Shown here: one piece after another, positions 1-64,000 of the stretch
Numbering within the stretch: position 1 is the first letter of the stretch
How the letters are laid out: each line of letters starts with the position of its first letter
Source: an uncultured Thiodictyon sp.
GTDB taxonomy: Bacteria; Pseudomonadota; Gammaproteobacteria; Chromatiales; Chromatiaceae
Assembly (NCBI RefSeq): GCF_903837595.1
Contig: NZ_CAILVI010000494.1
Location: forward strand, 2,551-66,550
DNA: 64,000 nucleotides
Reading direction: 5' to 3'
Position numbers and translations under genes: made by a program
Notes under the pieces: generated by a model
Database searches by the model: none
Seen by the model: the letters and a program-made list of their open reading frames with translations, nothing else
What the model was told of the DNA's origin: nothing

Positions 1-775
1 CCGCCGCCGCGCGCAGCCCGGCAAACAGCGCCTTCACGCCGGCACAGTCATAGTCGGTCTGGGGCCATTTGAAGTAGCCACCGCAGGGCCTGAGGTAAGG
101 GCAGCCGCGGCACTCGGCCCCGTCGGCAACCAGGGTATCGCACCAAGTGGTGACTGACGCCGGCCCCTGGTCGGGTGACACTGTTCCCTGGTCGTCCAGG
201 ATGCGGATCTCGTCCGGGTCTTGCTCCAGGAGCGACCAAAGGCCGAGCGGGGAGTCGTTCAGGAACCCGAGCAACACCGAGTGAAAGGGCTCCACCGGCC
301 GGGCCACCGTGGTGTTATGCAGATAACCGTCGAGAGCCTGCAGGGCCTCAGTGACACCGTCGGGCGTCGGCTGATGGCCGAGCAGTCGGACCGAGAACCC
401 AAGCGAGACGGCCAACTTGACGGCCCGGGCCAGACCGGGCATCAAGGGTATCGTCACCCGCACCGGGTGGCGGTCAATCAAGCCGGTGCAGCGGTAGAGT
501 AAGGGGAGTTCGGTCGCCGGGTCGGCCATGACCAAATCCAGCGCCAGACCGTCGCCCCAATCCGCGAGCGGCGCCAGGTCCTGGGTCAGGTCCGTGACCT
601 GCAGGAACGCCACCTCCGCCGGGACCTCAGGTCCAAGCAGTTGCGGGGCCTCGCCAGGGTCGGCGGTCCGCAGAGCCACCGGGCGTCCTGGAAAGGCGCG
701 AAACAGGGCGACGGGGATATTGAAAAGGACTAAGTCCGGATGGTCCCCGGGAGGGATCGCTGTCTGGTTGGTCAT
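1..775 (-). CDS. SPASM/twitch-like Cys-cluster protein, partial (3' end beyond window edge; not in supplied ORF track)
   Basis: Manual minus-strand translation from ATG at 775 stays open to position 1: MTNQTAIPPGDHPDLVLFNIPVALF...TTWCDTLVADGAECRGCPYLRPCGGYFKWPQTDYDCAGVKALFAGL. The C-x9-C-x2-C-x5-C-GG...C pattern resembles the auxiliary Fe-S (SPASM) domain. No CxxxCxxC motif occurs in the ~258 visible residues. Lies 96 nt downstream of the Gly-rich peptide gene on the same strand. Confidence 0.5.
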   Translation of the reverse strand, partial: MTNQTAIPPGDHPDLVLFNIPVALFRAFPGRPVALRTADPGEAPQLLGPEVPAEVAFLQVTDLTQDLAPLADWGDGLALDLVMADPATELPLLYRCTGLIDRHPVRVTIPLMPGLARAVKLAVSLGFSVRLLGHQPTPDGVTEALQALDGYLHNTTVARPVEPFHSVLLGFLNDSPLGLWSLLEQDPDEIRILDDQGTVSPDQGPASVTTWCDTLVADGAECRGCPYLRPCGGYFKWPQTDYDCAGVKALFAGLRAAA

Positions 776-870
776 GCTTAACTGGCTCCCCGCGGCGCCA
801 GTGCGCGGCATTCAAGGCCGGCACCCGGGACCGCAGTCCCGGTGCCGGCCGGATGGGAATAACGCCTCGC

Positions 871-1221
871 TCAGCGCCGGTTGATCCAACCCCCGCCACC
901 GCCGCCATGGCGGTTGGCCCAACCTCCGCCACCATGGCGGTTGACCCAGCCGCCACCACCACCGCCGTTGCGGTTAACCCAACTGCCGCCGCCATAACCG
1001 CCACCATGGCGGTTGACCCAACCGCCACCACCGCCGCCACGACGGTTAATCCAACCCGCCTCGGCATCCGATTCGGGTAAGGCCAGGCCGCCAAACACGG
1101 CCGCGCCGATCACGATCTTCGACCAGCGGCCCAGTCCGATCAGAAAGCTCCGACGACTATGCAGTTCCTCCTCCGCCGCGTACGCCGCGGGCCCCGGTTC
1201 AGTCATGGATGTGTCGCTCAT
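871..1221 (-). CDS. Tat-signal glycine-rich repeat peptide with six G(n)-W-x-N-R units; putative RiPP precursor
   Basis: SD GAGAGGA sits upstream of the ATG. Twin-arginine motif HSRRSFLIGL is followed by a hydrophobic stretch. The tail is GWINRR GGGGGGWVNRH GGGYGGGSWVNRN GGGGGGWVNRH GGGGWANRH GGGGGGWINRR. Confidence 0.7.
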   Translation of the reverse strand: MSDTSMTEPGPAAYAAEEELHSRRSFLIGLGRWSKIVIGAAVFGGLALPESDAEAGWINRRGGGGGGWVNRHGGGYGGGSWVNRNGGGGGGWVNRHGGGGWANRHGGGGGGWINRR

Positions 1222-1401
1222 TGGTGATCCTCTCAGTCTTGCGGTTTCTCGATGCTAACAGTGCGACCGGCGCCGCGCACCCGGTAACTCTTGTGGGTAC
1301 ACGCCGGATCATGTTCCGCTGAATCACAAAGATCGCCGGAGACGATAGCCGCTGCGCGGGCGGCGCGGCGCGTGACGCCCCCGCCCAGGGGCAGACCGAC
1401 G

Positions 1402-2475
1402 CTACCCCTGAACCAATAGATTACGCAGGTCGATGACCGCCGCGTTGGCCCGCGAGATATAGGACGCCATCACCAGCGAGTGATTGGCCATGGGCCCGAA
1501 GCCGGTGCCGTTTAGGATCATCGGGCTCCAGATCGTGTTCTGGGTATTTTCCAGCTCACGGATGATCTGCTTGATCGACACCACTGCATTCTTGTTCTGG
1601 AGCACCGGGGCGAAGTCGATCTCCATCGCCTTGAGGCTCTGGAGCAGTGCCCAGGTATAGCCGCGCGCCTCGAAGAAATAGTCGTCGATCTTTCGCCAGG
1701 GGGTCTTGGTCCGCGACTGGGCGGGGACCGGCGTCGACTGGCGGGCGTTCGGGTCACCGGCCAAGGCGGTGTCGAGTTGGTTCTGACCCACGGCATAGGA
1801 CAGTCGCTGCCCCAGACTGCCCAGTCGCTTGCTGACCACCTGCAGGTAGGCGGTCAGATTGTCGGCGCGGGCAAAGAACTGACCGTCGTACTGCTTTGCG
1901 TCTGAGAGCCGCCGCAGATAGCGCTGCAGCCACGCAACACCGCTGCGGTACTCAGACTCAGAGGAAGGGAAGATCCAGGACTCGTTGTCGTAATTGAACT
2001 TAGGCTCGGCCTGCTGGAGGTCGGGGTCTTCCACCGATTGACTCTGAGACCGCGCGAAGTCGTTGCGTAGCGCACTGGTCAGGTCGCGCAGCTCGGTCAG
2101 GGCACCGAACTCCCAGTTCGGGATATTGTCCAGGTAGACGCCGGGCGGGGCGATGTCGTTGCTCAGATAGCCGCCGGGCTTGTCCAGCAGGGTCGCGGCG
2201 ATCCCGATGGCCGTGGCCGTGGTCACGGCGCCGGTCACCAACTTGGCCGGGTCGTTGCCGACCAGCTTCAGGGCGTTTTCCCGCACGTCGAACGGGCCTG
2301 GCGAGCGCGACCACAGGACCCCCAGGATCACCACCACCACCAGATAAGTGATCAGAAAAAGCCCCGCAGTCCACCACAGGCCCTTCTCTTTCCAGGTGCG
2401 GGGGTGATACATCGTCACCAGCTTGGCGACGGACTCGGCCAACCGCGGCAGTCGCGCTGACAATGGCTCGTTCAT
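1402..2475 (-). CDS. DUF2333-like membrane-anchored protein
   Basis: Start chosen at the internal ATG (MNEPLSARL) with a GAGGAG SD. One N-terminal TM segment (WWTAGLFLITYLVVVVILGVLW). The YLDNIPNWEFGALTELRDL region is recalled as typical of DUF2333; family assignment is from memory only. Confidence 0.55.
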   Translation of the reverse strand: MNEPLSARLPRLAESVAKLVTMYHPRTWKEKGLWWTAGLFLITYLVVVVILGVLWSRSPGPFDVRENALKLVGNDPAKLVTGAVTTATAIGIAATLLDKPGGYLSNDIAPPGVYLDNIPNWEFGALTELRDLTSALRNDFARSQSQSVEDPDLQQAEPKFNYDNESWIFPSSESEYRSGVAWLQRYLRRLSDAKQYDGQFFARADNLTAYLQVVSKRLGSLGQRLSYAVGQNQLDTALAGDPNARQSTPVPAQSRTKTPWRKIDDYFFEARGYTWALLQSLKAMEIDFAPVLQNKNAVVSIKQIIRELENTQNTIWSPMILNGTGFGPMANHSLVMASYISRANAAVIDLRNLLVQG

Positions 2476-2618
2476 AGGGGCTCCTCTCTTTAAGGTCAGT
2501 GCATTACCGAAGGGATGCAGTGGCACGCCCGGCGCGGTTGGCGACACGGCTGCCGCCGGCGCCAGCCGGGGCGCACTCGCGCAACAGTATATGCAATCGC
2601 GGGTGCGCCGCCGCAATG

Positions 2619-3050
2619 TCAGGGCGCGGGAGGTACCTTCTCGCTCACCGCTTGCCCGACGGTCCCGGCATAAAACACCGCCAGCTTGACCGGCACAGTG
2701 CCGACATTGCGTCCGTTGTGCACGGTGTTGACCACTTCCGCGAGTGCCTGGCCTGCCTCCAGATGGTTCACCAAACCGGCTTCCGTCGTGACCTCCAGGG
2801 TGCCCTGTAACACGAAGGCAAAGGACGGGACCGGGTGCCGATGCCAGCCGGTTTCCCCTCCCGGGGCGATCTCAATCTGCAGCGCGGTAACTTGCGCCGG
2901 CCCGGACGGATAGGCCAGCGGCGCGCCGTTCCAAGTGGTCGTGGTCTTCAGCAAGGGGGTCACCTGCACCGTCGTGCTCGCATCCAGCGCCGCCGCGCCC
3001 CGCACGCCGAGCACCAACGCCAACGCGACGATCGCCGATTGCATCTTCAT
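2619..3050 (-). CDS. Secreted cupin-domain protein
   Basis: Start at MKMQSAIVALALVLG (signal peptide) with SD GGGAGAGG. Cupin motifs GETGWHRHP and NTVHNGRN. Confidence 0.7.
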   Translation of the reverse strand: MKMQSAIVALALVLGVRGAAALDASTTVQVTPLLKTTTTWNGAPLAYPSGPAQVTALQIEIAPGGETGWHRHPVPSFAFVLQGTLEVTTEAGLVNHLEAGQALAEVVNTVHNGRNVGTVPVKLAVFYAGTVGQAVSEKVPPAP

Positions 3051-3307
3051 GTCGTTTGCCTCTCCCATTGAAACAGGACAACAACGCAACTTGACCCGCC
3101 GCTGGCAACGACGGGGTCAGCCATAGACGGCAAGCATAGCCGGTCGGCGGCGGCTGCGCAGGACGACGCGCAGCAAAATGGGTATGATGACCACACTGCG
3201 TGGTCTTTGCGACGGCACCGCGGACGCCAGCCACCTACCAGGGCGGCACCAACGCTCGCCCCTTGCCTGCCGCCACGCGCCCTGTCGCCCCGCCCGCCGG
3301 ACCTCAG

Positions 3308-4234
3308 ATGCCTTCGACCGACCCGACCCTGCCGCCTGCATCCTATGTCACGGGCGCACTTTGGGGGCTGTTCGCCATTTCGATCTGGGTGGGCTGGATC
3401 CTGTTGACCCGCTTCGGCGTGACCACCTCACTCTCACCCTTCGATATCACGGCACTGCGGTTCGGCTGTGCCGGTGCGCTGCTATTGCCGATCGTCATCC
3501 GCCAAGGGTTCGCGGTGCGCCAGGTCGGCCTGCCGCTCTTGGCGGTGATCTGTGCGGGCGCCGGGGTGCCCTATGTACTCATCGCCTCCGGTGGACTGCA
3601 ATTTGCGCCGGCCGCCCACGCCGGTGCACTGATCCCCGGCACCATGCCCCTGTGGACCGCGGCGCTCGCGATGCTCTTTCTGCACGAACCGATTTCGGAG
3701 TCGCGTCGGGTCGGGCTGCTGTTGATTCCGGTCGGCATTGTGATCTTCGTCGGCGCCGGTCTGACCGACTTCGCCGCGGGCTGGTGGCGCGGCCACCTGC
3801 TGTTTCTCCTGGCGGCCCTGTGTTGGGCCAGCTTCACGGTGGCCATGCGCCGCGCCGGAGCCAAGGGTTTCACGGCATTACACGCCGCCGCCGTCGTCTC
3901 AGTCGTGTCCGCGGCCTGGTATTTGCCGGTCTACGCACTGTGGCTGCCGCACCGCCTGGCCGCCGCACCCTGGAGCGCACTCATCATCCAGACTGTCTAT
4001 CAGGGCGTGTTCGTGGCGATCGTTTCGCTGTATGCCTACACCAGGGCGGTCGGCATTCTGGGGGCCTCGTTGGGCGCCAGCTTCGCCTCACTGGTCCCGG
4101 TGCTGGCGATGCTGGCGGCGATACCGCTGCTCGGTGAAACGCCCAAACCGGTCGATTACATCGGAATTGCGGCGGTCACCTTAGGTGTTTTTTTGTCCAG
4201 CGGCGCCTATCAGGCAATGGCTAGGCGGCGCTGA
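3308..4234 (+). CDS. DMT/EamA-family transporter
   Basis: About ten hydrophobic segments forming two EamA-like halves. Start set at ATG 3308 (MPSTDPTL) ahead of the first TM segment. Confidence 0.8.
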   Translation: MPSTDPTLPPASYVTGALWGLFAISIWVGWILLTRFGVTTSLSPFDITALRFGCAGALLLPIVIRQGFAVRQVGLPLLAVICAGAGVPYVLIASGGLQFAPAAHAGALIPGTMPLWTAALAMLFLHEPISESRRVGLLLIPVGIVIFVGAGLTDFAAGWWRGHLLFLLAALCWASFTVAMRRAGAKGFTALHAAAVVSVVSAAWYLPVYALWLPHRLAAAPWSALIIQTVYQGVFVAIVSLYAYTRAVGILGASLGASFASLVPVLAMLAAIPLLGETPKPVDYIGIAAVTLGVFLSSGAYQAMARRR

Positions 4235-4430
4235 GACGGGACGCCGCCCGCAGCGCACCTGGTTTGCCTAGCCCGGGCCAACACCCGATAATAATCGGTT
4301 TGCCAGGCGCTGAGGTGTCCGGGGTTGCGGCCGCGGACGCCTAACCGCGCGTTTGCGCGGTTGTCTGGCCGTCGCCGGACACCCAGTTGCCGGATCAATC
4401 AGGCCGAAAGGTCCCGTCGAGGAAGACTGC

Positions 4431-5300
4431 ATGCAGCAAGCAAGCGAATCCACACCCGAGTCCAGGCCCAGTGATGCACCCTGCTGCGCGCCGGGCATCG
4501 CCGACGTGCAGGCGAGTGCGGACACCCGCCGTATCGCCATCGACCGGGTCGGAATCAAGGATATCCGCCACCCGGTGCGGGTGCGCGACCGCGGCGGCCT
4601 GGAGCAGCACACGGTGGCCAACTTCAACATGTACGTGTACCTGCCCCACAATTTCAAGGGCACGCACATGTCACGCTTCGTGCAAATCTTAAACAGCCAT
4701 GAGCGCGAACTGAGCGTGGATGCCTTCACAGAGATGCTCAAGGAGATGTCCGCCCGGCTGGAGTCCGCGGCCGGCCATATCGAGATGCGCTTCCCCTTTT
4801 TCGTGAACAAGCGCGCGCCAGTGACCGGTGTCGAGAGCCTACTGGACTACGAGGTGACCTTCATCGGCGAGATCCGCGACGGCGTCCCGACCCTGGAGAT
4901 CAAGGTAGTGGTGCCGGTGACGAGCCTCTGCCCCTGCTCCAAAGAGATCTCCGCCTACGGCGCCCACAACCAGCGCTCGCATGTGACGGTGCAGGTGCGC
5001 ACCCGCGGCTTCATCTGGATCGAGGACATCATCGAGCTGGTGGAGCGCGAGGCCTCATCCGAGCTCTATGGGCTATTGAAACGCCCGGACGAGAAATTCG
5101 TCACCGAGCACGCCTATGACAACCCCAAGTTCGTGGAAGACATGGTGCGCGACGTGGCCACCCGCCTCAATGCCGATGAGCGGGTGGCGGCCTATGTGGT
5201 GGAGTCCGAGAACTTCGAGTCGATCCACAACCATTCCGCCTATGCACTGATCGAGCGCGACAAAGAGGCGGAGGCGCGGATCGCGGAGGCGTCGCTCTAA
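4431..5300 (+). CDS. folE2: GTP cyclohydrolase FolE2 (type IB)
   Basis: Matches recalled FolE2/MptA hallmarks: [54 protein letters not shown] 4431 follows a GAGGAAG SD. Confidence 0.9.
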
Positions 5301-5836
5301 GCATTGCAATCCGGGTGACTTCGTCGCGCCTGGGGGCCGCGCCTACCGCCGCAGCAGCGGTCCCCAGGCCGCGACGGGTGGTCGCAAGGCGTTGGGCCTG
5401 CCGCCGGAAAGCCAAGCCATGGAGGGCTTGGGCGGGACCGCTGTCACGCGACCACCCATCGCCTACCCCGCCAGAGGCAAGAATAAGACCAGACCATTAT
5501 CGTTGGTCATTGGTGCTGCTCGCTTTTTCTGACGCGTAAAGGTTGCCAAGCGCGCTCAACCCTGATGTAAACGGGGGCGTTCAGGTCCCCGCGCCGGGTT
5601 GGACGGCCTAAGCCGCTGCACCATCCGTCGCTGACCCGGTGCCATTGGCAGTGCCGAGCCCATCAAGACCGGCTGGCCGGGACCACTGCAAACAATAGAT
5701 GTAGCACGCAGCCAACGACACGCGCAGCGAGGGGGATGAGTCATGTCCGTCCGATCTGTTTGGCACCGTTCTATGCAGGGCACCCGATACGCCGGAGCCA
5801 TCGGCTTCTGTTCGATCATGGTCCTTTGCCTGACGC

Positions 5837-8800
5837 TTGGCGGCGCCCTGGTGCGGACGGAATTCGCTCGCGGTGGCCGCAACACCGGCGGTGACCGAGC
5901 AGGCGCTGCGCGATCGGGTCTCGATCGCTGGGTGGGTGCAGGTGCGGGTGGACCTGAACGCACCGGCAGGCGCCGCGGTGCCCCCCCTGCCGGCCGACTG
6001 GGACCAGGCGGCGCAGGACCTGTTGCTCGGATTGACCGCCGGGTCCTACGACTCGCCGCTGCATGTGCCGGGCGAGGCCAGCCTTACGGTGCGGGTCAAT
6101 GCCACTGCGCTGAACCAGCTGCTGACCTCGCCTCTGGTGGCGGCGGTTGCCGCGGGGGGCAATGCGGATATGCGGCGGTTGGCTGCTGGGAACGTACATA
6201 GCCTGTTTATCGACGCCACTGGCGACCTGTGGGCCTGGGGGGATAATTGGTATGGCCAGCTCGGCGATAATACGACCACAAACCGCGAAAGTCCGGTTCA
6301 TGTGCTAACCGACGTCGCGGCCGTGGCGGCCGGGACTTTCCACTCCCTGGCCATCAAGACCGACGGCAGCCTGTGGGCCTGGGGCAATAACGCGAATGGC
6401 GAACTCGGTCACGACACTGGGATCAATAGTCTAGTTCCGGTCCAGATTATGACCGGGGTTGTGGCCGTGGCGGCCGGACATAATCACACGCTGGCAATCA
6501 AGAGTGATGGTAGCCTGTGGGCGTGGGGATCGAATACATGTGGCAAGCTTGGTATCGCCACGAGTACGGGGCTACCCGCCCAGGTCATGACCGGGGTTGC
6601 GGCCGTGGCGGGCGGAGCGCCATACACGCTGGCAGTCAAGACCGATGGCAGCCTGTGGGCCTGGGGGTGCAACTTGGCTGGCTCGCTCGGAGACGGCACG
6701 ACTACGGATAGTCTGATTCCGATCAAGGTCCTGACCGGAGTTGCGAACGTGACGTCTGGGGGGGGCGACAGCTTCGCCGTTATGACAGACGGTAAACTGT
6801 TGGCCTGGGGGGCGAATAACTCAGGCCAGGTCGGTGACGGTACGATCACGACTAGCCCGAATCCGATCGAGGTCCTAACCGGAGTCGTGGCCGCAACCGG
6901 AGGAAAACAAGATCATACCCTGGCCCTGAAGACCGACGGCAGTCTGTGGGCTTGGGGGTCCAACGCGGTTGGCCAACTTGGCGTTGGTGCCTTCGACAAT
7001 GGGATCCACCCGACCACCCCGGTCCAGGTAATGACCGGGATCGCGGCTATGGCGGCTGGGGGGTTCCACAGCCTTGCCTTGACGACAGACGGTCAACTCT
7101 TGGCCTGGGGGTTTAATCCCGGAGGTCAGCTCGGTGACGGTACGACGATCGATCGTTCGAGTCCGGGGGGCGTCCGCAGATTTGGTCAACTACCCGACTT
7201 TGTGGTCGCCAGTGTCTTACTGACGCCTGGTAGTCCGAGTATCAACGGCACCTTCAGTGCCGATGTGACGGTGACGAACCAGGGCATGGTGGTCGGCGAG
7301 CCGGGGACACTCCAAATCTGGGCCAACGAGTCCGCGCCGCAGGGCTGCCCGGCCCTGGGCGATCAAGCCGCGACCCTGAGGCGTCTCGCGGTGGACGAGA
7401 GCCAGACCGTTACCTTTAGCCTGTCGTCGGGGGTCGGTGGCCCCAAGATGCTGCGCGCCTTCATCAACAGTGACTGCTCAGTTGCGGAGGCCGACACCAC
7501 CAACAACCAGACCGTCCAGTCCTACACGGTCGTGGCCCCCGATTTCGTGGTAACCGCCGTCACCCTGACGCCGAGCAGCCCAAGCGCCAATGGCACCCTC
7601 GACGCCGCGGTGACGGTAACGAACCAAGGTATGGCCCCCGGCAATCCGGGGACACTCCGGGTCTGGGCCGACCAGACCGACGCGCAGTTCTGCGGCGCGG
7701 TGGGTGACCAATCGGCGACGCTGCCGAGCCTCGCGGTCGGCGAGAGCCAGACGATCACGGTCAGCGGTCTGCCGGCAGGTGTGGCCGGCGCCAAGACCCT
7801 GCGCGCCTTCATCGATAGCCAATGCCAGACCACGGAGAGCGACGAGACCAACAACCAGCAGGCCACCCCCTACACCGTGGTGCCGCAGGACATCGACCTG
7901 GCAGTGAGCGCGGTGGTGTTGAAACCGCGCAGCCCGGTGCCTGGCGGGACCTTCGACGTCAGTGTGACGGTGACCAACAAGGGCACGGTGGCCACCGCGT
8001 CCGGGGCGCTGCTCCAGGTCTGGGCCGACCAGTCCGCGGTGCAGGACTGTGGCGCCATCGGCGACCAATCCGCCACCCTGCCAAGCCTGGCGGCGGGTGC
8101 CAGCCAGTCCGTCACCTTTACCGGTCTGCCGGCCGGTGCGCTCGGGGCCAAGACCCTGCGCGCCTTTGTCGACAGCGCTTGTGCGACCCCGGAAACGGAG
8201 GAGGCCAACAACCAGAGCGCGACGGCCTATCACGTGTCGGCACCGGCCCCTGACTTTTCGGTGAGCGAGATCGTGGTCAATCCGCATACCGCACCGGTCA
8301 ATGGCACCTTCGAGGCCAAGATCACGGTGACCAATGGGGGTACCGCGGATGGGGCGGCAGGAACCCTGCAAGTATGGGCCGATCAACCCGCGGTGCAGAC
8401 CTGCGGTGCTGTCGGCGACCAGTCAGTCGCCCTGCCGACCCTGGCGGCGGGTGCCAGCCAGACCTTTACCGTCACCGGCCTGCCTGCCGGCGCGCTCGGG
8501 GTCAAGTCCCTGCGCGCCTTTGTGGACAGCGCCTGTTTGACGGCAGAGACCGACGAGACCGACAACCAGACGGTCATCGGCTATCCGGGCGGCAATGCGG
8601 ATATGCGGCGGCTGGCGGCGGGTTGGGGGCAGAGTCTGTTTATCGATGCTGCCGGCGACCTGTGGGCCTGGGGGCAGGGTGTTGCGGTCGGTGACGGCAC
8701 TTGGAACAATCGCTCGAATCCGGTCCGCGTCCTGACTGGGGTCGCGACCGTCGTGTCGGGAGAGGCTCATACCGTCGCTCTCAAGACCGACGGTAGTCTG

Positions 8801-11299
8801 TGGGCTTGGGGGGAGAACGCGCATGGTCAGCTTGGCAACGGTCAGCTTGGTGACGTCATAACCGCGAGTCAGTTGACTCCAGTCAAGATACTCACGGGAG
8901 TCGCGGCCGTGGCGGCCGGTGCCTATCACACCCTGGCCCTCACGACCGACGGCAAGCTTTGGGCCTGGGGTTGGAACTGGTGTGGCCAAGTCGGCGACGG
9001 AACGACCACGGATCAGCCGAGCCCCGTTCTCATCCTGACCGGGGTCGCGGCCATGGCGGCAGGTGCTTACCATACATTGGCCATCAGGACTGATGGCAGC
9101 CTCTGGGCCTGGGGGAATAACACCTATGGTCAGCTCGGTGGCGCCACGAACTACGACAATCAAGCGACTCCGATCCAGGTCCTGAGCGGGTTTGCGGCCG
9201 TGGCAGCCGGTAGTAATTACAGCCTGGCACTCACGCCTGATGGCAGCCTGTGGGCCTGGGGGTACAACGGGGCTGGCGCACTCGGCGATGGTTCAACCAC
9301 GTATCGAGGCACTCCGGTCCAGGTTCTAAGCGGGGTTGCGGCCGTGGCGGCCGGTGCTGCTCATACCCTGGCGCTGAAGCCCGACGGCAGCCTGTGGGCA
9401 TGGGGTTGGAATGCATATGGCCAACTCGGCGACGGCACGACCACGAATCGTCTGAGTCCGTTGCAGGCGCTTAGCGGGGTCGCGGCGGTAGCGGGCGGCT
9501 CTAGCGCTCACACCCTGGTCCTCACGACCGACGGTAAGCTCTGGGCTTGGGGTTCGAATGCGTATGGCCAACTCGGCGACGGCACCACCACGGATAACGC
9601 CAATCCGGGAAAGGTCCTCGGGATCGGTCAGATGCCCGACTTCGTGGTTACCGGGATTTCGTTGCCGCTCGGCAGCCCGAGTGTCAACGGTTATTTCGAT
9701 GTCGATGTCACGGTCAAGAACCAGGGTACGGCGGCCGGGGAGCCGCGGACCCTCCAGGTCTGGGCCGACCAGGCGGGCGCCCAACCCTGCGGTGCGGTGG
9801 GGGATCAAACGAGCACCCTGTCGCCCCTGGCGGTGGGCGCGATCCGGACGGTCAGCTTCAGCGGCCTGTCGGCGGGTGCGGCTGGGGCCAAGACCCTGCG
9901 CGCCTTCATCAACAGCGCCTGTTCGGCTGCGGAGAGCGACACCACCAACAATCAGACCACCCAGCCCTATACGGTCGTGGCACCCGATTTCATCGTGACC
10001 GGCGTCACCCTGACTCCAGCCAGCCCAAGCGCCAACGGCACCTTCAGTGCCGCGGTGACGGTGACGAACCAGGGTACGGCTGCCGGCAATCCGGGGGCAC
10101 TCCAGGTCTGGGGCGACCAGACCGGCGCGCAGTTCTGCGGCGCCGTGGGTGACCAATCGGCTGCTCTGCCGAGCCTCGCGGTTGGCGAGAGCCAGACCGT
10201 CACGGTCACCGGTCTGCCCGCAGGTGTCGCCGGCGCCAAGACCCTGCGGGCCTTCGTTGACAGCGCCTGCCAGGCGTCAGAGGCCAACGAGACTAACAAT
10301 CAGTACGCCAAGGCCTATCCGGTATTCGGCCCCTCGGCGGTCGAAGAATGTCAACAGTTCGGCACCGTCCCCGTGATGCAAGGGGAATATAGTGTCCAGA
10401 ACAATGTGTGGAACGCGACGACTACCCAATGTGTAAAGGTCGACCCGACGGTCGCGGGTTTCGCGGTGTCACAATCGGCGCACAATGCCACCACGGTCGC
10501 TTCTTACCCATCGATTTTTCGGGGATGCCATTGGGCCACTTGTACGACCAATAGCGGCATGCCGGTGGCGATCGGCAGGATCGCCAGGGCGCCCTTTAGC
10601 TGGAGCGTCACGCCCGCGCCCTCCGTCACCGGAAATATCGCGGCCGAGGCCTGGTTCAGTCCTCGCCAGGCACCGGATGCGCAACTCGGCTATGACGGCG
10701 GCGGCGAATTGATGATTTGGCTCGATTCCAACGGCATGGTGCCAAGCGGTACGCGGGTTGCTACGACGACCATCGGCGGCGCCACCTGGGAGGTCTGGTA
10801 TGACGCACCCAACGCGGGGCGTAACTGGCAGTACATCGCCTACCGGCAGCCGCAGCGGGTGACTGCCGTCAATCTCGATCTCAATGACTTCATTAGGGAT
10901 GCCTTGGCGCGCGGGTATCTGGATCGCTCCTGGTACTTGCATGATCTGGAGGCGGGCGAGGAGATCATGTCGGGTGGTGCCGGCTTCGCGACCGATGCCT
11001 TTTCATTTGTCACCACCAACCTCAACAGCTACGCCATCACCGCCAGCGCCGCGCCCGCAGCAGGCGGCGTGGCAAGCTGTACGCCCAACCCGGTGGACGA
11101 GGGCAGCACGAGCCTCTGTGCGGCCACCGCCAACCCCGGTTATGGCTTCGCCGGTTGGCGCGGGGACTGCGCGGGCCAAGCCGGAAGGACTTGCACCTTG
11201 AGCAACATCACTGCCGCGAAGGCCGTCACGGCGACTTATGTCGATATGGCGCAGGCACTGCCCGGCCGCGCCGGTTGGCGCGCAGTTGTGGGACCATGA
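5837..11299 (+). CDS. Giant mosaic surface or secreted protein: RCC1 repeats, 4 CARDB, RCC1 repeats, 2 CARDB, GH12-like domain, InlB B-repeat-like domain
   Basis: Two RCC1 blocks (repeated GxLWAWGxNxxGQLGDGTT), each opening with GGNADMRRLAAG. Six CARDB-like units (PDFVV..L.P.SPS.NGTF...VTVTNQG...NNQ). GH12-like segment with GGGELMIWLD and LEAGEEIMSGGAGF. C-terminal GYGFAGWRGDC InlB-B-repeat-like unit. The listed start is a TTG; the true start is uncertain (see finding). Confidence 0.8.
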   Translation: MAAPWCGRNSLAVAATPAVTEQALRDRVSIAGWVQVRVDLNAPAGAAVPPLPADWDQAAQDLLLGLTAGSYDSPLHVPGEASLTVRVNATALNQLLTSPLVAAVAAGGNADMRRLAAGNVHSLFIDATGDLWAWGDNWYGQLGDNTTTNRESPVHVLTDVAAVAAGTFHSLAIKTDGSLWAWGNNANGELGHDTGINSLVPVQIMTGVVAVAAGHNHTLAIKSDGSLWAWGSNTCGKLGIATSTGLPAQVMTGVAAVAGGAPYTLAVKTDGSLWAWGCNLAGSLGDGTTTDSLIPIKVLTGVANVTSGGGDSFAVMTDGKLLAWGANNSGQVGDGTITTSPNPIEVLTGVVAATGGKQDHTLALKTDGSLWAWGSNAVGQLGVGAFDNGIHPTTPVQVMTGIAAMAAGGFHSLALTTDGQLLAWGFNPGGQLGDGTTIDRSSPGGVRRFGQLPDFVVASVLLTPGSPSINGTFSADVTVTNQGMVVGEPGTLQIWANESAPQGCPALGDQAATLRRLAVDESQTVTFSLSSGVGGPKMLRAFINSDCSVAEADTTNNQTVQSYTVVAPDFVVTAVTLTPSSPSANGTLDAAVTVTNQGMAPGNPGTLRVWADQTDAQFCGAVGDQSATLPSLAVGESQTITVSGLPAGVAGAKTLRAFIDSQCQTTESDETNNQQATPYTVVPQDIDLAVSAVVLKPRSPVPGGTFDVSVTVTNKGTVATASGALLQVWADQSAVQDCGAIGDQSATLPSLAAGASQSVTFTGLPAGALGAKTLRAFVDSACATPETEEANNQSATAYHVSAPAPDFSVSEIVVNPHTAPVNGTFEAKITVTNGGTADGAAGTLQVWADQPAVQTCGAVGDQSVALPTLAAGASQTFTVTGLPAGALGVKSLRAFVDSACLTAETDETDNQTVIGYPGGNADMRRLAAGWGQSLFIDAAGDLWAWGQGVAVGDGTWNNRSNPVRVLTGVATVVSGEAHTVALKTDGSLWAWGENAHGQLGNGQLGDVITASQLTPVKILTGVAAVAAGAYHTLALTTDGKLWAWGWNWCGQVGDGTTTDQPSPVLILTGVAAMAAGAYHTLAIRTDGSLWAWGNNTYGQLGGATNYDNQATPIQVLSGFAAVAAGSNYSLALTPDGSLWAWGYNGAGALGDGSTTYRGTPVQVLSGVAAVAAGAAHTLALKPDGSLWAWGWNAYGQLGDGTTTNRLSPLQALSGVAAVAGGSSAHTLVLTTDGKLWAWGSNAYGQLGDGTTTDNANPGKVLGIGQMPDFVVTGISLPLGSPSVNGYFDVDVTVKNQGTAAGEPRTLQVWADQAGAQPCGAVGDQTSTLSPLAVGAIRTVSFSGLSAGAAGAKTLRAFINSACSAAESDTTNNQTTQPYTVVAPDFIVTGVTLTPASPSANGTFSAAVTVTNQGTAAGNPGALQVWGDQTGAQFCGAVGDQSAALPSLAVGESQTVTVTGLPAGVAGAKTLRAFVDSACQASEANETNNQYAKAYPVFGPSAVEECQQFGTVPVMQGEYSVQNNVWNATTTQCVKVDPTVAGFAVSQSAHNATTVASYPSIFRGCHWATCTTNSGMPVAIGRIARAPFSWSVTPAPSVTGNIAAEAWFSPRQAPDAQLGYDGGGELMIWLDSNGMVPSGTRVATTTIGGATWEVWYDAPNAGRNWQYIAYRQPQRVTAVNLDLNDFIRDALARGYLDRSWYLHDLEAGEEIMSGGAGFATDAFSFVTTNLNSYAITASAAPAAGGVASCTPNPVDEGSTSLCAATANPGYGFAGWRGDCAGQAGRTCTLSNITAAKAVTATYVDMAQALPGRAGWRAVVGP

Positions 11300-11330
11300 G
11301 CGCAGGGATATGAGACCAGCTGTCAGTCGC

Positions 11331-11852
11331 TTACTGACTCGCGGCCAACTCTGCCGGTGAGATGAGCGTATTGAATTGCTCACACCAGACCACCACCGTT
11401 GCGTAATCACGCACGGCGACTCCCGCCGGGATGGGATAGGCCTGGATACCGGTGAATGACTTGAGCGGCCCCAGGTCGATGAACATGGTCTCCTCCACCC
11501 GCGTATCCGGGTCGACCCCCTTTTGGGGCACCAGATAGAGGTGATACTTGGGTCCGGGGCCGACGGCGAAGTCTTCCCCCAGTTCGATCCGGTCGTCATA
11601 GACGGTGAGCCCCCCGCTGCCGTAATGGATACGGTCAGCGGGATCGGCTTGGACAAAACGTCCGCCGGCCCTGACCGCGTCCGCCCGACCGGGCGTGGCG
11701 GCCGCACTGTCGGCAGCCGACGGCGAGCGGGAATGGGCCGCAAAGTAGTACCCTCCCCCGCTACCCAGGGCTACACCAATCAATAACCCCACCACCAGGT
11801 GCCAGCGTATGGCGGGGTCCGTCGCCGGACCCCGCGGCGCGGACCGGGTCAA
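11331..11852 (-). CDS. DM13 domain-containing protein with N-terminal TM anchor
   Basis: C-terminal region GPGPKYHLYLVP...YATVVVWCEQFNTLISPAEL is typical of DM13. The TTG start overlaps the pntB stop (TTGA). Confidence 0.65.
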   Translation of the reverse strand: MTRSAPRGPATDPAIRWHLVVGLLIGVALGSGGGYYFAAHSRSPSAADSAAATPGRADAVRAGGRFVQADPADRIHYGSGGLTVYDDRIELGEDFAVGPGPKYHLYLVPQKGVDPDTRVEETMFIDLGPLKSFTGIQAYPIPAGVAVRDYATVVVWCEQFNTLISPAELAASQ

Positions 11853-13249
11853 TGCGCGGACCCCTTGAGCGCATTCACCATCCCCTCGATGGTGTCCTTG
11901 GCGTCACCGAAGACCAGCGAGGTATTCTCTCTGTAGAACAGTAGGTTATCCACGCCGGAATAGCCCGGGCGCATGGAGCGCTTGAGGAAGAAGACCTGCC
12001 GTGCCTTGCCCGCCTCCAGGATCGGCATCCCATAGATGGGGCTCGTCTTGTCCTCCTTGGCGGCCGGATTCACCACGTCGTTGGCGCCCACGACCAGGGC
12101 CACGTCGGCGCCCGGGAACTCCGGATTGATCTCGTCCATCTCCAGCACGCGGTCGTAGGGGATGTCGGCCTCCGCCAGCAGCACGTTCATGTGACCAGGC
12201 ATGCGGCCCGCCACCGGGTGGATCGCGAACCTGACCTCCACCCCGCGCGCCTCCAGCTGCTCCATCAGCTCTTTGCATGAGTGCTGGGCCTGTGCCACGG
12301 CCATGCCGTAGCCGGGGATGATGATGACCTTGTTCGCGTCCTCCATCCAATAGACCGCATCCTCCACCGAGGACGACTTGACACCGCGCTGCGCGGCCTG
12401 CGCGCCAGCGCTCGGGTCCCCCGTTTCATCACCGGAGCCGAAGCCGCCGAACACCACGTTGATGATGGAGCGGTTCATCGCCTTGCACATGATGAAGGAG
12501 AGGATGGCGCCGGAGAATCCGACCAGGGCGCCGACGATGATCAACAGGTTGTTGTGCAGAGTGAAGCCCGTGGCCGCCGCCGCCCAGCCCGAGTAGCTGT
12601 TGAGCATGGAGATGACGACCGGCATGTCCGCGCCGCCGATCGGGATGATCAGGGTCACACCGATGACGAAGGCCAGCAGCGTCATGATGGCGAGCGCCCA
12701 CACGGCCCCGGTCATGGCAAAGTGGACGCCCAGCCCGATGGTGGCGATGCCCAACGCGGCATTGAGCAGGTGTTGACCGGTGAACTTGACCGGCGCACCG
12801 CTCAGCAGGCCCTGGAGTTTGCCGAAAGCAATCACGGAACCGGTGCAGGTGATGGCACCGATGATGACACCGGCCGAGAGTTCACCCATCATCACCGCAC
12901 CCGGGTGGCCGGTATTGATAAAGGTGCCGATCGCCACCAGCACCGCCGCCAGACCGACGAAGCTGTGCAGGGCCGCCACCAGTTGGGGCATGGCGGTCAT
13001 CTGGATGCGCATCGCCAGGATGGTGCCGATCACCGCCCCGCCGGCCACGCCGGCGATGATGAAGCCGTAGGAGCGGACCTCATGGCCGAGCAGGGTGGCG
13101 GCCACGGCGATCACCATGCCGAGCATGCCATAGAAATTGCCGCGGCGCGCCGAGGCGGGATGGGTAAGCCCCTTCAACGCGAAGATGAAGAGGATGGCAG
13201 AGACCAGATAGGCCACCGCCTGGGTATTGACAGAGAATTCCATGGGCAT
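11849..13249 (-). CDS. pntB: NAD(P) transhydrogenase subunit beta
   Basis: Full-length PntB-like protein: multi-TM N-terminal half and a C-terminal NADP(H) domain (IIPGYGMAVAQAQH, VGANDVVNPAA). Confidence 0.95.
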   Translation of the reverse strand: MPMEFSVNTQAVAYLVSAILFIFALKGLTHPASARRGNFYGMLGMVIAVAATLLGHEVRSYGFIIAGVAGGAVIGTILAMRIQMTAMPQLVAALHSFVGLAAVLVAIGTFINTGHPGAVMMGELSAGVIIGAITCTGSVIAFGKLQGLLSGAPVKFTGQHLLNAALGIATIGLGVHFAMTGAVWALAIMTLLAFVIGVTLIIPIGGADMPVVISMLNSYSGWAAAATGFTLHNNLLIIVGALVGFSGAILSFIMCKAMNRSIINVVFGGFGSGDETGDPSAGAQAAQRGVKSSSVEDAVYWMEDANKVIIIPGYGMAVAQAQHSCKELMEQLEARGVEVRFAIHPVAGRMPGHMNVLLAEADIPYDRVLEMDEINPEFPGADVALVVGANDVVNPAAKEDKTSPIYGMPILEAGKARQVFFLKRSMRPGYSGVDNLLFYRENTSLVFGDAKDTIEGMVNALKGSAH

Positions 13250-13294
13250 TCCTTAAAGTTGGTTAAGCGTCGGGTGGACCGGGGAGCGACGCCC

Positions 13295-13582
13295 CTACTT
13301 GGCCTTCTTCTTGAACATGGAAAGCATCCGGTGGGTCACCAGGAAACCACCGAAGACATTGATCGAGGCGAGCAGCACGGCGAGAAAGCCGAGCAGCTCG
13401 GTGCCGATGCCGGCCTGCTCGGACCCGGCCACCAGCAGGGCGCCGACCACCACGATGCCGGAGATGGCATTGGTCAGTGCCACCAGTGGGGTATGCAGCG
13501 AGGGCGTGACGCCCCAAATGACGTAATAGCCTATAAAACAGGCCAGTACAAAGACATAGAGGGCAAGCAGCGATTCAGACAT
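13295..13582 (-). CDS. pntAB: NAD(P) transhydrogenase subunit alpha part 2 (membrane)
   Basis: [48 protein letters not shown]; small three-TM protein between pntAA and pntB. Confidence 0.9.
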
Positions 13583-13659
13583 GGCATTGGTTTCCGTTGG
13601 GTGCGCCGGGCGCACCGTGGGATTGAGGGTTCCGGCTGCGGCGGTGGGCGCGGCGCGCC

Positions 13660-14745
13660 CTACCCCAGCATTGCCTGCGTGATGTCGTCCTTGCTCAGAT
13701 CCTTCAACACCGGTCCGGCGTCGCCCTTATCGACCATGATCTCGATCAGGTTGAACAGGTTCTTGGCGTAGAAGGCGGAGGCATCGGCGGCCACCATGGA
13801 CGGGTAATTGGTATGGCCCACGATCACCACCCCATGACGCTCCACCACCTGGTCCGCGACGGTCAGCGGGCAGTTACCGCCACCGGCCGCCGCCAGGTCC
13901 ACGATCACCGAGCCCGGGCGCAGGCGCTGCACCACCGCCTCGGTCACCAGCACCGGGGCCGGCCGACAGGGGATCTGCGCGGTGGTGATGATGACATGGG
14001 CCTTGGCCAGTTGGTCGGCCAGGGCCGCCTGCTGGCGCGCCTTGGCCTCGTCGGACAGTTCCTTGGCATAGCCGCCGGTCCCCGCCCCGCTCTCCCCGAG
14101 GTCGAGATCGATCGGCTTGGCGCCGAGCGAGAGGATCTGCTCGCGCGTCTCGGGGCGCACGTCGTAGGCAAAGACCTCGGCACCCAGCCGGCGGGCGGTC
14201 GCAATCGCCTGCAGGCCCGCCACCCCGACCCCCAAGACCACCAGCCGGGCCGGCTTGGCCGAGCCGGCGGAGGTCATCATCATCGGGAAGAAGCGCCCGT
14301 AGCGGGCCGCCGCCTCGATCACCGCCCGGTAGCCGGCGATGTTGGCCTGCGAGGACAGCACGTCCATCGACTGGGCACGCGAGGTCCGGGGCATGCGCTC
14401 CATGGCGAGCACCCGGATACCCTTGGCGCGCATGGCGGCGGCCATCTCGTCCTCACCGCAGGCCTCCATGAGCCCGATATAGATGCCACCCGGGCACATG
14501 GCCGCGACGTCCGCCGCCTCGGGGCGCCTGACCTTGAGCAGCAGGTCGCTGTCGTAGGCGCCGGCGCGATCGGTGAGCCGCGCACCGACCGACTCATAGT
14601 CGGCGTCCGGATAACCGGCCCGCACCCCGGCACCGCGTTCAACCAACACCTCGAAGCCCTTGGCCACGAGCTTCTTGATCACCTCGGGCGTAGACGCGAC
14701 ACGCGCCTCTCCCGCCCGAGTCTCCAGGGGAACCCCGATCTTCAT
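13660..14745 (-). CDS. pntAA: NAD(P) transhydrogenase subunit alpha part 1
   Basis: [17 protein letters not shown] start. Alanine-dehydrogenase-like fold with the [20 protein letters not shown] Rossmann motif. Confidence 0.95.
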
Positions 14746-15135
14746 GCTGTTATGTTCCTGTCGGTGTGGGAGGGAGGCCGCCGGCGGGGCGGCATGATTC
14801 GGATCATTATCATGTCGGGGCTCAATGCAGGCAACTACCGGAACCGGGTCCACTGCACGAAGCAGCCCGGTCACCCCGGCCGCGGGCGTCGCTGCCCTGC
14901 ACGCGGCCGAATATGGGCCTTCAGGTGATCACACTCGATCCGGGCCTCAAGACTCCGGCACCGACCCTTGCGGCAGACCGACCGCGGTCCGAGGAGCGGC
15001 CCGCCGGCCGCGCGATGCGCTATGCTTACCCCGTCGAGACCGCCTAAACTTACGAGCATTGCTGCCAGCGGGCGTTGCTGCAAACTTGCTTGGCGCCCAA
15101 GACCCTTTAGATCCGACCGCCGCAGGTGCGCCACC

Positions 15136-17025
15136 ATGTCAGACGCCAACGAACCACTCCCGACCGCCGCGGCGCGCGTTCCTGTATCCGAGCCGGCCGC
15201 GAACGCGCCCAAGCCGACGACCCCAACCACCGATCGGCCGACCGACCGCTCCGCCCCGCCGCGCCGCCGCGAGGGCATCGAGCACTCGTTCCTCGGGGCA
15301 CACATCCCCGAAACCATCGACCGGATGGTCAACGCCAATCTCGCCCGCAGCACGGGGGGCATCTCCCCGGCGGTGCTGGCCATGGCCTATTTCGACTGGC
15401 TGGTGCATCTCGGGCTGGCGCCGGGTAAACAGGCGCTGTTGACCGAAAAGGCCGTCCGTAAAATGGTGCGATTTACCCTGTACGCCGGCGAGTCGATGCA
15501 CGACCACCAGGCACCGCCCTGTATCGAGCCCCTGCCCCAGGATCGGCGGTTCGCCGACCCGGGCTGGCAGCAATGGCCCTATAACCTCATTTATCAGTCA
15601 TTCCTGCTCACCCAGCAGTGGTGGCACAACGCCACCACCGACAACCGCGGAGTCGACAAGCGCAACGAGGCCATCGTCTCATTCGTGACCCGGCAGATTC
15701 TCGATATGTTTTCGCCGGCGAACTCCCCGCTCACCAACCCGGAGATACTCAAGGCCACGATGGAGGAAGGTGGCCAGAACCTGGTCCGCGGCTGGGCCAA
15801 TTTCATGGCCGACATGAAAAGCCAGATCGGCGGCCAACGCCCGGACGACACCATTGAAAGGTTTGTGGTCGGGCGCGATGTCGCGATCACACCCGGGCAG
15901 GTCATCTTCCGCAACCATCTGATCGAATTGATCCAGTATCAGCCAACGACACCGCAGGTCTATGCCGAGCCGGTGCTGATCGTGCCCGCCTGGATCATGA
16001 AGTATTACATTCTCGACCTGTCGCCCCATAATTCTATGATCCGCTATCTGGTGGAGCAGGGGCACACCGTCTTTACCATCTCCTGGATCAATCCGCGCCC
16101 CCAGGACCGTGATCTCGGCATGGATGATTATCTGCAAGCGGGGCTGATGGCGGCGCTGGATGCAGTGAGCGCGGTCCTGCCACATCGCAAGATCCACGCG
16201 GTCGGCTATTGTCTGGGGGGAACCCTGCTCACCATCGCTGCCGCCGCCATGTCGCGCGACGGCGATCACCGCATCAAGACACTGACCCTGCTCGCGGCCC
16301 AGACCGATTTCAGCGAGGCCGGCGAACTACTGTTGTTCATCAACGAAAGCCAGGTGGCGTTTCTGGAAGACATGATGTGGGAGCAAGGCGGCCTGGATGC
16401 CGATCAGATGGCGGGCGCATTCCAGTTGCTGCGCTCCAATGACCTGATCTGGTCGCGCATGGTCCATGACTATCTGTTGGGTCAGCGTCAATCCCAGACC
16501 GACCTCATGGCCTGGAACGCCGATCCAACCCGGATGCCCTTCCGCATGCATTCGGAGTACCTACGCCAGCTTTTCCTCGGCAACAAGGTGGCAAGCGGCC
16601 ATTACAAGGTCAATGATCGCCCCATCGCCATCACCGATATCCGCGCGCCGATCTTTGCCGTCGCCACCGAACAGGACCACATCGCGCCCTGGCGTTCCGT
16701 CTATAAGATCAATCTGTTGACAGACGCCGACGAGGTCACCTTTGTACTCACGAGCGGCGGCCACAATGCTGGCATCGTCAGCGAGCCGGGGCATGCCCGG
16801 CGCCGCTACCAGATGGCCCATCGCAGCGATCGGGATTGCTATATCGATGCCGATACCTGGCAGGCGACGACACCCACCCAGAGTGGCTCCTGGTGGCCGG
16901 CCTGGCAGGGGTGGCTCGCCGAGCATTCGGCTGAACAGCGCGTGGCCCCGCCGCCGCTGGGGGCGCCGGACAAGGGCCTATACCCGATCTGCGCGGCACC
17001 GGGGACCTATGTGTTGGGCACCTGA
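15136..17025 (+). CDS. phaC: Class I-type poly(R)-hydroxyalkanoate synthase
   Basis: About 629 aa from ATG 15136. Lipase-box GYCLGGT, and overall PhaC N-terminal plus alpha/beta-hydrolase layout. Confidence 0.9.
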   Translation: MSDANEPLPTAAARVPVSEPAANAPKPTTPTTDRPTDRSAPPRRREGIEHSFLGAHIPETIDRMVNANLARSTGGISPAVLAMAYFDWLVHLGLAPGKQALLTEKAVRKMVRFTLYAGESMHDHQAPPCIEPLPQDRRFADPGWQQWPYNLIYQSFLLTQQWWHNATTDNRGVDKRNEAIVSFVTRQILDMFSPANSPLTNPEILKATMEEGGQNLVRGWANFMADMKSQIGGQRPDDTIERFVVGRDVAITPGQVIFRNHLIELIQYQPTTPQVYAEPVLIVPAWIMKYYILDLSPHNSMIRYLVEQGHTVFTISWINPRPQDRDLGMDDYLQAGLMAALDAVSAVLPHRKIHAVGYCLGGTLLTIAAAAMSRDGDHRIKTLTLLAAQTDFSEAGELLLFINESQVAFLEDMMWEQGGLDADQMAGAFQLLRSNDLIWSRMVHDYLLGQRQSQTDLMAWNADPTRMPFRMHSEYLRQLFLGNKVASGHYKVNDRPIAITDIRAPIFAVATEQDHIAPWRSVYKINLLTDADEVTFVLTSGGHNAGIVSEPGHARRRYQMAHRSDRDCYIDADTWQATTPTQSGSWWPAWQGWLAEHSAEQRVAPPPLGAPDKGLYPICAAPGTYVLGT

Positions 17026-17049
17026 GTAGCGGCAGGCGCAACCAATCGC

Positions 17050-18081
17050 ATGCTGCCGCTGGCGCTCTTGTTGTTGGGTATCGGGCTATTGCTGACTGGC
17101 ATCAGCCTCTTGTCAGATTCACTCAAGCGCATTGGTGGCCCCAGGTTTCTTCACCTGGCGGCGCGGTATATGACACCGCGCTGGAAGGCACTGTTACTCG
17201 GAGTGGGCGCCGGTGCGGCACTGCAGAGTACATCGGCGGCGATGTTCACTCTGGCGAGCCTCATTTCAGTCGGCAGCGTTACCGCGAGTCAAGCGATGTC
17301 CGTCCTGACCGGTTTCAGTGTCGGCAATTGCCTCATACCTTTTCTGATATCCTTCAAGATCCGGACGGCGGTCTTTTTTCTGGTCGGCGTGTCATCCATC
17401 CTGCTCTATTTCAGCAAGGAAGAGCGGCTGCGAAATGTCCTCAGCGTCGCGTTCGGACTGGGGCTGATATTTCTGGGCATCGAAATGATGCTGGATGGCG
17501 TGCGCCCGTTGCGCGCGGAGCCCTGGTTCGAGCAGGTCCTGGCCGTGGCAGGTGAGTGGCATGGACTGAACATCTTCGTCGGCGTCTTGCTGGGATTCAT
17601 CGTGCAATCCTCGACCGCCGTCGTGGTGGTCGCGATCGGCCTGGCCAAGGGAGATATTCTGACGAGCGAGGAAGTCTTACTGGTTATCTATGGCGCGGCG
17701 CTGGGCTCGACCGCCTTCAAGGCGCTGCTCGGTGCCGCGCTGAGCGGATCAGCACGTCAACTGGTGCGGTTCGAGAATCTCTTCAACGTCACCGGCGCGG
17801 CACTCTTCATTATCTTTTATTATATTGAAATATACCTGCATATCCCGCTGGTCATGGCCTTGATCGCCCGGCTCAGCCCGGATCCCGCATTGCAGGCGGC
17901 CTGGGCTTTTCTGTTATTGAACCTGAGCGCGGCGCTGATTTATATTGCTATTCACGATCCGATTGCCGCGCTACTCGCTCGCCAATTCCCGCCCGCCGCG
18001 AAAGAGGTCGTGATCGTCGTCCCGGCCACACCGGGGCCGGAGTCCAAGGCTTCAGCCTTGGATGGACAGGACCAAGGCTGA
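17050..18081 (+). CDS. Na/Pi-cotransporter-family membrane protein
   Basis: Polytopic protein with the duplicated motif GAGAALQSTSAA / FIVQSSTAVVV, characteristic of the Na/Pi cotransporter II-related family. Confidence 0.5.
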   Translation: MLPLALLLLGIGLLLTGISLLSDSLKRIGGPRFLHLAARYMTPRWKALLLGVGAGAALQSTSAAMFTLASLISVGSVTASQAMSVLTGFSVGNCLIPFLISFKIRTAVFFLVGVSSILLYFSKEERLRNVLSVAFGLGLIFLGIEMMLDGVRPLRAEPWFEQVLAVAGEWHGLNIFVGVLLGFIVQSSTAVVVVAIGLAKGDILTSEEVLLVIYGAALGSTAFKALLGAALSGSARQLVRFENLFNVTGAALFIIFYYIEIYLHIPLVMALIARLSPDPALQAAWAFLLLNLSAALIYIAIHDPIAALLARQFPPAAKEVVIVVPATPGPESKASALDGQDQG

Positions 18082-18170
18082 AGACTTGGACTCCAGAAGA
18101 TGGCAGCTGGCCGGAAAGATGATCAAGTCCTTAGCGCCGTTGGGGGCGTCTCGGACGCAGTAACGATGAC

Positions 18171-18608
18171 TCAGCCCGCAGGCAGCCACTCCTGCGCCAG
18201 GATGTCTGCAACCGCCCAAGGGCACTGGTCAGGAAACCCACCCATCCCGGTTTCATTGATGGCGAGCGTCACTGCATCGGCCCATATCGCCTCTTGCCAT
18301 TCGGGATCGGCAAGCTTTGGCTTCAGACTGGGGACCTGTTTGAGATGGAAGGCGAGCGCCCGGCGTTGCTCTCTGATGGTGCGCTGCCAACTGGTGCTTT
18401 GACGTTCCGGCTGATACTGCCACTTGAGGAGGTGGGCAATCAACACGGCCATGCGACTGGCGAGTTCCCGTTGTTCGCTCTTGCCCACGTCTTCTATTTC
18501 CTCGGCAATGTGTTCGAGGTCGAGTTGGTCAAAGTGTCCGGCCCGGAGCAACCGCGCCTGTTCGTTCGACCAGGCAACCACGTCTGTTTCGTAACTGGCG
18601 GCCGTCAT
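18171..18608 (-). CDS. DUF29 domain protein
   Basis: YETDVVAWSNEQARLLRAGHFDQLDLEHIAEEIEDVGKSEQREL...HLLKWQYQP matches the recalled DUF29 signature. Confidence 0.8.
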   Translation of the reverse strand: MTAASYETDVVAWSNEQARLLRAGHFDQLDLEHIAEEIEDVGKSEQRELASRMAVLIAHLLKWQYQPERQSTSWQRTIREQRRALAFHLKQVPSLKPKLADPEWQEAIWADAVTLAINETGMGGFPDQCPWAVADILAQEWLPAG

Positions 18609-18850
18609 GCTGATCACCGATGAGCGGATAGAAAGGTCAACCGGCGGGGCCGGGTCTGGCAGCGATCTTAGGCCCGGCGCAGACGACGGGCAAGCGGGCG
18701 GTCTGGCCCGCTGACGCCGGGGATCGCCCGGCGCCCCGCATCAGTGCTGCATCCATCGGCATTTGCTGATATTCTGGTGACGGACTGGGGCGCTTGCCCC
18801 AGCGCCCAGTGCCCGATCTGTGACCAGCAGGTTCCCGGAGCCCAAATCCC

Positions 18851-19348
18851 ATGACGCAGATTCACAACGATCAAGCGCTGCGCGAGGCCGTCCAGACGCT
18901 CGCGCCCGACCGGCAGCGACTGCTCGGTGGCCGCTTCGCCCAGCGTGTTGCGCACCTCGGCAAGGACGAACGCGTCAAGCGCGCCATCGACACGGCGCTG
19001 CGCGAAGGCGTCGGCGCGGGGGAACTCGAAGACGCCTTCAAGGCCGCCAAGGGCCATGCGATCAAGACCTACACCCAGTGCGGCAAAGACACCGATTGGC
19101 CGGCGCAGGCCGATCACTTCGTCGCCGCCGCCGCCGCGGCAGCCCTGACGCCCGAGGCGACGCCCGAGGCGACGCCGACCGGACTCAAGACCGAGCGGCA
19201 GAACCCCGCCTGGCGGGCCGCGGTGCAGGCGCGCATGGCGAGCAATTGCGCGCTGATGGAGGGCGATGACGTGGCGGCGCAGACCGAGGCCGAGCGTCAG
19301 TATGCCATCGCTAATGCGTTTTTCGCCCAGGGCTCATCCGGGACTTGA
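18851..19348 (+). CDS. Hypothetical protein
   Basis: ATG start and coding-like codon bias. No motif recognised. Confidence 0.45.
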   Translation: MTQIHNDQALREAVQTLAPDRQRLLGGRFAQRVAHLGKDERVKRAIDTALREGVGAGELEDAFKAAKGHAIKTYTQCGKDTDWPAQADHFVAAAAAAALTPEATPEATPTGLKTERQNPAWRAAVQARMASNCALMEGDDVAAQTEAERQYAIANAFFAQGSSGT

Positions 19349-19430
19349 GCGTTGTGCAGCGAAAAACGCATTATAAAACAATTATAAATCTGGCTTTCCG
19401 CTCGCCTTTGGGGCACCTGACATGCCGATA

Positions 19431-19679
19431 TCAAAGAACAGGTGGCTGATCTCCCCCAGCCGCCGCCAGCATCTCGTCGTAGACCTCCCAAGCAGCGGCG
19501 GCATCCGCCGCGCTGACGCGGTCGACGGCGTAGCCCAGGTGGACGACCACATGGTCGCCGACGCTCGGCGGCTCATGCTGGAGCATGAACAGGTTCACCT
19601 CCCGTGCGGCGCCCTTGGCGGTGCAGCGGGCGAGGAAGCCGTCGATGGACTGGATTTGCATGGGGATGCCGAGACACAC
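19431..19679 (-). CDS. hypC: HypC/HupF-family hydrogenase maturation chaperone
   Basis: A GTG start gives the canonical N-terminus (M)CLGIPMQI; about 82 aa. Confidence 0.85.
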   Translation of the reverse strand: MCLGIPMQIQSIDGFLARCTAKGAAREVNLFMLQHEPPSVGDHVVVHLGYAVDRVSAADAAAAWEVYDEMLAAAGGDQPPVL

Positions 19680-19804
19680 GGTGGACGACCTCCGAACCCT
19701 GGCGAAGCGACGCAGACTAGACGCCTTGGTCCCGCGGGGCAAGACGGGCTTTACTCGTGGCAGCCCGTCGCGGCCTGGGGCCCGCGCCTACCGACTGGAG
19801 CGGC

Positions 19805-20296
19805 ATGGTGACCTGCAACACACTGATCCTCGGACTCGGCAACGTGCTGCTCACGGACGAGGCAGCGGGACCCACGGTGGTGGCGCAACTCGAGTCCGAG
19901 ACTGCGCCCGCCGCGCAACTGCGGTTCCTCGACGGTGGGACCTTAAGCTTTACCCTGGCACCGCCGATTGAGGAGTGCGAACGCCTGATCGTAGTGGACG
20001 CCGCGGCCATGGGCGAGTCCCCGGGCAGCGTGCGGGTCTTCGAGGGCGCGGCGATGGACCGCCAGGTGAGTCGGCCCGCCACCAGCGTCCACGAGGTCAG
20101 CCTCGCGGACCTGATGGATATGGTGCGCCTGACCGAGCGCCTGCCCGCGCGGCGTGCACTGATCGGCATCGAGCCCGCGCTGGTCGACTGGGGCGATGGG
20201 CTCACCCCGGCAGTGACGGCGGCGGTCCCGCAGGCCATAGCCCAGGTGCGCGCACTGCTCGCGTGCTGGGATGCACAAGACGGCACGCAACCGTGA
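19805..20296 (+). CDS. hynD: [NiFe]-hydrogenase maturation endopeptidase
   Basis: ILGLGNVLLTDEAAG N-terminus and the internal VVDA and HEVSL motifs typical of HyaD/HupD proteases. Confidence 0.85.
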   Translation: MVTCNTLILGLGNVLLTDEAAGPTVVAQLESETAPAAQLRFLDGGTLSFTLAPPIEECERLIVVDAAAMGESPGSVRVFEGAAMDRQVSRPATSVHEVSLADLMDMVRLTERLPARRALIGIEPALVDWGDGLTPAVTAAVPQAIAQVRALLACWDAQDGTQP

Positions 20297-20403
20297 CCCC
20301 GCAAAGACAATCGAGTCTATAAAGAGCGCTAATTTCGAAGGCCTGACGACGGCGCCGGGCGACCCGCATCCACCGTCCTGACCAGCCTGATTTAGGAGGG
20401 ACC

Positions 20404-21504
20404 ATGTCAGTCAACCACACGAGTCTGGGTGAGCGCCTGCGCGACCAAGGCATCACGCGCCGCAGCTTTTTCAATTACTGTGCCACTATCGCCTCCCTGA
20501 TGGCACTGCCACCGGGCGCGGTCCCGGCCATCGCCGCGGCCCTGGAGGCGGCGCGCCGCCCCAGCGTGATCTGGCTGTCCTTCCAGGAATGCACCGGCTG
20601 CACCGAATCACTCACGCGTAGCCACTCGCCAACCATCGAAGACCTGATCCTGGGGGTGATCTCGCTCGACTATCACCACACCCTCCAGGCCGCCGCCGGG
20701 GCCGCCGCCGAGTCCGCCCGCGAACAGGCGATGAAGGAGAACGACGGCAAGTATTTGCTGATCGTCGACGGCTCACTGCCCGGTCCGGATGCGAACCCGG
20801 GTTATTCCACCATCGCCGGCGTCAGCAACTACGCCATGCTGATGGCAGCGGTGCAGGGCGCCGCGGCCGTCATCGCGGTCGGCACCTGCGCCGCCTTCGG
20901 GGGGCTGCCGGGCGCTGACCCCAATCCCACCGGGGCGGTGTCGGTGATGGACGTGGTGAAGGACAAACCGGTGGTCAATGTCTCCGGCTGCCCGCCGGTC
21001 CCCATGGTCATCACCGGGGTGCTCGCACACTTTCTGACCTTTGGTCGGCTGCCGGAGCTGGACGAATACCACCGGCCGCTCGCCTTCTTCGGCCAGTCCA
21101 TCCACGACCGCTGCTACCGCCGGCCCTTCTATGACAAGGGCCTGTTCGCTGAGACCTTCGACGACGCGGGCGCCCGGGCCGGTTGGTGCATGTACCGGCT
21201 CGGCTGCAAAGGCCCCAGCACCTATAACGCCTGCGCCACCATGCGCTGGAACGCGGGCATCAGTTGGCCGATCGAGGCCGGGCACCCCTGCCTGGGCTGC
21301 TCCGAGCCCCGGTTCTGGGACGCGGGCGGCTTCTATACGCAGTTGTCGGTGCCGCTCGGCATGCCCGACAAGGCCCTGTTGGCGGCGGGTGCGGCCGGCG
21401 CAGTCATCGGCGGCGTGGTGGCGACCAAGGCGAAGAGCCGGGTCAGGGCCGAGTTGACCGACCGCCAACCGGTCACGGTGCAAGAGTTGGAGCAGAAACT
21501 ATGA
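20404..21504 (+). CDS. hynS: [NiFe]-hydrogenase small subunit with Tat signal
   Basis: Tat motif TRRSFFNYCA, proximal-cluster motif ECTGCTES, distal Cys/His motifs. SD AGGAGGG upstream. Confidence 0.95.
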   Translation: MSVNHTSLGERLRDQGITRRSFFNYCATIASLMALPPGAVPAIAAALEAARRPSVIWLSFQECTGCTESLTRSHSPTIEDLILGVISLDYHHTLQAAAGAAAESAREQAMKENDGKYLLIVDGSLPGPDANPGYSTIAGVSNYAMLMAAVQGAAAVIAVGTCAAFGGLPGADPNPTGAVSVMDVVKDKPVVNVSGCPPVPMVITGVLAHFLTFGRLPELDEYHRPLAFFGQSIHDRCYRRPFYDKGLFAETFDDAGARAGWCMYRLGCKGPSTYNACATMRWNAGISWPIEAGHPCLGCSEPRFWDAGGFYTQLSVPLGMPDKALLAAGAAGAVIGGVVATKAKSRVRAELTDRQPVTVQELEQKL

Positions 21505-22163
21505 TCGACCCCATGGCCTTTCTGTTACTCACCAAGGGCCCGCTGTTCACCGTGGCGATCAGCATCTGCGCCCTGGGTCTGGCCGCGCGCATCCTGGAGA
21601 TCCTGGTCATCGGGCGCAAGCCCAACTACTCGGAACCCCGCGCGGGTGAATGGCTGCCGGGCCTGCGGGCCGTCGTCACCCGCAGCATCGCGGACCCGGG
21701 CACCCTTAAGCGCGCACCCTTCGACGTGGTGGTGGGGTGGCTCTGGCACCTCGGTTTCATCCTCACCCTGCTGCTCTTCATCCCGCACATCGCCCTGATC
21801 CAAAGCCTGTTCGGCCTGTCCTGGCCGGGCCTGCCCAACCCGGCGGTCAATCTGGTCACCGCCGTGACCCTGGTCGCCCTGGTCGCGACCCTGGTCCACC
21901 GCCTCACCCACCCGGTGAAGAAGCGCATCAGCACCATGGAGGACTACCTGGTGTGGGCCGTGGTCTTCCTGGTGGTGCTCTCCGGCTACCTGGCCTACAA
22001 CCGGATCATCAACCCCTATCCGCTGGCACTGGGGCTGCACATCCTGAGCGCCGAGATCCTGCTGATCTGTCTGCCATTCACCAAGCTCACCCACATCTTC
22101 ACCGCATTCATCGCACGGTGGTACAACGGGGCCAGCTTCGGCCGCCGGGGAGTCCAGTCATGA
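21501..22163 (+). CDS. isp1: Isp1, NarI/DsrM-like membrane b-type cytochrome
   Basis: ATG 21501 overlaps the hynS stop. Five TM segments with conserved His residues. Sits between the small and large subunit genes. Confidence 0.85.
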   Translation: MIDPMAFLLLTKGPLFTVAISICALGLAARILEILVIGRKPNYSEPRAGEWLPGLRAVVTRSIADPGTLKRAPFDVVVGWLWHLGFILTLLLFIPHIALIQSLFGLSWPGLPNPAVNLVTAVTLVALVATLVHRLTHPVKKRISTMEDYLVWAVVFLVVLSGYLAYNRIINPYPLALGLHILSAEILLICLPFTKLTHIFTAFIARWYNGASFGRRGVQS

Positions 22164-23449
22164 AGCCAGCCGCCACGGCATTCACGCTGGAACGGGGCCT
22201 GGCCGCCTTCCGCGCGGAGATTGACGGCCCGGTGGCCGCCTTCTTCTCCAGTTGCGTCCACTGCGGCATTTGCGCCCAGTCCTGTTCCTTTTATCTTGAG
22301 ACCGGCGATCCCAAATACACGCCGATCCTCAAACTGGAACCCCTGCGCCGCATCTGGGCCGCCGAGTTCACCCTGGTCGGCCGGCTCAAGGGGCTGCTGG
22401 GACTCAACAAGAAGGTCACGGACGCGATGCTGACGCAATGGGAGGAGCTGATCTATGACTCCTGCTCCATGTGCGGACGCTGCTCACTGGTGTGCCCGGT
22501 GGGTAACGACATCCAGGCGATGGTGCGCAAGTCGCGCGAGGGCATGGTCGCCTCCGGCCACGCCCCTGAAGGGCTGATCGGCGCCTGCGTGCGGGCCATC
22601 CAGACCGGCAGCCCGATGGGGCTCCAGTGGAAGACGCTCCAGGTCCAGATCAACCATGTCCAGACCAGCACCGGACTCACGGTACCGATCGACCAGGCCG
22701 GCGTCGACTATCTGGTGATGCTCTCCTCCATGGAGATCATCAACTTCCCGGAATATCTGGAGGCCATCACCCGCATCTTCGACCACGCCGGAGTGACCTG
22801 GACGCTCAGCACCCAGTGCTTCGAGGCGACCAACGCCGGCATCCAGATCGGCAACAAGGACGTGGCGAAGATCCTGGTTCAACGGGTGGTGGATGCGGCC
22901 GTCGCGCTCGGCGTAAGAAACGTCATCAGCCCCGAGTGCGGTCACGCCTACACCGCCATCCGCTGGGAAGGGCCCAACCTGATCGGCAAGTCGTACCCCT
23001 TCAAGGTCTTCCACATCATCGAGATACTGGACCAACTGCGCACCGCGGGCCGGATCAAGACCGAGGGTTTGGAGACCGACCGCCTGTCACTGCACGACCC
23101 CTGCAACCTGGCGCGCAAGAGCGGCGTCATCGACGAGCAGCGCCATCTGATGGACCTGGTCGCCGGGAACTTTGTCGAGCTGAACGAGCACGGGCGCTTC
23201 CAGTGGTGCTGCGGTGCGGGCGGCGGGGTGGGCTCCAACGAGCGGGCGGCGGACCTGAAACTCGCCGCCTTCCGGCGCAAGAAGGCGCAGATCGAGGAGG
23301 TGGAGCCGGCGCGGATGGTGACCATGTGCGCCTCCTGCCGGACCCAGCTCGAGGAGGGGCTGGAGCACTTCAACATGGACATCCCGGTGATCGGTCTCAC
23401 CGAACTGATCGCCGAGCACTTGGTCGATAAAGAAGAGGACCCATCATGA
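22160..23449 (+). CDS. isp2: Isp2, HdrD/DsrK-like Fe-S protein
   Basis: ATG 22160 overlaps the isp1 stop. Two 4Fe-4S motifs (CVHCGICAQSC, CSMCGRCSLVCP) and CCG-type motifs (DPCNLARK, WCCGAGGG). Confidence 0.85.
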   Translation: MKPAATAFTLERGLAAFRAEIDGPVAAFFSSCVHCGICAQSCSFYLETGDPKYTPILKLEPLRRIWAAEFTLVGRLKGLLGLNKKVTDAMLTQWEELIYDSCSMCGRCSLVCPVGNDIQAMVRKSREGMVASGHAPEGLIGACVRAIQTGSPMGLQWKTLQVQINHVQTSTGLTVPIDQAGVDYLVMLSSMEIINFPEYLEAITRIFDHAGVTWTLSTQCFEATNAGIQIGNKDVAKILVQRVVDAAVALGVRNVISPECGHAYTAIRWEGPNLIGKSYPFKVFHIIEILDQLRTAGRIKTEGLETDRLSLHDPCNLARKSGVIDEQRHLMDLVAGNFVELNEHGRFQWCCGAGGGVGSNERAADLKLAAFRRKKAQIEEVEPARMVTMCASCRTQLEEGLEHFNMDIPVIGLTELIAEHLVDKEEDPS

Positions 23450-25176
23450 GCGAACGCCTCGTCGTCGACCCCATCACCCGCATTGAGGGCCATCTACGCA
23501 TCGAGGTCGAGCTGGCGGGCGCCAAGATCGCGCAGGCCTACAGCTCCGGCACCATGGTGCGCGGCATCGAGACCATCCTAAAGGGCCGCGACCCGCGCAA
23601 CGCCTGGGCCTTTGCGCAGCGCATCTGCGGGGTTTGCACCCTGGTACATGGACTTGCCTCGGTGCGCGCGGTGGAGGAGGCGCTGCTGATCGAGTTGCCG
23701 CCCAACGCCCAGTTGATCCGCAATCTGATGATCGGCGCCCAGTTTGTGCACGATCATGTGATGCACTTCTACCATCTGCACGCGCTCGATTGGGTGGACG
23801 TGGTGAGCGCGCTGTCCGCCAGCCCGGAGGCGACGTCCACCCTGGCCCAATCCATCAGCCCCTGGCCCAAGTCCTCCCCCGGCTATTTCCGGGACGTGCA
23901 GAAGCGCCTCAAGGGCTTCGTGGACTCCGGCCAACTCGGCATCTTCGCCAACGGCTACTGGGGCCACCCGGCCTACAAGCTGCCGCCGGAGGCCAACCTG
24001 ATGGCCGTTGCACACTATCTGGAGGCCCTGGCCTGGCAGCGCGATGCGGCGCGCCTGCACGCCATTTTCGGCGGCAAGAACCCGCACCCCAACTTCGTGG
24101 TGGGCGGCGTGGCCTGCCCCATCGATCTCAACTCGGACTCGGCCATCAACGCCAAGAAGCTCGCGGAGGTACAGACCGTCATCGCCTCTATGCAGCAGTT
24201 CGTGGATCAGGTCTATGTGCCGGATACGCTCGCCATCGCCGGCTTCTACCCGGACTGGTTCCAGCGCGGCGAGGGGCTCGGCAACTTCCTCTGCTACGGG
24301 GACCTGCCCGCCAGCGGGCTCATGGACCCGGAAGGCTTCCTGTTCCCGCGGGGGGCCATCCTCAACCGCGATCTCAGCACCATCCACGAGGTGGACCTGC
24401 ACGACGATTCCCAAGTCCAGGAGTTCGTCTCTCACGCCTGGTACGACTACCGGGGCGGCAAGGACGCCGGCCTGCATCCCTACGCCGGCGAGACCACACT
24501 CGATTATGACGGGCGCGGCGGGGTCCAACCGCCCTACTCCCAACTCGACGTCACGGACGGCTATACCTGGCTCAAGGCGCCGCGCTGGAAGGGCCACGCT
24601 ATGGAGGTCGGACCGCTGGCGCGGGTGCTCATGCTGTATGCCACCGGCCACGCCCAGACCAAGGAGCTGGTCGACATGACGCTTTCGACCCTCAAGCTCG
24701 AACCCCGCGCGCTCTTCTCGACCCTGGGTCGGACCGCCGCCCGCACCCTGGAGACCAAGATTCTGGTCGACGCCATGCAGGGCTGGTATGACAGTCTCAT
24801 CGCCAACATCAAAGCGGGCGAGGACCGGACCTTCAACGAGGGGCGCTGGGATCCGGCCACCTGGCCGCGCGAGGCACGCGGCGCTGGCTTCATGGAGGCC
24901 CCGCGCGGCGCGCTGGGCCATTGGATCGTCATCAAGGACGGGCTGATCGAGAACTACCAGGCGGTGGTCCCGTCCACCTGGAACGCCGGCCCGCGCGACC
25001 CCGCCAACCAGCCCGGCGCCTACGAGGCCGCGCTGGCGGACAATCACCAACTGGCCGATGTGAAGCAGCCACTGGAGATCCTGCGCACCATCCACTCCTT
25101 CGACCCCTGCATCGCCTGCGCGGTCCATTTGGCCGATCCAGGCAGCGGGGAGCGGATCGAGATCAAGGTGACTTGA
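23446..25176 (+). CDS. hynL: [NiFe]-hydrogenase large subunit
   Basis: N-terminal RIEGH and RICGVC motifs; C-terminal DPCIACAVH motif. Confidence 0.95.
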   Translation: MSERLVVDPITRIEGHLRIEVELAGAKIAQAYSSGTMVRGIETILKGRDPRNAWAFAQRICGVCTLVHGLASVRAVEEALLIELPPNAQLIRNLMIGAQFVHDHVMHFYHLHALDWVDVVSALSASPEATSTLAQSISPWPKSSPGYFRDVQKRLKGFVDSGQLGIFANGYWGHPAYKLPPEANLMAVAHYLEALAWQRDAARLHAIFGGKNPHPNFVVGGVACPIDLNSDSAINAKKLAEVQTVIASMQQFVDQVYVPDTLAIAGFYPDWFQRGEGLGNFLCYGDLPASGLMDPEGFLFPRGAILNRDLSTIHEVDLHDDSQVQEFVSHAWYDYRGGKDAGLHPYAGETTLDYDGRGGVQPPYSQLDVTDGYTWLKAPRWKGHAMEVGPLARVLMLYATGHAQTKELVDMTLSTLKLEPRALFSTLGRTAARTLETKILVDAMQGWYDSLIANIKAGEDRTFNEGRWDPATWPREARGAGFMEAPRGALGHWIVIKDGLIENYQAVVPSTWNAGPRDPANQPGAYEAALADNHQLADVKQPLEILRTIHSFDPCIACAVHLADPGSGERIEIKVT

Positions 25177-28002
25177 TGCCAAGGCCCAACGGTGGACGCA
25201 CAGGGACTTCCTTCTCGCGCAGTGCCTGCGCGACATCGGCGTGACCATGGCGCTGGGCGACCATTAATGCCGTCTCGCCATCCGAGTTCCTGGCGTTCAC
25301 CGCGGCACCCCGGTCGAGCAGCGCCCGCACGACCTGAATATCTCCGGTGAGCGAGGCGAGCATCAAGGAGGTCCTGCCCATTTGGCTCGCCGCGTCCACC
25401 ACGGCCCCCTGCGCGAGCAGCATTGCCACCACCTCCCTGTGGCCCAGGACCGAGGCGAGCATCAACGCGGTCCAGCGGGCATCGCTCTTTGCCCAGTCCG
25501 AGCGGCCCTCCTGTTGCAGTTCCACCCAGATCTCGGCAGGCGTCGGTTGGCACGGCGGCTTCAACCTGATCCTTTCGGGTCCAGGCGACTGCCGCTGCGC
25601 CGGTTCGACCTCGCGCTCGGCATAGTAGACCAGGGCGTCCCTCCAGCGGCGCGGATCGCGGGCTTCCAGAACCGCGCCCTGGGCGAGCAACTCCCGCACG
25701 ACCTCGGCGTGGCCCCAGGCCGCGGCGATCAGCAAGGGGGTAAGGCCTGTTGGGTCCTTGGCATCGACCGCGGCACCCTGGGCCAGGAGCGCCGGCACGA
25801 CCGCGTGGAGATTGTTCTGCGCGGCCGCGTGCAGGACGGTTTCTCCGCGCTTGTCCTTGTCCTTGGCCGGAACCGCGGCACCCTGGTCAAGCAAGGTCTG
25901 CACGACCTCTGCGCAACCGCTCTGCGCGGCATTGAACAAGGCGGTTGCGCCTCGGGCGTCCTGCGTATCGACCGCGGCACCCTTCCCCAGCAGTGTCTGG
26001 ACGACCTCGCGGCAACCGCTCCCCGCGGCATAGTCCAAGGCGGTTACACCGCGCTCATCCCTGGCCTCGACCGCGAGGCCCCGGTCGAGCAGCCCCCGCA
26101 CGAGGTCCAGGTGGCAGCCACCCGCGGCGTCCACCAACAGCCTTGCGTCGGTCGCCGCACCCTGGCCGAGCAGCGCCCACACGATCTCACGGTGGCCGCG
26201 CCGCGTGGCATAGTGCACGGCGGCGGCACCCATCTGGTCCTTGGCCGCGACCTCGGCGCCATGATCCAGCAGTGCCTGCACGAGCGCCGCCCGATTTTGC
26301 TCTGCGGCGAACATCAATGCAGTCCTGCCATTCTGACCGCGGGCATCGGCCGCGGCACCCTTCGCCAGCAGCGCCTGCACGATCTCGCCGTAGCCGCGTT
26401 GCGCAGCCTCAAGCACCAGATGAGCCCCGCGCTCAGTCTTGACCTGGGCCGCGGCGGCGTGGTCGAGCAGCGCCCGGACGACCTGCGTGTCACCGTGACG
26501 CACCGCAAATTCCAACGCGGTCGCGCCCATGCTGTTCTTGGCCTCAGAGTTGGCCCCCTGTGCGAGCAAGACCCGCACGACCGTCGCGTTGCCCCGCTGC
26601 GCGGCGCTCAACAAGGGGGTGTCGCCCTACGCATTGATGACCTGGACATAGGCGCCCTTTGCGAGCAGGGCCTGCACCACCTCGAGGTCACCCCGCTTCG
26701 CGGCCTCGTCCAAGGCGGTCTGACCGTCACGGTTCCCGGCCTTGACGTTGGCGCCTTTCTCCAGTAGTACCTGCACGACCTCGCCATGGCCCTCCGGAGC
26801 GGCGTCCAACAAGAGGGTGCGGCCATACTCATTTTGGGTCTCGACATCGGCGCCGCGCTCGAGCAGTGCCCGCACCAGCTCCGGGTAGCCGGAGTGCGCC
26901 GCCCCTGAGACGAGGGAGGTAGCCTCTTTGCCCCGCGCATCGATAACGGCGCCCCGCTCGAGCAGAAGCAGCGCCTTTTCAAAGCTGTGCTGCGATGCGG
27001 CCATGGCCAGTGCGGTCTTGCCGTTACTCGCCTTCGCATTTAAATCGGCACCCTGGTCGAGCAACGCCCGCAGGGTCGCCGGGGGGCCATTACAGCTCGT
27101 GGCCGATATCAAGGCGATTGACCGGCTGCGATCTCTGGCATTGACCGCCGCACCCCGCTCGAGCAGCGCCTGTACGACCTCCGGGGAACTATCCGAGGCG
27201 GCACGCCACAACGTCATCTCCCCGGCACCGTCGCGGGCAGTGACCGCCGCGTCCGTGTCGCCCTGGGCCTTGATCGGCACGCCCACGGCGCGGGGTACCC
27301 GGGATGAGCCGGCTGTCGTCCGCTCTTTCTGCGCGGCGGCCAGCAAAGCCGTGACCTGGTGGCGCGTCTTGGCATCAACTTTGGGGCTATTGGTCAGCAG
27401 CGCCTTCACGACCAGCGTGTGGCCCTGCCGGGCCGCAACCGTCAGCGCGTCATACCCTTGGCGTCCCTGGCATCGACCGGTGCGCCATGGGCGAGCAACA
27501 ACCGGACGACCCGCGGATCACCCTGGCGTGCAGCGAGCATCAACGCGGTCGTGCCGTCGCTGCCTGGGGCATCGACGTTGGCGCCTCGGGCGAGCAGCTC
27601 CAACGCGAGCGCGCGAGAATTCCAGTATCGCAATGCCTGAAGCAAAGGAGTCCAACCGTCCGGGTCCTTGGCGTCAGGGTCGGCGCCCGCCTCGAGCAGA
27701 ATCTGCGCGACGCCGCGGTCACCTTTCTGCGCGGCGATCAGCAAGGCAGTGCGACCCTCGCAGTCTCTTGCTTCGGCCGCGGTGCCCCAATAAAGCAGAC
27801 TCCGCACGACCTCGTCCTGACCCTGCTGTGCGGCAGCCAACAGACGTTCGGCCCACGCCGGGCCGCAGCCCGGCAAGGCGAGTGCCTGCTGAGACGGGGG
27901 CTCGGCCAGCGCCGCGACCGAACACCAGAGGGCGAGCACGGACGCCATCGGCCGCGCCAAGAACCAACCAGAAAACGTTTGCGGTGCGCATGACATGGCC
28001 AT
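25163..28002 (-). pseudogene. Signal-peptide ankyrin-repeat protein (~990 aa if intact), split into three ORFs
   Basis: ORFs 27442..28134, 26627..27409 and 25163..26614 all carry continuous ankyrin repeats (G.TAL..AA..GH..VV..LL..GA). A one-base loss in the CCC run at 27445..27447 shifts the frame (..DAKG / YDALTVAARQGH). An in-frame TAG at 26627..26629 interrupts a repeat (GAYVQVINA*GDTPLLSAAQRG). Confidence 0.7.
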
Positions 28003-28316
28003 CCTTCCTTCGGCTCTGTGTGGTGCTGAGAAGCAACTGACGGCCACCGGTGGTGATGCAAGGCCCTGGCGGCCTTGATCGGCGCCGACCCTCGCGTATG
28101 GTACGACAAGACCGAAGAAACTCCTGGCCACCATTCAAGAGCCGGGCCGCCGCAGTCAGTCCCGCTTGATCTCATGGGGGATCGATTCCGGCATCCTGCC
28201 GAACTGACGGCCCTGCAGGATCGCCAACCTTGGCTACAATGAATACCGGCAACGCACGCTACAGCGCGCCGTGGATGGCCGGCTGACAGTGCGCGCCGCA
28301 CCGCATGGAGCCCAGT

Positions 28317-29446
28317 ATGACTCAATCCCCGATCGAGTCCCCGGACGCCGCTGCCGAGCCGGACCTGACACCCGCACGCCCGCCCAAGTCGCGCGTGTGG
28401 CTGCTGTGGCTCACGGCGGGTCTGATCTGCGTCGGCATCCTCGGCAGCAGCGCCTATGTGAGCCAGGCGACCTACGGCACCGAGATCGCCCAGGCCACCC
28501 ACGAGGCGGGCCTGACGGTGGATGCATTCAGCGCACACACCATGCATCTGCTCAACCACGTGGACGCGCTGCTGCACGGCCTGCGCTGGGTCTACCGCCA
28601 AACCGGCTCGCTGGCGCAGACCGAGCACTCTATGGATGCACTGGCATTCGACCGGACCGCGATTCACAACCTCTATCTCATCGGCCCCCAGGGGACCATC
28701 CTCATCAGCCACGACCCGGCGGCGCGCAACCGCAGCGTGGCCGACCGGGAGTATTTCCGCTTTCATGCAGCGACCCCGCAAGACCGGCTCTTCATCTCGG
28801 CCGTCGAACCGGGCCGCATCACCGGCCGCTATCATTTCCGCATCACGCGGCGCATCGACAACCCGGACGGATCCTTCGGCGGGCTGGTCCTCGCCGCCGT
28901 GGACCCGCAGTCATTCACCGGCTACTGCCGGGAGTTGCACATCGGTACCCAGGACGTGACCGCCCTGCTCGGCACCGGCGACCGGCGCCTGCGGGCCCGC
29001 ATCCCTGAGCCCAGCCCCGAGCAGTGGGCCGCACCGATTGCGTCTTCTGGCCCTCACCGCGCTGGCGGCCTCGGTGCTGCACGGCCGGGAGTGGCTCGCC
29101 ATCGCCAACCGACGCCTGCACACACTGTATCTGCGGGTGCGGTGAACTGGCCCTGTTCGATGCACTCACCGGACTGCCGACCCGCACCCTGTTCGCCGAC
29201 CGACTGGGACGCAGCCTGCTGATCGCCCAACGCAATCAGGCATGCTGCGCCCTGCTGTATCTGGATCTCGACGGCTTCAAGGCGGTCAACGACAGCGCCG
29301 GACACGAGGCGGGCGACGCGGTACTCCAAGAGATTGGCCGGCGGCTGGTCTGCGCGGTGCGCGCCATGGACACGGTATCTTGTTTCAATCGCCTTCTCGT
29401 TCCCGCGCCGGAGCCTGGGACCCACAAAACGGGGCCCGCGCGCTAA
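28317..29446 (+). pseudogene. Decayed Cache-sensor diguanylate cyclase (GGDEF), frameshifted and 3'-truncated
   Basis: The N-terminal TM plus Cache-like sensor, a second TM/linker (RLLALTALAASVLHG...) and the start of a GGDEF domain (FDALTGLPTRTLF...LDLDGFKAVNDSAGHEAGDAVL) lie in three different frames. The domain stops before the GGDEF motif. Confidence 0.65.
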
Positions 29447-31218
29447 TTCACCCAGACCTCGACCCGCCGGTTCCTCTCTCGGCCTTCGGGCGTGTCGTTG
29501 GAGGCGACCGGAGCCTCGTCACACAGGCCGGCCACCCGCGCCACCCGTAGCCCCTCGACGGCCAACTCCTGGCGAACGATCTCGGCGCGCTCCTGGGAGA
29601 GTCGGCAGTTCTGGTCACGGCGCCCGGCGGTATCGGTGAAGCCGATGAGCATGAGTGAGCGGCCTTGATACTTACCGCTGGCGATCAGGCCGGCGACCCG
29701 CCCGATGTCACGGCCGGCGCGGGTATCGAGCTCGGCAGTACCGGGGCGAAAGCGAAAGCGGGTCCCGATCTCGGCGGCGGCCTTGGCGGTCAGTTCGCGC
29801 CACTTCACCGACTTGGCGCGCGGGTCGTCGCCCGGGTCCCCGGCCGGTGTGGGTTCGGACAGCGCCACGGTGATCAGGCCGGTATTGCTGACGACCGACT
29901 GACCCGCGTCGGATAGGGCGAACTCAATGAACTTGAAGACACTCGCATTGGCGGGTGTCTGCGCGGTGTAGAGAAAGAGCCGCCGGGAGAGCAGATAGTC
30001 CTCGGTCCGGACCGTGTTGAGGCTGGGTCGGCGCGCCTCCACCCCGGTGTCGGCCAGGGCGATGGCCTTGTTGGTGCCGACATAGTTGAGTCCGATGAAA
30101 CCGATGCCCAGGGGATCGGCGCCGACGGACACGGAGAGCTTGCCGCTGTCCTCGAAACGCTGGGCGGTGCCGGCCAGGGTCTTACCGTGCTTCACCAGGA
30201 CCGCCTCGTTGAAAAAGTCCCAGGTGCCGGACTTGTGGTCGCGGGCATACACCGCGATGGCCCCCGCGGTGCCGCCGACCTGGGACCAGTCGGTAAGGGT
30301 CCCGCTGAAGATATCGGCGAGCTGCACCAGCGTCAGCGTCTTCACCGGATTGGCGGGGTGGACGATGACGGCGATCCCGTCGAGCGCCAGCACGTGCTCA
30401 CTGGCGTTGGCGCTGAGGTCGCCCAGCGTCGGCAGCAGCGCCTGGCGTTCCTCTGACTTGATCGGGCGCGAAGACATGCCGATGTCGCTGCTGCCGGACT
30501 TCAGATCGGTGAAGGCAGTCTTGGAGCCGTGGGCCTCGACCGCGATCTGCCCCTGCGCACCGTCGCGTTCACCGACGATGAACACCTCCTCGTCCTTGGC
30601 ACCCGGCACCCGGTGGACCTGGGTGTAGCCCTCCGCTTTCAGGAAGGCCTCGGCCAGCGCCGGCAGCAGCTTGCCGCCGATGGTGTTGGAGCCGTGAAAG
30701 CGCAGCAGCGTGGCGGCGACCGGCGCGGGCGGCGCCGCGGGTGCCTTGCAGCGCTGGGTGACGGGGTCCAGCGACTCCGGGGCGTTACAGTGGGGCGCAG
30801 CCGCCGCTTTAGGCGCCTGGCAACTGTTGCTCGCCGGATCCAGGACTGCGGGCGGGGTGCAGCTGGGCGCCGCCGCGACCGTGGGTGCTTGGCACCTGTT
30901 GGTAAGCGCGTCGACTGTCTGAGGCGCGGTGCAAACCTGGGTCCGCGGGGTGATGCAGCTGTTGCTGACGAAATCCCAGTGGCCCGGCGCGGCGCAATCG
31001 ATCGTCCGGGTCTGGCCCAACAAGATGCCGACACCGAGCAGCAGGACCATCAGTGCGCCGGCACCGATGAAGAGGCCGCGGCCCCCGCCCTGTGGCTGCG
31101 CGAGTTTGCTGCCGCATTCCGGACAGGCGGCCGGGCTGCCGTCCTCCGACTGGATCAGCGCGCCGCTGTCGGCCTTGCCGCACTTTCCGCGGTTCGGACA
31201 TTGGTATCTGGTAGCCAT
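29443..31218 (-). CDS. Zinc-ribbon / TM / Cys-loop repeats / PstS-like binding domain / OmpA-like domain fusion protein
   Basis: CPNRGKC..x..CPECGS ribbon and one TM segment. Four C-x-(A/P)-P-x3-D-x5-C loops. PBP-like region (LRFHGSNTIGGKLLPALAEAF). C-terminal OmpA-type motif (GFTDTAGRRDQNCRLSQERAEIV...NRRVEVWV). Confidence 0.8.
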   Translation of the reverse strand: MATRYQCPNRGKCGKADSGALIQSEDGSPAACPECGSKLAQPQGGGRGLFIGAGALMVLLLGVGILLGQTRTIDCAAPGHWDFVSNSCITPRTQVCTAPQTVDALTNRCQAPTVAAAPSCTPPAVLDPASNSCQAPKAAAAPHCNAPESLDPVTQRCKAPAAPPAPVAATLLRFHGSNTIGGKLLPALAEAFLKAEGYTQVHRVPGAKDEEVFIVGERDGAQGQIAVEAHGSKTAFTDLKSGSSDIGMSSRPIKSEERQALLPTLGDLSANASEHVLALDGIAVIVHPANPVKTLTLVQLADIFSGTLTDWSQVGGTAGAIAVYARDHKSGTWDFFNEAVLVKHGKTLAGTAQRFEDSGKLSVSVGADPLGIGFIGLNYVGTNKAIALADTGVEARRPSLNTVRTEDYLLSRRLFLYTAQTPANASVFKFIEFALSDAGQSVVSNTGLITVALSEPTPAGDPGDDPRAKSVKWRELTAKAAAEIGTRFRFRPGTAELDTRAGRDIGRVAGLIASGKYQGRSLMLIGFTDTAGRRDQNCRLSQERAEIVRQELAVEGLRVARVAGLCDEAPVASNDTPEGRERNRRVEVWVN

Positions 31219-31381
31219 CGTTCTGCTTCTCACGTCGTGACCGGTCAGACGGGCCACGCCTCATCCGCAAATTAAGGAGGGTAGCCTAACCGGTCTTGAT
31301 GACTGTCCGGTTACCGAGGACATGCGACGCATGGCGACCGCGCCGTCACGGGCGAACCGCCCAAAGGTTCCGGACAAGACA

Positions 31382-31461
31382 AGGTCGAGGCTTCAGCCGG
31401 TGGCGGTCGAAGCGAGGCTCCGGCGACGACGCGCGGGCACCACCGGCTGAAGCCTCGACCT
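31382..31461. repeat. Perfect 22-bp inverted repeat with a 36-nt spacer
   Basis: AGGTCGAGGCTTCAGCCGGTGG at 31382..31403 has its exact reverse complement at 31440..31461. Confidence 0.85.
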
Positions 31462-31862
31462 GCGTTCACTCTGGCGCCGGCGCAGCCCGAGCGTGAACTC
31501 GTCCACTCCATTCAGATGCCTGGCTCCCTTGTCCACACCCCCGCAGAGGACTGATAATCCTCTGCCGTCGCCACTCCCAACCATTGGGCCTAGCCATCGA
31601 GACCGCTTGAACAGGTCGCCAGTCAGGGAAATGGCTGCAAGGCGCTTGGCATCCATGAGGGTGGCCGGGTCCGAACACCAGGCCCGGCAGCGACTCCCAG
31701 GCCCCCATGAACCGCCTTGAACCAAGGATGACGCCTCTACTCAATAGGAATCTGTCCCCCGGCAACGAGGCAAAAGAACCTTGCTTCCAAAGGAGAACCA
31801 GCGTTAGAATTTTCCTCCATGCTGCTTGCGTTAATTTTTCGTAAACGCAAGAGGAGGGCATC

Positions 31863-32672
31863 GTGTCGACCTCCAGTTCGGGCAAGCGGGCACTGATCCG
31901 GCATCTCAACACCACGTTGCCGGCCGCTGAAGGACGTACCCCTATGATCGCGATTATTATTTACAAGGGCTCTGGCAGACTGGTTGGTATCATTACGTTC
32001 GGCGTTTTTTTTGGCATCGTAGGTGGGCTTAACCTAATATTTGGTAAGGGATTTTCTCCGCAGTACATGCAATATGCAGCAATCGTCTCACTGTTACTTT
32101 CTGGTACCATTTTATGGAGCGAAGGGAGACGACTTAACACGCATGGTGGTCGAGTCGATCATTCGTTTTTTTTCATTCCTATGGAGTTATGGGGAATCGC
32201 GTCCGTTTTTATGGCTGGCCTGCTGGTTCTTAGGGCGCTTGCGGGAATCAGTTACTGGCTCTTCTTCATTGCCCTCGCATTGGGAGTTGCGGCATTCTTC
32301 TGGGCTGGCAAGACGCCTGAAAAGAAGCGGCGCAACTCAAGTCCCGGCAGGACGCAGAAAGCACGGCCCCAGAGTAGCCCGCGAGCATCCGGCAAAGGCC
32401 GGGGCACAGCGCAGGCGCTGCTCGATGAGGTTATCGTTCTTCATAAAAGGAATGCCCAATGGGGAGACATACTGACGGCGCTCAATCCCACGCGCGACCC
32501 CAAGACTCAGGAGATCTTGAACGCCATCCGCGGTCCGCATATGTTCGCGCCTCGCACTGCGCTCGGAGTCATTGAGTGGGGGTGTAGATCAGTCCATCCG
32601 GCCGCAACAGTTATCGAGGCACTGAATGCGGCGCTCGAGAACATGAACAAAGTGCTTCGCTGCGGGGACTAG
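31863..32672 (+). CDS. Hypothetical membrane protein in a visibly lower-GC segment
   Basis: GTG start preceded by a strong SD (GAGGAGGG); alternative ATG at 31944. Four hydrophobic segments, a basic linker (KKRRNSSPGRTQKARPQSSPRASGKGRG) and a soluble C-terminal domain. No motif recognised. Confidence 0.55.
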   Translation: MSTSSSGKRALIRHLNTTLPAAEGRTPMIAIIIYKGSGRLVGIITFGVFFGIVGGLNLIFGKGFSPQYMQYAAIVSLLLSGTILWSEGRRLNTHGGRVDHSFFFIPMELWGIASVFMAGLLVLRALAGISYWLFFIALALGVAAFFWAGKTPEKKRRNSSPGRTQKARPQSSPRASGKGRGTAQALLDEVIVLHKRNAQWGDILTALNPTRDPKTQEILNAIRGPHMFAPRTALGVIEWGCRSVHPAATVIEALNAALENMNKVLRCGD

Positions 32673-32734
32673 GTAACTTGCACGGATGCGGCTACCCGGA
32701 GCGATGAACAAGGCCCAGTCAGCGGTTCACAGTT

Positions 32735-32943
32735 GGGCCTTGATCATCGTTCCGGCCACCAAGGCGGGTCGGTTGCCGTCAGGCCGACCGACTGGGAGCG
32801 CCGCACCCCAGTGCGGCGAAACCTCGCAAGTCATCGCGGCGTTGCGGTTTACTGCGAGGCCGGGCCGCACTGGGGTGCGGCGCCCCCAGAGTTGCGGCGC
32901 TTTGCGCCGCATGGATCCGTGGCCGGAATGATGATCAAGGCCC
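32735..32943. mobile_element. 209-bp MITE-like element with 23-bp terminal inverted repeats and a 6-bp target-site duplication
   Basis: Left end GGGCCTTGATCATCGTTCCGGCC and right end GGCCGGAATGATGATCAAGGCCC (one mismatch). Flanked by ACAGTT at 32729..32734 and 32944..32949. Long internal hairpin arms. No coding capacity. Confidence 0.6.
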
Positions 32944-33292
32944 ACAGTTGCGCCAGACGCTTCTCTGCCGTTACCACCGTCGGCGCATCCGCTTTCAGTG
33001 CGATGACCCGTTCCAGGTAGCCCTTGGCACCCGCCCTATTGCCACTGGCATCGGCCACCTCTGCGAACGTTTGAGATTGGCATCAAGGCGCGCAAGCCCT
33101 GCGGTCTGTAGCGAGATCCGAGACGTTCCGGACGGGGCAAAATGCCCCGTCCGGCCCCGGCGTGCGACGCCGATCCCACACGCCTGCCATCGCGACACTT
33201 GGGCCGCAAGCCCTTTCCCTTTATCCTGCGAGCCCCTGCCGACGCCACACCGGCGCACCGCCCCGCCCCCCGAACGCCCTCGGACCTATGCC

Positions 33293-34387
33293 ATGCCCGA
33301 TCCGCATCCACTCGCCATCGCCCCGGACGCCCGCATCCTGCTGGTGCGGCTCTCGGCCATCGGCGATGTCGTCTTCGCCTCGCCGCTGGTCTCGGCGCTG
33401 CGCCGCGCCTGCCCGCAGGCCCATATCGCCTGGCTGGTGCAGCCCGAGTGCCGCGCCCTGCTGGACCAACACCCGGATCTCGACGAGGTGATCGTCTGCC
33501 CAATGACCCACTGGCGGCGGCTGTGGCAGCAGCGCCACGTCGGCGAACTGCTGCGCGGCCTGCGGGCCATGCGGGGGGTGCTGCGCGAGCAGCGGTTCGA
33601 TCTGGCCATCGACCTCCAGGGGCTCGCCAAGAGCGGCATCCTCACCTGGCTCTCGGGGGCGCCCGAGCGCATCGGCCTGGGTTCGCGGGAGGGCAGCGCC
33701 CGGCTGATGACCCGTAGCATTCCGCGCGGCGGGGACCCGCGGCGCGTCGGCTCGGAGTATCTATATCTTGCACAAAGCCTGGGGCTGCCAACCGACCGCT
33801 TCGAGATGGTCGTCCACTATGACGGCGTGGCCGCACGCACGGCCGACGAGACCCTGGTCCGCGAGGGACTCAGCAGCGGCTATGCGGTCCTCTGCCCCTT
33901 CACCACCCGCGCCCAGAAGCACTGGTTCGAGGATCGCTGGGCGGACCTGGCCATCCGGCTGCGCCGCGATCTGGGGCTCACGCCGGTCCTGCTCGGCGGC
34001 CCACGCGACCGCGAGGCGGCGGACCGCATCAGCGACAGCGCGGCCGAGGCGGCGGACGCGAGCGGGCGCCCGCTGGTCAACCTGGTCGGCCAGACCAGTC
34101 TGACCGAGGTCGCGGCGCTAATCGACCGCGCCGCCCTGCTGGTCGCGGTGGACACCGGACTGGGACACATGGGCATCGCCGCCGGCACCCCGGCGCTGTT
34201 GCTCTTCGGCTCCACCTGTCCTTACGTGGAGACGACCCGCGTCAATGCCCGGGTGCTCTACCATCGTTTCCCTTGCTCGCCGTGCCGACGCCGGCCGACC
34301 TGCCAGGGTGCATTCCACTGTATGCGCGAGCTGACCGTCAGCGAGGTCGTGGCAGCCGCCCGCCAGGTCATCGGGCAGGCGCCATGA
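33293..34387 (+). CDS. Glycosyltransferase family 9 (heptosyltransferase-like)
   Basis: ILLVRLSAIGDVVFASPLV N-terminus and a C-terminal VDTGLGHMGIAAGTP motif. Confidence 0.85.
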   Translation: MPDPHPLAIAPDARILLVRLSAIGDVVFASPLVSALRRACPQAHIAWLVQPECRALLDQHPDLDEVIVCPMTHWRRLWQQRHVGELLRGLRAMRGVLREQRFDLAIDLQGLAKSGILTWLSGAPERIGLGSREGSARLMTRSIPRGGDPRRVGSEYLYLAQSLGLPTDRFEMVVHYDGVAARTADETLVREGLSSGYAVLCPFTTRAQKHWFEDRWADLAIRLRRDLGLTPVLLGGPRDREAADRISDSAAEAADASGRPLVNLVGQTSLTEVAALIDRAALLVAVDTGLGHMGIAAGTPALLLFGSTCPYVETTRVNARVLYHRFPCSPCRRRPTCQGAFHCMRELTVSEVVAAARQVIGQAP

Positions 34388-34406
34388 TGGTGCCGTGGGA
34401 GCCAAG

Positions 34407-35522
34407 ATGAGGGTCCTGCACGTCGAGGGCGGGCGCCATCTCTACGGTGGGGCCTTCCAGGTCCTGCACCTGCTGCGCGGCCTGCACGGGCGCGGCCACG
34501 AGAACCTGCTCGCCTGCCCCCGCGGCTGCGACCTGGGCCGCGCGGCGGCACCAGTCGCACGGGTCCATGGGTTGCCCATGCACGGGGATGCAGACCTGCT
34601 GCTGCTCCCGCGCCTGGCCCGGCTGATCCGCGCGACGCACCCGGACCTGGTCCACCTGCACAGCCGAATCGGGGCGGACCTGATGGGCGGGATCGCGGCC
34701 CGACTCACCGGGGTGCCAGTGATCCACACGCGCCGGGTGGACAACCCGGAGGCGCCCTGGGTGGTCGGCCTAAAATACCGGCTTCACGACCGGGTGATCG
34801 CCATCTCGGAGGGGATCGGGCGGGTCCTGCTCAGCGAAGGTCTGCCCCCGGCCAAGCTGCGGGTGGTGCGCAGCGCGGTGGACGCCGACGGCTATGACCG
34901 GCCGTGCGACCGGGCGGCGGTGGCGGCGCGGCTCGGGGTATCGGCCGACGGCCTGTGGCTGGCCGTGGTCGCCCAGTTGATCGAGCGCAAGGGCCATCGG
35001 TTCCTGCTGCGCGCCCTGCCCCCCCTGGTGGCGGCCTACCCGGGTCTGCGGGTCTTCTTTTTCGGCCAGGGTCCCAAGGCGGCGGACCTGGCGCGGGAGA
35101 CGCGCGAACTGGGGCTCGCCGACCGGGTGACCCTGGCGGGCTTTCGCGATGACCTGGCGGACATCCTGCCCTGTCTGGACATCCTGGTCCACCCGGCCCT
35201 GATGGAGGGGCTGGGCGTCTCACTGCTCCAGGCGGCGAGCGCCGGGGTACCGATCGTCGCGAGCCGAGCCGGCGGCATCCCGGAGGCGGTGCGGGATGGA
35301 GAGAACGGCATCCTGGTCCCGCCGGGTGACAGCGACGCCTTGGGCGCGGCGCTCGGCGCCCTGCTCGCCGACCCGGCGCGGCGGCGCGCCCTGGGTGCCG
35401 GTGGGCGCGCGCTGATGGCGCGGGAGTTCTCCATTGATGCCATGGTGGAGGGCAATCTGGCCGTCTATCGGGAACTGGTGGAGGCCGGTCGCGGCCTGGG
35501 GGCCGCTCCTACGGCGTCGTAG
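34407..35522 (+). CDS. Glycosyltransferase family 4 (GT-B)
   Basis: MRVLHVEGGRHLYGGA N-terminus and the EGLGVSLLQAASAGVPIVASRAGGIPE E-x7-E region. The last residues are encoded by a REP element. Confidence 0.85.
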   Translation: MRVLHVEGGRHLYGGAFQVLHLLRGLHGRGHENLLACPRGCDLGRAAAPVARVHGLPMHGDADLLLLPRLARLIRATHPDLVHLHSRIGADLMGGIAARLTGVPVIHTRRVDNPEAPWVVGLKYRLHDRVIAISEGIGRVLLSEGLPPAKLRVVRSAVDADGYDRPCDRAAVAARLGVSADGLWLAVVAQLIERKGHRFLLRALPPLVAAYPGLRVFFFGQGPKAADLARETRELGLADRVTLAGFRDDLADILPCLDILVHPALMEGLGVSLLQAASAGVPIVASRAGGIPEAVRDGENGILVPPGDSDALGAALGALLADPARRRALGAGGRALMAREFSIDAMVEGNLAVYRELVEAGRGLGAAPTAS

Positions 35523-35543
35523 GAGCGGCCCCCAGGCCGCGAC
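35488..35543. repeat. Inverted pair of REP-A elements (GTAGGAGCGGCCCCCAGGCCGCGAC)
   Basis: GTCGCGGCCTGGGGGCCGCTCCTAC at 35488..35512 and its reverse complement at 35519..35543. Related copies at 5323..5347, 5352..5375, 39173..39197 and 39577..39601. Confidence 0.85.
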
Positions 35544-36276
35544 GTCTCACCGCCACCCCCTTGGGCCGATGTTTGAACTGCACCTTCCACAAGAAGCCGA
35601 GCAGGTCGTCGCCCAGTGAGATCGCCTTGCGCGGCAAGGCCAGCGGGTCGAACGTGGCAGTCGCCCGGGCACGCTGGCAGGTGACGCCGGTCGCGTAACC
35701 GGCCGCGGCGGTGGCCTCGACCACCGCCAGGTTATGGCTGCCGTAGGGATAGCAGAGGTGCCGGATCGGCTCACCCAGCAGGTCCTCCAGTACGCGGCGG
35801 CTGTCGGCCAACTCCGCCGCCAGCGCACCGGCCGCAAGCCCGGCCAGCGGCACATGGCTCATGGCGTGCGAACCGATCTGGATGCCGGCGCGGCGGACTT
35901 CGCGCAGCCGCTCGGCGCCCATGAGCGGCGCCGCGGGCAGACCGTCGGCCGGCAGCCAGTCGGCGCAGCCGCCGACCAGTCCGGCCACTACATAGACGGT
36001 GGCCGGGAAGCCGTGACGCTGCAACTGCGGGAGTGCGACCTCGTAGAAATTCTCGTACCCGTCGTCAAAGGTGATCGCCACCGCCCGCGGCGGCACCGCG
36101 CGCTCACCGGCGAGACAGGCCTGAACCTCGTCCATGGTCAGCACGCTGCACCCCAGCCGTTTGAGCAAGGCCATCTGGGCGGCAAAGCGGCGCTGGTGAC
36201 AATAGACCGCCCGGTGGGTCTTGACCCGCTGGAAGTCACCGACCTGGTGGTACATCAAGATGGAGATGCCGTTCAT
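35509..36276 (-). CDS. Polysaccharide deacetylase family protein
   Basis: ILMYHQV, TFDDGY and IGSHAMSH motifs (NodB-type). The ATG overlaps the stop of the upstream GT4 gene (ATGA). Confidence 0.85.
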   Translation of the reverse strand: MNGISILMYHQVGDFQRVKTHRAVYCHQRRFAAQMALLKRLGCSVLTMDEVQACLAGERAVPPRAVAITFDDGYENFYEVALPQLQRHGFPATVYVVAGLVGGCADWLPADGLPAAPLMGAERLREVRRAGIQIGSHAMSHVPLAGLAAGALAAELADSRRVLEDLLGEPIRHLCYPYGSHNLAVVEATAAAGYATGVTCQRARATATFDPLALPRKAISLGDDLLGFLWKVQFKHRPKGVAVRRRGLGAAPTTP

Positions 36277-37322
36277 GTGAGCTGCCGGTAGACCGCCTCG
36301 GTCCCCGCGGTCATGGTCTCCAGCGAGAACTGGTGCAGATAGCGCGCCCGCCCCTGGGTGCCGAGCCGGGCGCGCAGCGCGGGATCATCGGCCAGGCGCC
36401 GCATGGCCGCGCCGAGCGCCGCCGCGTCCTCCGGGGGGACCAAGAGCCCGGTCTCGCCGTCCACCACCACCTCCGGGATGCCGCCGACGCACGCGGCAAC
36501 CACCGGCAGGCCGACCGCCGCCGCCTCCGCCAGCGTCAGTGACAGTGCCTCGCGACGCGAGGGCGCGAGCACCATATCGAGCTCGCGCATCCACTGCGGC
36601 GCGGCCTCGCGAAAGCCCAGAAAGTGTACCCGCTCCGCCAAGCCGCAGGCCGCCGCCCGCGCGCGCATCGCCCGACCCCAGGGGGTCGAGTCGTCCCCGA
36701 TCAGGACCAGCTGGATGCGCTCGGGGCAATCGGCGAGCGCGTCGATCGCGAGATCATGCCCCTTGGCGCGCACCAGGCGGGCCACGATCCCGCACAGCAC
36801 GGCCCCCATGGGCACTGTGAGCGAGGCGCGCAGGGTTGGCCGCAACGGGACCAACAGCGGATCGGCCACGCCGTGGTGGACGACCGTCACGCGCGCCGGG
36901 TCATAGCCCTCCCCGACCAGAAAGTCAGCCACCGCCTGGCTCACCGCGATGATCCGGTTGGCGCGCCCGAAGTGTTTACCCGCGTTGGTCGAATGGGCCG
37001 TGGCCACCACCGGAAGTCCGGTCAGGCGCCCGCCGATCCCGGCATAGAAGGCTCCGCGGGTGAGATGTCCGTGGATCAGATCGGCGCCAAAGCGGCGGGC
37101 GATCCGCGCCAGTTTGACCATCGACCAGGCATCGAAAAAGCCGTGCATCGGCAAGTGGTAACCGGCGAATCCGGCCGCCCGGAAGCGTCTTGCCAGCCAG
37201 GAATCCGCCGGTCCGGCGAAGGCAAGCTCATGGCCACGCGCCGCCAGGCCCCGTGCCAACTCAGACAGGTGCATCTCCGCCCCCCCGTAGGAGTGGCTGT
37301 GCAACACGAACAGGACTCTCAT
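36273..37322 (-). CDS. Glycosyltransferase family 4 (GT-B)
   Basis: Start at MRVLFVLHSHSYGGAEMH. The E-x7-E region is EALSLTLAEAAAVGLPVVAACVGGIPE. Confidence 0.85.
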   Translation of the reverse strand: MRVLFVLHSHSYGGAEMHLSELARGLAARGHELAFAGPADSWLARRFRAAGFAGYHLPMHGFFDAWSMVKLARIARRFGADLIHGHLTRGAFYAGIGGRLTGLPVVATAHSTNAGKHFGRANRIIAVSQAVADFLVGEGYDPARVTVVHHGVADPLLVPLRPTLRASLTVPMGAVLCGIVARLVRAKGHDLAIDALADCPERIQLVLIGDDSTPWGRAMRARAAACGLAERVHFLGFREAAPQWMRELDMVLAPSRREALSLTLAEAAAVGLPVVAACVGGIPEVVVDGETGLLVPPEDAAALGAAMRRLADDPALRARLGTQGRARYLHQFSLETMTAGTEAVYRQLT

Positions 37323-37497
37323 GACTGTGGGCGCAACGGCTGGGACCTCGGGGATCGGTGATGACTGGGGCGGCATTATCGCCGACAACGGGCCGCGGGG
37401 TGGGCCGGGCCGCGCACCAGCTCCTGGTTCCCAAGCTCCACTTGGGAACCCCATGCCGGAAGCTCTGCTTCGCGCGTAGCGTTTCTCGCTCCCAAAC

Positions 37498-39158
37498 TGG
37501 CTGACCCCGGAGGCGCGCGACCTCGGTGAATCGGAGATCGCCCCGGCCGGGCGGTTTGCGGCCCACCTGTATGGGCATATGCACGAGGCCAAGATCAGCT
37601 ATCTGCGGCGCGGCGGCGACCCCTAGGCGGTGCGCCAGTGCCAGGGGGGCTCGGTCTTCGGCATGGAGCACCATGGTGAACCACCCAAGGTGGAGCGTGC
37701 GCACGGCTACGCCGCCGGCCGGATTCGATTCACGGGCCAGGATGCGCAGCTGCAACTGTGGCCACGCATCGCGACCAAGGGCATCGGCCGCTGGCGCTAC
37801 GTCCCCGACCACACACACGCTGTGCTGCAAACGGACGAGGGCACTGCGCCCGAGACCCTGCCCCTGCCGAACCCCACCCGGGTGATCGCGACCCCCGCCC
37901 CGACCCCGGAGGCCGCCCGACCCGCCGCGCCACACTCCACACTCCCCGTGCGGCGCCCCTTCTTCGGCCACGCCGCCGAACTCGCCCGGGTCGCCGCCTG
38001 TCTCGCACCGGAGGACCGCACCCGACTCTATGCCGAGACGCAGGGCAACCCGCTGCTCATCACCTGGACCCTGGGCCAACTGGGGCTCGACCGGGGCCGC
38101 TGCCGCACCCTGGAGGCGGCCGTCGCGGGGCTGCAAGAGGCGCAGGCCGGCAATGACCCGCTGGGGTTCGTCTTCGGGGACCTGGTGGAGACCTTCACCG
38201 CGGACGAGACCGCCGTGCTCGCCGCGCTGTCGCACTTCACCGAGCCCGCGCAGCCGGACTGGCTGCTGCCCCTGACCGGGCTCAGCCGGACCGCGGTGGA
38301 GACGGCGCTCGATGACCTGCGCGACCGCGCACTGCTGATCGTGGATGAGGACGGAGACCGGTGGCTCCTGCCCGCGCTGGCCGCGCGCTTCCTGCGCCGG
38401 GTCCAGCACGAGGCGGTCGGGGAGACCGGCGAACGCCTGGCCGACCGGGCCGATGCGCTGGCCCAGGAGAACGACTGGGATCAATACGACCGCTTCGCGG
38501 TCCTGGACGCTGCCTGGGCCGAGGTCAAGGCGGCCCTGCCTGTGCTGCTCGCGGGCGACAACCGGCGGCTGCAAGGGACCTGCGGCGCGCTGAAGGACTT
38601 TCTGGACTTCTCCGGCCGCTGGGACGACTGACTGGAGCTCAGCCTGGCCACCGAGTTCAGGGCCGAAGTGGCAGGGGACTGGGATAGCGCCGGTTGGCGA
38701 GCCTATGACGCCGGCTGGTGCCAAACCCTGCGCGACAATGCGGACGGGGTGCTCGGCTGCGCCGGGCGGGCGGAGGCCCATTGGCAGACAGCCCAAGCCA
38801 GCGCCAGCGAGCGCGCAGCCGCGATACGCCTGCGCGGCGAGGGCGATCTGCTTGTAGGGAATCACCTGCGGGGCATTGCCGCCCTCCGCGAAGCATTGGA
38901 TCTTGATCGCAGAGTCTGGACCGCGACGACTGGCCCGCGAGCGAGTCACTGGCCCGGGAGGCCCTGGCCGAATCGATCGGGCGCAAGGAATTGATCGCAA
39001 GTGACTGTCGACGCCTCGCCAAGGCCCTCGCCCGCCAGGGCCGCGGCGCCGAGGGCCGCTGCCACGCCGAGCGCGCCGTCGCCATCTGCACCGAACTGCG
39101 ACATCCGGATCTAGCCGGGGCAGTGGCCACCCTCGCCGAGTGCCAGGCCCAAGCCTGA
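37498..39158 (+). pseudogene. Decayed STAND-type NTPase with a phosphoesterase-like 5' remnant and TPR-like C-terminus
   Basis: HLYGHMHE remnant, then an in-frame TAG at 37624..37626. FFGHAAEL... runs directly into ..GNPLLI with no P-loop between them. In-frame TGA at 38629..38631 (RWDD*LELS). A further frame change precedes the tail ...ELIASDCRRLAKALARQGR...LAECQAQA. Confidence 0.55.
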
Positions 39159-39211
39159 CCCCACCATGATCCTCGTAGGAGCGGCCCCCCGGCCGCGACC
39201 AGACTGGCAAA

Positions 39212-39547
39212 TTGACGCTCAGCAAGGGCGAGAAGGTCAAGGGCCTGACCGGGGTGGTCATCACCAACAGGCCCGGCCAGGCCAAGCTGCTGCGGCCGAT
39301 GACCATCGGCGGCCACAAGGCCCCCGCCGGCGCCGTCGTCTACCTGCTGACCTATCAGGGCGAGGGCTTCTACAAGGCGTGGTATGACGGCAAGGTGTTC
39401 AAGAACCTAGACTTTTCGGATGAGAGCCTGATCAAGGTCGAGACTGCGCCCGATGAGATCTGGTGGGTCAAGGTCAGGGACAGAAAGGGGCAGACCGGGT
39501 GGACCAAGGAAACGGATCACTTCGGCAACATGGATGCGTGCGGCTGA
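39212..39547 (+). CDS. SH3b-like small protein, possibly an N-terminally truncated fragment
   Basis: WWVKVRDRKGQTGWT is bacterial-SH3-like. The frame opens inside a REP-A copy and only a TTG start is available. Confidence 0.35.
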   Translation: MTLSKGEKVKGLTGVVITNRPGQAKLLRPMTIGGHKAPAGAVVYLLTYQGEGFYKAWYDGKVFKNLDFSDESLIKVETAPDEIWWVKVRDRKGQTGWTKETDHFGNMDACG

Positions 39548-39576
39548 CGCGGCATCGCGGATTGCTGCGGCACCGC

Positions 39577-39640
39577 GTCGCGGGCGGGGGGCCGCTCCTA
39601 CGGGATCGCATGTAGGGGCGGGTTTGAAACCCGCCCCTAC
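39577..39640. terminator. REP-A copy plus a 29-bp near-perfect palindrome between convergent genes; candidate bidirectional terminator
   Basis: GTCGCGGGCGGGGGGCCGCTCCTAC at 39577..39601, and GTAGGGGCGGGTTTGAAACCCGCCCCTAC at 39612..39640. Lies between the stop at 39547 (+) and the ppc stop at 39649 (-). Confidence 0.5.
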
Positions 39641-39648
39641 GGGCCGGA

Positions 39649-42477
39649 TCACCCGGTATTGCGCATTCCCGCCGCAATGGCATTGATAGAGCGCAATAGC
39701 GGATCGAGCCATTCCTCCTCCAACGCCTCGTCCTGCTCGGCGCGATAGCGCCCGAGCACCGCCACCTGGATATGGTTGAGCGGGTCCAGATAGAGGTTGC
39801 GGCGGACCAGTGAATGGGCCAGCTCCGGGGTGTCCTCCATCAGTGAGCGCAGGCCGGCAACATTCAGCACCTGGGTGCAGGTGCGCTCATATTCGGCATC
39901 GATCAGTCCGTAGATCGCGGCTGCCTGCCGCTGGTCCTGGGCCAGGCGCAGGTATTCGCGGGCGATGTGCATCTCGGCCTTGAAGAGCGACATCTGGGTG
40001 TTGGACAGCAGCGCGCGGAAATAGGGCCACTCCTGGTACATGCGCTGGAGCTTGGCGAGCCGCTCGGGGTCGCTGCCGCGCCAGCGCTCGATGGCCTGGC
40101 CGACACTGAACCAGGCCGGCAGTGTGGTGCGCGACTGGCCCCAGCCGAAGACCCAGGGGATGGCGCGGATGGAGGACAGCGCCCGGTCGCCCTTCTTTCG
40201 GTGCGAGGGCCGCGAGCCGATGTTGAGCAAGGCGATGGCATCGAGCGGCGTGCACTCATAGAAATAGTCGAGGAAGCCATCGGTCTCACGCACCAGCTTG
40301 CGGTAGCCCTCCTCGCCCAGGCGTGCCAGCTCGTCCATGATGCCCAGATAGTCCTTGCGGTCCGGCGGGGGCGGTGCGATCAGGCAGCGGCTGGCCTTGA
40401 TGAGCCCGCTGATGCCCATGATCAGCTCATAGCGGGCGGTCTCCGGGTTGGCATAGCGGTAAGACAGCACCTCGCCCTGCTCGGTGAACTTGATCTGGCC
40501 GTGGACCGTGTCCGGCGGCTGGGCGAGGATCGCCTCGTGGGTCGGGCCGCCGCCACGCCCGATGGTACCGCCGCGGCCGTGGAAGAGTCGGCAGGAGACC
40601 TGGCGGTTATCGGCCAGCGCGATCACCTTGCGCTGCGCCTCGTAGAGGTTCCAACTGGCGCAGAGGATGCCGCCGTCCTTGCAGGAGTCCGAGTAGCCGA
40701 GCATCACCTCCTGACGGTTGCCGGAGGCCTTGAGCAGCGCGCTGTAGGTGGGATTATCGAACAGCGCGGTCATCACCGCGTCGATGTGGCCCAGGTCTTC
40801 GATGGTCTCGAACAGCGGGGAGATCTGAATGTTGCAGAACCACCCCTGCCGGTCACGCCCGGCGAGTCCGGCCAGGCGCGCCAGCAGCATCACCTCCATC
40901 ACATGGCTGGCGGTGTGGGTCATGGAGATGACGTACTGGCCGAAACAGCCGCGGCCGATCTCCGCGGTGAGGCGCGCCATCACCTCGAAGACCTCCAGGG
41001 TCTCGCGGGTCGCCGGGGTCAGGGTCGCCTTCTCGAAGATGAACGGGTGGGGGTGGGCGATCGACTCGGCCAGGGCCATGAGCCGCTGGTCCTCGTCGAA
41101 GGCCTCGTAATAGGGGGCGCCAGGCTGGCGGGCGAAAAGCTCAGTCACCGCCTGAGTGTGACGGGTCGACTCCTGGCGGCAGTCCAGATGCACCAGGTGG
41201 AAGCCAAAGCTCTCCGCCAGGCGGATGAGGTCTTGCAGCGCACCGGCGGCGGCGTTGGCGTCGCCATGGTGGATGAGCGAGTCGCGGATCAGATAGAGGT
41301 CGGCGAGGAACTCGCGGTCGCCGGCGTAGCCGCCCGACGGCACCGCGTGGTGCTCACCGCGCAGCCGGGCGCGCACCCGGTCCAGGTTGGCGACGAGGCG
41401 GTGGTCCATGATGGCGAGCTTGCGCCGGTAGGGCTCACTGGCGAAACGGCGCAGGCCCTGGCCCATGGTCTCCAGCCAGTATTCCTCGTCCGCGTCCAGG
41501 CTGTCCATGAAGGCCGGTGAGGGCTGGCAGATGGGTACGGTGTGACTCAGCACCCGGCGCAAGGCGATGACCCGCCGGTGGTACTCCTCCAGCACCAATT
41601 GATGGTGCATGCGCACCGCGAGCTCCGTGGTTTCAGGCTTGACGAACGGATTGCCGTCCCGGTCCCCACCGATCCAGGAGCCGAAGCGGATGAAGCTCGG
41701 CACCTGCAGCGCGCTCTCCGGGCCATAACAACGGCGGATCGCCTTCTCCAGGTTCCGATAGGTCTCCGGCACCGCCTTGAACAGCGACTCACGGAAATAG
41801 TGCAGGCCCTGGCGAACCTCGTCGATCACCTGGGGTTTGTGGACGCGGACCTCGTCGGTCTTCCACAGGCCCTGGATCTCGGTCAGGATCGCCTGGAGCT
41901 GTTCCACACGCTCCTCCTCGTTCAGGCGCTGGCGGTGCAGGCCCTGGGCGATCAGGAAGATGCGCCGGAAGGCGTCCGAGATGGTGCGGCGCTTCGACTC
42001 GGTCGGGTGGGCGGTGAAGACCGGCAGATAGATCAGATGGTTGAGCAGGTCCTGGAACTTCTCCGGGGGCACCCCATCGGCGTGGAACTGGCGCACCGTG
42101 TCGTCGAACGAACCGAACCACAGACGCTCGCCCGAGGAGATGCGGTCCATGCGCGAGAGGTAGGCGTTGAGCTCCTCGGCGGTGTTCACCAACCCGAAGA
42201 AAATGGTGAAGGCGCGAATCACCTCCGAGATGGTCTGGGGGTCCACCGCGTCGATGCGCTTCATCAGCTTTTCGCGCAGGGCCGCGTCCTCCTGTTCACG
42301 CAACTGCATGAATCCGTCGCGCAGCCGCTCCACGATCACCAGCACGCGCTTGCGGCTGTGCTCGCGCAAGACCTCGCCGAGCAGGGCGGTGAAGAGCTTG
42401 ATGTCGCGTTCCAGGTCCAGGCCCTGGTCCAGGACCTGGTGTCCCTCCTGGGTCCCATCGGGGATACTCTGATTCAT
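39649..42477 (-). CDS. ppc: Phosphoenolpyruvate carboxylase
   Basis: 942 aa. Contains VFTAHPTE, GYSDS.KDGG and FHGRGGTIGRGGGP motifs and the C-terminal ..AAGMRNTG. Confidence 0.97.
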   Translation of the reverse strand: MNQSIPDGTQEGHQVLDQGLDLERDIKLFTALLGEVLREHSRKRVLVIVERLRDGFMQLREQEDAALREKLMKRIDAVDPQTISEVIRAFTIFFGLVNTAEELNAYLSRMDRISSGERLWFGSFDDTVRQFHADGVPPEKFQDLLNHLIYLPVFTAHPTESKRRTISDAFRRIFLIAQGLHRQRLNEEERVEQLQAILTEIQGLWKTDEVRVHKPQVIDEVRQGLHYFRESLFKAVPETYRNLEKAIRRCYGPESALQVPSFIRFGSWIGGDRDGNPFVKPETTELAVRMHHQLVLEEYHRRVIALRRVLSHTVPICQPSPAFMDSLDADEEYWLETMGQGLRRFASEPYRRKLAIMDHRLVANLDRVRARLRGEHHAVPSGGYAGDREFLADLYLIRDSLIHHGDANAAAGALQDLIRLAESFGFHLVHLDCRQESTRHTQAVTELFARQPGAPYYEAFDEDQRLMALAESIAHPHPFIFEKATLTPATRETLEVFEVMARLTAEIGRGCFGQYVISMTHTASHVMEVMLLARLAGLAGRDRQGWFCNIQISPLFETIEDLGHIDAVMTALFDNPTYSALLKASGNRQEVMLGYSDSCKDGGILCASWNLYEAQRKVIALADNRQVSCRLFHGRGGTIGRGGGPTHEAILAQPPDTVHGQIKFTEQGEVLSYRYANPETARYELIMGISGLIKASRCLIAPPPPDRKDYLGIMDELARLGEEGYRKLVRETDGFLDYFYECTPLDAIALLNIGSRPSHRKKGDRALSSIRAIPWVFGWGQSRTTLPAWFSVGQAIERWRGSDPERLAKLQRMYQEWPYFRALLSNTQMSLFKAEMHIAREYLRLAQDQRQAAAIYGLIDAEYERTCTQVLNVAGLRSLMEDTPELAHSLVRRNLYLDPLNHIQVAVLGRYRAEQDEALEEEWLDPLLRSINAIAAGMRNTG

Positions 42478-42604
42478 TGACAGATTCCGCGTGCGTCCGC
42501 TAGGGTAATTGTCTCAAGTCGGCATTCTAACCCGTGGGGGCAGAGTACAGGCGGGCGAATCGGTGCGGCGGGTCGCCTCATCGCAGCACTGCCCTCGTCC
42601 CCGC

Positions 42605-43030
42605 TCAGTCCTCGGCGTCGACGCGGCTCAGCTTCCGGCGCTTGACCAGATAGTAACCGCCGACCAGGGTCGCCAGCAGGGCTGCCAGGGCCATCAGATA
42701 GAGTGGGTCGTGCGCGGATGAATCCAGCACCACCACCTTGCGCGTCAGCGCGGTGATGGCGATCGCCAGCATCATCTCGACATGCAGTGATTTGTCCTTC
42801 AAATACATGTAAATGCTCGACATGAACTCCATCGCGATGAGGACGACCAGGAACATGCCGAAGACCTCGAACAACTCGTGCTGGTTCAGCAGCAGACCGT
42901 CTTTATTGGTCAGGTACTGGTAGAGCGTGAACAAGAGCTCCACCACGGCGAAGGCCGCCACGGCACCGATCAGGAGCAGCAGGAGGGCCGCCAGGGCGCG
43001 CTCATAGAGGTGAAAAAGACGATCGATCAT
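42605..43030 (-). CDS. PsiE-family membrane protein
   Basis: 141 aa with four TM segments; the LVVLIAMEF...LTRKVVVLD pattern is recalled as PsiE-like. Confidence 0.65.
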   Translation of the reverse strand: MIDRLFHLYERALAALLLLLIGAVAAFAVVELLFTLYQYLTNKDGLLLNQHELFEVFGMFLVVLIAMEFMSSIYMYLKDKSLHVEMMLAIAITALTRKVVVLDSSAHDPLYLMALAALLATLVGGYYLVKRRKLSRVDAED

Positions 43031-43207
43031 GGTTGCGCTGGGTCGGGACTGGTGGTTGGAATATCAGGCTGCAGTGTAAGGCCAAAGGCCCGCCGCGCGC
43101 ACGCGCACCCGAGCACACTGGGGAACCTGGACGGCCGCCCCCAACTGCGGGTGACGTCAGGGCGCGCCTGCCCTATCCTGACGGCCGACCGCACCCCGGA
43201 GCCCCCC

Positions 43208-43870
43208 ATGAACCGCAACCCTTTTTTCCCCCGCTTCGCCGACCTGCCGGTCGAGATCCCGATCTTTCCACTGTCCGGTGCAGTGGTGATGCCTGGAGTG
43301 CAGCTGCCGCTGAATATGTTCGAGCCGCGCTACCTGAACCTGGTGACCGATGCACTGGCCGATGCACACCTCATCGGCATGGTCCAGCCCACCAGCGAGA
43401 CCCTGGAGGCGGATGAACCAGAGATCCACCGCATCGGCTGCGCCGGGCGCATCACCTCCTACAGCGAGACCCCCGACGGTCGGATCGTGCTGGTCCTGAC
43501 CGGGATATGCCGCTTCCAGGTGCGCGCCGAGGTGGCTGGACGCGGGGGTTACCGGCGGGTGTCAGTGGACTGGGAGCGCTTCGCCGCCGACTGCCATGAG
43601 GAGACCCAGACCATCGCCGACCGCGACGGCTTCCTCGTCTCACTCAAGTCCTATTGCACCCTGCGCGGGGTCGAGGTGCCCTGGGATGAGGTCAAGAAGA
43701 TGGCCGACAGCGACCTCGTCAACCTGCTGTGCGCCCACCTGCCGCTGAGCCCGGAGGACAAACAGGCCCTGGTCGAGACCATCCCGCTCGGCGAGCGCGC
43801 TAGCCTGATGCGGGGCCTGATGGACATGGCCTCCGCCGCCAGTATGGATGTGGCTGAACTGCGACATTAG
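43208..43870 (+). CDS. LON substrate-binding (LON N-terminal) domain protein
   Basis: IPIFPLSGAVVMPGVQLPLNMFEPRYLNLV is typical of the Lon N-domain. No ATPase or protease part. Confidence 0.85.
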   Translation: MNRNPFFPRFADLPVEIPIFPLSGAVVMPGVQLPLNMFEPRYLNLVTDALADAHLIGMVQPTSETLEADEPEIHRIGCAGRITSYSETPDGRIVLVLTGICRFQVRAEVAGRGGYRRVSVDWERFAADCHEETQTIADRDGFLVSLKSYCTLRGVEVPWDEVKKMADSDLVNLLCAHLPLSPEDKQALVETIPLGERASLMRGLMDMASAASMDVAELRH

Positions 43871-44017
43871 CGGCGTGGCGCCCTCGCCGCAACGCGCTGG
43901 GCCGGGGCGCCCGACACGGATCGGCCGCGGGGGAACGCCCTTCTCTGGTAGGATCTTGCCCCTTAGCGCGGCTGGCCGCGCCAATCCAGTCCCGCTACCC
44001 GAGAGGTACCCGCAGCG

Positions 44018-44632
44018 ATGGAGCCATATCCAGGCGACCAATACCCGTCGATCCCCGGGATCGACAGTGCCGAGCTCATGGAGCGCGTCGGCGACGACCT
44101 GGACCTGTTCTGGGAGGTGCTCGGCGAGTTCAGTGATTTTTACCGGGAGACACCGACGCAGATCGCCCAAGCCCTGGAGCAGGACCCCACCACCGCCCGG
44201 CAGTTGGCCCACACCCTCAAAGGTGTACTAGGCAACCTGGCGGCCATTGAGCTGTTCCCCGTCTGCACGGCCCTGCACCAGGCCATCCGCGAGGGCCATC
44301 CGCAGGACTACCCGCCACTGCTCGCCACCCTGTCCGCGGGCATCCCGGCCCTGTGCGACGCCATTGCCGCCGCCCGTGACGGGGTCGTGGGCGCGCCGCT
44401 ACCGGACCCCGGGCCGAGTGTCGACCCGGACTGGTTGGCGCAGCGCTATGCCGCGCTGGGGGCGGCACTGGCCGGGCACCAGGCGCGAGACTGCAAGACC
44501 CTGGCGGAGGAACTCGCGGCGGCCGCCCTCCCCACCGCCGAACGGGCCTGCTGCACCGAGCTTCAGGGGCTGATCCGCGCCTATCGCTTTCAGGACGCAC
44601 AGGCGCTGCTTGAACAACACCTGCATGGCTGA
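44018..44632 (+). CDS. Hpt (histidine phosphotransfer) domain protein
   Basis: The QLAHTLKGVLGNLAA phospho-His motif lies in a helical N-terminal half; the C-terminal half is uncharacterised. Confidence 0.75.
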   Translation: MEPYPGDQYPSIPGIDSAELMERVGDDLDLFWEVLGEFSDFYRETPTQIAQALEQDPTTARQLAHTLKGVLGNLAAIELFPVCTALHQAIREGHPQDYPPLLATLSAGIPALCDAIAAARDGVVGAPLPDPGPSVDPDWLAQRYAALGAALAGHQARDCKTLAEELAAAALPTAERACCTELQGLIRAYRFQDAQALLEQHLHG

Positions 44633-44676
44633 CCAGACCCGAGGTTCTGGTCGTCGAGCGATGAAGCCGCCCCTCC

Positions 44677-47418
<2,742 letters not shown>

Positions 47419-47446
47419 GCTCGATCTGTACTCTAAACCTTCAAGC

Positions 47447-48385
47447 TCAGCGCGATTCCGGCAGGAAATCCGGGAAATAATCGATGACAAAAGGGTAGTA
47501 GGCCAGGGCGATGCGCCTGAACTCACCGCTGGCCTTCAGCTTCTTTAGAAACTGGTTGAAGGACTCGCGAAGGTCATTGTCCGCGGGACGGAAGGCCGGG
47601 GCCATGTCCTGCCGCTCACTGACCGGCCCAATGACCTTGATTTCTCCCGGCCATTTTTGCAGGGCCACCAGCGCGTCCGGCACGTCGAGCAGGGTCAGTT
47701 GCGACTCCCCATTGATCACCGCCGGGACCAACTCGTTCAAAGTGCCCTGGAACATGGTGATCTTGGCGCCGGTCGCCTTGATGTCATAAAGCTCGGGGTC
47801 GAGGCAGGTATTGGCCTTACCGAGCAGGGTGCGGCGCGGCATCAGGGCCTTGGTGGCGGCGATGTCCTTGTCCAGCACCGCGCTGGGCCGGATGGGCGAC
47901 ACCGGCAGGTCCGCCCGGGAGACCAACCAGACCTGGTTCGGGAAGGTCGGCGCCGCGAAGGCCACCACCTTGGCCCGCCAGGGAATCACGGTCATCCCGT
48001 TGGCAATCACGTCGCCGCGGATCGGTGTCTCACCCAGCACCTCATAGTCATCGCCCTTGCTCTTGACCCTGCGGCCGGTCAGGTCGCCGATGATCTCGGC
48101 CCAGTCGCTCTGCACGAACTCGTAGCGTACCCCCAGATGTGCCGCAAAGGCGCGCATCAACTCGACGTCCATGCCGTCTCCGGCACCGGTAACGAAGTTT
48201 GCATAGGGGACGCCCAAGTGGCGCAGGACCCCGCGCTCCTTGACCTCGGCCAAAGCGCCGGCCGCCGCCGCGCTCACCAGCGCGACGGTGAGCGCGAGGC
48301 CAACGATGAGCCCACCAACAAGGCCACGATCGAAGCGGTGCCGGAAAGCGCTGGCGCGCGCGCTTGGAGATGATGGGTGGTGCAT
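47447..48385 (-). CDS. Periplasmic substrate-binding protein, family 3 (amino-acid-binding type)
   Basis: Start at MHHPSSP followed by a signal/TM segment. SBP_bac_3-like layout. Lies directly upstream of the kinase gene. Confidence 0.8.
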
Positions 48386-48716
48386 GGTGTTCCTCTGGTT
48401 ACAGGCCTGTTCTGGCGCTTGGTTACCGCAATAAGCAATATCCATACCAATAAAGTAAGCCATCCTTAACAAATAGTTAACAATAACCACTAGCGCGTCG
48501 TTTGCAAATTGCGACGCAAACCGGCTCGCGATTCTGGGCCTGCGTCGGCGCCGGACGCAAGGGGTTGCGTAGTCCGGATCTGGCCCTGATACTACACTGT
48601 TAGTTCGCTTTGACCCAGAGGCGAAGGGTCGGCCCCGGCAGCGCGACCGGGCCGCGACGCCATCCGCATCGGCCATTGCCCCATCCACCTACCCCTATGC
48701 AGGATCTCGCCCGACC

Positions 48717-49598
48717 ATGAGACTCAAGACACTCTTCCTCTCAGCGGCTACCTTGCTGGTCGCCGGCCTACTGATCGCATCCCCACCGGCCGATGCCAGG
48801 CGCATGGGCGGCGGGGGCAGTGTCGGCAAACAATACAGCATGCCGAGCCAGACCGCAGCACCCCAACGGGCGCCCAGCCAGGGCGCACAGGGCATCGCCG
48901 GAGCGCGCCCCCCACAGGCTGGCGGCGCCAGCCGCTGGCTCGGCCCCCTGGCCGGGCTGGCCGCCGGCGGGCTGCTCGCCTCCCTGTTCTTCGGCGGCGC
49001 CTTCCAAGGCTTTCAGTTCATGGACTTCCTCCTGATTGCCGCGCTGGCAGTCGGCGCCTTCATGCTGTTTCGCCGGTTGCGCCGCGGCCAGGCCGGGCCC
49101 CAGCCCGCGGCGGCCGGGGCCTATAGCAAAACCGCGCTCACCGACCTGGCCGCAGCGGAACAAGGCGTCGCGGGGGGCGGCACCGGCTTGGGTGCGCCAC
49201 CGCATCCGTTCGCGGGCAGCAACCAGTTCCCGGTCTGGTTCGACGCCGCAGCTTTCATTGCGGGTGCCAAAGACCACTATATCCGCCTGCAAGCGGCCTG
49301 GGACAAGGCGGACTTCCAGGACATCCGCGACTACACCACCCCGGAACTGTTCGCCGAATTGCAGCGGGACCGTGATCGCCTGAGCGGCACCCAGTACACC
49401 GAGGTGGTGCGGCTGAACGCCGAACTGGCATCCGTGCAGCGCGACGGCGACCTAGCGGTGGCTAGCATCCTATTTTCCGGCCTGATCCGCGAGGATCAGC
49501 AAGGCTTGGCCCAGGAGTTCCGCGAGTTCTGGCACGTCCAGCACGCCTGGGCAAGCGCCGCCGGCGACTGGTATGTCGCCGGTATTCAACAGGCATGA
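48717..49598 (+). CDS. Tim44-like domain protein
   Basis: Signal peptide, Gly-rich segment and TM. The C-terminal FIAGAKDHYIRLQAAWDKADFQDIRDYTTPELFAEL region is typical of bacterial Tim44-like proteins. Confidence 0.8.
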   Translation: MRLKTLFLSAATLLVAGLLIASPPADARRMGGGGSVGKQYSMPSQTAAPQRAPSQGAQGIAGARPPQAGGASRWLGPLAGLAAGGLLASLFFGGAFQGFQFMDFLLIAALAVGAFMLFRRLRRGQAGPQPAAAGAYSKTALTDLAAAEQGVAGGGTGLGAPPHPFAGSNQFPVWFDAAAFIAGAKDHYIRLQAAWDKADFQDIRDYTTPELFAELQRDRDRLSGTQYTEVVRLNAELASVQRDGDLAVASILFSGLIREDQQGLAQEFREFWHVQHAWASAAGDWYVAGIQQA

Positions 49599-49610
49599 TG
49601 AGGTCAAGCC

Positions 49611-50033
49611 ATGTCTCCGAACACTCCCCCGCGCCACGGTAAGACCGGTCGACCGATCGATACCGACAAACTCGACCGCATCGTCAGTGAGGCGCGTGCG
49701 GCCAGCGATGGGCGCGCCGTCGGTTACCGCGAACAGGCCCTCAAGCTCTACCCCTGGGTATGCGGACGCTGCAGTCGCGAGTTCGACCGGCTCAACCTGC
49801 GTGAGCTGACCGTCCATCACAAGAATATGAACCACGACCACAACCCACCGGACGGCAGCAACTGGGAACTGCTGTGTCTGTATTGCCACGACAACGAGCA
49901 CCAGCGCTATGAGGAGCACCGCGCCGCCGTGGCCGCCGGCCGAGGCGGCAAGACGCTCGGCGACAGCGGCCCGCAGACCACTCACAAGGCACTGGAAGGG
50001 CTGGCCGAGTTGCTGAAGGGCCGCAGTACCTGA
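49611..50033 (+). CDS. yajD: YajD-family HNH nuclease
   Basis: CGRCSREF...LTVHHKNMNHDHNPPDGSNWELLCLYCHDNEH. Confidence 0.85.
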   Translation: MSPNTPPRHGKTGRPIDTDKLDRIVSEARAASDGRAVGYREQALKLYPWVCGRCSREFDRLNLRELTVHHKNMNHDHNPPDGSNWELLCLYCHDNEHQRYEEHRAAVAAGRGGKTLGDSGPQTTHKALEGLAELLKGRST

Positions 50034-50291
50034 TCGGCAGCGGGCAACCGCACGCCCAATCACGCGGCAAGGTCGGAGCGGCGTGCGAGTAACTATTTCC
50101 AGCCAACGGGTACGATCTCGCGGTCGTGCGCTTGGGCGCAAAGCCCGGTTGGTCTGATGCGGAGCCTCGCCAGTAGTGCGTGATTTAGCGCCTCCGGCCT
50201 GACCGGGCACGACTGGCGCGACGTGATAACCTTGGCTGCTTCGCCTGCCGCAGCACCCTGCGGACCGGTCCGCATTCCAGAGCCCCGCCCC

Positions 50292-52454
50292 ATGCATCGC
50301 TATACCTTTTTCGCTACCGCACCCAAGCACCTGGGCAGTCTGCTCGCCGAGGAGTTGGCACAATTGGGGCTCGCCGGGGCGGTGGAGGCGCGCGGCGGCG
50401 CCCGCTTCACGGGCACCCTGGAGGACGGCTACCGCGCCTGTCTCTGGTCACGGGTGGCCAACCGGGTCCTGCTGCCACTCGCGCAGTTCCCGGCACCCGA
50501 CACCGAGGAACTCTACGCCGGCGCCCGGGCCATCCACTGGGAGGATCACCTGTCACTGGAACGGACCTTCGCGGTGGGCTTTGACGGCAACCTCGCCGGG
50601 GTCAACCACAGCCAGTTCCCGGCCCTCAAGGTCAAGGACGCCATTGCCGACCGCTTCATCCAGCACTGCGGGGCGCGGCCGAACGTCCACCCGGACCACC
50701 CGGACCTACTGATCCATTGCTACGCCTTCCAGGGCAGCGCCACCATCGCGCTCGATCTCTCGGGTGGCTCACTGCATCGGCGCGGCTACCGCGAAGAGGG
50801 CTCAGCCGCGCCGCTGAAGGAGAACCTGGCGGCCGGACTACTGATGCGCGCCGGCTGGCCGGCCATCGCCGCCGCGGGCGGCGCCCTGCTGGACCCCATG
50901 TGCGGCTCCGGCACCCTGGTGGTCGAGGGCGCGCTGATCGCCGCGGACATCGCCCCGGGACTGCTGCACCAGGACTTCGGCTTCCTGGGCTGGGCTGGAC
51001 ATGAGCCCGCCATCTGGGCACGCCTGATCGACGAGGCGCAGGAGCGGCGCCGCGCCGGTTTGGAGCGACGCAACCCGCTACGCGGCTATGACGCCAGCCC
51101 CACCGCCATCCGGGTGGCGCTAGCCTGCCTGGAGCGGGCCGGACTCGCCGGACGCGCCCATTTCGAGCGACGCGAACTGGCCGACTGCTGGCCAGGCAGA
51201 GAAGGCGACCTGGGCTTGGTCGTCGTCAACCCGCCCTATGGCGAGCGACTCGGCACCGACATCGACCTGCCCGCACTCTATGCGCGGCTGGGCACCCTGC
51301 TGAAGGAGCGCTTCACCGGCTGGCGCGCTGCCGTCATGACCGGCAACCCCGACCTGGGCAAACAGATGGGCCTGCGGGCGCTGCGCATGCACACGCTGTA
51401 CAACGGCCCGATCGAATGCCGGTTGCTGCACTTCGAGGTCGACCCGCAGCACTTCGTCTCCAACCGACCGCGCCCCATTGCGCCCGCGGAACGCAGCGAC
51501 GGCGCGGCCATGCTCGCCAATCGGCTCACCAAAAACCTCAAGGCACTGCGTAAGTGGCTCAAGGCCGAGGACATCACCTGCTATCGGCTCTATGACGCCG
51601 ATCTGCCCGAGTACGCGGTGGCCCTGGATGTCTATGAGGGCGAGCAACGCTTGATCGTCGTGCAGGAATATGCCGCCCCCGCGTCGATCGACCCGCGGGA
51701 TGCGCGGCGCCGGCTGCGTGAGGCCATGAGTGTCATCCCGGAGGTGCTCCAGATCGCCGAGACCCAGGTCTATCTCAAGGTCCGTGAGCGCCAGAAGGGC
51801 GAACGCCAGTACGAACGCATGGCCGAGACCGGCCGCTTCCATGAGGTCACCGAGGGCGGCCACCGCTTCCTGGTCAACTTCGAGGACTATCTGGACACCG
51901 GGCTCTTCCTGGACCACCGCGACACCCGTCGGCTGATCGGCACCCTGGCCGCCGGCAAGCGCTTTCTGAACCTGTTCGCCTACACCGGCACCGCCACCGT
52001 CTATGCCGCCCGCGGGGGGGCCACGGCCACCACCACGGTGGACCTGTCACGCACCTATCTGGATTGGGCGCGGCGCAACCTGGAGCTCAATGGCATCCGG
52101 GGACTGGCCCATGAGCTGATCCACGCCGACTGCCTGGACTGGCTGCGCCTGGTCGAGGGCCGGCGCCGCTTCGACCTGATCTTTCTGGACCCGCCCACCT
52201 TCTCCACCTCCAAGCGGATGGACGAGACGCTCGACATCCAGCGTGACCATGTCGCCCTGATCCGCGCCACGATGCGCCTGCTGGAGCCGGGCGGGACCCT
52301 GATTTTCTCCAACAACCTGCGGCGGTTCCGTATGGAAAGCGAGGCCCTGCCCGAGCTGGAGATCATCGACATCGGCCGCGACACCCTGCCCCGCGACTTC
52401 GCCCGCAACCCGCGTATCCACAATTGCTGGCGTATCCGTTCAGTTCCCGGGTAA
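50292..52454 (+). CDS. rlmL: Bifunctional 23S rRNA methyltransferase RlmKL
   Basis: Start at MHRYTFFATAPKHLG. THUMP/N-terminal methyltransferase with DPMCGSGT and NPPYGERL; C-terminal methyltransferase with FLDPPTFS. Confidence 0.9.
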   Translation: MHRYTFFATAPKHLGSLLAEELAQLGLAGAVEARGGARFTGTLEDGYRACLWSRVANRVLLPLAQFPAPDTEELYAGARAIHWEDHLSLERTFAVGFDGNLAGVNHSQFPALKVKDAIADRFIQHCGARPNVHPDHPDLLIHCYAFQGSATIALDLSGGSLHRRGYREEGSAAPLKENLAAGLLMRAGWPAIAAAGGALLDPMCGSGTLVVEGALIAADIAPGLLHQDFGFLGWAGHEPAIWARLIDEAQERRRAGLERRNPLRGYDASPTAIRVALACLERAGLAGRAHFERRELADCWPGREGDLGLVVVNPPYGERLGTDIDLPALYARLGTLLKERFTGWRAAVMTGNPDLGKQMGLRALRMHTLYNGPIECRLLHFEVDPQHFVSNRPRPIAPAERSDGAAMLANRLTKNLKALRKWLKAEDITCYRLYDADLPEYAVALDVYEGEQRLIVVQEYAAPASIDPRDARRRLREAMSVIPEVLQIAETQVYLKVRERQKGERQYERMAETGRFHEVTEGGHRFLVNFEDYLDTGLFLDHRDTRRLIGTLAAGKRFLNLFAYTGTATVYAARGGATATTTVDLSRTYLDWARRNLELNGIRGLAHELIHADCLDWLRLVEGRRRFDLIFLDPPTFSTSKRMDETLDIQRDHVALIRATMRLLEPGGTLIFSNNLRRFRMESEALPELEIIDIGRDTLPRDFARNPRIHNCWRIRSVPG

Positions 52455-52466
52455 GGTTTTCTTTCT

Positions 52467-52577
52467 GGTGACACCGCTCTGGCGGTGTCACCCCTGTGTT
52501 GGCCGCTATGCGGCCTGCGGCGGCCCCGGGGCGCACCGCGCCAAACACATGCGTGACACCGCTCGAGCGGTGTCACG
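52467..52577. repeat. Composite palindrome bounded by two GTGACACCGC-N4-GCGGTGTCAC hairpins
   Basis: GGTGACACCGCTCTGGCGGTGTCACC at 52467..52492 and CGTGACACCGCTCGAGCGGTGTCACG at 52552..52577. Inner arms TGTGTTGGC / GCCAAACACA. Lies between convergent rlmL and the OmpA-lipoprotein gene. Confidence 0.75.
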
Positions 52578-52591
52578 AGGTACGGCTAGTT

Positions 52592-53272
52592 TCAACTCCC
52601 CTCGGTAATGGGCACGATGGTGATGTCCACCCGGCGATTCTGGCGCCGACCGGCGTCGGTCTCGTTGCTCGCCACCGGTTGAGACGGACCGAAGCCGGCA
52701 GTATAGATGCGGCCGGGCAACACCTGCTGCCCCTCCAGATAGCGCTGCACGGACGCCGCGCGCCGCTGCGAGAGTTGCTGGTTCAGCTCCGCCGAGCCGG
52801 TGCTGTCGGTATGGCCAGCGACCACCAGTTCGGTCTTACCATACTTGTTCATGATCTTCGCGATCCGGTCCATGGTGCTGTCGAAGCTCGGCTTGATCTG
52901 ATCCGAATTCACCTCGAAGGTGGTCTCCCCGGTCATGCGCACCAGCAGCTTGTCACCGGGCAGCTTGTCGACCTTGATGACCCCGGAGGAGATCTCCGGC
53001 GCCAGGGCCTTCACAAAGTCCTTGCGTTGACTCTCCATGTAGGCTCCAGCCGCCCCCCCGATCAGCGCCCCGCCGACTAGGCCGATCAGCGCCCCGCGGC
53101 CGGCCTGACCACTCGCTGAGCCGATGATCGCCCCCAAGGCGGCGCCGGTGGCGGTGCCGATGGCCGCCCCCTGCCCGGTCTCGGTCATCCCGGACCCGTC
53201 GGAGGCACACCCAGCCACGAGCAGACTGACGGTCGCCGCGATCGCGGCATGCTTGGCAAGAGACTGATTCAT
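52592..53272 (-). CDS. OmpA-family lipoprotein with a glycine-zipper region
   Basis: Lipobox LLVAGC, a Gly-zipper (GAAIGTATGAALGAIIGSASG), and the OmpA C-domain (GHTDSTGSAELNQQLSQRRAASV...NRRVDI). Confidence 0.85.
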   Translation of the reverse strand: MNQSLAKHAAIAATVSLLVAGCASDGSGMTETGQGAAIGTATGAALGAIIGSASGQAGRGALIGLVGGALIGGAAGAYMESQRKDFVKALAPEISSGVIKVDKLPGDKLLVRMTGETTFEVNSDQIKPSFDSTMDRIAKIMNKYGKTELVVAGHTDSTGSAELNQQLSQRRAASVQRYLEGQQVLPGRIYTAGFGPSQPVASNETDAGRRQNRRVDITIVPITEGS

Positions 53273-53419
53273 TGTGACTACTCCACAACCAGAAGGTTGT
53301 TTACTGGGAGGGGATGCGTTGGGTTGACCTGCCGGCCGGCCCTGGCCCTGGTGCGCATCGCCGGGGGCGCGATGATAGCAGAGCCGCGCGGCACGCCCCC
53401 GATCGTTGCGGATGTCGGT

Positions 53420-55358
53420 TCACTGTTCGCCAGCGGCCCCCAGTGTCTGGCGACCCGGCGACCCTAGTGTCCGCCTGATGATTTCCGCAGCAATGACCTC
53501 AGCACCGGCGACAGACATATGTTGGTCATCACGATATAAGGCGATATTGTTTCTTACGGCGGCGCAGGTCATTTGATTGCAGAAAAACTCCGCCGGATTA
53601 ATGATGGTCGCTGCCTTTGGCAAATCGCCCAGTCGCGACAGAATAAACGCTGAACTGCGGTCCCACTGAGATCGGCTCAGGGCGCCCACCCAGGTGAAGT
53701 CATATGGCTCCGCCGCGATATAAGCTTGAACGTGTTTCGGCAATTGCGGCGCCTGCATCACAACGATCACATTTTTCTTGGCCGCGACCAGATATTTCAC
53801 CGTATCAACATAGGATTTCCATATTTTCGATCGCCCGGCGTCATTCGCCGGCCGGAAGTCGTCTGCCGAAGGACGCGACCGTACAACATCAGCAAGATAG
53901 GTCTTGTATGATATGACAACATGACTGAGCCGATCATTATGCGCAATGTAATCAACCGCTTCCTGTGTCCACGCTGAACACCCGTCAACCCCGACAACCC
54001 TGCCAAATGATGGCGGACAGCCATTAAACGTAAGATGCTTCACACCTGTATCAAAAGCCTTCAACTTCTCCGCCAAGGCATAAGCAAGCTCAATCCCATG
54101 ACTGTTGCCTAACACGACCCAATCCGGATCACTCACGTGATACGTGCAAGCATCGCTCGGCTTGCGATAGTCAAGCCCCGCGGTATAACATTGCTCGTAT
54201 TTCGGATTGACTGATCTCGTGAGCATGATCTTACGCTGCGCCTCATTCAGCCCGAACATCTCAAATCCGTTCAACACCTTCCCTGTCAGACCAAAGCCAA
54301 TGAAAGAACTGGTTGCTATGGCGAAGAACACCATCACCGCCTTTCTTGAGACAACATTCTTGCGCCTGAATGGCTGCTCGACAAAACGCCAGCTGACATA
54401 GGCGAGCACGAGTGAGCCGATCACCAGCAGGAGAAAAAGCCAAGCCGGTTCGCGCGGACTGAACTGTCGCGCAAACGCAAGCAGTGGCTGGTGCCACAAA
54501 TAGGCACTGTAGCTGATCAGTCCGATACCGACCAACGCCTTACTCCCCAACAGGGTTCCCACCAAGGTCCCCGGCCAGGCAAATAGCATGATCAAGCCCG
54601 CACCGATCGTGGCCGCCAGGGCATAGCCGAAGAATGGCGTGCGGGCACTAAACGCAAAGATGTTATAAACGATCAGCAACAGACCCAACACACCCAAGCC
54701 CTGTTTGATGATGCCGACAGTTGCCGGGCGTTGCCGATTGAACAAATAGCAGGCGACCAAGGCACCGAGCACCAGCTCCCAACCACGTGGCGGCAGCAGA
54801 AAAAAGGCGGTAGCGCGTCCGCTCATTGGACCCCAATGCGCCGCCGCCAGGCTCATGGTGGCCAAGCATGCCAGCAGCGCCACCATCCATTTTCGACCCA
54901 AGCGCCAGGCGAGCAAGAGAAACAGCGGAAACAAGACATAAACTGCTCCTCAACCGCCAGGCTCCAGGTATGCAACAGGGGCTTGAGCTCGGCGGCGGGC
55001 ACAAAATATCCCGTATCGCGCATGAAAAAGATATTAGAAGCAAACAGCGAGAGGGCCACGAGACTCTTGGAGAAATCCTTCATCTCGTTGGATGGCAGCA
55101 GCCACCAGGCGAAAGGAATACAGGTCGCCATCACCAGGAACAGAGCCGGCAGGAGGCGGCGCGCCCGCCGTTCATAGAAATCGCTAAGCGAGAAGCGACC
55201 GAGTGCCAACTCAGTCAGAATCAGCGTGGTGATCAGATAGCCGCTCATGACGAAAAAGACGTCAACGCCGCCACTAAACTGTCTAAAGCCGGCATGAAAC
55301 AACATAACCGGCATAACGGCCAAGGCGCGCAGGCCACTATTTCGCGTCGATAGTTCAT
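53420..55358 (-). pseudogene. OafA/YrhL-type acyltransferase-3 plus SGNH-domain gene with two single-base frameshifts, in a lower-GC segment
   Basis: ATG 55358 with a GAGGA SD gives MNYRREI, then the frame shifts to (S)GLRALAVMPVMLFHAG near 55336. A second shift in the A/T run at 54940..54942 splits HTWSLAVEEQF / YVLFPLFLLLAW. Confidence 0.7.
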
Positions 55359-55459
55359 ACCGTCCTCAAGAAAACCAGGGACTAAAGGTCTGTCCTCAAT
55401 CCTCGTTCACTCCTCCTTCCCAAGCTCCGCTTGGGAATGCGGATCTGAAAGCTCCGCTT

Positions 55460-56060
55460 TCAGTCTACGCGAAGACAGATGTCACGGCCGCCAGTGGACG
55501 CAAAGGTTGGACCCGTCGCGGCTGGATTGCCCTGACCGCCGAAGAGGCGGCGGGTGCCGGCGACGAAGGCGCCCTCGATGCCCCACAGCTCGCGCGCGCG
55601 GCCCCAGAAGTCGGATGGCTGGCCCTCGGGCAGGTTGGGCGGCGGCAGACGCTGATGCGCGGGTTGGAGAGGAAGAGCCAGGTACCCTCGTGGTGGCGCA
55701 GCTGTTCCCAGGGCTGGTCGAGGACGGAGGGATGGCCGCTGTCGATGCTGAGCGGGCGGCCTGGGCGGCGAATTCGGCATAGCGCTTGCCGGCATCCTAG
55801 CTCTGCTGGAAGACGGCGTTGAAGAGGGCGTGGCCCCAGACATCGAGCTTGGCGGCGATGGCGGCGGCGCGGTCGTCCTCGAGTTCGGCGGCGTAGTGGG
55901 TCGGATAGACCTCCAGGTACCAGTGCAGGCCGTCCTAGTCGGCCGCGGTGAGCGGACCCGCGAAGGGTAGTGGCGCGGTGCGCCGGGGGCGGCCCTCCCC
56001 GATCAGCTCGACGACGACGTGCGCCGGGTCCGGGAAGTTGAGGATCAGTTCCATGGCCAT
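55460..56060 (-). pseudogene. Fragment of the N-terminal region of a CHAT/STAND-type protein
   Basis: MAMELILNFPDPAHVVVELIGEG...PLTAAD*DGLHWYLEVYPTHYAAELEDD...LFNAVFQQS*DAGKRYAEF. In-frame TAGs at 55935..55937 and 55797..55799 (plus-strand coordinates). The continuation (LSIDSGHPSVLDQPWEQL.., then ..FWGRARELWGIEGAFVAG..) lies in other frames. Confidence 0.5.
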
Positions 56061-56194
56061 GGGCGTTGCTCCGCTCGGGTGGGGGTCCGGTCGCTACGAG
56101 GCGGGCGCGGGGGAGTTGAACGCCTCCCGACGCGTCGGCGACAGACTAACCTCAAGGCGGGCAAGGGACAAGGGACGGCGAGAGGGGCTGCGAT

Positions 56195-56328
56195 GGCCTT
56201 GATCATCGGCCCGGCCACTGGGAGCGCCGCACCCCAGTGCGGCGTGATCACGGCATCGCGTGCGGCGGATGGGCCGGGCCGCACGGGGGTGCGGCGCTCC
56301 CGGTCGGTCGGCCTGACGGCCGACCGAC
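56195..56328. repeat. Partial or rearranged relative of the 32735..32943 MITE
   Basis: Shares the left terminus GGCCTTGATCATCG and a 28-nt identical core ACTGGGAGCGCCGCACCCCAGTGCGGCG (32791..32818 = 56217..56244). No right terminal repeat is seen. Confidence 0.5.
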
Positions 56329-56341
56329 GGGATAGCAATCC

Positions 56342-57553
56342 TCAGGCGTAGGCAGGTGCGAAGGCCAGTTCGGGGTCCGTGATGGGCCCGTTCTCGCCCC
56401 AATAGGGTGAGAGCTTGCGCAATTGGGCGACGATGGGCGGCACGGCGCGGATGACGGTCTCGACCTCCTCCATGGTGTTGTAGCGGGAGAAGCTGAAGCG
56501 CACCGTCCCGTGAGCGGCGGTATAGGGGATGCCCATGGCGCGCATGACATGGGATGGCTCCAGCGAGCCGGAGGTGCAGGCCGAGCCGGAGGAGGCGGCG
56601 ATGCCCAGCTTGTTCAGGAGCAGCAGGATCGACTCGCCCTCGATGTATTCGAATGCAATGTTGCAGGTGTTGGGCAGGCGGTTGGTCACGTCCCCGGTGA
56701 CGAAGCAATGCGGGACGGCCGCCAGGATGCCCTGCTCCAGGCGGTCGCGCAGCTGGCGCACGGTCCGCTTCTCGGTGTCCATGTGTTGCAGGGCCAGTTC
56801 ACAGGCCTTGCCCAGGGCGACGATGGAGGCTGAATTCTCGGTCCCGGCACGCCGGCCGCGCTCCTGGTGTCCGCCGCGCAGCAGCGGCCGGAAGCGGGTG
56901 TTGCGGCGCAGATACAACACGCCGATCCCTTTGGGGGCGTGGAGCTTGTGACCCGAGAGCGACAGCATGTCGATGCTGGTGTCCTTGAGATCGATGGGGA
57001 TCTTGCCAACCGCCTGCACCGCGTCGGTGTGGAACATCACCCCGGCGGAGCGCGCGAGGTCCGCCATCTCCTCGACCGGGAACAGGGTGCCTGACTCATT
57101 GTTGGCCCACATCACGGTGACGAGTGCGACCCGCTCCGACAGCAGGTCCATGTATTCCTGCATGTCGAGCCGGCCCTTGCCGTTCACCTTGAGACGGTGA
57201 ATCTTATAGCCCTCCTTCTCCAATTGTTCGCAGAGCGCCAGGATGGCCGGGTGCTCGACCACCGTGGTGATGATCTCCTTGCGCTCCGGCTGGGCCTTCA
57301 GCGCGGAAAGGATCGCGGTGGAATCCGACTCGGTACCGCAGGAGGTAAAGATGATCTCCGAGTCATGCTCGGCGCCCAGCAATGCCTGCACCTGTTGGCG
57401 GGCCTGCTTGATGGCCTGCCCGACCCGATTGCCGTACTGGTGCAGTGAGGACGGATTGCCGAACTGCTCGGTGAAATAGGGCAGCATGGCCTGCACCACC
57501 TCCGGCGAGACCATGGTGGTAGCGTTATTGTCCAGATAGATGCCGTCGGTCAT
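56342..57553 (-). CDS. nifS: Cysteine desulfurase NifS
   Basis: Start at MTDGIYLDNNATT. PLP-Lys motif SLSGHKLHAPKG, active-site SSGSACTSG, and a NifS-type C-terminal extension. Confidence 0.9.
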   Translation of the reverse strand: MTDGIYLDNNATTMVSPEVVQAMLPYFTEQFGNPSSLHQYGNRVGQAIKQARQQVQALLGAEHDSEIIFTSCGTESDSTAILSALKAQPERKEIITTVVEHPAILALCEQLEKEGYKIHRLKVNGKGRLDMQEYMDLLSERVALVTVMWANNESGTLFPVEEMADLARSAGVMFHTDAVQAVGKIPIDLKDTSIDMLSLSGHKLHAPKGIGVLYLRRNTRFRPLLRGGHQERGRRAGTENSASIVALGKACELALQHMDTEKRTVRQLRDRLEQGILAAVPHCFVTGDVTNRLPNTCNIAFEYIEGESILLLLNKLGIAASSGSACTSGSLEPSHVMRAMGIPYTAAHGTVRFSFSRYNTMEEVETVIRAVPPIVAQLRKLSPYWGENGPITDPELAFAPAYA

Positions 57554-57610
57554 GGTCGTGCCTCGGTTGGATAAGATCGGGTCGGCGCGGCGCGCAGCGC
57601 CTGACACAGG

Positions 57611-57635
57611 CGTGACACCGCAAAGCGGTGTCACG
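57611..57635. repeat. Third copy of the GTGACACCGC hairpin, in the nifU-nifS intergenic region
   Basis: CGTGACACCGCAAAGCGGTGTCACG, followed by AGG as in the copy at 52552. Confidence 0.7.
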
Positions 57636-57649
57636 AGGATAGATCGGGG

Positions 57650-58525
57650 TCAGGCCCGTGCCCGCATGGCCGCTGCCGGCAGGACGCGCACGAATTCGCC
57701 CAGGTCCTCAATGATCCGCTGCTGGATGCCCTCAATGGTCACTGAGGCCATCTGACAACCGGCGCAGGCCCCGGTCATGTTCACATAGACGGTCTTGCCG
57801 TCCACCTCCACCAGTTCCACGTCGCCGCGGTCGCGCTGGAGGTTCGGGCGGATCGCCTCGATGGCCCCCTCGATGCGGCGGATGCGCGCGAGCGTCCCAA
57901 GCTTGGGCCGAACGGCGGGCGCGGGTGCGGACGCGGTGGCATTGAAGGCCCGGCCTTGGTCCTTGCACACGCGGGTCAGGATCTCCTCCACCCCCTCGTG
58001 ACAGGCAGAGCATCCACCGCCGGCCTTGGTATAGTTGGTGACCTCCTCCACACTGGAGAGCCCGTTCGCCCGGATGGTCTCCTCGATCAGGACCGCGTCC
58101 ACCGCGAAGCACTTGCACACCATGGCGCCTTCTGCATGGTCGTCCTTCCAGACCTCACCGCGATAGTTCGCCACGGCCGCCTGGAGCGCCTCGCGCCCCA
58201 TCACGGAGCAATGCATCTTCTCCGGGGGCAGGCCGTCGAGAAAGTCGGCGATGTCCTGGTTGGTGACCGTCAGGGCCTGGTCCAGGGTCATGCCCTTGAT
58301 GATCTCGGTGAGTGCGGAACTGGAGGCGATGGCCGAGCCGCAACCAAAGGTCTGGAAACCCGCGTCTTTGATGACCTGGCTCTGCGGATCGACCTTGAGC
58401 GACAGGCGCAGTGCATCGCCGCAGGACAAGGACCCGACGTCACCGACGGCATTGGCGTCGGCGACGGCACCGGCGTTGCGCGGACTGAAGAAGTGGTCTT
58501 TGACCTTGTCCGAGTAATCCCACAT
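57650..58525 (-). CDS. nifU: Fe-S cluster assembly scaffold NifU (three-domain type)
   Basis: Start at [13 protein letters not shown]-terminal IscU-like domain ([20 protein letters not shown]), central 2Fe-2S domain (CKC...GGGCSAC) and C-terminal Nfu domain (GACAGC). Confidence 0.9.
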
Positions 58526-58596
58526 GGCGTGTCTCCGGGAAAGAAGATGAATCTGAACCGCACCGACGCGGCCGGCGCCGGGTGTCGCGGGGCCGT

Positions 58597-58920
58597 TTAG
58601 GCGCTGAACGACTTGCCGCAGCCGCAACTCTGGGTGGCATTGGGATTGACGAAGGTGAATCCATTGCCCTCCATGCTGTCCTTGAAGTCCATGGTGATGC
58701 CGGCCAGCAGCGGTGCGCTGGTGGGGTCCACGAAGATCTTCACCCCACCGCACTCCACGGTCGCGTCGTCGGCGCGCGCCGCGGCCTCCAGGGCCAGCGC
58801 ATATTGCAGGCCGGAACATCCGCCGCCGGTGACCGAGATCCGCAGGCCGGCGACCGGGTCGGCCGACCCCTTGATGAAACGGGTGACGGCCTTCAGTGCG
58901 CTGGGGGTCAGGGTCAACAT
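58597..58920 (-). CDS. iscA: HesB/IscA-family Fe-S cluster insertion protein (nif-associated)
   Basis: 107 aa. Contains GGGCSGLQY and the C-terminal CGCGKSF. Confidence 0.9.
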
Positions 58921-58972
58921 GGTCAGGTGCTCCGGATGGCTTGAGTCTTGCTTTTGCTGTTAGCGAGGAAAA

Positions 58973-58988
58973 AGCAATCCCCATGCCA
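58973..58988 (-). promoter_or_regulatory. sigma54 (-24/-12) promoter for iscA-nifU-nifS
   Basis: The minus strand reads TGGCATGGGGATTGCT, matching TGGCAC-N5-TTGCW in spacing. It lies about 50 nt upstream of the iscA ATG. Confidence 0.6.
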
Positions 58989-59051
58989 GCCACCAAAGAC
59001 CCGGCATGTCGTTGTTTTTCCTAATCGAAGACAGCAAACCGCCGCTGGCCT

Positions 59052-59067
59052 TGTCGCCTCTGCAACA
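59052..59067. promoter_or_regulatory. Candidate NifA upstream activator sequence (TGT-N10-ACA)
   Basis: TGTCGCCTCTGCAACA, centred about 100 nt upstream of the predicted transcription start of the sigma54 promoter. Confidence 0.45.
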
Positions 59068-59148
59068 GCACAGCGCAGTATCTTGGTCGGATTAATGACA
59101 GACCCGAACAGCCAATCCAACACACCCACCGCTAAGGGAGCACACCCC

Positions 59149-59403
59149 ATGACCCTCGACCAACTCAGCCCCGGCGACCTGGTCTATGCCGCCGCCGACA
59201 TCATCAACGACGGGGGTATCCCGGACCTGGCCGAGGATGCACTGATCGCATCCCCTGGAACCCGCGGGGTGATCCTCAAGATCGGTCATCTGGAGGAAGA
59301 CCCGGAGCGCACACTCTATCTGGTCCGCTTCGAGGGACCGGGGCTGGTGCTGGGGCCGCCGACAGGGTGTTGGGCGGAGGAACTGACAACGCAGGCGGCC
59401 TGA
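59149..59403 (+). CDS. nifZ: NifZ-like protein
   Basis: PGDLVYAAADIINDGGIP...GTRGVILKIGH...LYLVRFEG matches the recalled NifZ pattern. Divergent from iscA-nifUS. Confidence 0.65.
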   Translation: MTLDQLSPGDLVYAAADIINDGGIPDLAEDALIASPGTRGVILKIGHLEEDPERTLYLVRFEGPGLVLGPPTGCWAEELTTQAA

Positions 59404-59411
59404 GTTCGTCG

Positions 59412-59513
59412 GGTGGATAAGCGCAGCGCATCCACCGCACCGCCAGGCTTGGTGGATGCGGCGCGACCAGCCCTGTGCTTGGCCGGCAACACCCCGCGCG
59501 CGCCTTATCCACC
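59412..59513. repeat. Cluster of GGTGGATAAGCGC-type palindromic units (REP-C)
   Basis: GGTGGATAAGCGCAGCGCATCCACC at 59412..59436, GGTGGATGCGGCGCG at 59451..59465 and CGCGCGCCTTATCCACC at 59497..59513. Lies between convergent nifZ and the FIST gene. Confidence 0.6.
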
Positions 59514-60632
59514 CTACGTGAAGAGCATCAACACGCCCGTGTAGCCATAGAGCCGATCCTGGGAGATCTCGCCGTTGGCATAGAAGCCCACCAGCGGGAC
59601 CTCGCCCAGGGTGTCGCGGATCTGCCGCAGTTCCGCGGAGTCCGGCCCAAAGAGGTTGACCCCCCGCCCCAGACAGGTCACATAGACCCCGCCCCGGGGC
59701 GGCGCCCGCAGCCGACCCTTGAGTGACACGAGCATCCGGTTCAGGTCGTCGCGGGCGGTCGCGCCGTCACGGCGGCAAAACATCAGCTTGCGGCCCGACT
59801 CCATCAGGTCGCCGACCGCCACCAGGCCCTCGTTGGGGTCGAGGCCCACCAGGTTGCGCACCAGATAGTCGCCGGTGTCGGAACCGACGATCGGCAGCCC
59901 GACAAAGATCGAACGGCCGATGTGCATCAGGTCGCGCGACAAGAGCTCGCCGATGTCCTCCTTTAGCACGTCCAATGCTGGCCGTCCGTCCAGGGTGATC
60001 ACGATGTTGCGCTCCGCCTTGGTGACGGTCCGCTGCGGTCCGATGGGTGAGCAACCCTGGCTCAGGCGCGTGATGAGCCCGACCCCCTCGGCGAAGAGGA
60101 CGCCGGAGAGGCCGCCCAGGTGCAATCCATTGGCGATGGTGCAGGTATGGCCCCGGGAACTGGCCAGCCCGCCCACCAGAAAACCCGCCACGGTACGCGT
60201 CGCAAGCTGCTCGATCAGGTCCTCGGTGACGCCGTCCGTCGGGTCCCCGTGGACCAGGGCCAACAGCGGGTGGCGCTCCGCGATCCACTCACCATTGCGC
60301 GTGTCGAAGGCGTCCAGGTCATCGGCCAGGCGCGGAAAGACCCGAAAGCCGTCGGGCGGGAACTCGCCCAACATCACGGCCGCCGCCGGCTCCTCGTAAT
60401 ACTCAGCGCCGGTGGCACAGATACCGATACCGACGGCACCGACCCAGTCGCGCACCCGCGTGGCGTCCTTCAACCGGCCAAGCAGGTCGGCCAAGTCGTC
60501 CGTCAGCGAGTCGGTGACATAGAGAAAGCCCAGATTGGCGGCCGCGGGAATCTCACCGAGTTGGCTCAGGCAGGTGTCGGCAATCTCGCGCCAGTCGTCG
60601 CCGGCGGCATGGGCGTATCGGAATGGGCGCAT
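59514..60632 (-). CDS. FIST-domain signal-transduction protein
   Basis: FIST_N/FIST_C layout with the terminal GFYANGEISQDRLYGYTGVLMLF. Confidence 0.8.
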   Translation of the reverse strand: MRPFRYAHAAGDDWREIADTCLSQLGEIPAAANLGFLYVTDSLTDDLADLLGRLKDATRVRDWVGAVGIGICATGAEYYEEPAAAVMLGEFPPDGFRVFPRLADDLDAFDTRNGEWIAERHPLLALVHGDPTDGVTEDLIEQLATRTVAGFLVGGLASSRGHTCTIANGLHLGGLSGVLFAEGVGLITRLSQGCSPIGPQRTVTKAERNIVITLDGRPALDVLKEDIGELLSRDLMHIGRSIFVGLPIVGSDTGDYLVRNLVGLDPNEGLVAVGDLMESGRKLMFCRRDGATARDDLNRMLVSLKGRLRAPPRGGVYVTCLGRGVNLFGPDSAELRQIRDTLGEVPLVGFYANGEISQDRLYGYTGVLMLFT

Positions 60633-60668
60633 GGGGACTAAACCTCCGGCAGTCGGGCAGGGTTGATC

Positions 60669-61001
60669 CTATAAGGCAGCGTTCAGCTCGGCCGCCAGTT
60701 CATCGGCCGGATAGTCCACGGCGACCAGACCGAGCGAGCCGAGCAGGTCGATAAATCCGTCCAAGGACAGCCCGGCAACCTTGGCCGCCTGCGCCAGGGT
60801 GAGTTGCCGCCCCTCGAACAGGCGTAAAGCCAGGGCACGGTGGACCCCCTGGTCCAGCAGTCGACGGTCGAACGGCAAGGCGAGGATGGCCCGCCGGCCA
60901 TGTTTGGTGATCAGCGACATTTGGCCGAGTTCGGCGTCTTTGAGCAGATCACCGGAGCGTGTTCGAAGGTTCCGGACCGAGAAGATATCAAGCGTTTCCA
61001 T
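60669..61001 (-). CDS. Fused Phd/YefM-like plus UPF0175-like antitoxin-type protein
   Basis: The N-terminal half (SVRNLRTRSGDLLKDAELGQMSLITKHGRRAILALP) is Phd-like. The C-terminal half (LTLAQAAKVAGLSLDGFIDLLGSLGL) is UPF0175-like. No toxin ORF is adjacent. Confidence 0.55.
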   Translation of the reverse strand: METLDIFSVRNLRTRSGDLLKDAELGQMSLITKHGRRAILALPFDRRLLDQGVHRALALRLFEGRQLTLAQAAKVAGLSLDGFIDLLGSLGLVAVDYPADELAAELNAAL

Positions 61002-61126
61002 GGGCAGGCCTCAACGAAGTGTGCCGGCGAAGCGTAGCATAAATTCACAGCGGTCAGCCTGTGATGGGTCATGATGAGAGGCAACTGCCGCTGGACCACC
61101 GCCGACCTTAGTGTCTATCAATCATT

Positions 61127-62137
61127 TCAGGGCGCCGTGATCTGCTCGACACCAACGGCGGCCTTCAGGAAAACATCTATACGCTCAGAAAGCGAAGAGT
61201 TTTTCTCCACATGCCGGGCATAGTAAACGAGAGACGAAACCGCGGTACGCTGCTTAACTGGGTCCCAAAGCTCTACGATCCGCAGCAAATCGTCCAAGTC
61301 CAGTGGCTTTAGCCCGATCGCGCCAATCAGCTCGCGGACACCCTCTCGAAATCCCAGGGACACCACCAAACCCAGCGTACCGCGCCGACCGACTTCATTG
61401 CCGAATCCTTCCAGATCAGGAACATCCTCGGGCTTAAGCTCATACTGCTTAACCTCCGCTGAAATCGCAAGGCGCGCACCCTCCCATGCATCGATGTCCC
61501 CCACTCGCTGAAGTCGTTTAGAGCCAGTTCTCACCTTGTCGATTTCAACTTGGAGATGCGGATTATCGGCACGCAGAAAGCCGAATACGATTCCTTGGTA
61601 AGGAGCGCCCGTCGGCTCGCCTTTGCGCGCCGTCATATCGAAGCCTTCCAGTATCAGACGAAATAGGGGTGGATCAATCTGAATCGCCGCGGGATCGAAT
61701 GCCTGACTCTTTAGGCTATTGAGAACATAGTCGATCACCCGTCCGCGAAGTTCCTCCAGATCGACAAGACTGTAGATCGCCAGGGCGTCTAACCACGGGA
61801 TATAGTCGGGCCACGCCTGAGTCGCGTGCGGCGCACACGAGGGATAGTCAAATCGTTTATGCTCGGCGCGAAACAAGCGTTCGACCGCGTTGTAGAAGGG
61901 CCGCAGGCTCAAGACCTTACCGTCTGACCTCTTGAGGATCAGCGTGTTGGCACGCTTACCACCACTTGTTGTGGTCTGGCGCGGGAAGCGCGCGATGACA
62001 GCGTCATAGCTCCCAGTCTCCGAGCCAGGGATACCCAATTCAATATAGAGATCGATAAAGGCCAACAACAGCCCAGCCGAAAACTTGCGGGCTGGAAAGC
62101 CCATTGCAAACTCGTCAAACAAAGTATCAGGCGTCAT
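61127..62137 (-). CDS. Putative type II restriction endonuclease (PD-(D/E)xK-like)
   Basis: Four-base overlap with the methyltransferase gene and visibly lower GC. Candidate catalytic motif VGDIDAW...ISAEVKQ. No closer family recognised. Confidence 0.55.
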   Translation of the reverse strand: MTPDTLFDEFAMGFPARKFSAGLLLAFIDLYIELGIPGSETGSYDAVIARFPRQTTTSGGKRANTLILKRSDGKVLSLRPFYNAVERLFRAEHKRFDYPSCAPHATQAWPDYIPWLDALAIYSLVDLEELRGRVIDYVLNSLKSQAFDPAAIQIDPPLFRLILEGFDMTARKGEPTGAPYQGIVFGFLRADNPHLQVEIDKVRTGSKRLQRVGDIDAWEGARLAISAEVKQYELKPEDVPDLEGFGNEVGRRGTLGLVVSLGFREGVRELIGAIGLKPLDLDDLLRIVELWDPVKQRTAVSSLVYYARHVEKNSSLSERIDVFLKAAVGVEQITAP

Positions 62138-63141
62138 GGCTCACCAACGCTCAAGGCGCAGAGTGGCCCAAAAGCCGCACGCGCTAAGGCATGATAACCC
62201 TGGTCGCGATCCGTGCCGATGGCCGTATAGTCGATGGCGGCGGCGGCGGCCAGTGTCGATCCGCTCCCGGCAAAGGGGTCATACACGATGCCGACACCCA
62301 ATGGGAGCGCGGCACGCACCACTTGGCGCATGAATCGCTGAGGCTTAAGCGAGGGATGTGGGGCGATCTCGCGTTCACGACCGCGCGTGGGGGAGCAGCT
62401 AATCACGTCCTTGAAAGGCTCAGCGGCGGAGATACGGCGCAGGCCCCCGGTTCCCCAGAGGCGGAGATTTTCGGCCGCCGTGCCCGCAAATGGCTTCCGG
62501 AAAATTCCCCAAGGCTCCCAGCAGGAGCGAGCCATCATACATACCTCGGGGAATTCGTCTTCCGCACCCTTGGGACGGTCCCCACCGCGCAGCGTCTGCA
62601 CGAGGCGAATGATTTCACCACGCTTCTCGAAACCGGATCGCTGTAGGGCATGAAAGGTGAGCGTTGAGAGCAAGGGATTGGACGCGATCAGCAGATGTCC
62701 CCCCGGCACCAATACGCGCAGCAGTGCCTCCCCCAGGTCGCAAAAAAAGCGATCAAGCTTGACGATTTCGTCCGAGGTAAGAACGGTAAATCGAGGCAAT
62801 GGCCTGCGCTTCGCACCATCGAAAGACGGTGGAATTCGCCAAACCCCGCCGCGTCCGCTCTTGAGCTTATCGTGGTGTTTGCGATTGTATTCGATCAGAC
62901 CGTAGGGCGGGTCCGTGACTACGGCATGAAGCGAATTCATCGGCAGTTCGGCGAGCCAGGCGATGGCATCATCAACGACATAAGTCGCCCGACTGGAGAG
63001 ATGGGTGCGCGGCTGCTCCCCGGCATTGCGCACCGTCTCCCACAGGCGATCCTGCTTCTCAATCAATAACTCCTTCCAAGGGGGCGAGGTAGCTTTGGCG
63101 AAAAGGTCGGGGCTATGAATGGCTAGTGACGGTGGCGTCAT
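62134..63141 (-). CDS. DNA methyltransferase, N6-adenine/N4-cytosine beta-class
   Basis: Start at MTPPSLAIH. DPPYG (motif IV) precedes DPFAGSGST (motif I), the beta-group order. HPSLKP motif present. Confidence 0.85.
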   Translation of the reverse strand: MTPPSLAIHSPDLFAKATSPPWKELLIEKQDRLWETVRNAGEQPRTHLSSRATYVVDDAIAWLAELPMNSLHAVVTDPPYGLIEYNRKHHDKLKSGRGGVWRIPPSFDGAKRRPLPRFTVLTSDEIVKLDRFFCDLGEALLRVLVPGGHLLIASNPLLSTLTFHALQRSGFEKRGEIIRLVQTLRGGDRPKGAEDEFPEVCMMARSCWEPWGIFRKPFAGTAAENLRLWGTGGLRRISAAEPFKDVISCSPTRGREREIAPHPSLKPQRFMRQVVRAALPLGVGIVYDPFAGSGSTLAAAAAIDYTAIGTDRDQGYHALARAAFGPLCALSVGEP

Positions 63142-63202
63142 GGCTATCGGCTTTAGTCTCTTGGTGGAAGGGACGCGGGGGCAGGACGCCCTCGCTCCTT
63201 TG

Positions 63203-64000
63203 TCAAACCTCCGCCAGGTCCCCCTTCTCCTGCAACCACGCCCGCCGGTCCGCGGCGCGCTTTTTGGCCAGCAGCATGTCGAGCACCTTGCTGCTCTCGT
63301 CCTCTGCCTCAATCGTCAACTGCACCAGCCGGCGGGTGTCCGGGTGGATAGTGGTCTCGCGCAACTGGGCCGGGTTCATCTCGCCCAACCCCTTGAAGCG
63401 CTGGACATTGACCTGGCCCTTGATCCGTTCGGCCGCAATCCGGTCGAGGATACCCTGTTTCTCCCCATCGTCCAGCGCATAAAAGACCTGTTTGCCGACA
63501 TCGATCCGATACAGCGGCGGCATGGCCACATGGACATGGCCCTCCGCCACCAGCCGCCGGAAGTGTTTGAGAAACAGGGCGCAGAGCAGGGTCGCGATGT
63601 GCGCCCCGTCGGAGTCCGCGTCCGCCAGGATACAGACCTTGCCGAAGCGCAGGCGCGTCAGGTCGTCGCTGCCCGGGTCCACGCCGATGGCCACCGCGAC
63701 ATCATGCACCTCCTGGGAGCCCAGCACCTCCGCGGAGTCCACCTCCCAGGTGTTGAGGATTTTGCCGCGCAACGGCAGGATCGCCTGAAACTCACGGTCG
63801 CGCGCCTGCTTGGCCGAGCCGCCGGCCGAGTCCCCCTCTACCAGAAAGAGCTCGCTGCGGTCCGGGTCGGTGGAGGTGCAGTCCGCCAGCTTCCCCGGCA
63901 GGGCCGGACCCTGGGTGATCTTCTTACGGATGACGGTGCGCCCGGCGCGCAGCCGCGCCTGGGCGGCATTGATGGCCAGTTCCGCAATCCGCTCGCCCTC
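63203..64000 (-). CDS. parE: DNA topoisomerase IV subunit B, C-terminal part (5' end beyond window)
   Basis: The frame stays open to position 64000. Toprim EGDSAGGSAKQARDREFQAILPLRGKILN, DADSDGAHI, PPLY and the ParE-type tail LLAKKRAADRRAWLQEKG. Confidence 0.9.
   Translation of the reverse strand, partial: EGERIAELAINAAQARLRAGRTVIRKKITQGPALPGKLADCTSTDPDRSELFLVEGDSAGGSAKQARDREFQAILPLRGKILNTWEVDSAEVLGSQEVHDVAVAIGVDPGSDDLTRLRFGKVCILADADSDGAHIATLLCALFLKHFRRLVAEGHVHVAMPPLYRIDVGKQVFYALDDGEKQGILDRIAAERIKGQVNVQRFKGLGEMNPAQLRETTIHPDTRRLVQLTIEAEDESSKVLDMLLAKKRAADRRAWLQEKGDLAEV

Follow-up and report, generated by a model that had tools for sequence, protein, structure and literature searches.

The first 1221 nt of the window (the whole 64,000-nt stretch of an uncultured Thiodictyon sp. 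contig analyzed here) carry, on the reverse strand (1..1221(-)), the first two members of an operon of three genes, which encode a precursor peptide, a pseudo-radical-SAM protein, and a radical SAM (rSAM)/SPASM maturase. We hold the reading of this operon as a system with a triceptide-like product with moderate confidence. Judging from the sequences, the operon probably yields an exported, cross-linked Trp/Gly-rich peptide. The operon is widespread and uncharacterized, and our best reading is that it represents a new triceptide-like RiPP system in which a Tat signal would serve as the leader. All testable parts of the original prediction, which had been made from this DNA alone, held; the cross-link chemistry and the export via Tat are predictions.

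The precursor peptide and its leader

The precursor peptide gene (871..1221(-)) encodes 116 aa followed by a stop codon, and a Shine-Dalgarno sequence read from the DNA (GAGAGGA, 1228..1234(-)) lies 6 nt ahead of the ATG at 1221. The reading frame, its good ribosome-binding site, its length, and its leader/repeat layout were all as first described: residues 1–55 form a leader with a Tat-type signal, and residues 56–116 form the core. The 61-aa core (874..1056(-)) consists of six G(n)-W-[IVA]-N-R-[RHN] units and is strongly cationic, with 48% Gly, 8 Arg, 7 Asn, 6 Trp, 3 His, and no acidic residues. Its coding DNA is a tandem array with a period of 33 nt and 5.5 copies (878..1057). W-x-N-R occurs at 6/6 core Trp residues, and six W-x-N units were reached in none of 100,000 composition-preserving shuffles. 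In 33 distinct rSAM-linked homologues, the residue at W+2 is Asn for 98% of Trp, that at W+1 is V, I, A, or L, and that at W+3 is R or G. This register bears out W-x-N as the conserved unit and fits the triceptide motif; the window peptide has the aromatic-X-X pattern of precursors of triceptide (three-residue cyclophane) RiPPs. An exact-sequence look-up of the 116-aa peptide returned no records, and the peptide had no Pfam or NCBIfam matches. A sulfur-globule-type structural protein was considered as its identity and rejected, because the family is also present in Acidobacteriota and Competibacteraceae.

The leader (1057..1221(-)) comprises an acidic n-region, the twin-arginine motif SRRSFLI (1138..1158(-), beginning at S22 of the peptide), a conserved LGRWSK, a hydrophobic stretch (WSKIVIGAAVFGGLALP), and the cleavage-type site AEA at residues 53–55. 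Each element of the Tat pattern (S/T-R-R-x-F-L-K-type motif, h-region, A-x-A) is represented, by S-R-R-S-F-L-I, IVIGAAVFGGLALP, and A-E-A, respectively, and two charged residues, R32 and K35, stand after the RR motif and ahead of the h-region. R23, R24, F26, W33, and S34 are invariant across 23 diverse homologues. The window's own leader was not matched by the TIGR01409 TAT_signal_seq model, which, like the two charged residues, speaks against a Tat signal; an Acidobacteriota homologue (L032) scored 20.8 bits on this model (E 3.6e-4, cut-off 16.7). The three pattern elements and this above-cut-off homologue support the Tat-like leader that had been proposed, and we infer that the leader acts as a Tat signal and directs export via Tat. 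No signal peptide was found on the 273-aa protein encoded next or on the rSAM.

The pseudo-radical-SAM protein and the adjacent maturase

The second gene (1..775(-)) starts at ATG 775, 95 nt past the stop codon of the peptide gene, and is open at the window edge after the first 258 of its 273 codons. Its full-length form (P0001, 273 aa) is 100% identical to the window ORF, and therefore just 15 residues lie past the edge. The window ORF has the Cys pattern C212-x9-C222-x2-C225-x5-C231-GG-x10-C244. Among 35 homologues, C222, C225, C231, and C244 are invariant and C212 varies; the SPASM-like Cys motif without CxxxCxxC noted at the outset is thus confirmed, but C212 drops out of the conserved set. 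The codons for the invariant C222-x2-C225-x5-C231-GG-x10-C244 (44..112(-)) specify a predicted single [4Fe-4S] site, the equivalent of SPASM AuxII. By hhalign, these four Cys align onto C322/C325/C331/C353 of the operon rSAM, which align in turn onto C317/C320/C326/C348 of anSME; the position equivalent to an AuxI ligand, four residues past the third Cys, is Phe235 in the 273-aa protein. The AuxI and AuxII ligands of anSME are assigned here after Goldman et al. (2013) and our profile alignment.

The 273-aa protein has neither the CxxxCxxC motif nor the PF04055 match of a radical SAM enzyme, with no conserved Cys before residue 222, and it carries four conserved Cys instead of the seven of the SPASM motif. 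P0001 had no Pfam or NCBIfam matches, including PF04055 and TIGR04085/PF13186, and a homologue (P0068) reached E 0.062 and 13.7 bits on SPASM TIGR04085, below its cut-off of 27. An AF2 model of the protein (pLDDT 91) had ChlB (9gmc_A) as its top Foldseek match (E 2.4e-4, TM 0.55), the next matches having TM < 0.35. Aligned with hhalign, the 273-aa family and the operon rSAM family gave E 5e-5 and a probability of 67%, with CxxCx5C...C in register. The protein therefore has both the fold and the Cys register of an rSAM/SPASM protein, as had been supposed for the 775..1 product, and lacks the SAM cluster. A search of the family profile against PDB sequences returned noise only (E > 0.8), and none of the Pfam, NCBIfam, and PDB profile searches gave a match to a well-characterized unrelated family, the outcome that had been named as refuting the idea. 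From sequence and model, the 273-aa protein is a pseudo-radical-SAM protein without the SAM cluster and with a putative AuxII-type four-Cys site, and it probably binds an Fe-S cluster.

The maturase, which had been guessed to lie left of position 1, was found 6 nt after the 273-aa gene. Leftward extension was provided by contig L001, which is identical to the window over 874/874 nt and reaches 205 nt past the left edge: the 273-aa gene ends in ...AATGG*, and after 6 nt an rSAM gene starts (MGARVFSLILLPTLQCNADCDYCFEDK) with its CxxxCxxC in the form CNADCDYC. A contig with an identical 273-aa protein carries a 380-aa PF04055 gene 7 nt downstream, and the same three-gene set occurs at L002 and L003. 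The rSAM has CxxxCxxC and the full invariant SPASM Cys set, with both auxiliary clusters predicted, and its L002 and L003 orthologs score 48–56 bits on SPASM TIGR04085 (cut-off 27). The adjacent rSAM/SPASM maturase expected of a triceptide RiPP is thus present.

Many of the best NCBIfam matches of the rSAM are maturases that cross-link Trp or form cyclophanes (DynA, DarW, DarE, GrrM/OscB, AmcB, YhhB, XyeB), and anSME is also among them. The scores were 78–84 bits vs. a cut-off of 310 for GrrM/OscB (TIGR04261), 125–135 vs. 450 for DynA, 63–66 vs. 425 for AmcB, 46–54 vs. 445 for YhhB, 45 vs. 450 for XyeB, and 40–47 vs. 370 for FxsB, so that the rSAM belongs to none of the characterized cyclophane-synthase families (GrrM/OscB, XyeB, YhhB, AmcB, FxsB). 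The rSAM could instead carry out other chemistry and form no triceptide, for example another Trp-Asn connectivity, a daropeptide-like ether, epimerization, or an anSME-like oxidation. That it misses every cyclophane family cut-off agrees with this, as does its equal nearness to anSME in sequence and fold, its model fitting anSME and ChlB equally well (TM 0.77–0.81). We nevertheless regard such chemistry as quite unlikely, since conservation of core side chains is confined to Trp, Asn at +2, and Arg/Gly at +3, and related enzymes have been proven to act on W-x-N (PMC11002830). Formylglycine-type oxidation was rejected, because the core has no conserved Cys or Ser. Our preferred activity for the rSAM is cyclophane formation at W-x-N.

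Proposed pathway and relation to known systems

In the proposed pathway, the 116-aa peptide would be made in the cytoplasm from the gene and operon described above. Its leader, RRxFL..LG(K/R)WS plus the hydrophobic stretch, would be bound by the 273-aa protein, a putative degenerate paralogue of rSAM/SPASM maturases that would have lost the SAM-binding and first auxiliary clusters and kept the AuxII-type site. This protein would serve in recognition or as a scaffold, without catalysis of its own, and it may keep hold of the Tat signal for as long as maturation lasts. As motif conservation and enzyme class suggest, the anSME/ChlB-like rSAM/SPASM enzyme would join every Trp to the Asn at +2, through the Asn beta-carbon. 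Six three-residue cyclophanes, at -2 Da each, would be expected, as for OscB/GrrM on Gly-rich repeat peptides. The modified peptide would leave via Tat, and a cut after AEA would free the 61-residue cationic peptide into the periplasm. For the family at large we tentatively propose that the Tat signal doubles as the RiPP leader and that the dead, AuxII-only rSAM/SPASM paralogue is a leader-recognition and Tat-proofreading subunit, which would bring varied cores to one or more rSAMs ahead of Tat export of the cross-linked product.

We found no case of a RiPP precursor with a Tat signal as leader in the searchable literature. If the proposal is true, such a leader would tie cytoplasmic radical chemistry to the export of an already cross-linked peptide, and the place of an RRE/PqqD domain would be taken by a new kind of recognition partner, a pseudo-enzyme descended from the maturase's own fold. 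As a natural "AuxII-only" protein, the 273-aa protein would also lend itself to probing the AuxII cluster of SPASM proteins, whose role is unclear (PMC9012708). The system would then add a large family of probable poly-cyclophane peptides, so far untouched, from environmentally important hosts, namely purple sulfur bacteria, glycogen-accumulating wastewater Competibacteraceae, and soil Acidobacteriota. The loci are annotated as hypothetical proteins because no curated model recognizes the peptide or its 273-aa partner.

The operon resembles the GrrA/OscA1-GrrM/OscB systems in two respects: the precursor has ~100–125 aa with a Gly-rich repeat containing W-x-N units as its C-terminal half, and an rSAM/SPASM maturase without an RRE domain is encoded adjacently. 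OscB joins Trp-C7 to Asn/Asp C-beta (PMC11002830). The resemblance to GrrA that had been pointed out is real in layout and in the W-x-N unit, but it does not extend to family membership. The GrrA/OscA1 model TIGR04260 (cut-off 31 bits) did not match the window peptide and gave 17.1 bits (E 0.006) for the L002 homologue; because the scores lie under the curated cut-offs, we place both the peptide and the rSAM outside the GrrA/GrrM families. Unlike GrrA/GrrM, the window operon has a twin-arginine leader and an obligatory extra pseudo-rSAM gene, and operons of its type occur in Chromatiaceae, Competibacteraceae, and Acidobacteriota, whereas GrrA/GrrM occur in cyanobacteria.

ChlB (PDB 9gm3/9gmc), the top structural match of the 273-aa protein and among the top matches of the rSAM (TM 0.77), is a radical SAM multiple cyclophane synthase that forms several three-residue cyclophanes per precursor. 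ChlB combines activity and leader binding in one enzyme, whereas its look-alike in the window appears inactive, is separately encoded, and lacks CxxxCxxC and AuxI. Among solved structures, anSME (PDB 4k36–4k39) is closest to the rSAM in both sequence (profile E 3.5e-26) and fold (TM 0.77–0.81), and the two share the compact architecture and the seven-Cys SPASM domain. However, anSME oxidizes a sulfatase Cys or Ser to formylglycine and is not a cross-linker; neither Cys nor Ser is conserved in the peptide, and the rSAM scores 118–138 bits vs. the anSME family cut-off of 349. DarE, DarW, and DynA, the darobactin and dynobactin enzymes, which act on the Trp side chains of short motifs to form cross-links, are among the highest-scoring NCBIfam models for the rSAM, far under their cut-offs. 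Their products differ in being short antibiotics with a single motif, and they lack Gly-rich repeats, Tat leaders, and pseudo-enzyme partners. A common origin of three-residue cyclophane enzymes and daropeptide maturases has been reported (PMC12912966).

Paired or degenerate rSAM systems have been described by annotation: the His-Xaa-Ser system with HxsB/HxsC, GeoRSP with an rSAM and a SPASM-only protein, and the pseudo-SAM/SPASM model TIGR04347. They share the concept of a tripeptide-repeat precursor with two rSAM-like proteins, or with an rSAM-like protein lacking the SAM cluster, and in diverged relatives of the window system the pseudo-enzyme is fused to HxsC-like rSAM domains. The 273-aa protein, however, is not matched by these models (best values, from one homologue, E 0.06 for SPASM and E 0.1 for HxsC), and to our knowledge the systems are themselves uncharacterized. 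In its proposed role the protein resembles PqqD/RRE, TorD, NapD, and DmsD, as a small dedicated protein that would hold the N-terminal leader or signal of a substrate until its cofactor is inserted or its modification finished. Its fold is different, with an rSAM-like barrel and half of a SPASM domain predicted, whereas those partners have a winged-helix or an all-helical fold.

Distribution, diverged relatives, and a spacer hairpin

Linkage was assessed at 80 species-genome loci from Chromatiaceae, Competibacteraceae, Acidobacteriota, Syntrophobacteraceae, and Accumulibacter. Neighbor clustering gave spurious clusters of antisense or overlapping ORFs in this high-GC DNA, and only phmmer-based rSAM and SnoaL calls were used. 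At nearly all of the 80 loci the peptide gene immediately precedes the 273-aa gene; among the loci with enough DNA, L082 is the only clear exception. The rSAM gene is directly downstream in 37/37 non-Competibacteraceae loci, and no rSAM is adjacent in the 43 Competibacteraceae loci. The peptide and the pseudo-enzyme form a linked pair, joined outside Competibacteraceae by the rSAM. At 50% identity the system comprises 454 protein clusters, in at least three phyla. That the peptide is an unmodified exported or membrane-anchored Gly-rich structural protein with an incidental rSAM neighborhood is very improbable: Gly/aromatic-rich envelope proteins exist, but adjacency to the pseudo-enzyme is near-universal over at least three phyla, the order and strand of the rSAM are conserved outside Competibacteraceae, and the W-x-N register is strictly conserved.

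Competibacteraceae, taken as a family, have a 64%-identical rSAM ortholog at a separate site. A second precursor beside this unlinked rSAM was looked for, and none was found. In Competibacter CP065007 (a 3.6-Mb contig), two rSAM searches revealed no rSAM ortholog among the best 120 of ~1,000 matches. Taken with the 43 Competibacteraceae loci, this result suggests that the peptide and pseudo-enzyme pair may sometimes function without the rSAM.

Natural fusions join the pseudo-enzyme domain to an HxsC-like rSAM, a HemN-like rSAM, or DUF483 plus a methyltransferase. The leader (RRGFLTKWSK; RRQFLNGLGKWS; RREFFNGLGKWS) and the pseudo-enzyme domain are still present in two diverged clusters, L089 and L091, whose cores are wholly different; diverged relatives thus retain the leader RRxFL..LGKWS and the domain, with cores changed and enzymes gained. 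A domain that tracks the leader and enters varied fusions, as this one does, looks more like a recognition module. This pattern bears on whether the 273-aa protein could rather be an enzyme or redox partner, which would take or return the cross-link electron or make a second modification in the core. Such an activity would suit the four invariant Cys of the [4Fe-4S] site, the invariant or nearly invariant H103, H165, E162, and D186, and the persistence of its gene next to that of the peptide also in lineages with an unlinked rSAM. We consider it unlikely, however, since both auxiliary clusters are already provided by the full SPASM domain of the rSAM, and the 273-aa domain occurs in fusions with enzymes of several unrelated types and follows the constant leader, not a given core.

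It is very improbable that the peptide is a signal-bearing carrier by which the signal-less Fe-S 273-aa protein is co-exported to act in the periplasm. The Tat pathway typically exports cofactor-loaded proteins and signal-less partners, and the peptide forms an invariant pair with the 273-aa protein, which is probably Fe-S-binding. The fusions of the domain to cytoplasmic-type rSAM and methyltransferase domains nevertheless argue against co-export, a Gly-rich 61-residue tail would be an odd carrier, and we know of no precedent.

Two further features of the loci were observed. A signal-peptide-bearing SnoaL_3 protein is encoded upstream at most rSAM-linked loci. In the window, the 95 nt that separate the peptide gene from the 273-aa gene contain a GC-rich hairpin (816..850(-)) of 15 base pairs with one bulged G, and the RNA fold of 776..880(-) has an MFE of -60.4 kcal/mol (z -2.8). 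Competibacteraceae loci, where the corresponding gap is ~20 nt, have no such stem; similar long stems occur 3' of the peptide gene at many rSAM-linked loci. The hairpin is probably an attenuator or an mRNA stabilizer.

Gene order at the peptide locus

The 871..1221(-) ORF, preceded by the ribosome-binding sequence GAGAGGA 6 nt 5' of its ATG, encodes a 116-residue peptide. Its N-terminal half comprises an acidic N-region, S22-RRSFLI, LGRWSK, a hydrophobic stretch (IVIGAAVFGGLALP), and AEA at residues 53–55. The 61-residue core is 48% Gly and contains 8 Arg, 7 Asn, and 6 Trp; all six Trp lie in W-[I/V/A]-N-R units, and six W-x-N were reached in none of 100,000 core shuffles. This verified the layout and the six units of the Tat-motif, Gly-rich repeat peptide as originally described. 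The core is encoded by a tandem array at the DNA level (878..1057; period 33 nt, 5.5 copies).

A second ORF on the same strand starts at 775, 95 nt downstream of the peptide gene, and runs to the window edge (258 codons). Its product is 100% identical to P0001, a 273-aa hypothetical protein from uncultured Thiodictyon sp., with 15 residues missing. The predicted RNA fold of the spacer between the two genes contains a GC-rich, 15-base-pair hairpin with one bulged G (816..850, minus strand), at a minimum free energy of −60 kcal/mol (z −2.8). Long stems of this kind were seen in many loci linked to a radical SAM (rSAM) gene with gaps of ~100 nt, and comparable stems were absent in Competibacteraceae, where the gap is ~20 nt. 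Attenuation 3' of the precursor gene is the usual way to set a high precursor-to-enzyme ratio, and the predicted hairpin would fit such a role.

Metagenome contig L001, identical to the window at 874/874 overlapping bases, reaches 205 nt beyond its left edge. A new gene lies 3' of the stop of the 273-aa gene, 6 nt away on this contig and 7 nt away on a second one with an identical 273-aa gene; on L001 it starts with MGARVFSLILLPTLQCNADCDYCFEDK, the N-terminus of P0134, a 380-aa radical SAM protein from uncultured Thiodictyon. Because these contigs place P0134 just 3' of the 273-aa gene, the original prediction of a true maturase left of position 1 was correct.

The radical SAM enzyme and its degenerate partner

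In the rSAM family, C16-x3-C20-x2-C23 is invariant and the SPASM cysteine set is complete (C254, C260, C276/C278, C322, C325, C331, C335, C353). The enzyme falls in no named NCBIfam family, the best models all scoring under their cut-offs: DynA (125–135 bits; cut-off 450), anaerobic sulfatase maturase (118–138; 349), DarW (110–122; 650), DarE (80–98; 650), and GrrM/OscB (78–84; 310). AmcB, YhhB, XyeB, and FxsB models scored lower, likewise without reaching cut-off. Among solved structures, the family profile matched the anaerobic sulfatase-maturating enzyme anSME (E 3.5e-26) and the triceptide cyclophane synthase ChlB (E 1.5e-8), and the AF2 model (pLDDT 85) superposes on both equally well (TM 0.77–0.81). 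We conclude that the rSAM is compact, lacks an RRE, belongs with the rSAM/SPASM enzymes of the anSME/cyclophane-synthase/daropeptide clade, and forms a new subfamily.

The 273-aa protein had no Pfam or NCBIfam match and no sequence match in PDB. As anticipated, it lacks CxxxCxxC and carries a SPASM-like C-terminal tail, C212-x9-C222-x2-C225-x5-C231-GG-x10-C244. Across 35 homologues (43–83% identity), Cys 222, 225, 231, and 244 are invariant, and the first 220 residues contain no conserved Cys. All also share His103 along with several Trp and acidic residues, and at least 90% have His165. The confident AF2 model (pLDDT 91.3, pTM 0.87) has alternating beta/alpha elements followed by a helical tail bearing the Cys. 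Its best Foldseek matches in PDB were three ChlB chains (E 2.4e-4 to 1e-3, TM 0.54–0.56), followed by generic TIM-barrel aldolases (TM < 0.35). Profile-profile comparison aligned residues 100–263 with rSAM 186–375 (E 5e-5, probability 67%), placing ECRGCPYLRPCGG on DCIDCDFLALCHGGC and DYDC on DPHC. Through the rSAM-anSME alignment, the four Cys correspond to anSME C317, C320, C326, and C348, which are reportedly the ligands of the auxiliary cluster AuxII (Goldman et al., 2013); Phe235 sits at the AuxI ligand position (anSME C330). Pseudo-radical-SAM/SPASM protein is its best description: it has the maturase fold without the SAM cluster and without AuxI, and probably one [4Fe-4S] site. A catalytic or redox role for it is a less likely alternative.

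Conserved leader, variable core

Of 133 confirmed loci found by scanning one genome per species, 80 were retained; they come from Chromatiaceae, Competibacteraceae, Acidobacteriota (Pyrinomonadaceae, Blastocatellia), Syntrophobacteraceae, Accumulibacter, and others. Where the upstream DNA was long enough, essentially every locus has a peptide gene of this layout immediately upstream and in the same orientation; L082 is the only clear exception. The rSAM gene is directly downstream in 37/37 non-Competibacteraceae loci; none was seen within up to 6 kb (6–1,700 nt in seven truncated loci) downstream in the 43 Competibacteraceae-type loci. At the family level, Competibacteraceae encode a 64% identical rSAM ortholog as a solitary gene at another site. 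In Candidatus Competibacter denitrificans (L086-L088:8001-9149), this gene has a divergent 699-aa TPR-like gene and genes for enoyl-CoA hydratase on its flanks, and no precursor-like ORF was found near it.

Among 33 different rSAM-linked peptides, Trp is followed by V, I, A, or L, then at W+2 by Asn in 98% of cases, and at W+3 by Arg (57%) or Gly (31%). The Competibacteraceae units resemble W-Y-N-R-P, and 61% have Asn at W+2. In three Chromatiaceae-type precursors (L035:1564-1869, L036:622-933, and that upstream of L038:5764-6852), the first Gly spacer contains a Cys pair (G-C-C-R-G-G) not present in the other peptides.

Conservation is higher in the leader than in the core: R23, R24, F26, W33, and S34 are invariant in 23 diverse sequences. 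Features of the leader that fit a Tat signal are the S-R-R-x-F-L motif, an h-region rich in Gly/Ala and of moderate hydrophobicity, and the A-x-A site. An Acidobacteriota homologue passes the NCBIfam TAT_signal_seq model (20.8 bits, cut-off 16.7); the window's own leader did not match it. The Tat consensus does not include the (K/R)-W-S insert that separates the RR motif from the h-region, and we take this invariant element to be a putative system-specific recognition element. Signal peptides are absent from both the 273-aa protein and the rSAM, which argues for cytoplasmic modification and post-translational export, to which Tat is suited. The leader could instead serve Tat hitch-hiking of the predicted Fe-S protein, a reading to which we give low probability. 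Full-text literature searches for natural RiPPs that carry a twin-arginine leader found none described.

An exhaustive profile search for the pseudo-enzyme family gave 454 representatives of 50%-identity clusters at E <= 1e-3, 311 of which passed E <= 1e-10; the majority are ~270 aa long. Some are fused to an HxsC-like rSAM domain (P0338, P0353, P0397), a HemN-like rSAM (P0313), or DUF483 plus methyltransferase (P0331, P0357). Diverged clusters with HxsC-like or HemN-like fusions (L089:4421-4777, 5001-6767; L091:1552-2327, 2615-8361; L090:126-3120) have up to four rSAM genes each. DynA/anSME-like rSAM/SPASM genes are still found in L090 and L091, and the fused HxsC-like domain is the sole rSAM seen in L089. 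In two fusion clusters with DNA, small ORFs upstream keep the RRxFL..KWS leader, reading TRRGFLTKWSKLVLG, RRQFLNGLGKWS, and RREFFNGLGKWS; the cores differ strongly, with W-N-K-W-(R/K)-P-P repeats in one of the clusters and no repeats in the other. Wherever this could be checked, leader and pseudo-enzyme domain are constant while core and accessory enzymes vary, and this is our main argument that the pseudo-enzyme may recognise the leader.

Proposed pathway and neighbouring genes

Gene order, conservation, folds, and motifs are what the analysis shows. In the pathway we propose, the pseudo-enzyme would bind the leader and the rSAM would form a Trp-to-Asn-C-beta cyclophane at each of the six W-x-N units, by analogy with OscB/GrrM, which provides the precedent on Gly-rich repeat peptides (PMC11002830). 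A different rSAM chemistry is a less probable alternative. After cyclophane formation, Tat would export the product and signal peptidase would cut after AEA, freeing a 61-residue peptide with a charge of ~+8 into the periplasm. Cationic Trp/Arg-rich peptides often act on membranes or polyanions; the system has no linked genes for immunity or outer-membrane export.

The suggested GrrA/GrrM likeness applies to the pathway, which would work like the triceptide one. It does not extend to membership, because both peptide and enzyme models were tested and the cut-offs were missed. Paired or degenerate rSAM proteins have precedents known from annotation only (Hxs, GeoRSP, and TIGR04347), and the 273-aa protein matches none of them. 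We found neither the Tat-type leader nor the obligatory pseudo-rSAM partner described in the literature, and we class the system as a good experimental lead, not as categorically new.

In 37 loci (L002:9114-9578, L003:9092-9595, and 35 more) of Chromatiaceae, Acidobacteriota, Syntrophobacteraceae, and four Competibacteraceae, a SnoaL_3/SgcJ-EcaC-like gene (~155–190 aa) with its own Sec-type signal peptide immediately precedes the peptide gene in the same orientation. Its product may be a periplasmic fourth component; neither the Thiodictyon window nor L007 has the gene. In the window, the peptide operon is preceded by genes for a DUF2333 protein (1402..2616(-); PF10095, E 1e-167) and a cupin with a signal peptide (2619..3089(-); PF07883), neither of which recurs beside the system in other genomes. 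Unconnected with the peptide operon, an 1820-aa ORF (5837..11299(+)) contains two blocks of RCC1-like 'WAWG.N..GQLG' repeats, which alternate with repeated ~120-aa modules, each having a conserved Cys pair at its end; it also has a C-terminal domain.
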